A stretch of DNA of 64,000 bases from Candidatus Paceibacter sp. (GTDB taxonomy: Bacteria; Patescibacteriota; Patescibacteriia; S139-126), in NCBI GenBank assembly GCA_020724865.1, contig DYGA01000002.1, positions 12,032-76,031 on the forward strand. The letters are read 5' to 3'. Under the pieces are notes generated by a model. It did no database searches. It had not been told where the DNA came from and saw nothing but the letters and a program-made list of their open reading frames with translations. Both the position numbers and the translations under genes were made by a program. Shown in pieces: positions 1 through 64,000 of the stretch (positions are counted from its first letter, which is position 1; every line of letters starts with the position of its first letter).

Positions 1-2871
1 ATCAAACAAAAAGCTGAGGATCCAACACGATATGGATATCGAACTCCAGAACTGAATTATCTTGTAAGAATGGCGGAAAAAAAACCAAAAGAAGTTGCAG
101 ATATAATGCTTTCAGTGGTTATTTCAAAAGATAATTTTAATCCCGAAGTTATCGACCAATTTTTGAGAATTTGCAGTTCTTTGCCAGCAGAGCAATTAGC
201 GAGAATAGTACCGAAAATTCGCGATGAGGGCTGGGTGCAACTGATGAGTATATTTAATCAATGGGGTTTTGAGTATGAAAAAATATTCCAAACGCTTGCC
301 GTCGCTAAGGACTATGAGAGTATTTTGACTCTCGCCGAAGCGGTGCTTGCCGTAAAGACAAAAGAAGAATATAAGCAAACTTCTCATGGTTATTTATCGG
401 ACAATCCTTTTTATTTCACTGACCTTTCATATACAAAAGTCTTTGAATGTTTAGTGGCTGTAGACGATCAATATCTTGAAAAGGCATTGGAAATTACAAC
501 AAGAGTGATGGCGACAATCGTGCTTTTGGGCGAAGATGCCGAGAAAAATGAAGTGTTTCAGATTCATGAACCTTTTTATCTTTTTGATGTTGATTTCTTT
601 TCTTTGGAATTGGGCGATGAAAAACATCATTCAGACCGAGAAAACGTCAAAGATTTAGCGGCAACCATTAAAGCACTTACTCGAAGATTAATTGGTAACA
701 ATTGCGACAAATCAGAATTGATTAAAGAGGTTTATAAAAAATATATTCAAACTCTACCAGAAAGCAGGTCGATGTGGCGACTGCGTCTTTTCGTTTTGAG
801 TTTGTGCCCAAGCACCTTTCAAATAGAATTGAGACAATCTTTCTCAAGATTATTTGAGGTGATGGATGTTGGTAAGCATTATTACGAAATTGAATCTGGA
901 ACAGAATATAAGAAAGCCCTTAAACAGAGCTTTAGTGTTTTGGATTCTACTTATCAACGTGAATATGTTTCTAATGTCTTTAAGCATTTCGGGCAAAGCC
1001 GTGAAGACAAAAAAGAGGAACAATGGTATAAGCGTGATGGCTGGCAGATTCTTTCCAGTATTTGTGATTCTTTAATTCAAGAAGAAAAAGAAGATTGTGA
1101 AAAAGTATTTGGTAAAAAATGCGATCCTGCTTTTGAACCCGAACCGTCCATTGGGAAAATAGTGAGTGGTTTTGTAAAGCCGAGAGCCGCAATTTCTCAG
1201 GAAGAATTTGGTAAACTTTCCATTGCTGATATTGCCAAAAAATTAAGAGAAGATTGGAAACCAGAAGCTTTAAGGAAAAAGAATACAAGCGATGATTTTT
1301 TGTATCCTCTGAATGCCGAAGGCGTTGGAGAACAATTACGTGCTGATATTGCTAAACGATTACAGGACTATGTTCAAAACGCTAATTTATTCTTTGAGAG
1401 AGATGTTCTTGATGAGCATTATACCTATTCCTTCTTTCGGGGTGTTCAGGAAGCTATACGTTCCGATAAAACAAAGGCAGCAAGTGCCCAGTGGGATAAG
1501 CTGATTGAAACTTTTGTTGCTATTAAGAATTCGGGAACTATAAAAGCCTTTGATCATAAAATCAGAGAGCGAGAAAAATTTGATGCCTGGCTTTCAAGTT
1601 GGACTGGTGTGCACTCTGCGATGACCGATATTTTACAGGAATTATTGAATGAAACTGAAGGGAAAATCATTATAGATTTTCCAAAATATCGCAACCAGCT
1701 TTTTGAGACTATAAGCTATCTTTTAGCGTATCCTGACCCAGAACCGCAAGATGAGGAATTGAAAACAGCAATCATGAAGACCCACGCTCCTGGCAATAAA
1801 GAAGAGTATTTTGTTAGCGATCCATTTACGATGGCAATCAATACAGTACGCGGTCGCGCGTTCCAGGCTTTTGTATTATTTGTTTACCAAGACGGAAAGC
1901 AATTCAAAAAAGAAGATAAAATTAAAATTGCTTCTGATGTAAAAGAGTTATATGAGGAAGTTTTAAGAAAAGAGAACACTCGCGCCTTGATGTTTATGTT
2001 CGGTCACTATCTGCCTTCTTTTTACTTTCGTGATATAGAATGGACTCACAAACTTTTACCTCAAATCTTTCCAGAAGAAACAACTAAAAAACATCTTTAC
2101 CTGGCTGCCTGGGAGGGTTATCTTACTAATAATCTTTACGAGGAGATATTCTTCGATCCAGAATTTCAAAAATTATACGAGAGAGGATTAGTTTTGACTG
2201 GCAGTGAAGATCCAAAACGCAAATATTTCAAAAAACCAGATGAAGGAATCGCTATTCATTTGGCGTTGGCATTTGTTGTCTATCACAAAAAATTTGGATT
2301 TGACCACCCTCTTTTTGAGAGATTCTGGAAACAAAATACTGAACGACAAAGCGAATTCATTAGTTTTATTGGGCGGATGTTTGTCTCTGGTGATAACGCT
2401 CGTGTAAATGAGCAGTTGAAAAAAGACCCAGAAATTAAAAAGAGATTAACTGAATTCTGGGAATGGTTGCTTAAGAATTATAATGACCCGAAACTATTTG
2501 TTGAGTTTGGATTTTGGGTGAATCTTGAGAAAAAAATTTTTGAGCCAGTTTGGCTGGCTAAACAAATAAAGGCGACCTTAGAAAAAACTAAGGGAGTATT
2601 GGAATTGGATTATGCTCTCACCAAGTCTATTAACGAATTGGCTAAAGCCGCGCCCAAAGATACATTGGAAATCGCCCGTTTGTGCTTGTTTGAAGGCGGG
2701 GTACGTGACGGTAAAATGCGCATGCTATTTATGTACTACGAGGAATGGTTTGAGGCAATCAAAATTCTCTATGAAAATATCGAAACAAAAGACGATACTT
2801 ATAAACTTATCAACGATTTGATTCGTGAAGGAGGGAGTACTTTTTGGAAATTAAAAGAGGTTATAAACTAA
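1..2871 (+). CDS. Large helical hypothetical protein, 5'-truncated by the window edge (island gene)
   Basis: Frame is open from base 1 through the ATG at 70; no motif recognised; sits directly upstream of an Mrr-type nuclease; codon usage looks less AT-biased than the rest of the window. Confidence 0.75.
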   Translation: MKQKAEDPTRYGYRTPELNYLVRMAEKKPKEVADIMLSVVISKDNFNPEVIDQFLRICSSLPAEQLARIVPKIRDEGWVQLMSIFNQWGFEYEKIFQTLAVAKDYESILTLAEAVLAVKTKEEYKQTSHGYLSDNPFYFTDLSYTKVFECLVAVDDQYLEKALEITTRVMATIVLLGEDAEKNEVFQIHEPFYLFDVDFFSLELGDEKHHSDRENVKDLAATIKALTRRLIGNNCDKSELIKEVYKKYIQTLPESRSMWRLRLFVLSLCPSTFQIELRQSFSRLFEVMDVGKHYYEIESGTEYKKALKQSFSVLDSTYQREYVSNVFKHFGQSREDKKEEQWYKRDGWQILSSICDSLIQEEKEDCEKVFGKKCDPAFEPEPSIGKIVSGFVKPRAAISQEEFGKLSIADIAKKLREDWKPEALRKKNTSDDFLYPLNAEGVGEQLRADIAKRLQDYVQNANLFFERDVLDEHYTYSFFRGVQEAIRSDKTKAASAQWDKLIETFVAIKNSGTIKAFDHKIREREKFDAWLSSWTGVHSAMTDILQELLNETEGKIIIDFPKYRNQLFETISYLLAYPDPEPQDEELKTAIMKTHAPGNKEEYFVSDPFTMAINTVRGRAFQAFVLFVYQDGKQFKKEDKIKIASDVKELYEEVLRKENTRALMFMFGHYLPSFYFRDIEWTHKLLPQIFPEETTKKHLYLAAWEGYLTNNLYEEIFFDPEFQKLYERGLVLTGSEDPKRKYFKKPDEGIAIHLALAFVVYHKKFGFDHPLFERFWKQNTERQSEFISFIGRMFVSGDNARVNEQLKKDPEIKKRLTEFWEWLLKNYNDPKLFVEFGFWVNLEKKIFEPVWLAKQIKATLEKTKGVLELDYALTKSINELAKAAPKDTLEIARLCLFEGGVRDGKMRMLFMYYEEWFEAIKILYENIETKDDTYKLINDLIREGGSTFWKLKEVIN

Positions 2872-2877
2872 AATCAT

Positions 2878-3582
2878 ATGCAAATTAATTTTTGGGAAAT
2901 AATTAAAAGTTCGTTGTCTATCTTGTGGACACTGTGGCCGCTTTGGGCAGTTTTGTTGGCAATTGTTGTTATTAGGTTATTCTTTTATTGGCTTGATTTG
3001 GAGATAGATAATTGGCACATTCGCCGAAAATTCAGAAAAGGAGAAAAATGGCGCTCGGATCGTGATTTGTTGCAATGGCTTCGTGGCATGAAGCCATCGG
3101 AATTTGAAGATTATATCGCTGATTTGTTTTCGCGGCTTGGCTACAAAGCAAAAGCAGTTGGCGGATCGCATGACGGAGGCGTCGACGTTGTTATTGAAAA
3201 AGACGGAGTAAAAAGCTACATCCAATGCAAGAAGTTTATAACATCAGAAGTAACAGTCGGCGATGTCAGAGATTTCTATGGCGCTTTGGCTGACCATATT
3301 GCCAACGGAAAGGCATATTTTATTACCACAAATAAATTTACACTTGAAGCTGAGAAGTTTGCTGAGGATAAGCCAATTGAACTTATAGACGGATACAAAC
3401 TTATTCGGTATATCAAAATGGCTAAAAAGGACAAAGATGAAATAAAGGAAACTCCTCAGGTTTGCCCCCGCTGTGGCGGAAATTTAGTGAAAAGAACTGG
3501 CAAGTTTGGAGTATTTTACGGATGTTCTAACTATCCGAAATGTGATTATACGATTAATCAGAACAAAAAAACATTTTTATGA
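2878..3582 (+). CDS. Mrr-family restriction endonuclease with N-terminal TM helix and C-terminal topoisomerase-type C4 zinc ribbon
   Basis: EFEDYIADLF...DGGVDV...YIQCKK Mrr catalytic motif; CPRCGG...GKFGVFYGCSNYPKC zinc ribbon. Confidence 0.9.
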   Translation: MQINFWEIIKSSLSILWTLWPLWAVLLAIVVIRLFFYWLDLEIDNWHIRRKFRKGEKWRSDRDLLQWLRGMKPSEFEDYIADLFSRLGYKAKAVGGSHDGGVDVVIEKDGVKSYIQCKKFITSEVTVGDVRDFYGALADHIANGKAYFITTNKFTLEAEKFAEDKPIELIDGYKLIRYIKMAKKDKDEIKETPQVCPRCGGNLVKRTGKFGVFYGCSNYPKCDYTINQNKKTFL

Positions 3583-3905
3583 AAGAAAGTATCAAGCAAA
3601 AATTAAAGTTAAGGTTAAAAATGGCAGGGTTTATATTATCTTTAGTGGGTTGGTTTTTGCTTGTTGTTGTCCCGCTTGAATTTGCGGGAATCAATCTCTC
3701 TGGCTTAGAAGGTTTTGTTGAAACATCAGCTTTTAAGTGGGGATTAAAAATCTTTGTTATTATTGCCCTTATCTTTTTGATTAAGGGTCAGAGTATTGTT
3801 GAGGGCATCATTGAAAAACATAATTGGCTAAAGTTGACTCTGAAAATAATTTTCTGGGGCGGTGCAATTGGCTGGATTGTTGGACTGGGAAGTTTGTTAA
3901 TCTGA
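3579..3905 (+). CDS. Small membrane protein (3 TM)
   Basis: ATGA overlap with the upstream gene; three hydrophobic segments. Confidence 0.7.
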   Translation: MKESIKQKLKLRLKMAGFILSLVGWFLLVVVPLEFAGINLSGLEGFVETSAFKWGLKIFVIIALIFLIKGQSIVEGIIEKHNWLKLTLKIIFWGGAIGWIVGLGSLLI

Positions 3906-4027
3906 GAAATAGTAAGTAGTATGGCGAAATAGTCTATTTCTCGGCAAAGCCCCTCAAATCTGGAATGTGAATATATTCAGTTTGCCGCTGAATTATCGTT
4001 CTAACGCTGTTCACAATGTTGAGCCAT

Positions 4028-4060
4028 AAAAAAATAATGAACTTAGGTTCATTATTTTTT
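4028..4060. terminator. AT-rich perfect inverted repeat, likely terminator at the island end
   Basis: AAAAAATAATGAAC-TTAG-GTTCATTATTTTTT. Confidence 0.6.
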
Positions 4061-4113
4061 TGTTTGTTATTGGTAATTTTTTTAAAACTTTTAATTTTTT
4101 TATTTAAAAATGG

Positions 4114-4142
4114 TTGACAAAATCGAAAAAATGTGCTATACT
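4114..4142 (+). promoter_or_regulatory. Sigma70 promoter with extended -10
   Basis: TTGACA-17-TATACT, TG before the -10. Confidence 0.8.
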
Positions 4143-4217
4143 ACTAAGTTATTCAAGTTAAAATAGCACATTGAAAATTAAATAGTTATTAAAAAATAAT
4201 ATAAAAAGGAGCTAGTA

Positions 4218-5342
4218 ATGAACTGGTATCACAAAGTACTTATTATTTTGGTGGTTGGATTATTTATATTTATCCATCAAGATGTATTGGTACAAAATTA
4301 CCGTGATAATTCGCCAGTTCTATCTAGCGAAGAAATCACGAAGCTTGAACAGCAAGTAGCACAGATTAGTGCAACTGCTACTCAAGATATTAAGTCTGGG
4401 ACGTATAGCCCCGCAAAGTGGCAACAGCATGTCTACTTTTTGCAAACACAAGTTTTGCAAAAATTTGGTGGTATCTATAGCCGAGAAAAGTTTTTTGTTG
4501 AAGCTGGTAGAATTCTTGATTATACAATCAAGAATTATTATGAGCCTAGATCGAATGATCCAGTTAAAGGATTATTGTTTCAACAAGAAATAAATAGTGC
4601 TCAAGCCAAAGTTTTGCATGAGAACAACGTGACAGTAGACTGGTCAAAATTTGTTTCCAGCATTTGGAGTTTTTATTTATCATTTTTGCCCTACACCTTA
4701 TTAATCATCTTGATTAGAAGGTCGGTTATTTATAAATTAAAATTCCACTCAGCTGGCGATGTTGCAGTTGTCATACTTAGTACCTTTAGCATTATTGGTA
4801 TTTTTGTTTATAAGCCCAAAAGCTTATTACAAAAAACAATAGATGCTGAACTCAAAGTTTGGCAGGAGAAAATCGGTACAAAAGGCTGGAGATTAGCTCT
4901 GGCTTATACATTGGCAATTATATTTGCCATCGGTACTATACTTCGTCCCGCCAAGGTCTACGCGCAAGAATTTTTCAAGGAAAGGGTAGTAATTACCCAA
5001 ATGGTGGAATTAGATTCGGAAGATGAATCTTTAGAATTTAATTTAGCAATTGTGGCAATATTGCAAAGATATTTTGTGGAAACAATCAGAGCAATTCAGA
5101 AATTTATATTTCTGTTTTTCTCCCCGATGTTCATTCTGTTGAATATCCCGCCGCCACGGAGTTTCATTTTTGTTTCTTGGCAAACGCCAAGAGACAAAAT
5201 AGTATTATCTAAAATGATAGTTGGCTGTAGAACTCCTAGTGTTTTGTTTCAGTTTAACTTAATTAACCGAAACAATAAAAAACACAAAGGAATTTACAGT
5301 GAAAAATATCATTTTAATATTATTAATTTTTTTGGCCGCTAA
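4218..5342 (+). CDS. Hypothetical multi-TM membrane protein
   Basis: Long ORF, AAGGAG SD, several hydrophobic segments; 3' end overlaps the next gene by 44 nt. Confidence 0.7.
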   Translation: MNWYHKVLIILVVGLFIFIHQDVLVQNYRDNSPVLSSEEITKLEQQVAQISATATQDIKSGTYSPAKWQQHVYFLQTQVLQKFGGIYSREKFFVEAGRILDYTIKNYYEPRSNDPVKGLLFQQEINSAQAKVLHENNVTVDWSKFVSSIWSFYLSFLPYTLLIILIRRSVIYKLKFHSAGDVAVVILSTFSIIGIFVYKPKSLLQKTIDAELKVWQEKIGTKGWRLALAYTLAIIFAIGTILRPAKVYAQEFFKERVVITQMVELDSEDESLEFNLAIVAILQRYFVETIRAIQKFIFLFFSPMFILLNIPPPRSFIFVSWQTPRDKIVLSKMIVGCRTPSVLFQFNLINRNNKKHKGIYSEKYHFNIINFFGR

Positions 5343-6111
5343 TGGCCAAATATTTTCTCAGGATTTAACAATTACCCGCAAATATGCCGGTGTAATCTAT
5401 ACCGGAGTAATTGATCAAAAGATAAATATCAACAGCAATGTTGATTATATGTTTGGTTTAGAAACCAAGTATACATTATTTAAGGATAATGATTTATTTT
5501 TTAGATCACGTTACTCAAATCCTGATGAAAGTCTTGGTAGCTTTTGGTACGAGTCAAATTTTTCCGAACTTAAGATTAAGGTCGGTTATATTGCCAGACA
5601 AATCACTCTTACTAGACCTCATCCAATCGGCTCAGGTGGACACTTTGAACCTTTCCCTTACGGAAAAATTCCTGGTGGCGCTCCGGGCGTAGATGTTTCC
5701 TTAAATGGTAAAGAGTGGTCAGTGGGGTTAGGTTATTCCTACAATTCTCAAAAACAAGTCAGTGAAGCAAATTTTGGTGTTGGCTTCAAAGATGAAGATT
5801 TAGAGATAAGAGGTGGACTGGTTTATAGCCAGTTATACCAAGGAGTAGCCGGTCAGGTAATATACCAAAAAGTAAAGCTGATGTGCTTTTTTGAATCAGA
5901 CTCCCTACTAACGAATTTTTTGTTTATCAGTGGCCCTATAAACGGCTACTTAGGATCAAGCTATGATCACAAAGAAAAAGATTGGGAAAGAGTGGAGTTT
6001 GGTCTGACAAAAAATTTATCAGCATCTTACGGTTTAAGTGGGGTAGTAGCTAGTGGATATGATCCCTTAAATAAAAAAATAATAATTTATTTTTGGGTTT
6101 ATATCCAATAA
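5299..6111 (+). CDS. Secreted beta-strand-rich hypothetical protein (beta-barrel-like)
   Basis: GTG start, signal peptide MKNIILILLIFLAANGQIFS/Q, alternating Gly/aromatic strands, C-terminal IYFWVYIQ. Confidence 0.7.
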   Translation: MKNIILILLIFLAANGQIFSQDLTITRKYAGVIYTGVIDQKININSNVDYMFGLETKYTLFKDNDLFFRSRYSNPDESLGSFWYESNFSELKIKVGYIARQITLTRPHPIGSGGHFEPFPYGKIPGGAPGVDVSLNGKEWSVGLGYSYNSQKQVSEANFGVGFKDEDLEIRGGLVYSQLYQGVAGQVIYQKVKLMCFFESDSLLTNFLFISGPINGYLGSSYDHKEKDWERVEFGLTKNLSASYGLSGVVASGYDPLNKKIIIYFWVYIQ

Positions 6112-6158
6112 TTAACATATTTTTCCAACTTTCAAATAAGAAAGGAGGTAAAAAATTC

Positions 6159-6187
6159 GAGTCGTCTTAAAAAAGACGACTCTTTTT
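6159..6187 (+). terminator. Intrinsic terminator
   Basis: GAGTCGTCTT-AAAA-AAGACGACTC-TTTTT. Confidence 0.8.
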
Positions 6188-6191
6188 ATAT

Positions 6192-6237
6192 TTGACAATT
6201 TTTTTTAATTTGTTAATATATCAATATTGATTGATAT
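6192..6237 (+). promoter_or_regulatory. Promoter with overlapping ArsR/SmtB-type operator
   Basis: TTGACA at 6192, TAATAT at 6214; inverted repeat ATATCAA-N6-TTGATAT at 6218-6237 directly upstream of arsR. Confidence 0.7.
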
Positions 6238-6261
6238 TTATAATATTAAATTATAGATTAT

Positions 6262-6567
6262 ATGAATTTTAATTGTTGTAAGACTAAAAAATCAAAAGAA
6301 GATTTAGAAAAAATTACAAAATTTTTGCAAGTAATTGCCGAGCCAAATCGGTTAAAAATTTTGTGTATTTTGCGAAAAAAAAGTTTATGTGTTTGTGATA
6401 TCTGGGAATATTTGGATTTACCTCAAAATTTAGTTTCTCATCATTTAAAAGTATTAAAAGATCAAAAATTGGTATTGGCTAAAAGAGAAAGTACTAAAAT
6501 TATTTATACAATTAATCCATCTGTAATAGATGAAAATATTTCATTATTAAACTTATTTATTAAATAA
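6262..6567 (+). CDS. arsR: ArsR/SmtB family metal-responsive repressor
   Basis: EPNRLKIL...LCVCDI...QNLVSHHLKVLK motif. Confidence 0.92.
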   Translation: MNFNCCKTKKSKEDLEKITKFLQVIAEPNRLKILCILRKKSLCVCDIWEYLDLPQNLVSHHLKVLKDQKLVLAKRESTKIIYTINPSVIDENISLLNLFIK

Positions 6568-6573
6568 AAAAAT

Positions 6574-6807
6574 ATGGTAATCAAAATTCTTGGTTCAGGC
6601 TGTCCCAATTGTTTAAAATTGGAAGCCAATGCCAAACAAGCTGTCGCAGAGCTTGGTTTAAAAGATATAAATATAGAACATGTATATGATTTTGAAGAAA
6701 TTTTAGAATATGGCGTTATGGCTACGCCAGCAATTGTGATTGATGAACAAGTAAAAGCAGCCGGAAGAATCGTGCCCGCCGAAGAAATAAAGACTTGGTT
6801 AAAATAA
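6574..6807 (+). CDS. Small thioredoxin-like redox protein (MTH895 type)
   Basis: ILGSGCPNC...YGVMATPAIVID. Confidence 0.9.
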   Translation: MVIKILGSGCPNCLKLEANAKQAVAELGLKDINIEHVYDFEEILEYGVMATPAIVIDEQVKAAGRIVPAEEIKTWLK

Positions 6808-6812
6808 AAAAT

Positions 6813-7925
6813 ATGAAAAAAGAATTAAAAATCATGGCGTTACTATTGGGTCTATTTTTACTGTTTTATTTTATGCCTCTGAATTCGGTATTATTTACTG
6901 ATGCTGTGTTCTCTGGTTTAGCCTTACTCAATGAATATGCTAGACAACATGTATTAACTTGCTTAGTGCCAGCATTTTTTATTGCCGGTGCAATTTCTGT
7001 ATTTGTTAAAAAAGATTTTGTTTTAAAGTATTTGGGCGGGCAAGCAAAAAAAATCGTTTCGTATTCTTTAGCTTCGGTATCTGGAGCAATTTTGGCGGTG
7101 TGTTCTTGTACTATATTGCCGTTGTTTGCCGGCATTAGGAAAAGGGGAGCAGGACTGGGCCCGGCAATTACTTTTTTATTTTCTGGACCGGCCATCAATA
7201 TCGCAGCTATGTTTCTCACTTTGTCAGTTTTGGGTTTGAATATTGGTTTAGCCAGAATTATTTCAGCTATTTTTCTATCTATCTTAGTTGGTTTGTCCAT
7301 GCAGTTAATATTTAGAGAAAAAACCGAAAACGGTAATCTTTTTATAGAACAAAGCAACCAACCTTCTTATGGTAAAATTACAGTTTTAATTTTTATGTTG
7401 ACTATGGTTGGTATTTTAGTGGTCAATGGTCTGCAGATCGGTGTAACGATTAAATACTTACTCATGGCAGGTTTAACGATAGTAGTGGCGATAATTGCTT
7501 TGACTAAATTCCAAAAACAAACTAACCACGAATGGCTCAAAGAAACTTGGAGTTTTACTAAAATGCTTTTACCAATTTTGTTTATTGGTGTATTTATAGC
7601 CGGGTTTATTATGCCGTTTTTACCAGAAAGTTTAATTGTTAAATTGGTTGGGACAAATTCAGTTTCAGGCAACTTAGTGTCTTCTATTTTTGGCGCTTTT
7701 ATGTATTTTTCTACATTGACAGAAATTCCTATACTACAGGCTTTAATTGCCAAAGGTATGAATCAAGGGCCGGCTCTTGCTTTACTTTTAGCTGGACCAT
7801 CTTTGAGCCTTCCCAATATGTTGGTGGTCAGGCGCATTTTGGGAAATAAAAAAACGGCTGTTTATGTTTTATTGGTTATATTTTACTCAACTATTGCTGG
7901 TCTTATCTTTGGTAGTTTAATATAA
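6813..7925 (+). CDS. ArsP/DUF318 family permease
   Basis: AVCSCTILPLF, FLFSGPAIN, LLLAGPSLSLP motifs; ATG at 6813 preferred over the listed 6795. Confidence 0.88.
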   Translation: MKKELKIMALLLGLFLLFYFMPLNSVLFTDAVFSGLALLNEYARQHVLTCLVPAFFIAGAISVFVKKDFVLKYLGGQAKKIVSYSLASVSGAILAVCSCTILPLFAGIRKRGAGLGPAITFLFSGPAINIAAMFLTLSVLGLNIGLARIISAIFLSILVGLSMQLIFREKTENGNLFIEQSNQPSYGKITVLIFMLTMVGILVVNGLQIGVTIKYLLMAGLTIVVAIIALTKFQKQTNHEWLKETWSFTKMLLPILFIGVFIAGFIMPFLPESLIVKLVGTNSVSGNLVSSIFGAFMYFSTLTEIPILQALIAKGMNQGPALALLLAGPSLSLPNMLVVRRILGNKKTAVYVLLVIFYSTIAGLIFGSLI

Positions 7926-7937
7926 AATAAAAATAAT

Positions 7938-9137
7938 ATGTATAAAAAAATTTTATTTCTACTATTTTTTGTTTCTTTATTGTTTATTCCTCAGCAAAAT
8001 GTTTTTGCCCAAGATTCATCTCAAACCAATATTTATTTTTTTTGGGGACAGGGTTGCCCTCACTGTGCTAAAGCTGAACCATTTTTGAAAAAACTTGATC
8101 AACAATACAGCGATGTCACTTTATATGATTTTGAGGTGTATTATAATCGTACTAACCAAAAATTATTACAAGAGGTGGGACGAACTTTGGGTATAAATAT
8201 TTCTGGCGTACCAGCAATTATTATTGGCGATCAGGCAATTATTGGTTTTAGTGAAACTATTACTCCCAGTGAAATAGAGCGGCGAGTAGAAATGTGTCAG
8301 CAGTTGGGTTGTCCTGATGAAATCGGTAAAATTTTAGGTATAGAAAAAAAAGAACCAATTGTTGAACCAGTGACAGAAAATATTAAATCTATCAAGATTC
8401 AAGTCCCTTTTTTACATGAGATTGAAACTAAAGATTTTTCTCTGCCAGTCCTGACAATTATATTGGGGGTATTGGACGGTTTTAATCCTTGTGCCATGTG
8501 GGTACTTTTGTTTTTAATCAGTTTACTACTGGGCATGAAAGATAAAAAGCGGATGTGGATTTTGGGCAGTGCTTTTATTATTGCTTCAGCTTTAGTTTAT
8601 TTTATTTTTATGGCCGCTTGGTTGAATTTAATAATTTTTTTAGGTTTTATAGTTTGGATCAGAGTATTGATTGGTTTGATAGCTTTGGCAGGCGGCGGAT
8701 ATAATTTGAAAGAATATTTTACCAACCCCGAAGGTGCCTGTAAAGTTACTAATACGGAAAAACGGCAAAAAGTTTTTACCAAATTGAAAGACATTACTCA
8801 ACAAAAAAGTTTTTATTTGGCTTTAGGCGGAATAATACTTTTGGCTTTTGCTGTCAATTTGGTAGAACTTGTTTGTTCAGCCGGGTTACCAGCTGTATAT
8901 ACTCAAGTTTTGGCTTTAAATGATTTAGCTAAGTGGCAATATTATCTATACATCAGTCTGTATATTTTGGTTTTTATGTTTGATGATTTATTGGTGTTTT
9001 TTGTGGCCATGACTACATTGCAGATAACTGGACTTACTACCAAATATACTCGCTACTCTCATTTAATCGGCGGAATTTTAATGGTAATTATTGGGTTATT
9101 GCTCATTTTTAAACCTGAAGCATTGATGTTTGGGTAG
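7938..9137 (+). CDS. Glutaredoxin domain fused to cytochrome c biogenesis/DsbD-like membrane domain
   Basis: GCPHC; LDGFNPCAMWVL; VELVCSAGLP. Confidence 0.85.
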   Translation: MYKKILFLLFFVSLLFIPQQNVFAQDSSQTNIYFFWGQGCPHCAKAEPFLKKLDQQYSDVTLYDFEVYYNRTNQKLLQEVGRTLGINISGVPAIIIGDQAIIGFSETITPSEIERRVEMCQQLGCPDEIGKILGIEKKEPIVEPVTENIKSIKIQVPFLHEIETKDFSLPVLTIILGVLDGFNPCAMWVLLFLISLLLGMKDKKRMWILGSAFIIASALVYFIFMAAWLNLIIFLGFIVWIRVLIGLIALAGGGYNLKEYFTNPEGACKVTNTEKRQKVFTKLKDITQQKSFYLALGGIILLAFAVNLVELVCSAGLPAVYTQVLALNDLAKWQYYLYISLYILVFMFDDLLVFFVAMTTLQITGLTTKYTRYSHLIGGILMVIIGLLLIFKPEALMFG

Positions 9138-9348
9138 TTTAAATTGTTTTTTTGATATTAAAAAAATGGTAAATTTATTATATGAGTAGAACAAAATTGT
9201 TTTACCATTATTTAATTTAATGGCGATTTTATTGATAAGAGGAGTAATTTGGTTTTTTGATGGCAATGGGATGATTTCTTGCAATTTATTAACAGAATAT
9301 AAATTTTCTGAAGATTTCTAAAATAGTAGCGTTCCAGTATAATAATTA

Positions 9349-9376
9349 AAAAATCTCGCTAGCTAGCGAGGTTTTT
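9349..9376. terminator. Hairpin with A/T tails immediately before the ABC fragment
   Basis: AAAAATCTCGCT-AGCT-AGCGAGGTTTTT. Confidence 0.6.
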
Positions 9377-9811
9377 CGTTTGCGCTATTTAGGATATGTT
9401 TTTCAAGATTATGCTTTATTGCCTGAATTAACTGCTTGGGAAAATGTGGCCGTGCCTTTATTAATGATGGGACAAAGCAAAGCACAAGCTTATGAAAATT
9501 CTGTAGCTGCCTTAGAACAAGTTGACTTAGCTGATAAAATAAACAATTTACCTTCTCAGTTATCTGGGGGACAGCAGCAGAGGGTGAGTATTGCTCGGGC
9601 GATTGCTCATAATCCCAAAATAATTTTTGCTGATGAGCCAACAGCTAATTTGGATAGTATTACTTCAAAAAATATTTTATCAGTTTTTGCAAAATTGCAC
9701 GAAGCTGGACAAACCATTGTAATGGTAACTCACGAGTTAGATTATGCTCGTACAGCCGGTAGAATAATAGAAATATCTGACGGCGTCATCGTATCAGATA
9801 AAAAAGCTTAA
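9377..9811 (+). pseudogene. 5'-truncated LolD/MacB-type ABC ATPase
   Basis: Q-loop (GYVFQ), LSGGQQQR, Walker B (IIFADEPT) and H-loop (VTH) present; Walker A and the N-terminal part missing; no permease partner. Confidence 0.85.
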
Positions 9812-9830
9812 ATGTTCTGAAACATGTTTC

Positions 9831-9874
9831 TTGACAGATTTTTTTATTTTTCATAAAATCCCTATATAGGGGAT
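9831..9874 (+). promoter_or_regulatory. Promoter with CsoR-type operator
   Basis: TTGACA-17-TAAAAT followed by near-palindrome ATCCCTATATAGGGGAT (C/G tracts). Confidence 0.75.
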
Positions 9875-9935
9875 ATATAAAAAATTATAAATTTTAAATT
9901 ATTAATTATAAATTACTAATTATTAAATAATAAAT

Positions 9936-10208
9936 ATGGATCGGCGGAGAAAAACGACAGTTAAGTCCCGAGCTTTGCATCGGATAAAAATTATTCAGGG
10001 GCATTTGCGGTCAGTGGAAAGGATGTTAGACCGTAATTCTTATTGTATAGATATAGTTCATCAGTCACGAGCAATACAAAAAGCTTTAAAGCAATTAGAT
10101 TTGTTGATTATTGAGGATCATCTTAAACATTGCGTTGTCGATCAAGTGCGACATGGTCAAGAACAAAAAACCACTAAAGAATTGTTAAAATTATATGAGT
10201 ATAAATAA
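9936..10208 (+). CDS. csoR: CsoR/RcnR family copper-sensing repressor
   Basis: RIKIIQGHL...YCIDI...EDHLKHCV. Confidence 0.9.
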   Translation: MDRRRKTTVKSRALHRIKIIQGHLRSVERMLDRNSYCIDIVHQSRAIQKALKQLDLLIIEDHLKHCVVDQVRHGQEQKTTKELLKLYEYK

Positions 10209-11688
10209 AAATATTGAAAAAAAGATTTTTTATGTTGAAGGTATGCATTGCTCATCCTGCGAACTGTTGATTGAAAAAAAATTATTAAAAAAAGAAGGCA
10301 TCAAAGCAGTTGAAGCATCATTAAATAAAGGACAAGTTTGTGTTTATTTTTCAGAAAAGAAAAATTTGGATTTAGACAAAATAAATCAAGAATTTAAATC
10401 TTTAGGTTATAGTTTTTTTACTGAACCACAAATAAAACAAAATAAAAAATTATTTTATCAAACAGAAGGTAAGTGGCAGATAAATAAAGATAAATTGATT
10501 GCTTTTTTAAAAACATCGATTTTAGCTTTTAGTTTTTTATTGGCATTTTATTTTTTAGATAAATGGCAACTAGGCAGATTTATTTCTGTAGATACACGTT
10601 CGTCTTTATCAGCTTTTTTTATTTTAGGAGTTATAGCTAGTGTGTCTAGTTGCGCTGCTTTGGTTGGGGGTGTGCTTTTAGCCATGACAAAAAAATGGCA
10701 TGAGGCTTATATTGATAGTGACAATAATTTTCAGAAAACTTTGCCCCATTGGTTATTTCATTTAGGTAGATTGTTAGCATTTTTTATTTTAGGTGGATTT
10801 TTAGGTTGGCTGGGCAGTGGTTTGTCTTTCAATAATACTTTTGGTTACGCTGTTTTAGTGGGATTGGTATCATTACTAATGATTATTTTAGCTTTGCAAA
10901 TGTTGGAGGTAAGTTGGGCGAAAAAGATTTCTTTGCGCTTGCCAAAATTTATTACTAGAAAAGTAGCTAGTGAAAATAGTTGGCAGGGTAAATATTCACC
11001 TTTTTTACTTGGAGTATTAACTTTTTTTCTGCCTTGTGGTTTTACTTTGATTGCTCAAGGTATTGCCCTGACTACAGGTAGTTTTCTGGCGGGGGCTAGT
11101 ATTATGTTGTTTTTTGCTTTAGGAACTTTGCCAATGTTAGCAAGTATAAGTTATACTGGCTATCGTTTTACTCAAAAACCTCATCTGACTGCTAAATTTT
11201 CCAAGGTTGCCGGCATTATTATAATATTTTTTGCCATTTACAATATCAACGGACAGCTCAATGTTATGGGATTACCCAGCTTACATGATTTAAAAAATTA
11301 TTCTAATGCCAAAATAACCACGCCGTCAGAGCCAATTATTTTATTTGGGCCTGATGCCGGTAAAACTTTATCCGTTAGTAAAAATAATTCTGAAAAAAAG
11401 GTTCAAGTTACAGATGATATTCAACAATTAGAGATTATTGCTCAAGGTTTTGAGTATACAAATTCTGGCAACACAGTTTTGCGAGCAAATGTTCCTACCG
11501 TTATGATCGTTGATAATCAGGGAATTTTAGGTTGCGGTGCTCAAATGGCTGCTCGTGGATTGTTCAGTGGTTTTGTCAATTTAAAACCGGGTATAAATAA
11601 AATTGATTTAGGCAGGCCCAAAGCCGGTAGCTATAAAATTACTTGCTCTATGGGCATGGTTCCGCCAATTACGGTTACTTTTCAATAA
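10195..11688 (+). CDS. HMA + DsbD_2/TauE-like membrane + cupredoxin-like domain protein
   Basis: GMHCSSC; SSCAALVGG; FFLPCGFT; C-terminal TCSMGM. Confidence 0.85.
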   Translation: MSINKNIEKKIFYVEGMHCSSCELLIEKKLLKKEGIKAVEASLNKGQVCVYFSEKKNLDLDKINQEFKSLGYSFFTEPQIKQNKKLFYQTEGKWQINKDKLIAFLKTSILAFSFLLAFYFLDKWQLGRFISVDTRSSLSAFFILGVIASVSSCAALVGGVLLAMTKKWHEAYIDSDNNFQKTLPHWLFHLGRLLAFFILGGFLGWLGSGLSFNNTFGYAVLVGLVSLLMIILALQMLEVSWAKKISLRLPKFITRKVASENSWQGKYSPFLLGVLTFFLPCGFTLIAQGIALTTGSFLAGASIMLFFALGTLPMLASISYTGYRFTQKPHLTAKFSKVAGIIIIFFAIYNINGQLNVMGLPSLHDLKNYSNAKITTPSEPIILFGPDAGKTLSVSKNNSEKKVQVTDDIQQLEIIAQGFEYTNSGNTVLRANVPTVMIVDNQGILGCGAQMAARGLFSGFVNLKPGINKIDLGRPKAGSYKITCSMGMVPPITVTFQ

Positions 11689-11703
11689 TAAATAAAATAA
11701 AAG

Positions 11704-11913
11704 ATGACAAAATTAATAGTCAAAGGCATGCATTGTTCTGCTTGCCAGAGTTTAATAAAAATGGAGCTTGAAGAAAAAGGTTTGCCAGTCCAAGAAGTAA
11801 AATTACTTGCCGGAGATAGGGGCGAGGTTGAATTTGCAGATTTAAATGAAGAACAAATAAATTTAGCTAAAAAAACTATTGAAAAAATGGACAATTATTC
11901 TGTCATTTCTTAA
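11704..11913 (+). CDS. copZ: Copper chaperone (HMA domain)
   Basis: GMHCSAC, 69 aa, upstream of the P1B ATPase. Confidence 0.85.
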
Positions 11914-11924
11914 ATATAAAAAAT

Positions 11925-14396
11925 ATGATTACTAAAATATATCCAATCGTTGGCATGCACTGCGCCTCCTGTAAGAGGTTGATAGAAAAAATGGTAAGTA
12001 AAGTACCCGGAGTAAGTGCTGTGGAGGTAAATTATGCCGCGGAACAAATGAAAGTCGTTTATGATGAAAATAAAGTTAGTACCCAGGATTTAATAGCGGC
12101 CGTTAGCAGCGCTGGAAGTTATCGTTTAATAACTGCTTCTGATTCGGATGAGATTGTTTTAGCAGATCCTAATCAGGCAAAAAAAATTATAGATAAACAT
12201 AAATTATTGTCTGATCATCAGGAACATGCATCAGCTTTGCGGCAACAGGAATACTTGTCTTTGCGCTCAAGAGTTGTGTTGGTTGCCCTGCTGAGCTTGC
12301 CTTTTTTTATTTTGATGATTTACATGATTTTGGCAAAGTTAGGATGGACAAATATGCCGATGTCACCATGGGGTTATTTAAGAATTGATAAATTTAATTA
12401 TCAAATTGATTTGTTTTATTTAGGACAATTTTTATTAGCTACGCCAATAGTATTTATCGGAGGTAAACAATTTTTTCAAAGCGCTTGGTCTGCTTTGCGA
12501 GTAAAATCAGCCAATATGGACAGTTTAATTTCTTTAGGGGTAGCAGTTGCTTGGTTATATTCAACTTTGGTAACATTTTTTTCTTGGCTGTTTAGTGATC
12601 TAAAGGTTGAAGTATTTTTTGAAGCCGCTGTGTTTATTACTTTTTTTATACTTTTAGGGAGATTATTTGAAGCTCGAGCCAAAGGTCAAGCCAGTGACGC
12701 TATTAAGGCGTTATTGCAACTCGGGGCCAAAGAAGCCATAGTTATCAGAGACAATAAAGAAATAAAAATTCCTGTTTCTGAAGTAGTGCAAGGAGATATT
12801 TTAATTGTCCGACCGGGAGAAAAGATTCCTGTAGATGGTGAAATTATTTTTGGCAATAGCACGGTTGATGAAGCAATGATTACTGGCGAATCAATGCCGG
12901 TAGAAAAAAATGTTGGCGATAAGGTAATTGGGGCCACGATAAATAAGATGGGAAGTTTTAAATTTAGGGCAGAAAAAGTTGGCAGTGACACACTCTTATC
13001 TCAAATCATAAAAATGGTTCAAGAAGCGCAAAGTAGTACGCCGCCAATTCAAAAATTGGCTGATAAGATTTCTGCTGTTTTTGTACCGATAGTAATTACC
13101 ATTGCGATTTTGGCTTTTTTGTTTTGGTTATTGTTAGCGCCACGGTTAGGTTTATTGCCACCAGATGTTTCTATTTGGCAGTTAGCAGTTTACATTGCTA
13201 TAACAATTTTAATAATAGCTTGTCCTTGTGCTTTGGGGTTAGCTACGCCGACAGCAGTAATGGTTGGCGCAGGCAAAGCGGCTAAATCAGGGATTTTGAT
13301 CAAAGATGCCACTGCGTTGGAGTGGGCTAATCAGATAAAGAAAATTGTATTTGATAAAACTGGTACTTTGACTAAAGGTGAACCAACGGTTACGGATTGT
13401 CAAATATTAACTGACAAAGATAAAAAAGAAATATTGAGTTTAGCTTACGCTGTTGAACATATTTCTGAACACCCTTTGTCTATGGCTATTACCAATTATG
13501 CCAAACAGTATGATTTGCAATTTGATCTGGAAGTAGAAGATTTCCAGAGTTTAACTGGTTTAGGGGTTAGCGGGGTTGTTGCTGGAAAAAAAATATTATT
13601 GGGCAATGAGAAATTATTAAAAAGTCAAAATATAAATATTAATGCGTTTGATAATTTATCTAAAGCATGGAAAAATAACGGCAAAACTTTGGCTTATATG
13701 GCAATTGACAACGAATTGGTCGCTGTGTTTGCTTTGGCAGACGTAGTCAAAAATGAAGCCAGAGATTCAATAGTTAAATTACACGCTTTAGGAATTACCA
13801 CTATTATGTTAACTGGTGACAATGAAGTTACTGCTCGGGCGATTGCCAAACAGTTAGGAATAGATGAAGTTATTGCTGAAGTGATGCCGCAGGATAAAGC
13901 TGAAATTATCAAAAAAATACAAGCAGAAACTCAAGGCAAAGTGGCTATGGTTGGAGATGGGATCAATGACGCACCGGCTTTGGCTCAAGCGGATATTGGG
14001 ATTGCCATGGGAACCGGCACTGATGTGGCTATTGAAACTGGCAGTGTAGTTTTAGTAAAGGGAAGTTTAGATAAGGTAGTAGAAACAATAGAATTGTCTC
14101 GTTTGACTTTTAGTATTATAAAACAAAATTTATTTTGGGCTTTTGGTTATAATATTATTGCCATTCCAATTGCAGCTGGATTATTGTATCCGAGTATGAA
14201 ATTGTTACTTTCACCGATTATGGCAGCGGCGGCCATGGCTTTTAGTTCTATCTCGGTAGTGCTAAATAGTGTGCGTTTAAAAAGTTTAACCAGCAAAAAC
14301 AAATTAATATCTAATACTTTTTTTTATATTTTTATTTTTACTTTTGTGGTCCTAGTGTTTTATTTTAGTTTTATGCTTAGCATGGAAATGAAATAA
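11925..14396 (+). CDS. copA: Copper-translocating P1B-type ATPase
   Basis: [31 protein letters not shown]...MAFSS. Confidence 0.95.
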
Positions 14397-14414
14397 AAAA
14401 CAAGTTATTTAGAA

Positions 14415-14450
14415 AAGGACTGTCCTGAGAGTGGGCAGTCTTTATTTTTT
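14415..14450 (+). terminator. Intrinsic terminator
   Basis: GACTGTCC...GGGCAGTC followed by T-rich tail. Confidence 0.7.
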
Positions 14451-14558
14451 TAGATTAAATTTTTTTGGTTTTTTGGGCCAGATGTGAATATAGTACTTGG
14501 CAATGATTGATTTTTTTGTATACAATAATTGAAAATCTTAAAATTAATTATATTATTT

Positions 14559-14927
14559 ATGCGCAAAAGTTTTGTTGTTATTTTAGGGTTGTTACTAGTT
14601 TTTTTTGTAGGTTGTACTACTAAACAAGCTAGTCAAACAGCAGAAACAACATCAGTGAATAGCAATGAAAATGTGACAATTAGTAATTCAACATATACTA
14701 TGTCCGAAGTAGCCAGTCACAATACGCTCAGTGATTGTTGGACGGTTGTAAGAGGGCAGGTATATAATCTAACTGATTGGATTGGTAAGCATCCAGGAGG
14801 TGAGAAAGCTATTACCCAGCTTTGTGGTATTGATGGTACTGATAAATTTGTTGGCAAACATGGTGGTAAAGATTTACCGGAAAATACTTTGGCCGGATAT
14901 AAGATTGGCGATTTAGTTGCTGAGTAG
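14559..14927 (+). CDS. Cytochrome b5-like heme-binding lipoprotein
   Basis: Lipobox-like FVGC; HNTLSDCW...VYNLT...HPGG...CGIDGT...H; ATG at 14559. Confidence 0.9.
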   Translation: MRKSFVVILGLLLVFFVGCTTKQASQTAETTSVNSNENVTISNSTYTMSEVASHNTLSDCWTVVRGQVYNLTDWIGKHPGGEKAITQLCGIDGTDKFVGKHGGKDLPENTLAGYKIGDLVAE

Positions 14928-14942
14928 ATTTATAAAAATTTT

Positions 14943-14972
14943 AAACCCTTTGTTTTTACAAAGGGTTTTTTT
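14943..14972 (+). terminator. Intrinsic terminator
   Basis: AAACCCTTTGT...ACAAAGGGTTT-TTTT. Confidence 0.8.
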
Positions 14973-15045
14973 GTTTTTATAAACCAGTTTTAGCAGTCAG
15001 GCGAAATATAATATTATTAGTTTATAATTAAGAAGCAAAAATATA

Positions 15046-15095
15046 AATAACTAATTACTAATGATTAATAATTAGTTATTAGTAATTAATAATTA
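15046..15095. repeat. Short copy of the AT-rich heptamer inverted-repeat element
   Basis: AATAACT AATTACT AATGATT ... AATT AGTTATT AGTAATT; same arms as 26254-26345. Confidence 0.6.
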
Positions 15096-15187
15096 ATTTT
15101 AGTATTTCTAATAGTGTAAACAACGGATGTCATGATTCATATTTATTAATATAGTTAATATTTGCTTGAAATATTTGCATTTTACCA

Positions 15188-15216
15188 TTGACAAAATCCA
15201 AAAAATATGCTACCAT
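15188..15216 (+). promoter_or_regulatory. Sigma70 promoter, close sequence relative of the 4114 promoter
   Basis: TTGACA-17-TACCAT, TG extension. Confidence 0.75.
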
Positions 15217-15273
15217 ACTATGTTAGTTCTTAAACAATTTAATATCAAAAACAAAAAATAAAAGGAGTTAGCC

Positions 15274-15729
15274 ATGTTTAAAAGCATGTTTTATTTAGTG
15301 GTCATAATGACCATAGCAGTTTTTTCTTTAATTTATTTTGGAGTTCTGTCAAATTTTTATGATGTATTAGAATATATAATGCATTACATCAATGGCGGAA
15401 CCATGAGCCCGGATTTTGGTTTTTTGTCTTTTTATTTTTATCTGTTTTTCTTATTTGTTATTTTTTTATCGGTTAATTTAGTAAAAACGAATAAATTTGC
15501 CTACAAGGCATTGGATCTTTCTCTGGTATTTTTTATATTTTTTCTAATGTATAACTTAGTTAACAATACTGAATTTATCATTTGGGAACAGTTTTTGTCC
15601 CCAGTAATTACAATATTAGCAATAATGTCAGTTGGATTATTATGGAGATATCGTTTTCCGGAAACATTTAATAAATTAAGTGAATTTTTTAAAAAAGAAA
15701 ATTCATTGGAAGAGAGAACTGATCTATAA
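15274..15729 (+). CDS. Hypothetical membrane protein (4 TM)
   Basis: AAAGGAG SD, own promoter and terminator. Confidence 0.75.
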   Translation: MFKSMFYLVVIMTIAVFSLIYFGVLSNFYDVLEYIMHYINGGTMSPDFGFLSFYFYLFFLFVIFLSVNLVKTNKFAYKALDLSLVFFIFFLMYNLVNNTEFIIWEQFLSPVITILAIMSVGLLWRYRFPETFNKLSEFFKKENSLEERTDL

Positions 15730-15738
15730 AAAATATAT

Positions 15739-15767
15739 AAACCCGCAACAACGTTTGCGGGTTTTTT
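15739..15767. terminator. Bidirectional terminator
   Basis: AAACCCGCAA-N6-TTGCGGGTTT between convergent genes. Confidence 0.8.
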
Positions 15768-15793
15768 ATTTTGTTTAAATAAATTATTAGTAA

Positions 15794-17485
15794 TCACCAA
15801 CTACCGCCGCCACCACCGCCAAAACCACCACCGCCAAAACCACCGCCACCCGAGCCACTACCCCCACGAGAAGCATGCGAGATGCTGCTAGCTATTTGCG
15901 TATTAAATCCAGATAAGTCACTGGCAAATTGAGTTGCAATAATAGCATTGGTGGTACTACCTTGGTACCAGTCAGGATTTTGAATATAAATATCTTTGAA
16001 TTGTTCTGCCCATTGTTTTTCTACACCCATAGCCACTGCAAACGGCAGATACTGCATAAACTTTTCTGGATTTTTTTCTGGAGCATTGTGAAATTTAAAT
16101 CTTTCTTCGTCAGTCACAGACAAGAATTCTTTGAAGCCAAGTAAGTGATCTTTTATTTCTGCCCCTAGGGTTGTTTTTTTGGGCATCAGCCAACCAAAAA
16201 TCATCACCACACCACCGGTCAGCATTAAAGCTATAAAATAAAGAAAAGCAAAATCACCGATAAAAAATCCCAGCATCATCAGAAAGCCTCCAATTGAGGT
16301 GTATTTAACTTTGATGGTATTGGGGTTTTTATCATACCAACCATTTCTAACCATTTCTTCACTAATATTTTTTTTGAATTCACTTATTCTTTTGGCAATT
16401 GTTTTATCTTTTTTTATCTCTGATAATTTTATGACTCCACCCGATAATTTGTTTTTAGTAAAAAATAGTTCGCTGATAAGTCCATTTATTCCCTCATCTT
16501 TGGTGGGAAGATTTTTAATAATTGTTAGTTCATAATCAACTGTTTTGAAAATACTGGTTTTTTCTATTCTAGTGATTTTTATAAAACCTTGTTGGGCAAG
16601 GTGAATAAGTCCAGCAGTCAGATCACGGTTATCAATTTTTTCATCAATCAAAGCCCCAACCAGAGTGGGAGATACATTTTGTGGGGGCTCATATTCAGCA
16701 ATGACAGTACCACGGCCAACTGGATCTTTACCTTTTCTTTGCCAGATTAAATACATTATCACCAATGCCACAAAAGGCAAGAGTAAAATGAAGTTGTCTT
16801 TAATAATTTTGCCAATTTTTTCCCAGATAGTTGGTGCTTGAAAAAAACCTTTTTCTAACCCCAAAGCAATAGTCAATCCTTCACCCGGATTTAAAGGTTT
16901 GGTAGTTTGATAAGTTATAGTATTGTTTGTCTGTTTTAGTAGACAAGGTGTATTACTACCAGCTGGTCCTTGGTAACAGGTAGTCTGTTTTAGTAGAGCT
17001 CCATTTGGTAAGTTTATTTCGGTTGTCACTTGCAACATGCTAACTCGCCAGTCATTGCCAGTGATATTCCAATATAGTTCATCATAGTCAGTAAAGAAAT
17101 TTATTGCTCCTTCAACTTGATAGGTAATTTGGTATTCTTGCCGGCCAGTAACAGTACTGTCAGCTGAACCAATTTTGATATTTAAATACTTTCCTTGAAT
17201 TTTGTCGGTATAAGGTTCAGTTAGTCCATTGTGTTTTACAGCTAGTACTTTTATGTCGATATTTCTATTAGCTAATTCATTTTGGTATTTAACCGGAATA
17301 TATCGGTAAATACCATGTTGCTGCAAATCGCCAAAATCATAAACAATATTTTCGGTTACTGTAAAATATTTGGGCGACAGTTTTATATCCGCCGTAAAAC
17401 TATTGATAGTTTCAGCTTGAACGGAATTAATACCACTTAGCAAAAAACAAGCCGTAATAAGCAAAATTTTTAAATATTTTTTCAT
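15794..17485 (-). CDS. DUF2207 family membrane protein
   Basis: ELYWNITGNDW; LPFAVAMGV; Gly-rich C-terminus GGGGGGSW. Confidence 0.92.
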   Translation of the reverse strand: MKKYLKILLITACFLLSGINSVQAETINSFTADIKLSPKYFTVTENIVYDFGDLQQHGIYRYIPVKYQNELANRNIDIKVLAVKHNGLTEPYTDKIQGKYLNIKIGSADSTVTGRQEYQITYQVEGAINFFTDYDELYWNITGNDWRVSMLQVTTEINLPNGALLKQTTCYQGPAGSNTPCLLKQTNNTITYQTTKPLNPGEGLTIALGLEKGFFQAPTIWEKIGKIIKDNFILLLPFVALVIMYLIWQRKGKDPVGRGTVIAEYEPPQNVSPTLVGALIDEKIDNRDLTAGLIHLAQQGFIKITRIEKTSIFKTVDYELTIIKNLPTKDEGINGLISELFFTKNKLSGGVIKLSEIKKDKTIAKRISEFKKNISEEMVRNGWYDKNPNTIKVKYTSIGGFLMMLGFFIGDFAFLYFIALMLTGGVVMIFGWLMPKKTTLGAEIKDHLLGFKEFLSVTDEERFKFHNAPEKNPEKFMQYLPFAVAMGVEKQWAEQFKDIYIQNPDWYQGSTTNAIIATQFASDLSGFNTQIASSISHASRGGSGSGGGGFGGGGFGGGGGGSW

Positions 17486-17560
17486 ATTCTAATTGTAGAA
17501 CTAATTTTATAGTCAATCAAACTATTTTCTTTAAAATTGACGGGGATATATAATAAAGCT

Positions 17561-18067
17561 ATGAAACCAAAAAAGATAACAGTCAATGACAAAATGCAAA
17601 AAGGATATGTTTATTATCTTACTGAACCGGTTGGTAAAAATTTTCATCCTGATTTTAAGCCTGAGTTGACACCTAAAGAGATGTTAGCTTTAGGTGTATT
17701 TGGCGGTAAATATATGAATGATTGTCGGAAGGAATTTCCTAAAAGTTGGTTTAAAAATGCAAAACTAAGTAAGAATAAAAATATTAAATTAAATTATTTT
17801 GGAGTTGATGCTAGTTTGCCGCTAGCTGAATGGCGTCGGAAAGGTTGGATATACCCTGAAGATCCCAGAGGTTGGTTTCAGTGGTATTGCCGGTATTATC
17901 TAGGTAGGCGGATTCCGGAAGAAGACCTAAGGCAAATTAAAAGATGGAAGGCAATGCGTAGGCATTATATGGCCGTAAAGATTCATTGTCTGCGAGGCGA
18001 TTTTGGTTGTCGTCCTAAACAACGACAAGCATTGTTGCATTGGGCGTATGATAGTAGACGAATTTAG
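17561..18067 (+). CDS. Conserved hypothetical basic, Trp/Arg-rich protein
   Basis: LTPKEML.LGVFGGKY, DPRGWFQWYCRYY.GRR, RQALLHWAYD; ATG at 17561. Confidence 0.8.
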   Translation: MKPKKITVNDKMQKGYVYYLTEPVGKNFHPDFKPELTPKEMLALGVFGGKYMNDCRKEFPKSWFKNAKLSKNKNIKLNYFGVDASLPLAEWRRKGWIYPEDPRGWFQWYCRYYLGRRIPEEDLRQIKRWKAMRRHYMAVKIHCLRGDFGCRPKQRQALLHWAYDSRRI

Positions 18068-18098
18068 AAAATTATAAATTTTAAATTATAAATTTTAA

Positions 18099-19100
18099 AT
18101 GGATTTGAGTAAATTAAGTGAAATATTAAAAAGTGAACCAAAGTATCGCCAGCAGCAAGTCAGTCAGGCGGTATTTATTGATTTGGTGACTGATTGGGAT
18201 GAGGTAAAAACTTTACCACAAAAATTGCGGACTGTTTTGAAAAATAGCTGTCCTTTGGAAATTAAAGCTAAGATTTTTCATAGTCAAGACCAGAAAACCA
18301 GCAAAGCTTTGATTACTTTGAACGATGGCAATAAAATTGAAACAGTGTTAATGCGACATGAAGGCGATCGGCATACAGTGTGCGTGTCCAGTCAGGTTGG
18401 TTGTCCTTTGGCTTGTACTTTTTGTGCCACCGGCAGGTTGGGTTTGAAGCGTAATTTAAATGCTGATGAAATTGTTGAACAGGTTTTGTTGTGGAATCGA
18501 GTTTTAAAACAAATCGGGGAAAAGGAGCGAGTAACTAACGTGGTTTATATGGGTATGGGTGAGCCATTTTTAAACTATACCAATGTCTTAAAATCAATCA
18601 GATGGTTGAACGATAAACAAGGTTTCAATATTGGGGCGAGAAAAATTTCCGTTTCAACTTCAGGTATTGTTCCAAAAATAAAAAAATTTGCTGAAGAAAA
18701 AATGCAAGTCAATTTAGCATTGTCATTACATGCGCCTACTGATGAATTGCGTTCTAGCTTGATGCCTATCAATACTCATTTTCCCCTTCAAGAAGTAATG
18801 TCAGCAATTGATTATTATATTAAAAAAACTAATCGCAAAGTAATGTGCGAGTATCTAATGATTGACGGGGTAAATGATTCGTTAGAACAAGCCAAGCAAT
18901 TAGCTAAATTATTAAAAGATAAATTGGTAATGGTAAATTTGATTGCCTATAATCCGACCAATGCTTATCGGCCGGCTAAAGCAAAAAATATTAAAGCTTT
19001 TAAAGATTATCTATCTCAAGCCGGGTTGGAAGTAAGTCAGCGGTTTACTTTTGGCCAAGACATCAAGGCTGCTTGTGGCCAGTTGGCTTTGGATAATTAG
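18099..19100 (+). CDS. rlmN: Radical SAM rRNA/tRNA methyltransferase RlmN
   Basis: CVSSQVGCPLACTFCATG; MGMGEP; AACGQL. Confidence 0.95.
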   Translation: MDLSKLSEILKSEPKYRQQQVSQAVFIDLVTDWDEVKTLPQKLRTVLKNSCPLEIKAKIFHSQDQKTSKALITLNDGNKIETVLMRHEGDRHTVCVSSQVGCPLACTFCATGRLGLKRNLNADEIVEQVLLWNRVLKQIGEKERVTNVVYMGMGEPFLNYTNVLKSIRWLNDKQGFNIGARKISVSTSGIVPKIKKFAEEKMQVNLALSLHAPTDELRSSLMPINTHFPLQEVMSAIDYYIKKTNRKVMCEYLMIDGVNDSLEQAKQLAKLLKDKLVMVNLIAYNPTNAYRPAKAKNIKAFKDYLSQAGLEVSQRFTFGQDIKAACGQLALDN

Positions 19101-19133
19101 TTTATATTTGATATTCTTATATTGTAATATTTT

Positions 19134-21635
19134 ATGCCAATTACTATAGATGAAAAAAAGATTGTTGGTTTAACTAAAACAGAAGCGGCAGAGAAACTTT
19201 TAGTTTTTGGGCCCAACGAAATTAATGCCAAAAAAAAGTTATCAGCTTGGCTACAGTTTTGGCGCCTTTTCAAAAATCCTCTCATAATTATTTTATTAAT
19301 ATCTGCTTTTTTTTCTGCCATATTGGGTGAATATACCAGTGCTTTGGTTATTTTGGTTATGATTTTGTTTAGCGTTTGTTTGGATTTTTATCAGGAGTAT
19401 AAAACTAGTCGAGAAATAGAAAAATTGCAAGCAAAATTGATGTTAACCGCTACGGTTATTCGTGATAATGTGAAGCAAGAAATTTTTGCCAAGTTTATCG
19501 TACCGGGTGATATTATTTTTCTTTCTGCTGGTGATATCGTGCCAGCCGACGGTTGGTTAATAGATGCTGACGATTTATTTGTTGACGAGTCAGCCTTAAC
19601 AGGTGAAAGTTTGCCGATAGAAAAAATAAGATCTGAAAATAAGGATAAAATTCAAAAGAATAATCAATTATTTGCTGGTACTAATATAATATCTGGAACC
19701 GGTTATTTACAAATAACCGCTACTGGTATAAATACTCAATTTGGCAAGATTGCGCAATCATTGCAACAAACCAAGCAGATTACCGCCTTTGAAAAAGGAG
19801 TGAGATCTTTTGGCAATTTAATTGTTCGGGTAACTGTTTTTATAGTATTAACAATATTTTTGATTATTATTATTAAACCTATTATTTATAATATTCCGTT
19901 TGGCCAATTTGAATTATTGCACGCTTTTATTTTTGCTATTGCCGTTGCTGTTGGATTGACGCCTGAGTTGTTACCAATGATTCTTAGTATCAATATGGCC
20001 AAAGGTTCGATTGCCATGGCTAAAAAGGGAGTGATGGTTAAAAGATTAAATGCCATTCCTGATTTTGGCAGTATTGACGTATTATGTACCGATAAAACAG
20101 GTACTTTAACTGAAGGTAAGATCAATTTAGTTAAATATTTAAATGTCAAAGGTGAGGAGTCAGAACATATTTTATATTTGGCTTATATTAATAGTTTTTT
20201 TCAAACTGGTTTAAAAAATCCTTTAGATTCAGCAATTGTTGATTATAAAAAATTTGATTTGAAAGATTATAAAAAAATAGATGAATTACCCTATGATTTT
20301 AATCGAAAAATGTTATCAATCGTAGTAGAGCAAGCAGGAAAAAGATTTATGTATACAAAAGGTCAGCCCGAAGAGATATTAAAAATTTGCCAATATTATA
20401 ATGATAATAATCAACAGTTTACGATTGATAAATTATTTTTGCAAGAATTTTTGCAAGTTTATCATCAATTGAGTAATGATGGTTTTAAAGTGTTGGCAGT
20501 TTGCGGTCGTGAGGTTGACAATGCCCGGGATGTATACCCTATTAGCGAAGAAAAGGAGATGGTGCTTTATGGTTTAGTAGCTTTTTTTGATCCGCCTAAA
20601 AAAAGTTCCAAGAAAACCTTGCAGCAATTGATAAATTATGGGATAAACATCAAAGTTATAACTGGTGATAATGAATTAGTAACCAAAAAAATATGCAATG
20701 ATTTAGCTATTGAAATTAAAGGTATAATTACCGGCGATGAGATTGAAAAAATAAATGATCAAGCTTTACAAGTTTTGGTATTACAAAACACTATTTTTGC
20801 TAGGTGCTCACCTCAACAGAAAAATCGTATTTTACTTGCCTTGCGTAATCGTGGTCAAGTAGTTGGTTATTTAGGTGATGGTATTAATGATGCTCCGTCT
20901 TTAAAAACGGCTGATGTAGGTATTTCAGTCAACAATGCCGTCGACGTAGCTAAAGAATCTGCTGATATTGTTCTGATGCATAAAAGTTTAGATGAATTGA
21001 CCGCTGGCATTGTCGAAGGTAGAAAAACATTTGGTAATACTATGAAATATATGATGATGGGTATTAGTTCTAATTTTGGTAATATGTTTAGTATGATTTT
21101 TGCTGTGTCTTATTTGCCCTTTTTACCAATGCAGCCGTTTCAGATTTTATTGAATAATTCTTTGTATGATTTGTCGCAAGTTACAATTCCTACTGACAAT
21201 GTTGACGAAGAGTATTTAAAGAAACCGAAGCATTGGAATATAGATTTTTTAAAAAAATTTATGTTTATTTTTGGTGCGATTAGCTCAGTATTTGATATAT
21301 TAACTTTTTTATTATTATTTAATTTTTTTAAATTGACAGCACCAGCTTTCCAAACCGGTTGGTTTATAGAATCTTTAGCGACCCAGACCTTGGTAATTTA
21401 TTTTATTCGTACCCGTCGTTCAATTTTTAAATCAAAACCCAGTAAATATTTATTATTTACAACTTTGGGCGTAGTGTCTTTTGCTGTGTTGTTACCTTAT
21501 ACATTTTTAGGATCATATTTTAGCTTCATTCCTTTACCAATAAATATTTTATTAACATTGTTTATTTTAGTAGCAGTTTATTTGTTGTTAGTTGAGATAA
21601 CAAAAAGATGGTTTTACAGACGTTATGAAATTTGA
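19134..21635 (+). CDS. mgtA: Mg2+-translocating P-type ATPase
   Basis: [36 protein letters not shown]. Confidence 0.92.
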   Translation: MPITIDEKKIVGLTKTEAAEKLLVFGPNEINAKKKLSAWLQFWRLFKNPLIIILLISAFFSAILGEYTSALVILVMILFSVCLDFYQEYKTSREIEKLQAKLMLTATVIRDNVKQEIFAKFIVPGDIIFLSAGDIVPADGWLIDADDLFVDESALTGESLPIEKIRSENKDKIQKNNQLFAGTNIISGTGYLQITATGINTQFGKIAQSLQQTKQITAFEKGVRSFGNLIVRVTVFIVLTIFLIIIIKPIIYNIPFGQFELLHAFIFAIAVAVGLTPELLPMILSINMAKGSIAMAKKGVMVKRLNAIPDFGSIDVLCTDKTGTLTEGKINLVKYLNVKGEESEHILYLAYINSFFQTGLKNPLDSAIVDYKKFDLKDYKKIDELPYDFNRKMLSIVVEQAGKRFMYTKGQPEEILKICQYYNDNNQQFTIDKLFLQEFLQVYHQLSNDGFKVLAVCGREVDNARDVYPISEEKEMVLYGLVAFFDPPKKSSKKTLQQLINYGINIKVITGDNELVTKKICNDLAIEIKGIITGDEIEKINDQALQVLVLQNTIFARCSPQQKNRILLALRNRGQVVGYLGDGINDAPSLKTADVGISVNNAVDVAKESADIVLMHKSLDELTAGIVEGRKTFGNTMKYMMMGISSNFGNMFSMIFAVSYLPFLPMQPFQILLNNSLYDLSQVTIPTDNVDEEYLKKPKHWNIDFLKKFMFIFGAISSVFDILTFLLLFNFFKLTAPAFQTGWFIESLATQTLVIYFIRTRRSIFKSKPSKYLLFTTLGVVSFAVLLPYTFLGSYFSFIPLPINILLTLFILVAVYLLLVEITKRWFYRRYEI

Positions 21636-21676
21636 TTAAATATTTTATATTTATTTTTTTGTAATTATTACAGTTG

Positions 21677-22888
21677 ATGAAAATTTATAGTAAAAAAATT
21701 TTATTGTTTTTTTTCATTTTAGTGGGCTCAAGTGGCTTGCTTTTTTATATTTTACAAAAACCAACTTTTTCTGAAGAAAAAAAGGTGGAACCTGAAGCGG
21801 TTGTATTTGTGCCGCCTGACAGAATTGTTGAATATGAAATTGTGGCTAACGATACTTATGGGGTGATCATGGCTAATCAAGGCATAAGTTCTATTGATAC
21901 GGCGGCCATATATCAAGCCGCTCAAGAGCAGTACGATTTAGCAAAAATTGGTGTAGGTAAAAAAATAAAATTTTATTTTAAACCGGAAACAGACGAGTTT
22001 TATAAATTGTATTATCAAATTGATAGTGAGGAAGAGTTATGGGTAGAAAAAGGAGATAATGGTGAATGGCAAGCAGCAAGACAAGACATACCTTATGAAA
22101 TAAAAATTGTTACCAGTAGTGGGACAATTGAAAAATTTTTATATGCTGACGCTTTAGCTGCCGGAGTAGACGAGCGGGCAGTAATTGCTTGGGCAGAGAT
22201 GTTGCAGTGGAGTTTGGATTTTGCTATGGATGTACAAGTGGGTGATTCTTATAAGTTTATTTATGAACAAAGGTTTTTAAACGGTGAATATGTTATGCCC
22301 GGTAGGGTATTGGCAGGAAAATTTATTAACGCTGGTAAAGCTTATTATGGTTTTAGCTATACTGATCCCGAAGGCAATAGCGGTTACTATGATGAACAGG
22401 GTAATAATGTGCAAAAAATGTTTCTAAAAGCACCGGTAGCTTTTAAATACATTTCTAGTGGTTTTACTACTGGTGCCAGATATATTCAAGCTTTTAATAT
22501 ATCCACTGGCCATCGGGCAATTGATTATGCGGCTGCGGCTGGAACTCCAGTTCGAAGTGTGGGCGCTGGTACAGTAATTTTTGCTGGCTGGGACGGATCT
22601 TATGGCAATAAAGTAAGCATCAGGCATAATGGTACTTATACCACTAACTATGCCCATTTATCTAAAATTTTAGTAAAACGCGGACAAAAGGTTAGTCAAG
22701 GTGATACTATTGGCTTAGTTGGTTCCACCGGGTTGTCAACCGGACCGCATTTGCATTATGAAATGGTAAAAAATGGCGTAAAAATAAATCCTTTACAGGA
22801 AGTATTGCCCCCCGGAGAACCTTTAAAAACTGAGTATCAGGATGATTATTTTGCTCAGATTGCTGTTTGGCAAGAACAACTTGATTAG
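21677..22888 (+). CDS. M23 family peptidoglycan endopeptidase (Csd3/MepM-like)
   Basis: HRAID, YAHL, TGPHLHYE; N-terminal TM. Confidence 0.92.
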   Translation: MKIYSKKILLFFFILVGSSGLLFYILQKPTFSEEKKVEPEAVVFVPPDRIVEYEIVANDTYGVIMANQGISSIDTAAIYQAAQEQYDLAKIGVGKKIKFYFKPETDEFYKLYYQIDSEEELWVEKGDNGEWQAARQDIPYEIKIVTSSGTIEKFLYADALAAGVDERAVIAWAEMLQWSLDFAMDVQVGDSYKFIYEQRFLNGEYVMPGRVLAGKFINAGKAYYGFSYTDPEGNSGYYDEQGNNVQKMFLKAPVAFKYISSGFTTGARYIQAFNISTGHRAIDYAAAAGTPVRSVGAGTVIFAGWDGSYGNKVSIRHNGTYTTNYAHLSKILVKRGQKVSQGDTIGLVGSTGLSTGPHLHYEMVKNGVKINPLQEVLPPGEPLKTEYQDDYFAQIAVWQEQLD

Positions 22889-22968
22889 AAATAAATTGAC
22901 AACTTGTATTTTTATATCTAAGATATTCTAATTGTTTTGTTTTTTTAAAAATAAATATAGGAGAAAGA

Positions 22969-23163
22969 GTGATGAAAAAGAAAGTAATGTTATTTTTATC
23001 AGTTTTATTTTTATTTTTTGGTTTATCATTTTGTGTGTTGTCTTCGTTTGTTCCTTTGACAATTATCCCAATATCTGGAGATCTTGCTTCCTTGGCTGGT
23101 TTGTTATTTTTGTTTATCTCTTTATGGTTATTGTTTAGGGCTGATCGAGTTAACAGCAATTAA
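22969..23163 (+). CDS. Small 2-TM hypothetical protein
   Basis: TTGACA-17-TAAGAT promoter at 22896-22924, AGGAG SD. Confidence 0.65.
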   Translation: MMKKKVMLFLSVLFLFFGLSFCVLSSFVPLTIIPISGDLASLAGLLFLFISLWLLFRADRVNSN

Positions 23164-23164
23164 T

Positions 23165-24037
23165 TTATGCTTTGCCTTTAGGCAAAGCTTTTTTATTGGT
23201 TTTGATAAATTTTTCAAAGCTAGCTAGATTGTTGAAATATTTTATTAACGGAGAATTAATTTTTTTTTCACTTTCTTTCCAACCATTACCGCCGAAACCA
23301 AGAAAGATATTGTGTTTTTTAGCATAGGTAACTAAATCATTTAAAAATTTTTTATTATTAATTTTAGAATAAGTATTAGTGATACCAATAAAATGTGGTT
23401 GAATTTTTTTTGCGGCTTTAATAATTTCTGTGGCACTGATATTAATACCCAAAATATAATTTTTCCAACCATTGGCTTTTAGTAAGACAGCTATCATTTG
23501 CAATGGAATTTCATGATGATCGCCTTCAGCACAGGCCAGTATAGCTTTGGGTGCTTGGTTGTTAGGTTCTGGTATGATTTGTTCCAATGCGAACAATTGT
23601 AACCGTAAAATAAAACTCATTTGGTGTTCTTCAAAGATAGATATTTTGTTTTGCGCCCAATCGTTCCCAATTTTTACTAGCGTTGGCGTAAAAATATTTT
23701 CCAGTATTTTAATAACAGGATAATTTTTTAAAAATAATTGTTCAATAAATTTTTGGGCGCCAGCAGTATCAGATTTTTTCAAATAATCATAAAATTTAGG
23801 CCATAAAGAATCATTTATTTCTTTGGTTTTTAAGAGCCGAGATAAGGTGTAAGACTGATTAGCTAGTTTTGGATAGTTTTTAATAAATTTTTGTAATTCA
23901 ATTTTACTAATCCGTCGATGGCCGCCAGTTGTTTTTTGAGCTGGCAGCATACCTTTGTCTGCCCATCTTTTAATAGTGGAAACGTTAACGCCAAAGAGGC
24001 GAGCTAATTGGGGTGGTGTAAAATGCACGTTTTGCAT
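23165..24037 (-). CDS. MerR-type HTH + cobalamin-binding regulator (CarH/LitR-like)
   Basis: TIKRW...TTGGHRR HTH; W-x9-EH motif (WAQNKISIFEEH); EGDHHEIP B12-binding loop. Confidence 0.85.
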   Translation of the reverse strand: MQNVHFTPPQLARLFGVNVSTIKRWADKGMLPAQKTTGGHRRISKIELQKFIKNYPKLANQSYTLSRLLKTKEINDSLWPKFYDYLKKSDTAGAQKFIEQLFLKNYPVIKILENIFTPTLVKIGNDWAQNKISIFEEHQMSFILRLQLFALEQIIPEPNNQAPKAILACAEGDHHEIPLQMIAVLLKANGWKNYILGINISATEIIKAAKKIQPHFIGITNTYSKINNKKFLNDLVTYAKKHNIFLGFGGNGWKESEKKINSPLIKYFNNLASFEKFIKTNKKALPKGKA

Positions 24038-24103
24038 GTTTATAGTTTAACAGCTATATTAAATCTACGCAAATAGTGCGTTTTAATAATTAACCAAAAA
24101 AAT

Positions 24104-24958
24104 ATGAAAAAAATATTGTTTTCTTTAGTTATAGCCGTTTTGGTAGGAGGATTATTTACTCCTAGTGTCAAGGCTTACAGTGATACTAAAGGCAAGGTCC
24201 TTTTGCAAGTTGAGGATAAAGGTCAACTTTGGTATATCGCCAATGACGGCAAATCTAAGTTTTATTTAGGTTCGCCAGTTGATATGTTTCGCCTGATGCG
24301 TTTTCAGGGTGTGGGTATTTCCAATAGCGATTTAGCTAAAATTCCTGAAGCTGGTAAATCGCAGATGGGTGATAAAAATTTTGCCAATCTGCAAAAAGGT
24401 AAAATTTTATTACAGGTAGAGCAAAATGGTGAAGCCTGGTACGTTCATCCGCAAACCGGTGAAAGACATTATTTAGGCACACCTCAAGCAGCGTTTAATC
24501 TGTTTAAATCAATTGCAAGTGGCGCCAGTAATGCTCATTTGAGTAAAATACCTGAAGTTAAAGATATTACCTTGACCGCAATTAATGCCAAATCTTTTAA
24601 TACTTTGGTAGCAGCTCTTAGTGCCGCTGGATTGGCAGATGTTTTGCAAAATAGCGGACCATTTACAGTTTTTGCTCCCACTGATGAAGCTTTTGCTAAA
24701 TTACCAGCTGGTACGGTAGAATCTTTGCTAAATGATATTGATCAATTGACTAAAATATTAACTTACCATGTTGTTCCCGGTAAAGTATTAGCTAAGGATG
24801 TAGTTAAATTAAATTCGGCCCCAACAGTTAATGGTAAAAATATTAGTATTCAAGTTGATAATGGAAAAGTTTTGATTGATAATGCCAAAGTCACAGTAAC
24901 TGATATTATGGCTACCAATGGTGTAATTCATATTATAGATAGCGTTCTTCTACCGTAG
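24104..24958 (+). CDS. Secreted fasciclin (FAS1) domain protein with two N-terminal repeats
   Basis: GPFTVFAPTDEAF, ILTYHVV, NGVIHIIDSVLLP; two GKxLLQVExxGxxWY repeats. Confidence 0.92.
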   Translation: MKKILFSLVIAVLVGGLFTPSVKAYSDTKGKVLLQVEDKGQLWYIANDGKSKFYLGSPVDMFRLMRFQGVGISNSDLAKIPEAGKSQMGDKNFANLQKGKILLQVEQNGEAWYVHPQTGERHYLGTPQAAFNLFKSIASGASNAHLSKIPEVKDITLTAINAKSFNTLVAALSAAGLADVLQNSGPFTVFAPTDEAFAKLPAGTVESLLNDIDQLTKILTYHVVPGKVLAKDVVKLNSAPTVNGKNISIQVDNGKVLIDNAKVTVTDIMATNGVIHIIDSVLLP

Positions 24959-25055
24959 GATTTAGTTCTTTTAGAAAAAAAGTCCTAAAATTTAGGACTT
25001 TTTTTTATAATTAATATATATGTTATACTAGAAATATAAAGATTAATATTTATCT

Positions 25056-25298
25056 ATGATTGATTATCAATTAGCTTTGAACATAATAAAAATTGCCGGT
25101 ATTACCAATATTTTGTTTTTACTACTGACTTTTTTTTCTTGTCGTTGTTTAATGGGTCCCAAATTATCACAAAAGTTAGTACAGTATGAATGGTTTAAAA
25201 AGTTTTATCGCTGGCATTGTTATTTTTGGTGGGGATTTTATATTTCCGTAATTATCCACACTATATTTGCTTGGTATTTGTTTGGCTTTGGTTTTTAG
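25056..25298 (+). CDS. Small membrane protein with conserved-looking Cys/His
   Basis: SCRC, WHCYFWW, IIH; two TM segments. Confidence 0.7.
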   Translation: MIDYQLALNIIKIAGITNILFLLLTFFSCRCLMGPKLSQKLVQYEWFKKFYRWHCYFWWGFYISVIIHTIFAWYLFGFGF

Positions 25299-25458
25299 AC
25301 TACGGAATAAAATTTAGTCACTGATATTTAAATGATTAAAATACCTGGAAAAAATAATTAGATAATAAAAATATTTTAAGCAATTTGTCAGGTATTTACG
25401 CGAGAGCGGATTAAATTTTTACCCTACACAAAATTTGTTTCAGTCAAAAATATAATAT

Positions 25459-25994
25459 ATGTATCGGATAATTTTTTATATTTTTTTATTTTTTGTTTTT
25501 ACAGGTTGTGCCACCCAGTCAACATTTACTAATCAGAATATTAATAATAATTATATGCAATTAACTAGTAAAGATTTTTCCGATCATACATATTTATCTT
25601 CTGAATTTACTTGTGATGGCGAAAACAAAAGACCCCAATTAGCTTGGTCACAAGTGCCTACAGCAACCAAGTCGCTGGCTTTGGCCATGTTTGATCCTGA
25701 CGCTCCAGGAGATGGGTTTTTACATTGGTTGGTAGTAAATTTACCGCCGCAGGATTTATCATTGGCTAGCTCTGACAATTTACCTTCACCGGCAATGCAG
25801 ATAAAAAATGATGCAGGAAAATTTGAATATTTTGGACCTTGTCCGCCTCAGGGAGTACATCGTTATCAGTTTACTTTGTATGCTTTAGATGTTCCATCTA
25901 TAAATCCAACAGATTATCAAGATTTTTGCAGCAGATTAATGGACATATAGTTGAACAGGTAAGGCTGACTGGTTTGTATGAGAGAAAGAGATGA
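25459..25994 (+). pseudogene. YbhB/YbcL (PEBP family) lipoprotein, frameshifted near the C-terminus
   Basis: DPDAP, HWLV, GPCPP, HRYQF; ORF stops at 25950 but one extra T in the T5 run at 25923-25927 restores GHIVEQVRLTGLYERKR* ending 25994. Confidence 0.75.
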
Positions 25995-26331
25995 TTATCA
26001 ATTACTAATTACTAATGATTAATGAATTTTTAATTAGTTAATTAATAAATTAAAACATTGATTAGTAATTAATAATTTGAATATTTTGGACCTTGTCCGC
26101 CTCAGGGAGTACATCGTTATCAGTTTACTTTGTATGCTTTAGATGTTCCATCTATAAATCCAACAGATTATCAAGATTTTTGCAGCAGATTAATGGACAT
26201 ATAGTTGAACAGGTAAGGCTGACTGGTTTGTATGAGAGAAAGAGATGATTATCAATTACTAATTACTAATGATTAATGAATTTTTAATTAGTTAATTAAT
26301 AAATTAAAACATTGATTAGTAATTAATAATT
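25820..26331. repeat. 254-bp tandem direct duplication
   Basis: 25820-26077 matches 26074-26331; shared AATT at the junction. Confidence 0.92.
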
Positions 26332-26345
26332 AGTTATTAGTAATT
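26254..26345. repeat. AT-rich heptamer inverted-repeat element (MITE-like)
   Basis: AATTACT AATTACT AATGATT AATGAAT ... AGTTATT AGTAATT; homologous to 30271-30382. Confidence 0.7.
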
Positions 26346-26416
26346 TATTAAAACCTTGTTTTATTTTGTTTAAAGTGTTATTATAATTTTGTTTAATTTT
26401 TATATTTAAGATATTT

Positions 26417-26563
26417 ATGTCAAAAAAGAAAAAGTCACGATCTAAAAATCCTTCTACCGGAGTGAAATTACCAAAATTTAAAATGAGCCGCCAAAGTAAA
26501 GAATCGATGCATAGTGGTAAGTTGGCTAAAAAAACTTATGGCCGTTTTCGCAATAAAAAATAG
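26417..26563 (+). CDS. 48-aa highly basic small protein (not in ORF track)
   Basis: MSKKKKSRSKNPSTGVKLPKFKMSRQSKESMHSGKLAKKTYGRFRNKK*; -10-like box upstream, terminator at 26585-26610. Confidence 0.7.
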   Translation: MSKKKKSRSKNPSTGVKLPKFKMSRQSKESMHSGKLAKKTYGRFRNKK

Positions 26564-26693
26564 AAAGTAAGTTTTTTATAATATAAAACCTGCTTGACGC
26601 AGGTTTTTTTGACAAAAAATTTATTTTTATATAAAATATAAAATTGTTTTATTGAACTTTTACAATTAAATAACATAAAAAAGGAGTAAAAAA

Positions 26694-27227
26694 ATGGAAA
26701 AAATTATTAGCGCAGTTATTTGCGGCCAGGCACAATTATTGTTGTATACTAAATTATTAGCCGATGGCAAGAAGAAATATTTTGTAGTGAATGCTAACAA
26801 CTCAGAAACGCCAGGTGGTCATGAAATTTCTTATATAAACTATAAAAAATCAATTGAAAAACATGATCATGTTGTTTTTTTAGTTGATAATGATACAAAA
26901 TATCGCGCTTTAATGATTGAGGGTTTAGATATCCCTTGGGAACCTCTGTTTGATTTATTTTTATTTGAAATGAAAATTGAAAAAATTTTTCAGACACTGG
27001 TTGGTTTAAATGAAAAAATTGATCATTACGAACTATTGGAAGTTGAAAAAGCTTTTTATAGTGATCCTGGGTTGTATGTAAATATAAGAAATAAATTAGA
27101 ATATTGGGCTGAAGATCATTCTCTGCCAATCAATGTTATTGCTAGCGTGGAAAAAATTTGCCAGCAACACGGCTATATTAAATTGGAACAATTATTAAAG
27201 TATTTAACTAATAAAGCTTTAGTTTAA
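26694..27227 (+). CDS. Orphan hypothetical protein
   Basis: TTGACA-17-TAAAAT at 26609-26637, AAGGAG SD, terminator at 27233-27263. Confidence 0.75.
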   Translation: MEKIISAVICGQAQLLLYTKLLADGKKKYFVVNANNSETPGGHEISYINYKKSIEKHDHVVFLVDNDTKYRALMIEGLDIPWEPLFDLFLFEMKIEKIFQTLVGLNEKIDHYELLEVEKAFYSDPGLYVNIRNKLEYWAEDHSLPINVIASVEKICQQHGYIKLEQLLKYLTNKALV

Positions 27228-27297
27228 AAAATAAAACTGAAAACCATTGGTTTTCAGTTTTTTATTTGAATTTTGGTGATATGCTAAAATTGAATTT

Positions 27298-27678
27298 ATG
27301 AAAGATTATATTATCAGCGGGCAGGTAATCCATGGTTTTGACAAAGGTAAAAGCATGGGTTTTCCTACTTATAATTTACATTTAAATGCTGATTATCCTC
27401 TGGAAGATTGGCAGGGAGTTTGGTGTAGTTTGACTTATTATCGGGGACAAAAATTGTTTGGAGTTACGCACATAGGTCCAGTGCGGATATTTCAGGAAGA
27501 AAAAATAAGAGTGGAAACCCACTTGTTAGATTGGCAGGGAGATTTGTATGGTGAACAGCTGCAGGTTGAATTATTAGTAAAACTGCGAGATACGATAGAT
27601 TTTACCAACGAAACTGAGCTAATTAGACAAGTAATGGAGGATATCAGACAAGCTCGAGCTTATTTTAAGATTGAATAG
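27298..27678 (+). CDS. Stand-alone riboflavin kinase domain
   Basis: GQVIHG...GFPTYNL, VETHLLD...DLYGE, KLRD...F. Confidence 0.88.
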   Translation: MKDYIISGQVIHGFDKGKSMGFPTYNLHLNADYPLEDWQGVWCSLTYYRGQKLFGVTHIGPVRIFQEEKIRVETHLLDWQGDLYGEQLQVELLVKLRDTIDFTNETELIRQVMEDIRQARAYFKIE

Positions 27679-27900
27679 TTTTATCTAAAAAAATTAGTAA
27701 AAGAAAAAACCGATTGCCTCGCAATCGGTTGAGATTTTTTTGGTTTGTATAATGTGCTTATGTTTTTATAATATTGGAATTTTTAAATTGGGTCAAGAGA
27801 AAACTGTGGATAACTATCAAATTAAAAGCCGAAACTTTTGGTCTCGGCTTTAGAATTTTTACTCTTTTTTAAAATTTATTTCACTAAATAAGCTCTCTCC

Positions 27901-28299
27901 TTATTCGCATATAAAAATTTCTTCATAATCAATTGCCACCAAATCTCCTGGTAAGGTTTGAAATAACCAAATTTCTCTATTTGTTTTGTCAGCAAATTTA
28001 TCAAGGTGGGCGGGAATTTTATTTTTAGCAACCAGGGTTAAGTTATAGAGTATAAACGGATCGCCAAAGCCTAGCGTATAGTTTTTACCAGTAGGTAAGT
28101 CTTTGTGGGGCCTAGTTTGATTGCAAGCGCAGGGTAGAAAGTTGTTTTTTGCGGAAAATTGTTCCAGAGGTATTTCACTTACCAAAGTAATAGTAAAAGG
28201 TGATTCAGCAATATAACCATCACTGGTATAACAAAATGTTTTTTTTCGTAAAGTGTGGTTGATCGGCAAAATTTTTACGGCAGACATTTCTTCTCTCAT
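27901..28299 (-). CDS. Orphan hypothetical protein
   Basis: ATG at 28299 after AGGAG; minus-strand promoter TTGACT-17-TACAAT at 28380-28352; hairpin at 27824-27851. Confidence 0.7.
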   Translation of the reverse strand: MREEMSAVKILPINHTLRKKTFCYTSDGYIAESPFTITLVSEIPLEQFSAKNNFLPCACNQTRPHKDLPTGKNYTLGFGDPFILYNLTLVAKNKIPAHLDKFADKTNREIWLFQTLPGDLVAIDYEEIFICE

Positions 28300-28390
28300 G
28301 TCTTTTCTCCTATTTAGTGAAGTAATAAGTTGTTTAAGGGACAATTAGAAAATTGTATTTATTTTTTTATAAAAAGTCAAGAAAAATATG

Positions 28391-28601
28391 GTAGGAGATA
28401 GGATTTAAGATTCAGGATTCAGGAGATAGGATATAGAATAATTAAAATTTATAAATTAAATACTAATTGACAAATACTAAATTCAAAGCACTAAATCCTA
28501 AATAATTTTTAAATTCAAATTATTTAAATTCAAAACAATATAGAAGTCATAAGTTTTGAATATTAGAATTTATTATTTATTTAATTAGTTATTAGTAATT
28601 T
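28391..28601. repeat. Degenerate 7-nt-period repeat tracts
   Basis: AGGAGAT AGGATTT AAGATTC AGGATTC AGGAGAT AGGATAT; AAATACT AAATTCA AAGCACT AAATCCT; right arm AGTTATT AGTAATT. Confidence 0.65.
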
Positions 28602-28670
28602 TATATAATTTTTACCCTTGAATTTTTATGGTAGCAAAGTTAAACTAAACCCACTTATATTTTTTAAAAA

Positions 28671-29360
28671 ATGACAGAGAAACAATTAAATCATTTAGCA
28701 ATTATTTTGGATGGTAATAGGCGTTGGGCTAAAGCTCGTGGATTACCCAGTTTATTTGGTCATAAAGAAGGAGTTGAGGCAGTCAAACGGACAATAGATG
28801 CTTGTATAAAGTATAAAATTAAATATTTGACGGTGTATGCTTTTTCTACGGAAAATTGGCAACGTTCAGAGGAAGAAGTTGGTTATCTGATGGGACTGGC
28901 TTTAGAGAATATTGGCGGGGGTATAGATTATTTCAACGAACGGGGAGTGAAGTTAAAAATTTTTGGTCGACTTGATAATTTAGAACCAAAATTAGCCAAG
29001 GCCTTCGAAAAAGCAGTTGCTGCTACTGCGACCAATGAGGTATTAAATTTTAATGTTTGTTTCAATTATGGCGGCCGGTCCGAAATTACTCAAGCTATTA
29101 GACAAATAATAAAAACTGGTATTAAAGCAGATGAAGTAACTGAAGAGCTAGTTTCTAATTATTTATATAGTGCTGGCCAACCTGAGCCTGATATGATTGT
29201 TAGAACCAGTGGGGAAGTGAGATTATCCAATTTTTTACCTTGGCAGTCAGTGTATAGTGAATTTTATTTTCCCTCCTATCACTGGCCGGATTTTGATGAG
29301 TCTAAGGTAAAAGAGGTTATTGAAGAATTTAGTCAAAGGCAACGACGGTTTGGAAAATAA
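28671..29360 (+). CDS. uppS: Undecaprenyl diphosphate synthase
   Basis: ILDGNRRWA, FSTENW, NYGGR, RTSGEVRLSNF. Confidence 0.96.
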   Translation: MTEKQLNHLAIILDGNRRWAKARGLPSLFGHKEGVEAVKRTIDACIKYKIKYLTVYAFSTENWQRSEEEVGYLMGLALENIGGGIDYFNERGVKLKIFGRLDNLEPKLAKAFEKAVAATATNEVLNFNVCFNYGGRSEITQAIRQIIKTGIKADEVTEELVSNYLYSAGQPEPDMIVRTSGEVRLSNFLPWQSVYSEFYFPSYHWPDFDESKVKEVIEEFSQRQRRFGK

Positions 29361-29499
29361 ATTTTTTAGTTAATAGTGTTAAGTCTATTTCTATTAATAT
29401 AAAAATCTTACTAAAGTTACACTTTTTGGTTTTTTCCCAAATATTCACTATAAATTCATAAGTGGTATAATGGAAGTGCTGATTATTAAGTATTAATTT

Positions 29500-30207
29500 A
29501 TGAAAAAAAATAAGTATTTTATTGTAGTAAGTTTGTTTATTTTGGCATTAGTTTTGCTAGCTGGCAATGTTCAAGCCAGAAAAGGAGAAGATGACAACCA
29601 GCCGGTAAATAGTGCCGCTGCCCAAGCACCAGGATTGAAATTGCGCGGTAATGGCAGTGTGGACGATACGCAACCAAATGCTCTTTTATCCACTTCTACA
29701 GGTACTTCAACCGCTACTTCTACAGCAACTACTACGCCGACCACAACTCCACCAGTACAAAATCGCAATCGTGCCTCGATTAATGCTTTGGAACACAGAA
29801 GTGCAGTGGCCAATTTTGTCCAAGGATTATTAAAAGTTGCAGACAGAGAGCCGGGCGGAATTGGTGGACAGGTGAGAGAAGTGGCCAGAGCACAAAGTTC
29901 ATCTACGGAAACAGTAGTGCAGGCCATGGAAAAAGTGCAAACCAGAAGTAAAATAAAAACCTTTTTGTTTGGTTCGGATTATAAAAACTTAGGTAAGTTG
30001 CGCAGTGAAATGGTGCAGACCAGAAACAGATTGGAGCAATTAAATAGATTGCTCAGTGAAGTCACAAATGAAGCAGATAAAACTGAACTGCAAAATCAAA
30101 TCTCAACTTTAGAACAAGAACAGGAAAAGATTCAGACTTTTATTGCCCAAAAAGAACAAGAAGGAAAATATAGTTTGTTTGGCTGGTTGATGAAATTATT
30201 TAATTAG
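29500..30207 (+). CDS. Secreted hypothetical protein with Thr-rich linker and coiled coil
   Basis: Signal peptide ...VQA; TSTGTSTATSTATTTPTTT; helical C-terminus; terminator at 30237-30270. Confidence 0.8.
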   Translation: MKKNKYFIVVSLFILALVLLAGNVQARKGEDDNQPVNSAAAQAPGLKLRGNGSVDDTQPNALLSTSTGTSTATSTATTTPTTTPPVQNRNRASINALEHRSAVANFVQGLLKVADREPGGIGGQVREVARAQSSSTETVVQAMEKVQTRSKIKTFLFGSDYKNLGKLRSEMVQTRNRLEQLNRLLSEVTNEADKTELQNQISTLEQEQEKIQTFIAQKEQEGKYSLFGWLMKLFN

Positions 30208-30270
30208 GGTTTAGGAACTAGGATACAGGATATAGTAAAAACTCCTCGCCTTATGGTTGGGGAGTTTTTT

Positions 30271-30382
30271 AATTATTAATTATTAATAACTCCTGCCTAC
30301 CGGTAGGCAGGAATGAATTTTAAATTATTTAATTAATAAATTAAGTCATTGATTAGTAATTCGTCATTAGTAATTAGTAATT
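30271..30382. repeat. Heptamer inverted-repeat element carrying a 20-bp palindrome insertion
   Basis: Aligns with 26254-26345 except for CCTGCCTACCGGTAGGCAGG at 30292-30311. Confidence 0.8.
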
Positions 30383-30493
30383 TATTTTTTTAATAGTTTG
30401 TCAAAAACGCCAGTTTATTTTACTATTAAATCCTGAAATCACCTTGAGTAGGGTACAAGTTTAGAATGATAATAAGATGATAATAATCCTAAC

Positions 30494-30577
30494 TGTCATG
30501 CTGAACTTGTTTCAGCATCTAAAAATAGACCCTGAAACAAGTTCAGGGTGACAAGGGTGAATAAGTTCAGGGTGTCA
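30494..30577. repeat. REP/RPE-like palindromic element with a partial extra right arm
   Basis: TGTCATGCTGAACTTGTTTCAGCATCT-N6-AGACCCTGAAACAAGTTCAGGGTGACA, then TGAATAAGTTCAGGGTGTCA. Confidence 0.8.
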
Positions 30578-30589
30578 TAATTATATACT

Positions 30590-31213
30590 ATGCAAAAGTG
30601 GTTAGAAAAAATTAGACAAGCTATGGGCAAGCAACCCATGTTTTGGCGTTGGCTGGGAATTTTATTGATATTTTTTGGTTTAGTTATTATTTGGCGGGCA
30701 CAAATGCCAATTAGTAGTCCGACTGATTATGAAAATTATGGAGAACTTAATATTTTACCTTCAGGTGAGGAAATGGATTTAACTCCAGTGGATTTGTCTG
30801 GTATAGATCTGACTAGTAAGAATGGTAATTGGATTGTGATTCCTAAAATGGGAGTGGATAGCGCGATTTTTGAAGGAGGGGAAGAAATGCTCAATCAAGG
30901 TGTGTGGCATTTGCCCAGAACTTCAACACCAGATCAAGGTGGTAATACTGTCTTGTCAGCTCATCGTTGGTTATATAAACCGCCGGATCCCAGGACTTTT
31001 TGGAATATTGACAAAATAGAGGTTGGTGATGAAGTGTATGTTAAATGGCAAGATAAAGAATATACTTATCGGGTAATATCTACTGAAGTGGTGACGCCGG
31101 ATCGGGTGGATATTTTGCGTCCGACTAAAGAACCAATTTTAACTTTTTTTTCTTGCACGCCACTTTATTCAACTTCGCATCGGTTGGTAGTAAAAGCGGA
31201 ACTGGTTGAATAA
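30590..31213 (+). CDS. Sortase (class D/E-like)
   Basis: GNTVLSAHR; LTFFSCTP; HRLVVKA. Confidence 0.9.
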   Translation: MQKWLEKIRQAMGKQPMFWRWLGILLIFFGLVIIWRAQMPISSPTDYENYGELNILPSGEEMDLTPVDLSGIDLTSKNGNWIVIPKMGVDSAIFEGGEEMLNQGVWHLPRTSTPDQGGNTVLSAHRWLYKPPDPRTFWNIDKIEVGDEVYVKWQDKEYTYRVISTEVVTPDRVDILRPTKEPILTFFSCTPLYSTSHRLVVKAELVE

Positions 31214-31278
31214 AAAAAAATGTGAAATTAATTTCACATTTTTTTAATAAATTTTCTAATTTCTAGTAATTAAACTAA

Positions 31279-31767
31279 TTATTTTAACAGACTCAGGAAC
31301 ATCAAAAAGAAAAAGGCTTGCCAGATTAGTCCGTATTTGAGGGGAATGAGAAAATTTAATTTTCGTTCAAAAAAAGTATGTATGGTTTTGTGAATATTTT
31401 GAAATTTAGCTAGCCAGGGATAGTCTTTGTTGAATTTTCCGTTTAAAACAAAACTTAAGCCAGAAATCAGATCAGGCAAAATCGCTGCTCCTAGACCGAC
31501 AAAAAATAATCCGTAATGAGTAGGAGCAAACATAAGTAGGTAGTAAATAGAAAATAAAAATATTAAAAAACTGTCAATGGTAGCTACCCAAAAAAGTTTT
31601 CGGAATTGAACATTTTTGGGCTGAGTTTTGTCGGTTAGTTTTTCATCGCCATGTGGAATAAAATCAAGTACAAAGTGGGAAAAAAATGACATTAAAAAAA
31701 CGAGCATAGGATTGCCGGTTTGTTGTGATATGACAGTGGCAGCAGCAGTATGCACGATTAAGAACAT
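31279..31767 (-). CDS. Membrane protein, metal-dependent hydrolase-like
   Basis: N-terminal His, SHFVLDFIPH, LPD, HxxxH. Confidence 0.7.
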   Translation of the reverse strand: MFLIVHTAAATVISQQTGNPMLVFLMSFFSHFVLDFIPHGDEKLTDKTQPKNVQFRKLFWVATIDSFLIFLFSIYYLLMFAPTHYGLFFVGLGAAILPDLISGLSFVLNGKFNKDYPWLAKFQNIHKTIHTFFERKLNFLIPLKYGLIWQAFFFLMFLSLLK

Positions 31768-31854
31768 GGGGAATAATTTATTAATTACTAATTTTTAATT
31801 GCTAATAACTAATTTAATTTTACAATTCTATATCCTAAATTCTAGATTCTACTC

Positions 31855-31931
31855 TGGTGACAGGGGGCGGAGTTGAACCGCCGACCTAGGGGTTATGATT
31901 CCCTCGCTCTAACCAACTGAGCTACCCTGCC
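31855..31931 (-). tRNA. tRNA-Met(CAT), probably elongator
   Basis: GGCAGGG...CCCTGTC-A-CCA cloverleaf, loop ATCATAA. Confidence 0.92.
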
Positions 31932-31932
31932 T

Positions 31933-32008
31933 TGGTAGCGGGGGCTGGACTCGAACCAGCGACCTCCAGGTTATGGGCCTGGCGAGCTGCCAACTGCTCT
32001 ACCCCGCG
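31933..32008 (-). tRNA. Initiator tRNA-fMet(CAT)
   Basis: CGCGGGG 5' end with unpaired C1; anticodon arm CCAGG-CCCATAA-CCTGG; CCA encoded. Confidence 0.92.
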
Positions 32009-32148
32009 TCGATAAATACGCTTAAAGATTATATCTTATTTATCTAAATTTTTCAAGATATTTTTTAATAAACCTTAAAATATTACTTATTTCTTAATAC
32101 TTTATTCTGTTTTACATTAACAGAATTAATCAGGTTAATACAAAAGCA

Positions 32149-32235
32149 TGGTGCCGCGGGAGAGAATCGAACTCTCATGAGCTTGCGCTCACAGGTTTTT
32201 GAGACCTGCGTGTCTACCAATTCCACCACCGCGGC
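32149..32235 (-). tRNA. tRNA-Leu(CAA)
   Basis: GCCGCGG...CCGCGGC-A-CCA, loop CTCAAAA, long variable arm. Confidence 0.95.
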
Positions 32236-32242
32236 GTATTTT

Positions 32243-32479
32243 CTATTGTATATTTTTTAAATATTCTTTACCAATTCCTGATTTTAAATATTTCTCTCTT
32301 TTCCGTGCTTGTAACCGTGTGTCATAGGTTTCGTAGATTATCAATTGAAATGGCTTATAAGGCTTTGTCGTTTTATTTAAACCAGTGTTATGTTGATGAA
32401 ACCTTCTTTTTAAATCATTAGTTAATCCTACATATATATAATTTTTGTTTACACTTTTTATGGCGTACACAAAATACAT
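32243..32479 (-). CDS. Small stand-alone GIY-YIG nuclease
   Basis: YFVYAI...YIYVGLTNDLKRRFHQHN...ARKREKYLKSGIG. Confidence 0.92.
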   Translation of the reverse strand: MYFVYAIKSVNKNYIYVGLTNDLKRRFHQHNTGLNKTTKPYKPFQLIIYETYDTRLQARKREKYLKSGIGKEYLKNIQ

Positions 32480-32492
32480 ATTTTTATATTAA

Positions 32493-32538
32493 GTGTCTAC
32501 CAACCTGCCTGCCGGCAGGCAGGTTCCACCACCGCGGC
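32493..32538 (-). repeat. Duplicate of tRNA-Leu nt 1-26 interrupted by a 20-bp palindrome
   Basis: GTGTCTACCAA + CCTGCCTGCCGGCAGGCAGG + TTCCACCACCGCGGC versus 32210-32235. Confidence 0.92.
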
Positions 32539-32571
32539 ATTTTTATTTTTATTAAAGTAAGTATTAAGTAA

Positions 32572-32606
32572 CCAGTTTGTCAGCAGGTAGGATTCACCAT
32601 TACCGC
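32572..32606 (-). repeat. Degenerate further copy of palindrome + tRNA-Leu 5' end
   Basis: CCAGTTTGTCAGCAGGTAGG (14/20 to the palindrome) followed by ATTCACCATTACCGC. Confidence 0.55.
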
Positions 32607-32728
32607 AAATTTTTATTGCGTATTTATAAAATTAATCAAAAATATTAAATTTGTCAACAAAATCTTTTTGATAAATAAACAAAATATTGTATAATAATAC
32701 TATCTGAATATCATCAGAAAATTATTTT

Positions 32729-33490
32729 ATGGGTAAGATTATAGCACTGGTCAATCAAAAAGGTGGCGTAGGTAAAACCACGACATCAGTAAACCTCGCT
32801 GCTTATTTAGCATTATTTGGTAAAAGAGTTTTGTTGGTTGATATTGATCCTCAAGGCAATGCTTCTTCGGGTTTGGGGATTGTTTTGCGAGAATTTGATG
32901 AACATATTTATCATGCTTTGGTGATACCGGAAAAATTTCCCAAGATTATTAGGAATACCAATATGGATAGTTTGCACGTGGCACCTGCAAACAGCAGCTT
33001 AGCTGGAGCTGCGGTGGAGTTGGTAAATTTTCCCCAACGGGAATATCGATTGCGACAGTTATTAGTTGAAGCTAAAGATAAATACGATTATATAATTATT
33101 GATAGTCCACCTTCACTTGGATTGTTGACCATCAATGGTTTAGTAGCGGCTGATCAAGTGCTGATTCCAGTTCAGGCAGAGTATTATGCTTTAGAAGGAT
33201 TAGGACAACTATTAAAGACTATAAATTTAGTCCAAGCACACTTGCATCCCGAGTTGCAGATTTTGGGAGCAGTTATTACTATGTATGATAGACGCAATCG
33301 TTTATCAGCAGCCGTAATGAATGAGTTGTATCAGTATTTCCCTAAGCGTATTTTTAAATCAGTTATACCACGGAGTGTGAGATTGGCAGAAGCACCATCA
33401 CATGGTATGCCAATTTTACTTTATGATAAAAATTCAACAGGTAGTCGGGCATATCAAGATTTAGCCCAAGAAATATTAAACATCACTTAA
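32729..33490 (+). CDS. parA: Chromosome partitioning ATPase ParA/Soj
   Basis: NQKGGVGKTTT, DIDPQGNAS, DSPPSLG, EAPSHG. Confidence 0.96.
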   Translation: MGKIIALVNQKGGVGKTTTSVNLAAYLALFGKRVLLVDIDPQGNASSGLGIVLREFDEHIYHALVIPEKFPKIIRNTNMDSLHVAPANSSLAGAAVELVNFPQREYRLRQLLVEAKDKYDYIIIDSPPSLGLLTINGLVAADQVLIPVQAEYYALEGLGQLLKTINLVQAHLHPELQILGAVITMYDRRNRLSAAVMNELYQYFPKRIFKSVIPRSVRLAEAPSHGMPILLYDKNSTGSRAYQDLAQEILNIT

Positions 33491-33492
33491 TT

Positions 33493-34407
33493 ATGGCAAA
33501 AAAATTTAGTTTAGGTAGAGGCTTAGGTTCGCTTATTCCTGATGGTAAAAATGAAGAATTTGAGCAACCTATGACTGTTGATGGAATAGATGATTTGGTA
33601 TCAACGCCAATTGAAGTTGATAGTCCTTTAGCTCACCAACAAAAAATTGAATATATTGATCCAAAAAAAATAGTCACTTCACATTATCAACCGCGTCAGT
33701 TATTTGAAAATACTGCTTTGGAAGAATTGGTCAACTCTATCAAAGAGTTTGGTATTTTGGAGCCGTTGATTGTTTCGCCTCTGAGCGGAGGTGCTTATAA
33801 GTTGGTAGCTGGGGAAAGAAGATTACGAGCAGCTAAAATTCTAGGTCTTAAAAGTGTACCGGTTATTATCCGTACTGTTTCCGAACAACAACGATTGGAA
33901 ATATCTTTGATTGAAAATGTACAGAGACGTGATTTAACACCTTTGGAAGAGGCAAACGCATATAAAAAATTGATTGAAGAGTTTAATATTACTCAAGATG
34001 AATTGGCAAAAAAAGTTGGCAAATCCAGATCAAAAATTGCCAACTCTTTACGACTTTTAAATTTACCCGCTGAAGTGCAAGCTTTGCTTGGTAGCGGTCG
34101 TATCACCGAAGGCCATGCAAAAGTTATTTTGGAATTAGCCACGCCGCAGGAACAGATAATTATGGCTAGGCGAGTTGCGGAACAGAATATGTCGGTTAGG
34201 GATGTGGAGAAAAAAGTAGCAATTCGCAAAAGAAAAAACAAACCAGCCGTTGAATTAAATGAAAAGTTGCAAATATTGCAAGACGAATTAAGAAGAATAT
34301 TCAAAACTAAGGTTTACATAAAGCCTAAAAAACAGGGCGGGTTGATTGAGATAGAGTATTATTCTGATGAAGAACTGAACAATTTAATTGACCGATTGGG
34401 GATATAA
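33493..34407 (+). CDS. parB: ParB/Spo0J
   Basis: LGRGLGSLI, AGERRLRA, ENVQRRDL. Confidence 0.96.
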   Translation: MAKKFSLGRGLGSLIPDGKNEEFEQPMTVDGIDDLVSTPIEVDSPLAHQQKIEYIDPKKIVTSHYQPRQLFENTALEELVNSIKEFGILEPLIVSPLSGGAYKLVAGERRLRAAKILGLKSVPVIIRTVSEQQRLEISLIENVQRRDLTPLEEANAYKKLIEEFNITQDELAKKVGKSRSKIANSLRLLNLPAEVQALLGSGRITEGHAKVILELATPQEQIIMARRVAEQNMSVRDVEKKVAIRKRKNKPAVELNEKLQILQDELRRIFKTKVYIKPKKQGGLIEIEYYSDEELNNLIDRLGI

Positions 34408-34461
34408 TTGGTTTTAGTATATTAATTGAGTATATAATTTAAATTTAATTTCATTTGTTAG

Positions 34462-35967
34462 CTAAAACGGAGATTTGAGGCGCCAGCGAGATTGTAAATC
34501 TTTATTTAAAGCCTGCCTGATGTGATCTTTTGCGCTTTTGGTTTTGACAATTTTAAGCCAATCTTCATTTGGCTTTTTTCTATTTTTATCAATCATAATT
34601 TCAACCATATCGCCTGAGCGCAATTTGGTGTCCAGAGCTGCTATTTGTTCGTTGATTTTAGCGCCTATACATTTATTACCTAATTCAGAGTGAACATGAT
34701 AAGCAAAATCAATTGGCGTAGCTCCTTCGGGCAATTCTATCACATCTCCTTTGGGGGTAAAAATAAATATACGATCACTAAAAATATCAAGCTTAATTTG
34801 TTGTAAGTATTGTTCAGAGTCTTTGACTTTTTTTTGAATATTTATAAGTTCTTTTATCCATTTTTGTTGTTTTTCAGTTAATTTTATTGCGCCTTTTTCT
34901 TTGTAATGCCAGTGAGCAGCTATACCATACTCGGCTTGATCGTGCATCTCAGGTGTTCTTACTTGAAATTCAACAATTTGTCCTTCAGTGGCAAAAACTG
35001 TGGTGTGAATTGACTGATAACCGTTGGGTTTGGGAGTGGCAATATAATCTTTTATCCTACCTTTAAGTGGGGGCCATATACTATGAATAATTCCAATTGT
35101 GGTGTAGCAGGACTGGATATTGGGAACAATTATACGCAGAGCAATCAGATCATAAATCCGATTGATGTCCCGATCTTTTTGTAAAAGTTTGCGATATAAA
35201 CTGTAAATGCGTTTAGTTCGACCATGTAAGGAGATAAAATTTATACCTTCTTTTTGTAAATTTTCCTCTAAAATTTTTTTTATTTTACTCAAGTTTTTTG
35301 TTTGTCTAGATAAAGGTTCTTGTCGTAGAGACAAAACCCAGTTGTATTCGGCAGGTTGTAAGATAGCAAAAGATAAATCTTCCAGCTGGTGTTTAATTTC
35401 GCCCATACCTAGGCGGTCGGCAATTGGAGCATAGATTTCTAAAGTTTCTAAAGCGATTCTTTTTTGTTTTTCTGCTGGTAAATATTGTATTGTTTGTAAA
35501 TTATGTAAACGATCAGCAAATTTAATAAAAATTACTCTGATATCTTTAGCCATAGCAATAAACATTTTGCGCAGATTTTCTGCATATCTTTCTATGCCTC
35601 GATATTTAAGTCTGCCTAATTTAGTGATGCCATTTACCAGTTTGGCTACTTCTTTGCCAAAATTTTTTTCGATTTCTTGAATGCTAACTGCAGTGTCTTC
35701 TGGTACGTCATGTAAAAGACCGGCTAACAGGGTGGGCATATCAGCTTTCATAGCCGCTAAATTGTAGGTTGTTGCCAAGGGATGACTTATATATGATTCG
35801 CCTGAAAATCTGGTTTGGTCAGCATGAGCTTCAGCCGCAAAATCATAGGCAAGTTTGAGCATAGTAAAATCCTCATCTGGGGGTAGATATTTTTTTGTTT
35901 TTTCTATCAAATCGTCTATGGACATTCTCGTAGTTTGATTTTTTTCTGACGAATTAAAAAAAATCAT
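34462..35967 (-). CDS. relA: RelA/SpoT family (p)ppGpp synthetase/hydrolase, short form (HD-SYNTH-TGS)
   Basis: LLHDVPED, ADRLHN, KPNGYQSIHT, EFQVRT, TGS domain; no ACT domain; alternative start at 35925. Confidence 0.93.
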   Translation of the reverse strand: MIFFNSSEKNQTTRMSIDDLIEKTKKYLPPDEDFTMLKLAYDFAAEAHADQTRFSGESYISHPLATTYNLAAMKADMPTLLAGLLHDVPEDTAVSIQEIEKNFGKEVAKLVNGITKLGRLKYRGIERYAENLRKMFIAMAKDIRVIFIKFADRLHNLQTIQYLPAEKQKRIALETLEIYAPIADRLGMGEIKHQLEDLSFAILQPAEYNWVLSLRQEPLSRQTKNLSKIKKILEENLQKEGINFISLHGRTKRIYSLYRKLLQKDRDINRIYDLIALRIIVPNIQSCYTTIGIIHSIWPPLKGRIKDYIATPKPNGYQSIHTTVFATEGQIVEFQVRTPEMHDQAEYGIAAHWHYKEKGAIKLTEKQQKWIKELINIQKKVKDSEQYLQQIKLDIFSDRIFIFTPKGDVIELPEGATPIDFAYHVHSELGNKCIGAKINEQIAALDTKLRSGDMVEIMIDKNRKKPNEDWLKIVKTKSAKDHIRQALNKDLQSRWRLKSPF

Positions 35968-36082
35968 AACTTAATTTAGTGGTTATATCATACAATAAAT
36001 TTTAGAAAAAGCAATTATTGACTGGAGATAATTATTTTGTTAAGCTAGCTGGAATTAGTTTATTTACAAAAATGGAGGGAAC

Positions 36083-36682
36083 ATGAAAACTTATTTTGGC
36101 AAACGGTTGTTTGATCTGGTAATGGCATCTGGTTGCTTATTGGTATTATTGCCACTTTTTATAATTATAAGTTGTTTAGTTTTGATATTTGCCGGACGTC
36201 CGATATTTTATCGTCAGGCCCGAAACGGTTTATTTGGGAAAAAATTTTATATTTATAAATTTAGAACAATGTACAACGGAGCTCACGAGCAGATTGAACA
36301 ATTATTAGTTAATACTACCCAACATCGTTATTGTCATCGGTTAAAAGAAGATCCTCGAGTGACCAAAATTGGCAGAATTTTACGTCGATGGAATTTAGAC
36401 GAGTTACCACAATTAGTTAATATCATTCGCGGCGATATGAGTTTCGTTGGTCCAAGACCTGGCGAGGATTATTTTAGTGCAGATTTAAAGTATCGTTATC
36501 AAGTTGATCACTTACGTCCGGGATTGACTGGATATTACCAAATTTTTTCCCATACTACCGATATTAGTGATGTCTCTATTCGTATCAAACTTATAGATAA
36601 ATATTGGCAAGAAATATCATTTTTGACAGATGTTAAAATAATTTTACTAACCTTTAAGGTTATATGGAAACAGAAATTTTAA
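36083..36682 (+). CDS. Bacterial sugar (phosphoglycosyl) transferase, stand-alone
   Basis: KRLFD, YKFRTM, DPRVT, LDELPQL, MSFVGPRP, PGLTG; own promoter 36018-36046 and terminator 36681-36709. Confidence 0.9.
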   Translation: MKTYFGKRLFDLVMASGCLLVLLPLFIIISCLVLIFAGRPIFYRQARNGLFGKKFYIYKFRTMYNGAHEQIEQLLVNTTQHRYCHRLKEDPRVTKIGRILRRWNLDELPQLVNIIRGDMSFVGPRPGEDYFSADLKYRYQVDHLRPGLTGYYQIFSHTTDISDVSIRIKLIDKYWQEISFLTDVKIILLTFKVIWKQKF

Positions 36683-36715
36683 AAAGACCCTTGTTGCAGG
36701 GTCTTTTTTACTAAT

Positions 36716-36949
36716 TTATTTATTAACTAGCTTTCGTAGATCATAAACTTTTCCTTGTTGCCGCCATTTAGCCAGAGTTTTTAGAGCTTGATTTGATAAT
36801 TTAATACGCAGGTATTTGCCCGTGGCTGGATTTAGTAATCTCTTGGTTTGTAAATTGACAGCAAATTTTCTTTTAGTTTTACGGTTGCTGTGAGAAACAT
36901 TGTGGCCGCGTAAATCTCGCTTGCCAGTAATTGCACATTTTTTTGCCAT
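36716..36949 (-). CDS. rpmB: 50S ribosomal protein bL28
   Basis: CAITGK...GHNVSHSNRKTKRKFAVNLQ. Confidence 0.95.
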   Translation of the reverse strand: MAKKCAITGKRDLRGHNVSHSNRKTKRKFAVNLQTKRLLNPATGKYLRIKLSNQALKTLAKWRQQGKVYDLRKLVNK

Positions 36950-37005
36950 ATAGAATATCTAATTATAAAACAGTTGCTTTAATATACAGTAAAGTTATTT
37001 TATCG

Positions 37006-39258
37006 TCAAGCTGATTTGCTTTTTTTGGGCTTATCTTTTGCTTGGCTGATTAATTCTAAACATTCAGCTAAGGATAATTTTTCCGGATCTTTTTCTTTGG
37101 ACAATCTGATATTGTTTTCTCCATCAGTAATATAAGGACCAAAGCGACCACGTAAGATTTTTATATTATTTTCAGGGAATTCCTTGACAGTTTTCTTTTG
37201 TTTTTTGGCAATGGCTTCAGCGATATATTGCTTAGCAGTCTTTTCATCTATAGTTAGGGGATTTTCATTTTTGATTGAAATATAATCACTGCCAATTTTT
37301 AAATAAGGACCAAAGCGTCCAAAACCGGCAAAGATTTTTTCTCCCTGTTCACTCAAGCCAACTTCTCGGGGTAGTGCCAATAAAGCCAAGGCGTCATTGA
37401 GAGAAATTTCTTCAATCATTTGTCCAGGTAATAAGGAAGCGAATTTTGGTTTTTCTTCGTCATCTTTGGTACCTAGTTGAACATAAGGTCCAAAGCGACC
37501 AACTCTAACACTGACGGGTTTTTTGGTTTTAGGATCAATTCCCAATTCTTTGACGGGCATAATATCTGTTTTAGAAATAGAATTTTCTTTTTCTTCTAAA
37601 ATTTTGGCAAATGGTTTATAAAAATCCATAATAACTGCGGGCCAATCTCGTTTACCTTCGGCAATTTCATCCAATTCATTTTCCATTTGGGCGGTAAAAT
37701 TATAATCCAAAATTTGACTGAAATGTTCAGTCAATAAATCATTGACCACAATGCCAATATTAGTTGGTTTTAATTTACGATCAATTAAATTGACGTAGTT
37801 TCTTTCAATAATAGTAGAAATTGTAGGTGCATAAGTGGAGGGGCGACCAATACCCTTTTCTTCCAAAGCTTTAACTAAACTGGCTTCAGTATAGCGGGCT
37901 GGCGGTTGAGTAAAGTGTTGTTCGGGTTTTATTTCTTGGCATTCAAGCCGATCGCCAACAGTCAAGGTGGGCAAGGTGTTTTCTTGAATTTTGTCAGGAT
38001 AAATTTTTAACCAGCCAGCAAAAGTTATTTCCGAACCATTAGCCCGCCAACTATAATTACCCGTATGAATATCAACAATATTTTGTTTTATTTTTGCTGG
38101 CGCCATTTGACTGGCGATAGCTCTTTCCCAAATCAATTCATACAGTTTGTATTGATTGATATTCAGATATTTTTTAATAGACTGCGGTTGGCGGTGGGCG
38201 CTAGTCGGTCTAATCGCCTCATGAGCCTCTTGAGCTGATTTGTTTCTAGTTTTATATCGGGTGGGATGGCTGTAGTTGGCTCCATAAGAGTCAGTTAAAT
38301 AGCTGGTTGCTTCTTGAATAAATTTTTCTGATAAGTTTAAAGAGTCAGTACGCATATAAGTAATTAGTCCAGTTTGACCGAGGTTGCCCAATTTAATGCC
38401 CTCATACAGTTGTTGTGCTATTACCATTGTTTGTTTGGCAGAAAAACCTAAGCGACTATTAGCAGCCTGTTGTAAGGTTGAGGTAGTAAAAGGCGGATAA
38501 GGGTTTTTGTTTATCTCTTTACTATCAACATTGCTCACGATAAAATTTTCTTTATTGATAGCCTCGACAATTTTTTTAGCCGCAGTTTCTGAGCCAATGG
38601 CAAATTTATCCAGTGTTTTGTTATTGATTTTTATCAGTCGGGCGGGGAAAATATTTGTTTGGTGTTTTAAATCAGCGGTTATTGTCCAATATTCTTCAGG
38701 TTTAAAATTGTTTATTTCTCTTTCTCTTTCTACAATCAATTTTACGGTTACTGATTGTACTCGACCAGCTGAAAGACCGCGGGCTACTTTTTTCCACAAA
38801 AAAGGTGAAAGCTTATAACCTACTAAACGATCAAGAATGCGCCTGGCTTGTTGGGCGTTAACTAATCGTAAGTCAATTGTCCGCGGCTCTATTAAAGCTT
38901 GCTTGATAGCATCTTCAGTTATTTCATGAAAAACAATCCTTTGAGATTTTTCCGGATCGATGCCGATGATATTAGCTAGATGCCAAGCAATTGCTTCGCC
39001 TTCTCGGTCTTCGTCAGTTGCAAAATAGATATTTTTACTGTTAGCTGTTTTCTTTTTAAGTTCGGTAACGGTTTTTTGTTTGTTACGGGGAATGACATAA
39101 GTTGGGGTAAAATTATTTTCAATATCAATGCCTAATTTACCCTTAGGTAAATCACGAATATGACCATAAGAAGATAAAACCAGATAATCTTTACCCAGGA
39201 ATTTATTTATAGTTTTGGCTTTAGTCGGTGATTCGACAATAATTACATTTTTTGACAT
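37006..39258 (-). CDS. topA: DNA topoisomerase I with C-terminal GRFGPY repeats
   Basis: IVESPTKAKTI, ATDEDREGE, SAGRVQS, ITYMRTDS; ATG at 39258. Confidence 0.96.
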   Translation of the reverse strand: MSKNVIIVESPTKAKTINKFLGKDYLVLSSYGHIRDLPKGKLGIDIENNFTPTYVIPRNKQKTVTELKKKTANSKNIYFATDEDREGEAIAWHLANIIGIDPEKSQRIVFHEITEDAIKQALIEPRTIDLRLVNAQQARRILDRLVGYKLSPFLWKKVARGLSAGRVQSVTVKLIVEREREINNFKPEEYWTITADLKHQTNIFPARLIKINNKTLDKFAIGSETAAKKIVEAINKENFIVSNVDSKEINKNPYPPFTTSTLQQAANSRLGFSAKQTMVIAQQLYEGIKLGNLGQTGLITYMRTDSLNLSEKFIQEATSYLTDSYGANYSHPTRYKTRNKSAQEAHEAIRPTSAHRQPQSIKKYLNINQYKLYELIWERAIASQMAPAKIKQNIVDIHTGNYSWRANGSEITFAGWLKIYPDKIQENTLPTLTVGDRLECQEIKPEQHFTQPPARYTEASLVKALEEKGIGRPSTYAPTISTIIERNYVNLIDRKLKPTNIGIVVNDLLTEHFSQILDYNFTAQMENELDEIAEGKRDWPAVIMDFYKPFAKILEEKENSISKTDIMPVKELGIDPKTKKPVSVRVGRFGPYVQLGTKDDEEKPKFASLLPGQMIEEISLNDALALLALPREVGLSEQGEKIFAGFGRFGPYLKIGSDYISIKNENPLTIDEKTAKQYIAEAIAKKQKKTVKEFPENNIKILRGRFGPYITDGENNIRLSKEKDPEKLSLAECLELISQAKDKPKKSKSA

Positions 39259-39311
39259 AAGTTTAACTGTTTTTGAACATAGCACAAAATAATTTTATTT
39301 GGCAAGCGCAA

Positions 39312-40394
39312 TCAGTTTTTGGCAATTTTTCCATTGGTCATTTTTCTGATTTTTTTATTTAGTTCCATAATTGAAATTTGGGTATTTACCGTGGCGGCTG
39401 GTAAACCCGTTTGTCGGATAATTTCATCAATTTCCATAGGTTCAGTGGCAAGAATTTGCCAAATTAATTTTTGTTGGGGGTCAGTCGGTTCGCTGGAGTG
39501 ATTAGTTTGAGAAATTTCTTTAAGATCAAAGATTTCAATAATGTCGTGATGATTTCTGATTAGATGGGCACCTCTTTTTATTAGTTCATTGGGTCCGGCT
39601 GAATTTGAGCTGTAAATTGAACCAGGTATAGCCATAACTTCACGATTTTGTTCTAGGGCTGCCGCGGCGGTAATCAGAGAACCTGATTCAATATCCCCCT
39701 CAATTATAAGCACACCTTGAGACAATCCAGAAATAATCCGATTGCGTCTAGGAAAATGTTGTTTCAGTGGCATAGTGCCTGGTGGATATTCAGAGATTAT
39801 TGATCCGCCATTATCTATAATTTTTTTAGCTAAGTAGCGATTGGAAGAAGGATAAAGATTAGCATCATCTAGACCATTGCCCAGCACGGCAATTGTTTTT
39901 CCTCCGACTGCCAAAGTTTCTTGATGTACTAACGCATCGACCCCCAGAGCCAGTCCGGAGACGGTAATAAAATTGTACTGACATAAAGGTGGAATTATAT
40001 CTTTTACCAGTTGTGTCCCGTAAGGAGAAATTTTTCTGGTCCCCACTATAGCTAAGGTAATTCCTTCATTAATAATTTTTCCACGATAATACAAAATTGC
40101 TGGAGGATCATATATTTCTTTCAGTAAAGGCGGATAATTTTTATCGGAAAATAAACAAACGCCAATGTGGTGGCGTTCTAGTTCCATCAGTAATTCATCA
40201 GGATCGATAGATTTTTTTTCCATAATTAAATGATCAACGGTTCGTTGGTCAAGTCCAGCGGCTAAGTATTCTTCGGGCAGAGCTTCCCAGGCAATTTTAA
40301 GATTGGTGAAATATTTTTGTAAACGTATTAATCGGGCGGGACCTATTTGGTTTATCCGGCTGAAGGCCAGCCAATATTTTAAATCATCTTCCAT
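39312..40394 (-). CDS. dprA: DNA-processing protein DprA
   Basis: AIVGTR, VSGLALGVD, FPRRNRIISGLS, SGSLIT; ATG at 40394. Confidence 0.95.
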   Translation of the reverse strand: MEDDLKYWLAFSRINQIGPARLIRLQKYFTNLKIAWEALPEEYLAAGLDQRTVDHLIMEKKSIDPDELLMELERHHIGVCLFSDKNYPPLLKEIYDPPAILYYRGKIINEGITLAIVGTRKISPYGTQLVKDIIPPLCQYNFITVSGLALGVDALVHQETLAVGGKTIAVLGNGLDDANLYPSSNRYLAKKIIDNGGSIISEYPPGTMPLKQHFPRRNRIISGLSQGVLIIEGDIESGSLITAAAALEQNREVMAIPGSIYSSNSAGPNELIKRGAHLIRNHHDIIEIFDLKEISQTNHSSEPTDPQQKLIWQILATEPMEIDEIIRQTGLPAATVNTQISIMELNKKIRKMTNGKIAKN

Positions 40395-40458
40395 ATTTAT
40401 AATATAAGCCAAATATTTTATCGGGTAAATGATAAAATTATCTATAAAATAAATTTTT

Positions 40459-43400
40459 TTATATTTTTTTGATTGTCGCAATTAATTCCTCCAGCCAATC
40501 ATTATTTACTGTAGATATTTTAATTTTTAAAGTCTGTTGATTAGTTGTCCAAGGAAAATTTAGTTTTTTTATATTATTAATTATTTCAGAGGTAATTTTT
40601 TTGTTAAAAATTATAGTTATTGTCGCTATGGATTTTTTTATGTTTAATACATTGATGGAATTGATTCCTTTTTGTTGACAAATAATTTTCAAGTGTAACA
40701 CTCGCAGAAGATTTTGGTATTCCATCGGCAGGGTTTTATTGGAAAAAAAATTTTTACTAAGCGTCAATAATTCCTCGTTGGTTTTACAGTTGCTTAGTTT
40801 TTGGTAAAAATCGAAACGTTCATCAGGTGCAGATATTAAAGATTCAGGGATATAGTAGGTGAGAGGCAATTGAATTTGTATGTCGTTTTCTTCAGGTTCA
40901 GTGTTACCGGTTTTTATTTCTTGAACCGCTTGATCTAAGAGTCTTAAATATAAATTTAATCCCACCGCTTTGATGTGGCCGTGTTGTTTTTTGCCCAATA
41001 AATTTCCAATTCCTCTTATTTCCATATCTCGTCTGGCTAATTCTAAACCGCTACCCAGTGCTTGAGCCGATTGTAGAGCTGATAGTCTTTTAGCTGCTAA
41101 ACCACTTAATTTTTGGGAGGAATAAAAAAAGTAAGCATAGGCTTGCCTGTTACCTCGGCCAATCCGACCTCTTAATTGATAAAGTTGGGCCAGGCCAAAA
41201 TTGGCAGCTTGTTCCACAATTAGCGTATTGACATTGGGTAAGTCAAGGCCGTTTTCAATAATTGTTGAACAAACCAAGATGTCAATTTTTCCTTCATCAA
41301 ATTGGTGCATGATTTGACTTAATTCTTTGCCCGGCATTTGCCCGTGAGCAAAAGCAATTTTTGCTTCTGGTACCAGTTTTGCCAACTGTTTAACTTTGCT
41401 GGCCATAGTTTCAACTTTATTGTAGAGATAATAAGTTTGCCCTTGACGGTTAAATTCTGTTTGTAAAGCATGTTTTATTTTGTTTTCATCATAAGGCTCT
41501 ATGGAACTAATAATTGGCAGTCGACCTGGCGGCGGTGTTTGAATAAGACTGACTGGTTTAATACCGGCCACTGAAAAATATAGTGTGCGGGGAATTGGAG
41601 TAGCTGACAAAGTTAACACATGACTTAGTTGGCGATGTTTTTTTAATTTTTCTTTATGAATCACACCGAATTTTTGCTCTTCATCAATTATTAAAAGTTG
41701 CAAATTTTTAAAATTTATATCATCAGATAAAATTCGATGAGTGCCAATGACAATATCAGTTCTGCCCAATTTTATATTTTCAATTATTTCCGTTTGTTTT
41801 TTCTTTTCCTGCCAACGGGTTAATAGATCTATTTGGATGCCAAATTTTTGCAAGCGATTATTGAAGGTATCAAAATGTTGTTGAGCTAAGATAGTAGTCG
41901 GACAAAGTAACGCCACTTGGCCGCCATGAAAGATAATCCGAGCAGCAGTTCGAATGGCTAATTCAGTTTTTCCAAAACCAACATCGCCACAGATTAAACG
42001 ATCCATTGGTTTGGTATTTTTTAAATCATTCACAATATCGGCCCAAGCTTTTTTTTGATCAATGGTATCTTGATAAGGAAAATCAGCTATAATAGATTTT
42101 TCTTCCGGAAAATTATTGAGTAAAGGTTCAGTGTAACCAGTTTCTCTTTGGGCTTGGGTTTGGATAATTTCTCGGGCTGAACTAAGTAAATCGGTTTTTA
42201 TCTTATTTTTTAACTGTTGCCAGCTACTACTGGAAAGTCGGTTGATAGTGGGGCGGGTGAGCCCAATATATTTTTCCAATCTATCGGCTTTTTCTACTGG
42301 AACATATAAACGGTCGCGGTCAGCATAACTAATAACAAAAAAATCTCTGGTGGTACCGTCAAAATTTTGTTTTATTATTCCGGTCATTTTCCCTACTCCG
42401 TGATCGATATGAACAACATAATCATCAATTTTGAAATTTTGTTTTAACTTATTTAGACTAGCAGTTAAAGTTTGATTGTTAGCTGGCAATTCACGTTCTG
42501 TCAGAATTGCCAATTTTAACTGTTGGCTAACTAAACTTTGGACAAGCGGTTGTTCGATGATTTTTAAGTTAGATATTTTTTGCTGAAAATAATTTTCAGT
42601 TTTATTGGTTAAGATAAAAAACCAATCAGTTTTATTTTTTAACCAGTTGTCAAGTTCATTTGGAGTATAACGAAAAGACGGCGCTTCAGTGAAGTCAGTA
42701 TCTATGCCATCTTGACTGGCCAGGTTAAGAAATAATATTTTCCAAGTAGATTGAATTGGAATTGATGATGTTTGGCTAGATAAAAATAGGGAATTGGTAG
42801 GCAAGTATTCATTAATGTCCGCTGTACCGGGAGGTAGGCTTTTCGGAACAATGTTTATATCTGTTAAATTAGCTAAATGTTTTTGTGATAAAATAGCAAA
42901 GGAAAAAATTTCTTCAATTTTGTTTTGTTTCCAGATTATGCGCACCGGGTCAGTAAAATTTATAGGAAAAATATCTATAATTTCTCCGCGCTTAGCATAC
43001 TCCCCTTTAGCAAAAACTCTAGTCTGCCGTTCATAACCTAGTTGAGCAATTTGGTTTAAAAAATTTTTTTGTAAGTAATTTTTATTTATTTTAACGTTTG
43101 TAATCAGCTCATTTTGCCAAATTGATTTATTGGGCAGATTGATCGGAAGGTTTTGTAAAGAAAAAATTATTAACTGCGGCGTAGCCGATATTAAATTGTT
43201 TAAAATTGTGCTTGCTTGAGTCGGCCAAATGTTGATTGAAATATTGGCCGGATAAATTTTTTGCCAAAACAATAAATTTTGTTGATAAGAAAGTTGCTGT
43301 TTATCATCAATAGCCATTAGTAAAACGGCTGATGGATTAATCAGAGGGGTGATAATCATTTGCCAGGTTAACCAAGTAGCAGCCGTATCATTGGGAATTT

Positions 43401-43467
43401 TACCGACACTGACAGTGGTAGTGGGCAATAGTTTTTTGATTATAGATTCAATAACTGTCATTAGCAT
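40459..43467 (-). CDS. mfd: Transcription-repair coupling factor Mfd, divergent N-terminus
   Basis: CarD-like VVHIDHGVG, CGDVGFGKTE, DEEQKFG, SATPIPRT, QLRGRIGR. Confidence 0.92.
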   Translation of the reverse strand: MLMTVIESIIKKLLPTTTVSVGKIPNDTAATWLTWQMIITPLINPSAVLLMAIDDKQQLSYQQNLLFWQKIYPANISINIWPTQASTILNNLISATPQLIIFSLQNLPINLPNKSIWQNELITNVKINKNYLQKNFLNQIAQLGYERQTRVFAKGEYAKRGEIIDIFPINFTDPVRIIWKQNKIEEIFSFAILSQKHLANLTDINIVPKSLPPGTADINEYLPTNSLFLSSQTSSIPIQSTWKILFLNLASQDGIDTDFTEAPSFRYTPNELDNWLKNKTDWFFILTNKTENYFQQKISNLKIIEQPLVQSLVSQQLKLAILTERELPANNQTLTASLNKLKQNFKIDDYVVHIDHGVGKMTGIIKQNFDGTTRDFFVISYADRDRLYVPVEKADRLEKYIGLTRPTINRLSSSSWQQLKNKIKTDLLSSAREIIQTQAQRETGYTEPLLNNFPEEKSIIADFPYQDTIDQKKAWADIVNDLKNTKPMDRLICGDVGFGKTELAIRTAARIIFHGGQVALLCPTTILAQQHFDTFNNRLQKFGIQIDLLTRWQEKKKQTEIIENIKLGRTDIVIGTHRILSDDINFKNLQLLIIDEEQKFGVIHKEKLKKHRQLSHVLTLSATPIPRTLYFSVAGIKPVSLIQTPPPGRLPIISSIEPYDENKIKHALQTEFNRQGQTYYLYNKVETMASKVKQLAKLVPEAKIAFAHGQMPGKELSQIMHQFDEGKIDILVCSTIIENGLDLPNVNTLIVEQAANFGLAQLYQLRGRIGRGNRQAYAYFFYSSQKLSGLAAKRLSALQSAQALGSGLELARRDMEIRGIGNLLGKKQHGHIKAVGLNLYLRLLDQAVQEIKTGNTEPEENDIQIQLPLTYYIPESLISAPDERFDFYQKLSNCKTNEELLTLSKNFFSNKTLPMEYQNLLRVLHLKIICQQKGINSINVLNIKKSIATITIIFNKKITSEIINNIKKLNFPWTTNQQTLKIKISTVNNDWLEELIATIKKI

Positions 43468-43505
43468 AATTACCTTAACTAAAAAAATAAAAAAAAGCAA
43501 AGTTT

Positions 43506-44210
43506 TTAAACTTTGCTTTGAGAAAAATAATATCTGATAGTATTGATTATTTCTTTTTTTAAATTAATTTTATTTTTCAGACAGACCAGTAGAGGAATTT
43601 CCGTAAAATTAATTTGTTTGAATGTCTTTATAACTGAACTAGTAGGTGGTTGAAAAAACGCCCATGGATAAGTAGCGGTTGAAGTATCGATTATTAATTT
43701 AAAACGATTTTGTTTTAAATGATCAATAAGTTCATCTTCGGTGTAATTGTTTATCAATACACCGGGATATTTATTTTTAATATTTTTTTCTTCTTGGCCG
43801 CTAAAAGTAGTTATTTGTTCAGCGTAGGACTTAAAATAGATTAAAATTTCCCCATCCTTTTTGATGGCTGCTTGTGAATTGACGGTACCATTTAGGGTTG
43901 GTAGTTCCCACTGATTGATAATAAAGGCATCAAAGCCTTCAATAATCGATTTTAAATTTTGACTGTATTTTTTTTCGGCGTAGACTATTTTTTTGGTGGG
44001 AAATAGCCTAGTTTCTTCAAGAATTTGAAAATTTTTGTAGTAGTTTTGCGAACCTAAACTGATAATTAGCCAGTCAAAGTTTTCGTTTTTTGTTCTTTGA
44101 ATCAGTTCACTTTGGCTTTTGGTTTGTTCCATATATTCCCATGGTAGTAAAGGGGAAATTTTTTTGTTGATTTTCGGTAAGTGGCAAATAATCTTTTTTT
44201 GCTTTTTCAT
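43506..44210 (-). CDS. Orphan hypothetical protein
   Basis: AGGAG SD at 44223-44219; TTGACT -35 at 44276-44271. Confidence 0.7.
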   Translation of the reverse strand: MKKQKKIICHLPKINKKISPLLPWEYMEQTKSQSELIQRTKNENFDWLIISLGSQNYYKNFQILEETRLFPTKKIVYAEKKYSQNLKSIIEGFDAFIINQWELPTLNGTVNSQAAIKKDGEILIYFKSYAEQITTFSGQEEKNIKNKYPGVLINNYTEDELIDHLKQNRFKLIIDTSTATYPWAFFQPPTSSVIKTFKQINFTEIPLLVCLKNKINLKKEIINTIRYYFSQSKV

Positions 44211-44477
44211 TTTTTATACTCCTGATTGTTAAATTGCGAATTAAAATATTTTTTCATATTATTATCAGTAAGTCAAATCATTAAATATTATTAAGTAAAT
44301 TATTATTTTTATTCAAGATAATTTATATTTTAATCTGGAATCATGATTATGATTAAACATAATGTTTAGTTTTAAATATTATTGTTTTTTTATGATGATG
44401 ACAGTGATTTTTTATTTTTTTGCCCAGTGATATAATTAGTTTAGCTGATAAATATTAAATAATTAATAAACAATTTT

Positions 44478-45245
44478 ATGGTGGAAACAAATGGTAAAAA
44501 GTGTTTATGGCGAGAGCCAAAATACATTTTAATTTTGCTGGGAATATTATTGTTAGCGGGTATAGTTATTGTGGCAATCTTACGTGATCGTATTGTAAAT
44601 CAACCAAATTGGCAGGTCAGTGTAACGGGCAGAGGAACAGTTAGCTATGAACCTGATGTGGCTATTATCACCATGGGTGTACAGGTTGATAAAGTGAATA
44701 AAGCTGACCAAGCTTTGACGCAATTAAATGAAAAAATAAATAATGTTATTAAAGCTGTCGAAGAAGTTGGAGTGACCAAAGAAAATATTAAAACCCAAAA
44801 CTATTCTTTGTATCCTCAGTATGATTGGATAAACAACGTGCAAACTCCAGGTGGTTATACTGCCAGTCAATTATTAATGGTTAAAGTAACAAATTTATCT
44901 GTCAACAAGGATTTGGTTTCCCAAGTAATTGCCGCAGCAACCAAAGCCGGGGTAAATCAAATTCAGGGTGTCAGTTTTGACAGTTCAAATATTGAAGATC
45001 TAAAACAGGAGGCCAGACTTAAGGCAATTGCTGATGCTAAAAAGAAAGCCGGTAGTATTGCTAGTAATTTAGGCGTTCGTTTAGGTAAAGTGATAGGTTG
45101 GTGGGAAAATCCGGTAACTTTACCAGGAATGCCTTATTATAATGAGATGGGCGGTTATGGTGGTGGAGGTAATTCTACTCCCAGTGTTCCCAGTGGCAAT
45201 CAGGAAATCATTATGGATGTTAGTATTAATTATGAAGTCAAATAA
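44478..45245 (+). CDS. SIMPL/DUF541 domain protein
   Basis: VSVTGRGTV...PDVA, AGVNQIQGVSF, ARLKAIADAKKKA; hairpin at 45257-45294. Confidence 0.92.
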   Translation: MVETNGKKCLWREPKYILILLGILLLAGIVIVAILRDRIVNQPNWQVSVTGRGTVSYEPDVAIITMGVQVDKVNKADQALTQLNEKINNVIKAVEEVGVTKENIKTQNYSLYPQYDWINNVQTPGGYTASQLLMVKVTNLSVNKDLVSQVIAAATKAGVNQIQGVSFDSSNIEDLKQEARLKAIADAKKKAGSIASNLGVRLGKVIGWWENPVTLPGMPYYNEMGGYGGGGNSTPSVPSGNQEIIMDVSINYEVK

Positions 45246-45297
45246 AGGTCAATTAATTTAAACTCCCTAAAATTTTATTTTTAGGGAGTTTAAAGTC

Positions 45298-45325
45298 TTG
45301 ACAAATTTTTTTTATTTGTTAAAAT
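45298..45325 (+). promoter_or_regulatory. Sigma70 promoter for the putative ncRNA
   Basis: TTGACA-16-TAAAAT with TG extension. Confidence 0.7.
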
Positions 45326-45342
45326 GTTTAAACATTAAAAAA

Positions 45343-45477
45343 TTAATACTCATTAGGTTCCTAGCACAGTGGTGAAAGCAAAAGCATCCCTCCTTGCTTT
45401 TGACGAGTAACTCTAAGTCAAGGGTTCTAGATTTTTCTAGTTACCTTTGCACTGACTAGGAGCCTAATGAGTATTAA
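45343..45477 (+). ncRNA. Putative structured non-coding RNA of unassigned family
   Basis: 22-bp closing stem with one U-G pair, internal hairpins, promoter upstream, terminator downstream, no plausible ORF. Confidence 0.7.
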
Positions 45478-45504
45478 AAATCCCGCTTAGAGGCGGGTTT
45501 TTTT
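45478..45504. terminator. Bidirectional terminator
   Basis: CCCGCTT-AG-AGGCGGG with T-run on + and A-run upstream. Confidence 0.75.
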
Positions 45505-46079
45505 TATTGATTATTAAAAAGACTTTGGGCTTTAGGTATTCCTTCATTTAGAGCTGTATCCAGAGCAGTGAAAATTTTTTCTTGGGCTTGGCGGATACTA
45601 TTTTGTTCAGCGGCAGTTGGTGGTTTTAAGACATAATTACTGATTTTACCAAAAAATTTAGGCCTACCAATCCCGATACGAAATCGCACAAAATGTTTGT
45701 CACCCAATGCATCTATTATGGAAGCTACCCCATTATGTCCGCCAGCCGAAGTATTGTATGATATTTTTATTTTTCCTGGTGTTAGATCAAGGTCATCATG
45801 AATTACCCAAATATTTTCATTAGCCAATTGATAAAATGATTTTATTTTTTCAACTGCTTGTCCAGATAGATTCATGAAGGTGAGAGGTCTAACTAATAAT
45901 ATTTTTTTATCATCCCAAGTGCCAGAGGTAATTTGTGAAGAAAATTTTTCTTGGGGAGTAAAATCAGGAAAAATATCGGCATGTTTTTTTTGCCAAGCGG
46001 CGATAACCTGCCAACCTAAGTTATGTCTAGTGAGTTCATATTTTTTTTCTGGATTGCCCAGACCAAAAATCGCAATCAT
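45504..46079 (-). CDS. pth: Peptidyl-tRNA hydrolase
   Basis: GLGNP, TRHNLG, FMNLSG, HDDLD, GGHNG. Confidence 0.96.
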   Translation of the reverse strand: MIAIFGLGNPEKKYELTRHNLGWQVIAAWQKKHADIFPDFTPQEKFSSQITSGTWDDKKILLVRPLTFMNLSGQAVEKIKSFYQLANENIWVIHDDLDLTPGKIKISYNTSAGGHNGVASIIDALGDKHFVRFRIGIGRPKFFGKISNYVLKPPTAAEQNSIRQAQEKIFTALDTALNEGIPKAQSLFNNQ

Positions 46080-46122
46080 TTTATAATTTAAAATTTATAA
46101 TTTTGTTTACTATTTTCTAGTT

Positions 46123-47487
46123 TTATTTTACTGAAGTAATAAAAAGCCGCAATGGTGTTCCCTGAAAATCAAATTCTTTGCGCAAATTATTTTCGATAAA
46201 ACGTAAATAAGAACCGTGTAATGATTTTTTATATTTGATAGTGATTTGAAAGGTCGGGGGATTAACGCCAACCTGTTTAAGATGATAAATGTAGGGGTGT
46301 CCTGCTCCTTTGCCTCGAGCCGGCGGATGTTTGCTGATTATTTTTTTTAAGAATTTTTGTAAAGCACTGTCAGAAATTTTTGTAAACCTTTTATTGTAAA
46401 TTTCAATTGCTTGGTCTAGCATCGTATGAGTGCGTTGTTTGGTAAGGGCAGAAGTAAAAATTATCGGTGCCCAGGTTAGATGAGGGAAAGTATTATAAAT
46501 ATATTTTGTATAAGTATTAATAGTAGTTTCATCCTTATCAGGCACAAGATCCCATTTATTAGCTACAATCAGAATGCTGTTGCCACTTTTGACTGCATGT
46601 TCAGTTAAGTGTCTATCTTGAAAAGTTAGAGGCTCTGATATGTCTAAAATTAACAAAGTTATATCTGAATTTGCTATTTTGTGTAAAGTTTGGTCAATAC
46701 TAAATTTTTCTAAGCGGTCACTTTTTTGCGCTTGGCGTCTGATGCCGGCTGTATCGGTTAAAATCAAATTATGCTCTTTGTATTGAACAGCAATATCTTG
46801 AGCGCCTCTGGTTGTATGAGCTTGGCTGGAAACAATTTGTTTTTCAAAACCTAAAATTGAGTTGATTAATGAGGATTTGCCCACATTAGGTTTGCCAATA
46901 ATAGCTAGACGAATAGTTGATTCTTTTTTTATATTTTGATCTTTGATATTTTTACCGGTCGGTAAAAATTCAACAATCGCATCAAGTAAATTGCCTGTCC
47001 CTATGCCATTGACTCCAGAAACTGGAAAAATTTTATCAATGCCGAGTTCTGACCAATCAAGTATAGCTGAATGCCATTTTTTGGCATTATCAAGTTTTGT
47101 TATTACCAAAAAACAAGGTCGGCCAATTTTTTTAATTATTTTAAAAACATCATAATCTTCAGCTACTAAACCAGTTTTACCATCTACTACCATTAGTATT
47201 AGTTTAGCGTTCTTGGCAGCGACTAATGTTTTTTCATAGATTTGTTTGCTAAAGACTTGTTGTTTGTCAGTACTAATACCGCCAGTGTCAATTAAGGTAA
47301 ATTTTTTACCGTTCCATTCGATATCATTTTCTTGAGAATCTCTGGTAGTTCCAGCAAGCGGTGAAATTAAAGCCGCGGGAGTTTCGGTTAAACGGTTAAA
47401 AAGAGTGGATTTGCCAACGTTAGTTCTACCCAACATAACCACTTTGGGCAGTTGTTTTTTTCTAGGTGATGAAGTTATTTTATCCAT
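46123..47487 (-). CDS. der: Ribosome biogenesis GTPase Der
   Basis: Two G domains (GRTNVGKS, GKPNVGKS) and C-terminal KH-like domain. Confidence 0.96.
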   Translation of the reverse strand: MDKITSSPRKKQLPKVVMLGRTNVGKSTLFNRLTETPAALISPLAGTTRDSQENDIEWNGKKFTLIDTGGISTDKQQVFSKQIYEKTLVAAKNAKLILMVVDGKTGLVAEDYDVFKIIKKIGRPCFLVITKLDNAKKWHSAILDWSELGIDKIFPVSGVNGIGTGNLLDAIVEFLPTGKNIKDQNIKKESTIRLAIIGKPNVGKSSLINSILGFEKQIVSSQAHTTRGAQDIAVQYKEHNLILTDTAGIRRQAQKSDRLEKFSIDQTLHKIANSDITLLILDISEPLTFQDRHLTEHAVKSGNSILIVANKWDLVPDKDETTINTYTKYIYNTFPHLTWAPIIFTSALTKQRTHTMLDQAIEIYNKRFTKISDSALQKFLKKIISKHPPARGKGAGHPYIYHLKQVGVNPPTFQITIKYKKSLHGSYLRFIENNLRKEFDFQGTPLRLFITSVK

Positions 47488-47489
47488 AT

Positions 47490-48935
47490 TTAGGGGGTAT
47501 TTTGATTGCCAATAACTATTACAAAATCAACTGGTTGCTTGTTCATTTGTAAATTTGGTTCTTGGTTTAATTTTTCTTGAAGTTCAAAAGGCAGCTCATC
47601 TTGAATAATTGCGCCTAATGATGATATTAAATAATCTCGCGAACTATTTTTATTTTTTTCAGTTAAATCATAAGCAATAGTTCGTTTCCAATCTCTAGTT
47701 GGGGCATTACCGGTAGCTAAAACTATATAACCGGCTTGGGTAAGAGTTTGCGAGGTTTCCGCTGCCAAGCCGGTGATATTGGTGCCATTGTAAATTATTA
47801 CTGTGCTAGCTTCATCTTGGATATTAGTTGTTGCGAAAATGTTATTGAAAAATTCATGAATTTTGGTCCAATCATTTCCGCGCGGACTTAAAACGTAAGC
47901 TCCAGTATCAGATATATAAGAATAGAGTAAACCGTCAGGGCTACTGTCTAATACTTTGTGAATTATATCTTCTGGTTTAATATTCCTACCCAATTGAGCC
48001 AAGCGTAAGGCTTCAAAAGCGTTTAAATTGGTATCAATATTGTCGGTGAGATTATTATATAGATCGTTGATTTTAATTGGGTTTAGCAGGGTACCGGCTG
48101 ACATAATTTTATTTTTTACAGCTATAAGTAAATTCATTTGTCGTCGCGAGCGAGAAAAATCTGAACCCTGACCATTGTTACCGTGTCGTGAACGTGCGTA
48201 TTGTAAAGCCCGTTCTCCATTCATATGTTCTATCCCTTTATTAAAAGATATAGTTTGGTAACCGTATTCATAGTCAGGATATTGATTGTCTGTAAAACTG
48301 TTTTCAATATTGACATCAACACCACCTAAATCATCAATAAGTTTTTTGAAACCATTGAAGTCAACTCTAATAAAATAGTCAATCGGTTGACCAATAACCT
48401 GACTAACCATTTGCGAACTAAAGGCTGCGCCACCGCCGGGATAGTTGTTACTTTCACCTAAAGCATTGGCACTATTTATTTTCCGCCAACCGTAACTACC
48501 CATATCTACATATAAGTCTCTGGGAATGGAAACCATCGCTAGTTGTTTGGTGGTAGTTTTAAAACTAACAACAATCATTGTATCAGTTAAATAGGCGCCG
48601 TCATGACCTTCACCGCCCATGCCTAACAGTAAAATATTAACCCGATCTCTTTGTTCGGCAGAGCTTAGTTTGTCGGCATTGGTAAACAGATGTTTAAAAC
48701 CAGCTAGCCAAGAAAAGTCATTTAAAGTGGCTCCCAGTGGGGTGGCAGAAATACGAATGTAGACGAACAGTGAACCTAAAAAAATCATTAAAGCCATAAC
48801 AAAAATAACACCTTTTATCAAACCGCGCCTAGAGTTAGATGGTTTAGTGATTAAATCACTTGTTTGATTAGCGTCGGAATTTTCGGTGTCAGATTTTAAA
48901 AAATCCAATTGTATGTCATTGTTTTGTTTAGACAT
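47490..48935 (-). CDS. LytR-CpsA-Psr family protein with LytR_C domain
   Basis: NILLLG, TDTM, SIPRDL, ARSRH, SDFSRSRRQ; NGT...GLA. Confidence 0.93.
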   Translation of the reverse strand: MSKQNNDIQLDFLKSDTENSDANQTSDLITKPSNSRRGLIKGVIFVMALMIFLGSLFVYIRISATPLGATLNDFSWLAGFKHLFTNADKLSSAEQRDRVNILLLGMGGEGHDGAYLTDTMIVVSFKTTTKQLAMVSIPRDLYVDMGSYGWRKINSANALGESNNYPGGGAAFSSQMVSQVIGQPIDYFIRVDFNGFKKLIDDLGGVDVNIENSFTDNQYPDYEYGYQTISFNKGIEHMNGERALQYARSRHGNNGQGSDFSRSRRQMNLLIAVKNKIMSAGTLLNPIKINDLYNNLTDNIDTNLNAFEALRLAQLGRNIKPEDIIHKVLDSSPDGLLYSYISDTGAYVLSPRGNDWTKIHEFFNNIFATTNIQDEASTVIIYNGTNITGLAAETSQTLTQAGYIVLATGNAPTRDWKRTIAYDLTEKNKNSSRDYLISSLGAIIQDELPFELQEKLNQEPNLQMNKQPVDFVIVIGNQNTP

Positions 48936-49182
48936 AATTGTTGTTCGTATAGATAAGTCTATATAATAATACCTAAGAAACAGATATTAGGTCAATATAA
49001 ACATTTGCTTTTTTGTGATATTTTAAGTATTATAGCAACGACTTGAAAAGAGACCGTTTTTATTTTACACTTAGAACACTTTATGTAGCACACTTTATGT
49101 TTGTTTTTTGGAAATTTATTTAAGCATGGGTCAGTGGTATTTATTTAACAAATTTTCTTATTTTGCAGATTAAGTTTATTTT

Positions 49183-49259
<77 letters not shown>

Positions 49260-49349
49260 GTATTAAATTTAAATAAGAACAATTTTGACCATAATTTATT
49301 TAGCCAGTTAACAAAAATTATCAATATTATTGATAAAATATTAAAATTT

Positions 49350-49946
49350 ATGATAAACGACAAAGAGTTAAACAACGTTGCAAATAAACAGAAAGTCAAA
49401 GAATTTATTTTGGAAATAATTAGAATTATTGTTATTTCTGTAGCTATTATCGTGCCAGTTCGTTATTATTTGATTCAACCCTTTTATGTTAAAGGAGCCA
49501 GTATGGAGCCGAATTTTCATGATCATGAGTATTTATTGATTGATGAAATCTCGTATCGTTTTCGAGAGCCAATGCGGGGGGAAATAGTAGTTTTTAAATT
49601 TCCTTTAAATACCAAGGAATTTTTTATTAAAAGGATAATTGGCTTACCTGGAGAGACGGTTGCTTTGCGAGACGGCAAGGTTTATATATATAATAATGAA
49701 AATCCAGAAGGATTTTTGTTGGATGAATCAAAATATTTGCCACCAGATGTTAAAACTCTGCCTATGGGTGAAAGTACATTTACTTTAGGGCGTGATGAAT
49801 ATTTTTTAATGGGTGATAATCGTGCCCGGAGTATGGATTCGCGCCAATTTGGCAGTGTTAAATCTGATTTAATTGTCGGTCGGACAATAATTCGTGGTTA
49901 TCCTTTTGATCGTTGGCAGACTTTTTTTACCACTTCTTTATATTAA
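49350..49946 (+). CDS. lepB: Signal peptidase I
   Basis: GASMEPNF, FIKRIIGLPGE, GDNR..SMDSR; ATG at 49350 (listed start lies inside the tRNA). Confidence 0.94.
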   Translation: MINDKELNNVANKQKVKEFILEIIRIIVISVAIIVPVRYYLIQPFYVKGASMEPNFHDHEYLLIDEISYRFREPMRGEIVVFKFPLNTKEFFIKRIIGLPGETVALRDGKVYIYNNENPEGFLLDESKYLPPDVKTLPMGESTFTLGRDEYFLMGDNRARSMDSRQFGSVKSDLIVGRTIIRGYPFDRWQTFFTTSLY

Positions 49947-49952
49947 AAAAAT

Positions 49953-51320
49953 ATGATTAAAAAAAATACTAAAGAAGAAAATACAGAAAGAGTTGAAAAA
50001 TCAAAAAATCCTACGTTTCAGTTGGTAAGGGGCACTAAAGATATTTTACCTGATGAACAAAGTTACTTTCTCTGGATATTTGATCAGGTTAGGGCGGTGG
50101 CGAACAGTTATGGTTTTAGCTTGATTGAAACACCAATTATTGAAAAAACAAATTTATTTGTCAGAGGAGTAGGTAAACAAACCGATATAGTTGAAAAGGA
50201 GATGTTTTCTTTTACTGATCAGGGTAATGAAAATTTAACTTTACGTCCCGAGGGCACTGCCCCCGTAGCCAGAGCATATATTGAACACGGCATGGTTACT
50301 TGGCCGCAGCCAGTCAAGTTATGGTATTTTGGCAAAATGTTGCGCCACGAAAGACCTCAAGCCGGAAGGTTGCGCGAATTTCATCAGTTTGGTTTTGAGT
50401 CTTTGGGTAGTGATGATCCTATGATTGATGCGCAAATTATTTTCCTTAGTTATAAAATTATGAAACAGTTAGGTTTAGATGTATCAGTGGCTATCAATAG
50501 TATTGGCACAGAAGAATGTCGCAATCAATACAAAAAGGTTTTAGTGGATTATTTCCGTACTAAACGCAGTGAATTATCTGATGAAGCCAAAAAGTTACTC
50601 ACCAAAAATCCTTTGCGTATTTTAGATTCCAAAGATGAAAATTTATTACCAATTATTGAACAGGCTCCGCAAATTTTTGATTATTTAAGCAATGCCAGCC
50701 GTGAACATTTTTTAAAAGTCATGGATTATTTGGATGAACTTGATGTGCCTGTAATTTTGAAACCAACCTTGGTAAGGGGTTTGGATTACTATACTAAAAC
50801 TGTATTTGAAATTTGGTCTGGCGAAGAAGAAACATCCCGTCAATCAGCATTGGGCGGTGGTGGGCGTTATGATGATTTAGTTGAGTTGCTAGGTGGTAGA
50901 CCAACGCCAGCCGCGGGGGTTGCCGTAGGTGTCGAGCGAGTAATTAGTTTATTAAAAGAGAAAAACATTACTCCTCCAAGTGACTATCAGCCAGATATTT
51001 TTGTGGCGCAATTAGGCGAGGAGGCAAAGAGAAAAAGTTTGCTACTTTTTGAAGAATTACGTAGCGCCGGTATAAAAGTGGCAGAGAGCTTATCTAAAGA
51101 AGGCCTTAAATCACAGTTAGAAAAAGCTGATAAGTTGAAAGTAAAATATGCAATAATCTTAGGTCAAAAAGAAATTTTGGATGGAACAGTAATGTTACGT
51201 GACATGGAAAATGGCATACAAGAAGTAATAGATATGAAAAAAGTTGTAGTAGAAGTTAAAAAAAGGTTAGAAAAACAGATTCGTGTGCAAGCTGAACAAA
51301 TAAAAGAGGAAAAAGTATAA
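49953..51320 (+). CDS. hisS: Histidine--tRNA ligase
   Basis: LRPEGTA, RHERPQAGR, LVRGLDYY, GGGRYD. Confidence 0.97.
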   Translation: MIKKNTKEENTERVEKSKNPTFQLVRGTKDILPDEQSYFLWIFDQVRAVANSYGFSLIETPIIEKTNLFVRGVGKQTDIVEKEMFSFTDQGNENLTLRPEGTAPVARAYIEHGMVTWPQPVKLWYFGKMLRHERPQAGRLREFHQFGFESLGSDDPMIDAQIIFLSYKIMKQLGLDVSVAINSIGTEECRNQYKKVLVDYFRTKRSELSDEAKKLLTKNPLRILDSKDENLLPIIEQAPQIFDYLSNASREHFLKVMDYLDELDVPVILKPTLVRGLDYYTKTVFEIWSGEEETSRQSALGGGGRYDDLVELLGGRPTPAAGVAVGVERVISLLKEKNITPPSDYQPDIFVAQLGEEAKRKSLLLFEELRSAGIKVAESLSKEGLKSQLEKADKLKVKYAIILGQKEILDGTVMLRDMENGIQEVIDMKKVVVEVKKRLEKQIRVQAEQIKEEKV

Positions 51321-51414
51321 TGATTTTAGTTTGACAAATACCGGTAAAAAGTGTTATACTTAAAATAATTAATTAATTTAAAAAATAATTCTTTAGAAAG
51401 GAAGGTGTATTTAT

Positions 51415-51672
51415 CTGGTAGAGGTAAAAAGAAAAGAAAATGAATCTTTTGATCAATTTTTACGAAGGTTTACCAAGAAAAATAGAGATTCAGGCGTCTT
51501 GCTAGAAGCAAAAAAATTACGCTGGCACGAAAGAAAAAAAAATAAGCGGCAAAAAAAAGAATCTGCTTTACGCAAGATGAAAATTAATGAAAAAAAAGAA
51601 TGGCTTAAACGAATTGGTAAATTAGACGATTATACTGACAGCTTTGGTCGTGTAAAAATTAAAATAAAATAA
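51415..51672 (+). CDS. rpsU: 30S ribosomal protein bS21, non-canonical (CTG) start
   Basis: (M)VEVKRKENESFDQFLRRFTKKNRDSGVLLEAKK...; rpsU-yqeY synteny; own promoter TTGACA at 51331; not in ORF track. Confidence 0.88.
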   Translation: MVEVKRKENESFDQFLRRFTKKNRDSGVLLEAKKLRWHERKKNKRQKKESALRKMKINEKKEWLKRIGKLDDYTDSFGRVKIKIK

Positions 51673-51674
51673 AA

Positions 51675-52127
51675 ATGAATTTATCAAGCCAGTTGGAGCA
51701 AGATTTAAAAGACGCTTTAAAACAAGGTGATAAAGAAAAAGCGTTGACTTTGCGTATGTTGAAAGCTGGTTTGGTTAATGAACAGATAGCACAAAAAAAA
51801 GATAAAAATAGTTCTATTGCAGATGATGTATTCCTAGCAGTTTTAAAAAGAGAAGTAAAAAAAAGAAAAGAAGCTTTAGTCAGTTATGAGCAGGCAGGAA
51901 GAAAGGATTTGGCTGATAAAGAAAAAGCCGAACTTGATATCTTATTAAAATATTTACCAGCTCAGCTATCGGTTGAAGAGATTGCCAAGATAGTTGATGA
52001 TGTATTAGCTAATCTATCTGCGGGTGAAAAAAATATTGGTCAGGTAATGAAGCAAGTTTTAGCCAAAGTTGGTTCGCAAGCTGATGGTAAAACTGTTTCC
52101 GATATAGTTAAAAAGAAATTAGTTTAA
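51675..52127 (+). CDS. yqeY: GatB/YqeY domain protein
   Basis: LRMLKA, KKRKEA...YEQAGRKDLA.KE, YLPAQLS. Confidence 0.93.
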   Translation: MNLSSQLEQDLKDALKQGDKEKALTLRMLKAGLVNEQIAQKKDKNSSIADDVFLAVLKREVKKRKEALVSYEQAGRKDLADKEKAELDILLKYLPAQLSVEEIAKIVDDVLANLSAGEKNIGQVMKQVLAKVGSQADGKTVSDIVKKKLV

Positions 52128-52136
52128 ATAATTTCC

Positions 52137-55100
52137 ATGCAATTATTTTCTTTTCCGCAAAGCAGAATTTCGGAAAAACATTGTGCTTTTCCTGTTTTTG
52201 GTTCTCATTTTTTTAAATCATTTATAAATAATTTTCTAGCTACAATTATTTTGGGAGCTATTTTTTTTGTTCCTACTTTGGTTTCAGCGCAGGGTGTTGA
52301 TTTCGGATTGGGTTATGGCAGCGCAATTGGTTTGGGTACACAGGATATTAGGGAAACTGTAGCCAGAATTATCAAGATTGCTTTGGGGATTTTGGGCATT
52401 ATTGTTACTTTGATAATTATTTATGGTGGTTATGTTTGGATGACCGCGGGTGGTAGTGAACAAAAAGTTAGCTTAGCCAAAAAAATATTAATCAATGGGG
52501 TAATCGGTTTGGTTATTATTATTTTAGCTTACGCTTTGACAGTTTGGATTTTTAGAATAATTATTGGTGGTACGACTGGTGGCGGGAGTGGCAGTTGTGT
52601 TGAAGGTCAAATTAGCGGCTGTACCCGCTGTGTGGGCGGCACCTGGATATATGATGGGAGTATTCCTGGTTGTGTCTTGCCCGGAGCAGATTTTCGGGTG
52701 AAAAATATTCAAACAACTCACGGAGGAAATAACCCCGCTCAAGATGTTTATTTGTGTTCCCGGATACAATCAAATTTTAGCAATCGTATTGCTGCTCAAT
52801 CAGTAGCCGATGCTTTAAATGCTAATCAATTGAGAATTGATACCTTTGCTGGTAATTGGCAGGTGACCAGTAATGTTTTAACTTTCAAACATGATGATAA
52901 TTTATTTTCCATAAATACTGCCTATAGATTATTACTGCCTCGACAAGGTAATACCACACCATTGTTTGATCAAAACAACTTAAATTTAACCCAATGTGAT
53001 CCAATTGTGGGTTGTGCCAGTACTTTGGAGCATTTTACTTGGGATTTTGTTACTGGAGAAGATAATGATGATGTTGCTCCTGAAATAACCAATACTTATC
53101 CAGTATCTGATATAACCAGTCCAACTTATCCTGATCGTAATGTATCTCGTTCGCCAATAATGGAGGTAAATTTTTCGGAAAGTATTGATGCTACTTCAGT
53201 GGCTGATAGTAACGGTAATCCATTGGCTGGAGTAATAACTTTGGAGCGATTAAGCGATCGGGGAGGTAGCGTTGATTTAACTATACCTAACAATCAATTG
53301 GAAGTATATTTTACTAGCAATGGTTTTCGTTTTAATTTAATTGAACCAAATTTACTCGATAGTTTCCGTTGGTATCGAATTACTGTCCAAGGCGTAGAAG
53401 ATTTATGTGGTAATCAAATGGCTGCGCCCAGAGTCTGGGAGTTTCAAACCAATGACAGTTCCCCAGGGGTAAGAACTTGGTATCCTACCGGGACCAATCA
53501 GTGTTTGGATGTTGATGTAATTGTTGGTTTTAATAGTTCAATGTTTGATCAACAAGTTACTTTTGTTATTTCTGGCAGTGACGGCAGTGTTTATAGCGCC
53601 ACAATGAGACCATCCTTATTGGAACCAGGACCTTATCAGGTAGCTGGCAGCGGTGGTAGCTTATCCGTAGCTGATCCGGGGCAACCTTATAGTAACAATT
53701 TTAAATCTTTTGTTTTTAGAGCAAATAATGGTTGGCGCGCTAATACCACTTATTCTGTGACAATAACTACTGATTTAGTGATTAATACCAATGGTGATAC
53801 TTTGTCACATAATTGGAATTTTAGCACCTCGGATGCTGCTAGTTGTGTTTGTTCACCTTATATAATGTCGATTAATCCTAATCAGGGAATGGCCGGTCAG
53901 TGTGTGACGGTTCAAGGTAGATGTTTTACTGGTACTTCAGCTAAACCAGCTGAAATTACGAATGTATCAATTAATGGTCAAACTGTAACCGTTGGTGGTT
54001 CTGATAGTAATTATTTTACTACCAGCATTCCTGACAATTTACCAGTCGGCACGCAAGCGCCGGTGGTTGCCACTATTACTTATCAAGATCCAGAATTGGG
54101 GAGTATTACCAGTAATAACAATGTTAATTATTATGTTAATCAACCGGGTATATATAATGGTCCTTGCTTATGGTCAATAGTGCCATCACTTGGTTGCGCT
54201 GATACTAGTGTTACTTTAAATGGTATTAGATTTGGTACTGATCCGGGTAATTATCAAACTGATCAAAATAATGTAACTTTCAATTTAAACCGCAGAGCTA
54301 GGCAGTCAGATTTTAGTTTGTGGTCAGACACTTCAATTCGTACCCGGGTGCCTCAGGCAACAGTAGATGGTAATGTTTATGTAACTGCCAATAGTTTAGT
54401 AACCAATGGCGTGCCTTTTGATATGTCTTGTGGATCAGGAGGTGCCTGTTCGGCCGATCCTAATATTTGTAGTCCTAACCCCACCAGTTGCGCTGTTGGT
54501 TACGAATGTAATACTAGTTGTATTTGCCAAGCAGTAGGTGGGAGCGTAGGCGACCCTTGTTCTTCAGATCCCAATAGTTGTGTGCCAGACGATACTTTAT
54601 GTTCGAGTTCTTTGTTTTGTGATCCTAATAGTTGTACTTGTCAATCAAATGGTGAAACCACAACTCGATTTAACGTGATTGCTAATTGGCCGACTTGTGA
54701 AGGTGTGTGTGTAAATTCTGAAGTGGGTTTAAGATTTTCTACCAGCGTTGATCCGACTACTGTTACCAATGCCAATATTGCCATATTTGATTATCGGGAT
54801 AGTGGTTACACCCAAATGGTAGGCGAAGAACAAATTACTGTTTTCCTTAATTCTAGCACTAATGAAGTTTATATTTATCCCAACGGTGGTTTGTCTCGTG
54901 GTTATTATATGAGAGTGGTAGTTAGAAATGGAATTTTAAGTAGTAGCGGACAAACAATCCAGAATTTAAATTTTGATGAAGACGGTAACGGGGTAAATGA
55001 TAGTTATGCTTGGACCTTTAGTGCCGGTAACGAGACTTGTACTTTGACGGCAATAGAAAATAGTCCTGTCCTGATGACTTTCAATAACATCAACCAAAAT

Positions 55101-58100
55101 CAAACTATTTATGGCAGGGCTATATCCAGTCAGCAGTGCGGACCAAATCAATATGTCAATCCTTGGGATCATGATTGGAAATGGGAAGATACAAATAATG
55201 GCAATATTGCCAAAGTTACCAATCGAGATATAAATAATGATAATAAATATGATCCCGCTCAAACTGTTACTTCAATTGCAGCAGGCACTACGCAAATAAG
55301 AAGTGAAGTTGATAGTAATTTAACAGCTTTAAGTGATGTTATTGTTGGCAGTGGTAGTAGTGGTGTGGGGACAGTTTGCGATGCCGATCCAAATACTCCA
55401 CAGTGTGATCTAAATAATAACATCTGTGGCAATTTTGGTTTAGTCTGTGATCCTAATGCTAATTGTACCTGTCAGCAAGCAGGTTACACGCCTTTGACTC
55501 CCGGTGTGGTTAGTGTAATTCCTATTAATAATCAGACTGATGTTTGTCGTAATAGTATAGTTCAAGTCACTTTTAATCAAAAAATGGATACCGGTTCTAT
55601 TGTTTGGCAGTCCACATTCAAGATCAATGACAATGACCGTGATGATGTGAGAGGAAATTTGAATTTTATTACGGTCAACAATGGTGTCTATGGCTGTAAC
55701 AATCCTCAAGGTTGTACAGTGGTTAGATTTTATCCATCGCGAGCTTATGTTCAAAACAGTCTACACACGATAACACTGACTACTGGGATTAAAAATTTAT
55801 CCGGATTGTCACTACCTGCCAATTTTGTATCTAGTTTTACGACTGGTAGTCAGATTTGCAAAGTCAATACTGTTGACCTGCAGCCAAATTATCATTTATT
55901 TACCACTTTAAATGAGAGTGTAGTATATATGGCTACCGCTAAAGATTTACGCGGTGGTTTAGTAGCGCCAATCCCCGGTTTTTATGATTGGAATTGGCAG
56001 TGGGTCAAAGCTGATGATGATAATGTGGTCAATATGGAGGATGTTGGTAATCCTGACCGGAGAAATATTGTTGCCCAATCTAGTAATGGCCTAGCCAGAA
56101 TTAAAGCCACAGCAGAAATTACTACGGCTGATGTTTCAATTGGTGATAGTGTTGGCAGAAAAATTAGCGATAGTAGCGAGGCGGAAGTATTTATTTGCAT
56201 ATATCCTTGGCCAGCCACACCACCGATGCAGGATTCACAGTATGGTTTTCAAATGAAATATTGTCGCGGCAATGATAGCGCTAATTTGTTGGGTATGTTG
56301 TCAGATCCGACTAATTCTATTATTTCTCTTACCACTTCTGATCCAGATTTAGAAAGAGAATATTTATTTAATTATCTGGTTTCTTCTTTGCCCGTGGGCG
56401 GACAAACAGAACCATTTATTATCAGTAAATTACAAAGGTTTAAAATTGGTCAGTTATTAGTTTTATGGTGGAAAAACTTATTAGCTATGTTCAATAAACA
56501 GTCAGTTTGGGCACAGGTACCCCAAGATGTGATTGGATTGCGGATTTATAATAATCCTAATCGCTTGGGTCCGAGAGCTTGGTATGAACAAAAATCATTC
56601 CCCAAGGGTAATCCGCAAGATATTACTGTTGATGGATTTCCCGCCATAAAGGATGGTACTTCAGTTTATATACTTGGCCCTCGACGCGCGGGTTCAATTG
56701 AAACTTATATTTATGTTTTGTCTTACAATGATTTATCCAGTCAGAATAATATTGCCATTTTTAATCAGTTAATAAAAAATTTCCGTTTTTATACTTTAAC
56801 GCCGGAAGAAAAACCAGCCGTTGCAAGGGATTTAAAAAGATTGGCTGATGCCAGTTTTATAGCGACGCAATTAGAACGTTATAAAAATCGAACTGGAAAT
56901 TATCCAGCTTTGTCCGCGGGAAGTTATATTGCCGGCATGTCAACCAGTAAATGGCCTTCTTGGCAGGCTACTTTAGGAAACCAATTAGGTGTAAGTATTC
57001 CCAATGATCCAATTAATAAATTTGCCAGTTATTGCTCTAATAATCCCAATCAAAGTTGTTGGCAAAATAGTGATTGTGGCACTGGACAGTGTTTATCAGG
57101 TTGTGGCGAAGAGGCAAATCCTGATACCTGTTGGAACGAAGTGACTCAAGAATATTCTTGTCCGGCTGGTTCAGCAGTTTATCAGTACCGACGTTATGGG
57201 ACTAATGATTTTCGTATTGGTGTATTATTGGAAGTAAATGATTATGAAGCTTTGCCAACTTATTTAGATGTAAATGAAGCTTATTGTAATGGTACTATTT
57301 ATACTGGCGATGGTTTTTGCGGTGATGGCATAGTTCAAGCATCTTTAGGGGAGCAGTGTGAAGTAGGGCAACAAATTTTAGCCTGCAATCCTACTTGGCC
57401 CAATTATTACAATCCTATTTATCAGCAATGTGAATCAGATTGTAGTTGGCCTGATGCTCAAGTATCTACTTGTGGCGGTTATTGTGGTGATGGTGTATTA
57501 CAGTCAAGTAATGAAATTTGTGATGGCACTGCCGGTCTGGGAGGAGTAGGGCCAGCCACTTGTTATACTGATTGCAGTGGTTTTTATTGTAATCCCGGTT
57601 ATGTTTTAGTAGGCGGTGTTTGTCAGCTTGATTGGTGCAATCCTGCTACTCAGGATTGTTCTAGTCAAATACCCAATGGCAATGGTCAATATCAATCTTG
57701 TAATTATGTCAGTGGTAATTGGCAGTGGTCAGATTGTCAGGTAACCAGTTGTAACCCCGGTTATGTGATTAGTGGAAATAGTTGTGTTTTACCTCAACCC
57801 ACAGTAACTATAACTAGCCCAGCTAACAATACTAACGGCGGCAGTAGTGTTACTATGACTTTTGTAGTAAATCAAGGTGGGGTATACAACGTGCTGCGTG
57901 ACGGAGTGATTGTTTATACCACCGGTGTCAATGCCGGAACTTATACTTACAATTTTACTGGACTAACTGCTGGACCTCATGTTTTAGGAGTATCTATTAC
58001 CAATGCCAATGGCACTGGTAATGCGCAAATAAACTATACTGTTAATCCACCACCTCAACCCACAGTAACTATAACTAGCCCAGCTAACAATACTAACGGC

Positions 58101-60164
58101 GGCAGTAGTGTTACTATGACTTTTGTAGTAAATCAAGGTGGGGTATACAACGTGCTGCGTGACGGAGTGATTGTTTATACCACCGGTGTCAATGCCGGAA
58201 CTTATACTTACAATTTTACTGGACTAACTGCTGGACCTCATGTTTTAGGAGTATCTATTACCAATGCCAATGGCACTGGTAATGCGCAAATAAACTATAC
58301 TGTTAATCCACCACCTCAACCCACAGTTACTATTACTAACCCTACTAATGGTAGTACTGGCACTAGCACTGTTTTTCTAACCTTTAATATTAGTCAAAGT
58401 GGAGTATATACCATTTCGCGCAACGGCTCACTTGTTTATACTAGTGGCAACGTAGCAACTGGTAGTCATACTTATGTTTTGGGGGGATTGTCACCCGGAC
58501 CACATATTTTAGGTGTATCTATTACCAATGCCAATGGTACGGGTAATGCTCAAGTTATTTACAATGTTAATCCACCCCCGCCAGATCCGCCGACCGTTAC
58601 TATAAACAGTCCTGCCAATAATACCACGGGTGGTAGTAGCGTGACTATGAATTTTACGATTAGTCAAAATGGTACTTATAATATTTTACGTAATGGGGTG
58701 GGTATTGCCACCAGCACTGTATCAGCCGGAACCTATACTTATACTTTCAACAATTTAACTAATGGTAATTATATTTTAGGAGTATCTATTACCAATGCCA
58801 ATGGCACTGGTAATGCGCAAATAAACTATACTGCCAATACACCTCCCCCTACCGTCACTATCAATAGTCCTGCTGATGGCGGCACTAGTAATTCTAGTAT
58901 TGTTGTTATGCAATATACAGTTAGTGCCGCAGTAACAGCTTCATTTTTTGTTGATGGTTCTTTGGTAGGTGGAACCAGTCATAGTAGTAGTGGCACATAC
59001 AGCTTTGATTTTACTGGTCTTACTAATGGTACTCATATATTACAGGTCAATGTTAGTAATTCTTATGGGAATGCTAGTGCTCAAATTACTTACAATATAA
59101 GTGTGCCGCCGGTTGTTACTATTTTAAGTCCGGTTAACAATAGTAGTGGTGGTAGTAGCGTGGTAATGCAATTTAATATTAGCCAGGCTGGAACTTATAG
59201 ATTATTTTTGGATGCCACACCAGTATTTACTACCACTGCTAACGCTGGAACTTATACGTATAATTATACTGGTTTAACCACCGGTAGTCATGTCTTGCGA
59301 GTAGAATTATCAAACAGTTATGGTAATGATAGTGATCAAGTAACATATAATAAGATAGCAGAAATACCAGCTGCTCCGTCGGGATTAACTGCTGTTGCCA
59401 GTGGTAATAATATAACTTTAAATTGGACAGATAATTCTAACAATGAAACAAATTTTGTAATTGATCGGGCAGTTGGTAGTCCAACATCTTGGACGATTGG
59501 GTATACTATGGTTGGTGCCAATGTTACCACCTTCCAAGATACTGGTTTATCAGATGATACATATTATTATCGAATTCGAGCAGAAAATGTTGATGGTTTT
59601 AGTGCTTACTCCAATACAGCTAGTGCCGTAGTGTTATCACAAGCTACCATTTTTGTTTCCAGTCTTTCAACGCAGGGCAATGTGGGTGCTGGTTATATAG
59701 AAAATGTTGATCAATTTTGCCAAAACTTAGCTAATGCTTCAAGTTTAGTCAGACCTGGACAATGGCGGGCTTGGATTTCAGGTTTGTCAATGTCAGGGAT
59801 CAATATAAACGCAAAAGGACATTTTACTGGCTATCAATCTGTCCCATTATATAATAAAAGTAGTTCAAATATGTTTTTAGTCGCTAGTAATGTGTCAGCA
59901 TTATGGACCACTGGAATTCAAGCAAATGTTTTGTATGATGAAAATGGGATTAGTAGGCCGACTGATATCTATACTGGTACTTATAGTGATGGCTCAGCTT
60001 CTGGTATAAATTGTAATAATTGGTCAAATAATACTTGGTATTATGGTGGAGGAGTTGGCGTAAATGATTATTATCCTATTGCAGGTCTTCCTCTTTGGAC
60101 TAATTCTCATCAACTTAGTTGTAATATGAACGCAAATATTTATTGTATTTGGTATAGACCATAA
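52137..60164 (+). CDS. Giant surface protein: N-terminal VirB2/TrbC-like pilin, Ig-like, IPT/TIG, Cys-rich, pseudopilin-like, FN3 and C-terminal DUF1554/endostatin-like domains
   Basis: IIYGGYVWMTAGGSEQKVSLAKKILINGVIGL; V.FSESID; CGDG repeats; PAAPSGLTA...LNWTDNS; DQFCQ...WRAWIS...CNNW...IYCI. Confidence 0.85.
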   Translation: MQLFSFPQSRISEKHCAFPVFGSHFFKSFINNFLATIILGAIFFVPTLVSAQGVDFGLGYGSAIGLGTQDIRETVARIIKIALGILGIIVTLIIIYGGYVWMTAGGSEQKVSLAKKILINGVIGLVIIILAYALTVWIFRIIIGGTTGGGSGSCVEGQISGCTRCVGGTWIYDGSIPGCVLPGADFRVKNIQTTHGGNNPAQDVYLCSRIQSNFSNRIAAQSVADALNANQLRIDTFAGNWQVTSNVLTFKHDDNLFSINTAYRLLLPRQGNTTPLFDQNNLNLTQCDPIVGCASTLEHFTWDFVTGEDNDDVAPEITNTYPVSDITSPTYPDRNVSRSPIMEVNFSESIDATSVADSNGNPLAGVITLERLSDRGGSVDLTIPNNQLEVYFTSNGFRFNLIEPNLLDSFRWYRITVQGVEDLCGNQMAAPRVWEFQTNDSSPGVRTWYPTGTNQCLDVDVIVGFNSSMFDQQVTFVISGSDGSVYSATMRPSLLEPGPYQVAGSGGSLSVADPGQPYSNNFKSFVFRANNGWRANTTYSVTITTDLVINTNGDTLSHNWNFSTSDAASCVCSPYIMSINPNQGMAGQCVTVQGRCFTGTSAKPAEITNVSINGQTVTVGGSDSNYFTTSIPDNLPVGTQAPVVATITYQDPELGSITSNNNVNYYVNQPGIYNGPCLWSIVPSLGCADTSVTLNGIRFGTDPGNYQTDQNNVTFNLNRRARQSDFSLWSDTSIRTRVPQATVDGNVYVTANSLVTNGVPFDMSCGSGGACSADPNICSPNPTSCAVGYECNTSCICQAVGGSVGDPCSSDPNSCVPDDTLCSSSLFCDPNSCTCQSNGETTTRFNVIANWPTCEGVCVNSEVGLRFSTSVDPTTVTNANIAIFDYRDSGYTQMVGEEQITVFLNSSTNEVYIYPNGGLSRGYYMRVVVRNGILSSSGQTIQNLNFDEDGNGVNDSYAWTFSAGNETCTLTAIENSPVLMTFNNINQNQTIYGRAISSQQCGPNQYVNPWDHDWKWEDTNNGNIAKVTNRDINNDNKYDPAQTVTSIAAGTTQIRSEVDSNLTALSDVIVGSGSSGVGTVCDADPNTPQCDLNNNICGNFGLVCDPNANCTCQQAGYTPLTPGVVSVIPINNQTDVCRNSIVQVTFNQKMDTGSIVWQSTFKINDNDRDDVRGNLNFITVNNGVYGCNNPQGCTVVRFYPSRAYVQNSLHTITLTTGIKNLSGLSLPANFVSSFTTGSQICKVNTVDLQPNYHLFTTLNESVVYMATAKDLRGGLVAPIPGFYDWNWQWVKADDDNVVNMEDVGNPDRRNIVAQSSNGLARIKATAEITTADVSIGDSVGRKISDSSEAEVFICIYPWPATPPMQDSQYGFQMKYCRGNDSANLLGMLSDPTNSIISLTTSDPDLEREYLFNYLVSSLPVGGQTEPFIISKLQRFKIGQLLVLWWKNLLAMFNKQSVWAQVPQDVIGLRIYNNPNRLGPRAWYEQKSFPKGNPQDITVDGFPAIKDGTSVYILGPRRAGSIETYIYVLSYNDLSSQNNIAIFNQLIKNFRFYTLTPEEKPAVARDLKRLADASFIATQLERYKNRTGNYPALSAGSYIAGMSTSKWPSWQATLGNQLGVSIPNDPINKFASYCSNNPNQSCWQNSDCGTGQCLSGCGEEANPDTCWNEVTQEYSCPAGSAVYQYRRYGTNDFRIGVLLEVNDYEALPTYLDVNEAYCNGTIYTGDGFCGDGIVQASLGEQCEVGQQILACNPTWPNYYNPIYQQCESDCSWPDAQVSTCGGYCGDGVLQSSNEICDGTAGLGGVGPATCYTDCSGFYCNPGYVLVGGVCQLDWCNPATQDCSSQIPNGNGQYQSCNYVSGNWQWSDCQVTSCNPGYVISGNSCVLPQPTVTITSPANNTNGGSSVTMTFVVNQGGVYNVLRDGVIVYTTGVNAGTYTYNFTGLTAGPHVLGVSITNANGTGNAQINYTVNPPPQPTVTITSPANNTNGGSSVTMTFVVNQGGVYNVLRDGVIVYTTGVNAGTYTYNFTGLTAGPHVLGVSITNANGTGNAQINYTVNPPPQPTVTITNPTNGSTGTSTVFLTFNISQSGVYTISRNGSLVYTSGNVATGSHTYVLGGLSPGPHILGVSITNANGTGNAQVIYNVNPPPPDPPTVTINSPANNTTGGSSVTMNFTISQNGTYNILRNGVGIATSTVSAGTYTYTFNNLTNGNYILGVSITNANGTGNAQINYTANTPPPTVTINSPADGGTSNSSIVVMQYTVSAAVTASFFVDGSLVGGTSHSSSGTYSFDFTGLTNGTHILQVNVSNSYGNASAQITYNISVPPVVTILSPVNNSSGGSSVVMQFNISQAGTYRLFLDATPVFTTTANAGTYTYNYTGLTTGSHVLRVELSNSYGNDSDQVTYNKIAEIPAAPSGLTAVASGNNITLNWTDNSNNETNFVIDRAVGSPTSWTIGYTMVGANVTTFQDTGLSDDTYYYRIRAENVDGFSAYSNTASAVVLSQATIFVSSLSTQGNVGAGYIENVDQFCQNLANASSLVRPGQWRAWISGLSMSGININAKGHFTGYQSVPLYNKSSSNMFLVASNVSALWTTGIQANVLYDENGISRPTDIYTGTYSDGSASGINCNNWSNNTWYYGGGVGVNDYYPIAGLPLWTNSHQLSCNMNANIYCIWYRP
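57791..58312 (+). repeat. Two identical 261-bp (87-aa) intragenic tandem repeats
   Basis: 57791-58051 matches 58052-58312; four more diverged units follow. Confidence 0.9.
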
Positions 60165-60169
60165 AATAT

Positions 60170-60661
60170 ATGGAAGAAATTAATCAAAAAGTAAAAGAAT
60201 TTAAAGAAAAAAGAAAAATTAAATTTCTAATTATTTTATTGTTAGTTTTAATTGTTGTAACCGCTGGAATAATATATTTTTTTTGGAACAATGAAATAAA
60301 GTTGGCGATGCGTGGTCGGGATGGCAAACAAGTAGATTTAACCATTGGTAATAAAGAGGTTATAGATGCCACGCTTGATTCTGATGGCGACGGGTTGACT
60401 GATGTTATAGAAAATCGTCTAGGCACTGATAAAAATAAGACTGACTCTGATAATGATGGTATTATTGATGGCGAAGAATTGATGGGTTGGGGGACTAATC
60501 CTCTCAAATTAGATAGTGATAATGATGGGTTGTCTGATTATAATGAAGTTAAAGCTTATGGTACTGATCCGCTAAAACCAGATAGTGATGAGGATGGTTT
60601 TGCTGACGGTTGGGAAGTTTTTAATAATTTTAACCCCAAAGGAAAAGGAAAGTTAGAATAA
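60170..60661 (+). CDS. Membrane-anchored protein with DxDxDG (thrombospondin type 3-like) repeats
   Basis: TM then DSDGDGLTD, DSDNDG x2, DSDEDG, GTDP. Confidence 0.85.
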   Translation: MEEINQKVKEFKEKRKIKFLIILLLVLIVVTAGIIYFFWNNEIKLAMRGRDGKQVDLTIGNKEVIDATLDSDGDGLTDVIENRLGTDKNKTDSDNDGIIDGEELMGWGTNPLKLDSDNDGLSDYNEVKAYGTDPLKPDSDEDGFADGWEVFNNFNPKGKGKLE

Positions 60662-60712
60662 TTATAATTTTTTTTGTATAATAATATTATAATAAAATAT
60701 TATTGATATCTT

Positions 60713-61354
60713 ATGTTTGATGATATAAAAAATAATAGCCAAATTATGAATGATAATAGTTCTGATAAAAATGTTTCTAAGCCAGTGGAAGATATTTTTT
60801 CCGAAACAGAAAAAAACAATCCCACTCCTCAACTGCAGGAAATTTTAGATACAAATACTATGCCCGCTGCTTATCAGCCAACTAATAATATGTATGAATC
60901 GGGTAAGAATAAAAAAAATGTATTAAAGTTATTGTTACTAATTATTTTTGTTGCCATTGTGGGAATAGGTGGTTATATTGCTTATGGTATGTATCAAGAT
61001 AGTCAGGTTAAAAAAGTTTTAAATGAACCAGAAACATCTTCAGTTAACAACGATGAAAATTCTTCTAATACTAACTCCGATGTTACTATTATCTCAGGAA
61101 ATGTAGTTGATACTGACAATGACGGTTTATCAGATCAAGAAGAGTCTACCTTTGGTACTGATATAAATTTGCCCGATACAGATAGTGACAATTTATTTGA
61201 TCGGGAGGAAATAAAAATTTATGGAACCGATCCTTTGAATTCCGATACTGACGGTGATGGTTATCTTGATGGTGATGAGGTTAAAGCAGGTTATAATCCA
61301 TTGGGACCAGGCAGGTTATGGCCGGAAAATCCCAATCCAAATATTGAAGAATAA
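60713..61354 (+). CDS. Membrane-anchored protein with DxDxDG repeats
   Basis: TM then DTDNDGLSD, DTDSD, DTDGDG, GYNP. Confidence 0.85.
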   Translation: MFDDIKNNSQIMNDNSSDKNVSKPVEDIFSETEKNNPTPQLQEILDTNTMPAAYQPTNNMYESGKNKKNVLKLLLLIIFVAIVGIGGYIAYGMYQDSQVKKVLNEPETSSVNNDENSSNTNSDVTIISGNVVDTDNDGLSDQEESTFGTDINLPDTDSDNLFDREEIKIYGTDPLNSDTDGDGYLDGDEVKAGYNPLGPGRLWPENPNPNIEE

Positions 61355-61362
61355 ATATATTT

Positions 61363-62703
61363 ATGGTTTCAGAACAGAGTAATTTTGATCAATTCAATAG
61401 TTATGACCAAGCCCCGGCTATTTATACCATGCCAGAAAAATTTTTGCCTAAGCAAAAGAAACAAAAAAATAAATCTGGTAAAGGTATAATAATTTTTTTG
61501 TATTTTTTGATCGCTGTAGTTTTGATTGGAGCTGGTTTTGCTGTGTGGTTTTTATTTTTAAGACAGGAACCAGAAGTTATTGAACAGCCAAAAGTTATAC
61601 CCCAGGTAAATATAACCAATCCGACTAGTACACCAGCGGTGCAAGAGGAAATTACTCCGGTTGAAGTTAAATTTGTTGCGCGTGATGCACAGGGTAATGA
61701 GTTCTCCCACGTTTTGATCAAATTAACTGATGTTGATACTGAATTAGCAGAAAAAATCAAAGTAACATCATTATTGCCTGAACAAATGACTGGAAGAGCT
61801 AGTCGTGCCATTGGGGCTATTTATTTATTTACCATAGAAGACAGTAAAAATTTATCTCGCCCCACCACTTTTATTTTTTCTTATACAGAACCTGATGATT
61901 TAACAAGTAAAAAGGAGAACAGCTTGCAATTAGCAGAAGAAATATCACCCGGTACTTGGAAGTATTTGACCGGTAGTAAACTTGATATAGTAGCCAATAC
62001 TATAAGCATAGAACTATCGTCTTTCCCTCAAGGACAAGTAACTATTTTGTCGAATTTAGAAGAAGAAGAAAATTTTGATTTTTACAACCCTCTGTCCGAT
62101 GAACAACCACAAGATAATGACATTTTAGTAACAACTCCTTTAAGTTCAACTTTAGATTCTGACAACGATGGTTTAACTGATGTTGAAGAACAGCTTTATA
62201 AATCTAACCCATCTTTACCCGATACTGATGGAGATGGATTTTTAGATGGGCAGGAGGTAATTAATAAATATAGTCCAATTAGCGCTGATAGTTTATTAGC
62301 TGCTGGTTTAGTTAATGAATATAAAAATGATGATATGAAAATAAGTTTATTTTATCCATCTAGCTGGACAGTAAGAATTGGTAATGCGGAAACACAATCG
62401 GTTTCTTTCGAATCAAGTGGTGATGATTTTATTCAGATTTCTATTCAAGATAATCCTGATAATTTAGATGTTTATGCTTGGTATAGTAAATTGGCTCCCA
62501 ATATTGATCAAACCTTACTTGCTAAAACTACAATTGCTGGTTTAGACGCTATTTATTCTCCAGATATGGCCAACTTATATGTAGCGCAAAATAACAAAAT
62601 ATATATTTTGACCTATAGTGCTGGGTTAAAAACTCAAGTAGATTATTTGACTACTTTTGCAATGATGCAGGCCAGTTTAAACTTTTTAACAAATGGCAAT
62701 TAA
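61363..62703 (+). CDS. Membrane-anchored protein with DxDxDG repeats and a C-terminal PsbP-like domain
   Basis: TM; DSDNDGLTD, DTDGDG; ISLFYPSSW...FAMMQASLNF. Confidence 0.8.
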   Translation: MVSEQSNFDQFNSYDQAPAIYTMPEKFLPKQKKQKNKSGKGIIIFLYFLIAVVLIGAGFAVWFLFLRQEPEVIEQPKVIPQVNITNPTSTPAVQEEITPVEVKFVARDAQGNEFSHVLIKLTDVDTELAEKIKVTSLLPEQMTGRASRAIGAIYLFTIEDSKNLSRPTTFIFSYTEPDDLTSKKENSLQLAEEISPGTWKYLTGSKLDIVANTISIELSSFPQGQVTILSNLEEEENFDFYNPLSDEQPQDNDILVTTPLSSTLDSDNDGLTDVEEQLYKSNPSLPDTDGDGFLDGQEVINKYSPISADSLLAAGLVNEYKNDDMKISLFYPSSWTVRIGNAETQSVSFESSGDDFIQISIQDNPDNLDVYAWYSKLAPNIDQTLLAKTTIAGLDAIYSPDMANLYVAQNNKIYILTYSAGLKTQVDYLTTFAMMQASLNFLTNGN

Positions 62704-63139
62704 AGTTTTTTTTTATTCTGCTAAGCCAAGCAGTATAAATAAAAAAATAGTAGATTTAGTAGTTAAGCAAACTATTAGTTTGGCTGTTGGCAAAAATTTA
62801 TCTTCAGAATTGTCAGTGGTTTTATTGCCGGATAGTTCGGTTAAAGTATTAAATAAAAAATATCGCCATATAGACAAACCTACAGATGTATTGTCTTTTC
62901 CGGGTAAAAGTGAAAAAATGCCCAATTTTGATAATTTTTTAGGGGAAATTGTAATTGCCAGAGGTGTTTGTCAAAAACAAGCCAAGATACATAAGCACAG
63001 TTTTAAAAAAGAGTTTATTATTCTCTTGATTCATGGCCTGCTTCATTTATTGGGTTACGATCACAAGAAAAATAAAGAAGCGATAATTATGGAAAGTTTA
63101 GAAGCAAAAATATTAAAAAAGGTGTATGAAGTTGTTTAG
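62693..63139 (+). CDS. ybeY: rRNA maturation endoribonuclease YbeY
   Basis: LNKKYR, TDVLSF, HGLLHLLGYDH. Confidence 0.96.
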   Translation: MAIKVFFYSAKPSSINKKIVDLVVKQTISLAVGKNLSSELSVVLLPDSSVKVLNKKYRHIDKPTDVLSFPGKSEKMPNFDNFLGEIVIARGVCQKQAKIHKHSFKKEFIILLIHGLLHLLGYDHKKNKEAIIMESLEAKILKKVYEVV

Positions 63140-63497
63140 TAATTTTTTGAGTAGTTTGCGCAATGCTTTAAGTGGCTGGCGTTATTTATTTGTCAGCCAA
63201 CAAAATTTTCGTATTCAAGTTTTTTTTGGTTTGATGGTTTTCATCACAGCTTGGCTACTAAAAGTCAAAAGACAGGATTGGTTAGTTTTATTATTATTAG
63301 TTACTATGGTTTTGGTGTTAGAAACTCTAAATACAGTTTTTGAATTTTTTTTAGATATGGTGAAGCCAAAAATAAATAGCTATGTAAAAATGTTTAAAGA
63401 TATGTTGGCAGCAATGGTTTTATTGGCTTCATTGGCAGCCGGAATTATTGGTATCATTATATTCTATCCTTACTTGAGAAATATATTTGTTCAATAA
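63126..63497 (+). CDS. dgkA: Diacylglycerol/undecaprenol kinase
   Basis: NFRIQ, ETLNTVFE, KDMLAAMVL; ybeY-dgkA synteny. Confidence 0.9.
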   Translation: MKLFSNFLSSLRNALSGWRYLFVSQQNFRIQVFFGLMVFITAWLLKVKRQDWLVLLLLVTMVLVLETLNTVFEFFLDMVKPKINSYVKMFKDMLAAMVLLASLAAGIIGIIIFYPYLRNIFVQ

Positions 63498-63579
63498 GAT
63501 TTAGAATTTTAATTTTATTTTTTTAAAAAATATTGTATAATACAGAGGTAATTATCAGGTAATATTAAATATTGTCAGC

Positions 63580-64000
63580 ATGGGGAAAAGTAATATTATT
63601 AGCGGTTTGGATATTGGGACTACTCATATTAGAGTGGTAGTTGGTCAGTCTGCAGGTGAACAATTAAATATTATGGCTGCAGCGGAAGTGCCTGCTGAAG
63701 GGGTGAGTAAAGGAGTAATTAACAGCATAGAAGATGCTGTTTCTTCTGTATCTTTAGCTTTAGAAAAGGCAGAAAGACTATCTGGATTGCCGATTGAAAG
63801 TACTTTTGTAGCTATTTCTGGTTCCCATATAATTTCTGAGGATAGTCACGGTGTGGTAGCGGTAGGAAAAGCTGATGGCGAGATAAGAGATGATGATGTT
63901 GAGCGCGTAATTGAGGCAGCTCAAGCTGTAGCTAGCCCACCTAATTATGAGATTTTGCATGTTATACCAAGATCTTTTAGTGTGGATAATCAAACTGGAA
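63580..64000 (+). CDS. ftsA: Cell division protein FtsA, 3'-truncated by the window edge
   Basis: MGKSNIISGLDIGTTHIRVVVG...GVSKGVI...ILHVIPRSFSVD. Confidence 0.93.
   Translation, partial: MGKSNIISGLDIGTTHIRVVVGQSAGEQLNIMAAAEVPAEGVSKGVINSIEDAVSSVSLALEKAERLSGLPIESTFVAISGSHIISEDSHGVVAVGKADGEIRDDDVERVIEAAQAVASPPNYEILHVIPRSFSVDNQTG

Follow-up and report, generated by a model that had tools for sequence, protein, structure and literature searches.

The window analysed here, a stretch of 64,000 nucleotides of Candidatus Paceibacter sp. DNA, belongs to an 800-kb genome (G000) that is 99.6% complete. A gene for a predicted small RNA lies in it between a SIMPL (DUF541) gene on the forward strand and the peptidyl-tRNA hydrolase gene (pth) on the reverse strand. 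The following features were assigned at the locus:

44478–45245, + strand: SIMPL (DUF541) gene (PF04402) with its own hairpin at 45260–45291; a local neighbour only
45298–45325, + strand: putative sigma70-type promoter, with the -35 element TTGACA at 45298–45303, TG at 45317–45318 and the -10 element TAAAAT at 45320–45325
45332–45505, + strand: predicted small RNA transcript of ~170 nt, its start placed from the spacing to the -10 element
45343–45371, + strand: 5' strand of P1, comprising the 22-bp rod (45343–45364) and the CAG(U)G top (45367–45371)
45371–45376, + strand: 5' strand of P2a (GGU) and the GAA of the GAA/AGUA internal loop; its GC/YR pairs covary
45379–45402, + strand: P2b hairpin CAAAAGCA/UGCUUUUG, pair probability 0.96–0.98
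45387–45394, + strand: loop UCCCUCCU with the invariant anti-Shine-Dalgarno (anti-SD) core CCUCCU at 45389–45394
45406–45418, + strand: AGUA of the internal loop, 3' strand of P2a (45410–45412) and AAG junction, assigned by homologue comparison
45419–45449, + strand: P3 hairpin with a U-rich tetraloop (45419–45425/45443–45449 plus 45427–45431/45436–45440), adjoining P1
45450–45477, + strand: 3' strand of P1, with 45456–45477 pairing with the rod and CACUG (45450–45454) with 45367–45371
45482–45505, + strand: intrinsic terminator (hairpin 45482–45497 and U8), usable by pth on the - strand too
45504–46079, - strand: pth (PF01195), convergent, the conserved downstream neighbour of the RNA gene

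The promoter (TTGACA-16-TAAAAT with TG) scored 11/12 and was the best of 12 sites within 44500–46300; like the terminator, it had already been recognised in the first-pass annotation of this DNA. Promoters scoring at least 10/12 were present upstream of 54 of 100 homologues (see below), compared with 1 and 2 in two controls, and terminator-like elements were found downstream of 34 of 100, compared with 5 in the control; it is from this conservation alone that we infer transcription of the gene. The sense strand gave the more stable fold in 94 of 101 homologues. The only RNA run with shared words (X1) yielded one contig, at 45047–45242 (the 3' end of SIMPL, 95–99% alike), and none on the RNA gene, while runs X2, X4 and X6 yielded no contig at the locus. 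In the genus-level cluster to which G000 belongs, SIMPL and a 234-aa SD-led ORF with no Pfam match (43506–44210, - strand) are inserted together between mfd and the RNA. A linkage of the RNA to SIMPL was rejected, as no RNA match lay near SIMPL outside this cluster and just 4 of 101 members had SIMPL upstream. A short reading frame that follows AGGAGGG on the - strand was discarded as well, the distance to its start not being constant on inspection.

The RNA of G000 folded with a minimum free energy of -79.9 kcal/mol (z = -10.5), a stability reached by none of 200 shuffled sequences, and stems of at least 20 bp spanning 60–250 nt occur only six times in the whole 800-kb genome. Pair probabilities of the named stems were 0.84–1.0, and that of the outermost pair was 0.39. 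The 22-bp stem read in the first pass, which holds one U-G pair, its CAGTG/CACTG extension and the hairpin at 45379–45402 were all recovered, P1 overall forming a rod of ~26 bp, and the loop UCCCUCCU was predicted to be unpaired with a probability of 0.98–1.0. A GTAACT/AGTTAC stem that had been considered possible had a pair probability of 0 and is not kept in relatives; the AGUAAC sequence belongs to the P2 arm, and the 3' half forms P3 instead. The P2 arm comprises a short GGY/RCC helix (P2a), the GAA/AGUA internal loop, a stem and then the loop, and a conserved AAG leads into P3. We take GAA/AGUA to be a loop-E/S-turn-like signature, and no description of this motif was found in the openly licensed PMC and bioRxiv literature.

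BLAST of the locus against 100 relatives gave three true, syntenic homologues, the remaining matches being promoter or terminator noise. A first covariance model, built from the locus and these homologues (four sequences), gave matches in 38 of 150 genomes of the class, one of which, in G065 (L104), was tRNA-like by eye and was dropped as false. With a second model, built from 32 matches, the RNA was found in 84 of the 150 class genomes, in one copy each except for G028 with two. Outside the class it was present in 16 of 143 Patescibacteria genomes. The resulting 101 members consist of 31 training rows (one duplicate removed) and 70 held-out sequences (three antisense self-matches removed). 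A strict pattern scan of contigs from one genome per species returned 43 loci, 42 of them true members, under titles including Kuenenbacteria, Falkowbacteria, Kerfeldbacteria, Doudnabacteria and Parcubacteria. Other loci carried the titles Gammaproteobacteria, Binatia, Acidobacteriaceae and Saccharibacteria; as five of those checked were genomes of 0.6–0.9 Mb, the non-CPR titles are presumably submitter labels.

The position of the gene was strongly conserved: for 91 of 101 members, pth, dprA or mfd was no more than 1.2 kb away. A convergent pth followed the RNA in 69, a divergent dprA preceded it in 43, and mfd was the neighbour in 19. Because the covariance model rewards the loop sequence, the surroundings of pth were searched in model-negative genomes (the best 30 of 66 by pth score). 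Model matches were present beside pth in 4 of the 30, and a loop-blind scan revealed long rods in 18, six of which were CCUCC-tipped (full or simplified members), whereas the loops of the other 12 were short and unrelated, and inspection by eye showed no junction motifs of the family in them. In all, 7 of these 30 genomes hold a member, so that 84 of 150 is a lower bound, and the six CCUCC-tipped rods next to pth suggest that the loop persists longer in evolution than the remainder of the structure. In some genomes pth abuts dprA, leaving no room for the RNA. The two copies in G028 (L105/L082) are 1.3 kb apart, and G142 (L210) and G115 (L214) carry tandem simplified rods. In G128 (L188), the usual place of the RNA between pth and dprA is taken by a GC-rich rod of 34 bp whose tip is AT-rich and lacks CCUCC; it may be a repeat element unrelated to the family.

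All helices covaried. In two model-fitted alignments, 91.8% and 88.5% of cells paired, compared with 38–50% in slid controls, and 46 of 48 and 48 of 48 pairs showed double changes (the pair count of alignment A5 takes in three antisense rows). Compensatory changes affected 21 of 21 pairs of the P1 rod, and in G005 a G-C pair of P2b was replaced by A-U at both positions. When 37 members were aligned with MAFFT, blind to structure, P1, P2a and P3 emerged again, and compensation was seen at 35 of 36 pairs; P2b, which varies in length, was not recovered. P2a is supported by covariation, although the energy model gives it a probability of only 0.01–0.05 in the G000 copy, and P3 is missing from several members. 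The stand-alone structured RNA with an exposed anti-SD loop that had been proposed is thus upheld by its conservation, covariation and loop exposure, and comparative sequence analysis supports a long covarying rod, a three-way junction and a side arm with an open CCCUCCU loop.

Conservation of the loop among homologues had been named as a check on the original reading, and CCUCCU was indeed kept in 101 of 101 model-found members (CCCUCCU in 91, UCCUCCU in 9 and ACCUCCU in 1), with a mean unpaired probability of 0.84. The flanking positions are variable, (C)CCUCCU being followed mostly by A/U. The sole loop change seen, CCCUUCU, occurred in the G058 member (L200:1265–1422, - strand), which has an extended P3 and is inverted relative to pth; this variant can pair with AGGAGG through G-U. 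The 16S end was readable in 113 of 150 genomes and canonical in 97. Among the 16 non-canonical tails (loci L169–L185, including a second copy in G026), 12 altered the CCUCCU core, reading UCUCCU, ACUCCU, CCUCAU or AUAUCCU, or lacking it in the possibly misbinned G135, a doubtful case because its rpsU keeps a perfect SD and its 16S piece is on a 2.7-kb contig. Nine of these 12 genomes possess the RNA, and in all nine the loop is CCUCCU, including G096 and G145, where the tail reads CCUCAU. The loop therefore does not follow the host 16S tail, which weakens the earlier suggestion of an anti-SD mimic if this is taken to mean that the loop copies that tail. In G145, 26 AAGGAGGT-ATG sites persist. 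The tail of G000 itself is normal, as were all ten readable tails of RNA-bearing genomes outside the class, the phylum sample holding almost no genomes without an anti-SD.

Comparison with known RNAs returned no Rfam 15 family at cut-off for the RNA, window-wide or over 20 homologues, the large-SRP model being covered by the window-wide scans. The tmRNA and RNase P RNA of G000 were found elsewhere above cut-off, so the RNA is neither, and neither an RF00169 match nor an Ffh M domain (PF02978) was detected in G000; the previously noted lack of tmRNA, RNase P, SRP and riboswitch signatures agrees with these separate copies or missing model matches. A riboswitch or leader is at odds with the convergent pth downstream of 69 of 101 members, co-oriented ORFs being a minority. 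The RNA resembles 6S RNA (RF00013) in size, in its long closing stem and in being a stand-alone single-copy gene, but it lacks the two-sided central bubble and the long apical stem, its 3' strand running continuously from P3 into P1 with covarying pairs. No RF00013 match was obtained in G000 at E <= 10. The only 6S-like RNA in 101 class genomes scanned was that of G006 (L035:1501–1666, G006:C1:198048–198213, + strand), full-length with a sub-threshold 34.6 bits, and this genome carries the RNA studied here as well.

Among RNAs with exposed C-rich loops, RsaE/RoxS and RNAIII of Firmicutes use unpaired C-rich seeds (UCCC) to cover SD sites and have no long closing rod. The present RNA shares the unpaired C-rich seed and matches no Rfam model of these RNAs. 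The cuckoo family of Alphaproteobacteria (RSs0680/CcsR, alpha-r14, NfeR1) is described, in the available text of PMC4615179, as two to four adjacent hairpins each with CCUCCUCCC, often in multiple copies, and the available text on NfeR1 reports Hfq-independent silencing of many mRNAs through its anti-SD loops (10.1101/2025.11.14.688489). As far as these descriptions extend, the likeness lies in an invariant anti-SD loop on a variable stem, an own promoter and terminator and conserved synteny, and the Hfq-independence of NfeR1 parallels the action without Hfq proposed below. In contrast to the cuckoo RNAs so described, which occur in SD-using genomes, the RNA here is single-copy in SD-poor genomes and has a single loop, (C)CCUCCU instead of CCUCCUCCC, borne by an arm that contains GAA/AGUA and branches at a three-way junction from a closing rod of ~26 bp; a few members (G115, G142 and G028) are tandem rods. 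The Bacteroidetes system of anti-SD occlusion is similar in its SD-poor genome, normal anti-SD and strong rpsU SD, and differs in being, in the source text available, a protein-rRNA circuit in which no small RNA is described. No description of the RNA was found in the openly licensed PMC and bioRxiv literature, including the available text of PMC8321541 and PMC10783764; subscription papers or supplements of motif catalogues could hold one. We conclude that the RNA represents a new family, built on a new scaffold and placed in an unusual setting, distinct from the cuckoo RNAs, RsaE, 6S, SRP, tmRNA and RNase P RNA. By analogy, it most plausibly works like anti-SD sRNAs.

The SD-led genes of G000 are mostly lineage-specific and non-core. 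They number 45 of 704 (~6%), the other ~94% of genes starting without an SD; with the first ATG taken as start, which makes the count a rough one, 36 of 708 long ORFs had AGGAG in their SD window and one had it in the control window. Homologues in 540 kb of three other families were found for 4 of 45 SD-led genes and for 180 of 659 other genes (Fisher p = 0.005; p = 0.01 when limited to proteins <300 aa), and GC3 was the same in both groups. That SD-led genes are a mostly non-core minority lends indirect support to the regulator of the SD-led class that had been suggested. By duplex energy, the best partners of the loop were short lineage-specific, secreted or pilin-like genes (identities from N-termini), and SD-led core genes, namely rpoB, rplB and tuf (by N-termini) and rpsU, mostly paired more weakly. 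In 19 of 101 members, G000 not being one of them, the RNA is directly followed by a co-oriented SD-led ORF, compared with 7, 3 and 0 for the other three orientations; the 19 include L076, L085, L087, L102, L107, L110, L112, L130, L131, L144 and L147. The co-oriented ORFs look unrelated by eye, as if the 3' end of the RNA gene were an insertion hot spot.

Several further leads on SD usage were not retained. A tuf SD co-evolving with the changed tail of G096 was dismissed since tuf of G000 has the same UGAGGU, a pattern search for a shifted SD in G096 and G145 gave nothing clear, and class-wide AGGAG-ATG counts were set aside, their reversed-pattern control being unmatched in codon composition. 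At G000:C1:116677 (+ strand), near tRNA-like sequences, we observed an ORF of 32 aa that is histone-like, rich in Lys/Ala and equipped with a perfect SD.

The start of rpsU (PF01165; 51395–51417, + strand) carries a long SD (51395–51407) before a probable CUG start codon. A strong rpsU SD was present in 37 of 40 class genomes, compared with 11% of the genes of G000, often with GUG, UUG or CUG starts, and the three exceptions with a weak or absent SD (G096, G024 and G100) all have altered 16S tails. It appears that rpsU follows the ribosome and the RNA loop does not, as weak rpsU SDs coincide with altered tails while the loop stays CCUCCU. According to the available text of PMC7797042 and PMC13000453, occlusion of the anti-SD by bS21 in Bacteroidetes is marked by a strong rpsU SD, and by analogy the pattern in this class can be read as the signature of such autoregulation. 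Presence of the RNA did not separate genomes by rpsU SD (24/25 vs 13/15).

The reading that we favour, with slightly better than even confidence, is a trans-acting anti-SD repressor, encoded once on the chromosome, that damps SD-led accessory genes, similar to the cuckoo RNA NfeR1 and differently built. It draws on the gene and its fold, the invariant exposed seed, the independence of this seed from the host tail and the non-core SD-led minority. The rod would give the RNA a long lifetime, and the GAA/AGUA motif would stiffen the P2 arm, which would present the loop. The loop would pair without Hfq (not found in G000) with AGGAG(G) ribosome-binding sites in competition with the 16S tail. Since ~94% of genes start without an SD, the RNA could act as a class-wide brake on the SD-led minority (genes that are lineage-specific, encode secreted or pilin-like proteins or were probably acquired recently) and would have little effect on core translation. 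Invariance of the loop while all stems turn over argues for anti-SD repression. No conserved extended pairing with any mRNA was found, and as the loop flanks are variable, specificity would rest on 6–7 nt. Against selective repression, core genes with SDs (rpoB, rplB, tuf and rpsU) would be hit too, and the conserved junction and ~26-bp rod exceed the needs of a base-pairing sRNA and may point to protein binding.

Protein binding is central to a decoy model, which we regard as unlikely, in which the loop would mimic the 16S 3' tail and titrate a tail-binding protein, either bS21 in a Bacteroidia-like anti-SD pocket or Era, so that ribosomal anti-SDs are freed or 30S maturation is tuned. The rpsU signature and the elaborate, conserved fold would suit such a decoy, but the 5' part of the tail has no counterpart in the loop, the positions before CCUCCU being variable, the loop does not follow changes of the tail, and the CCCUUCU variant is more easily explained by pairing than by sequence read-out. 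Moreover, matches to the RNA and to bS21 did not co-occur (56/28/40/26, p = 0.49, a weak test for a 55-aa protein), and full-length Era was not found in four of five RNA-bearing genomes (G000, G005, G022 and G089, which gave only Der halves; G031 has one), leaving links of the RNA to either protein unsupported. The possible occlusion of the anti-SD could also be accommodated by a surrogate anti-SD, where the loop pairs with SD-led mRNAs and the rod or junction docks on ribosomes with a buried or altered anti-SD, promoting translation of the accessory class. Retention of the RNA where the 16S core has changed while canonical SDs persist (G145), the excess of SD-led ORFs downstream on the same strand and the lack of an anti-SD in about half of Parcubacteria (available text of PMC9297842) are in line with this activator. 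Its probability is nevertheless low, given the normal anti-SD of all ten readable out-of-class carriers and the failure to identify a ribosome-binding element in the RNA. We know of no precedent for a surrogate anti-SD RNA.

The same 19 downstream ORFs would be expected if the RNA were a cis-acting leader or cassette promoter whose loop sequesters the SD of the gene right behind it. However, a terminator or the opposite-strand pth follows the RNA in G000 and most members, where the loop is equally conserved, which makes this very improbable in general and disfavours it for the G000 copy. Least credible of all is a divergent 6S/Ms1-like RNA binding RNA polymerase, which the first-pass annotation had also considered: its size and closing stem, the absence of a detected 6S RNA from G000 and 100 of 101 class genomes, and a loose likeness in the order of motifs (CCC-ACCU...CAAGGG) to the RF00013 consensus are outweighed by the fully paired 3' strand without a symmetrical bubble, the missing model match, the separate 6S-like gene of G006 and the loss of P3 in several members while the loop stays. 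A different partner or role is quite unlikely, be it pairing with the pre-16S trailer, antisense cleavage of pth-dprA read-through, phage or host mRNAs, or an RNP of another kind. The trailer usually carries a complementary AGGGAG/AAGGAG, but this site is absent in G145 and G135 while the loop persists; the RNA is antisense between co-oriented pth and dprA or mfd, but such a role needs no fixed loop; and a foreign target would suit a loop that stays constant whatever the host tail, but one strict pattern found no copy of the RNA in viral contigs.

More than half of the genomes of the class keep this RNA once, in one place and with a fixed seed despite their stripped gene content, a conservation resembling that of a housekeeping RNA, and G000 retains it with no detected Hfq, Ffh, small SRP RNA or 6S RNA. 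In an SD-poor genome, an anti-SD RNA would no longer be promiscuous and might single out an entire class of genes by their start signal. It is conceivable, if rather doubtful, that translation in these bacteria is organised in two tiers, an SD-less core and SD-led accessory or incoming genes, with the RNA as the switch, silencing any message with a canonical SD or acting as a trans anti-SD for tails buried by bS21. In the silencing version of this two-tier model, the RNA would act regardless of gene, as a translation-level filter on foreign DNA encoded head-to-head with the DNA-uptake gene dprA. The RNA bears on why Patescibacteria keep an anti-SD that few of their genes use.
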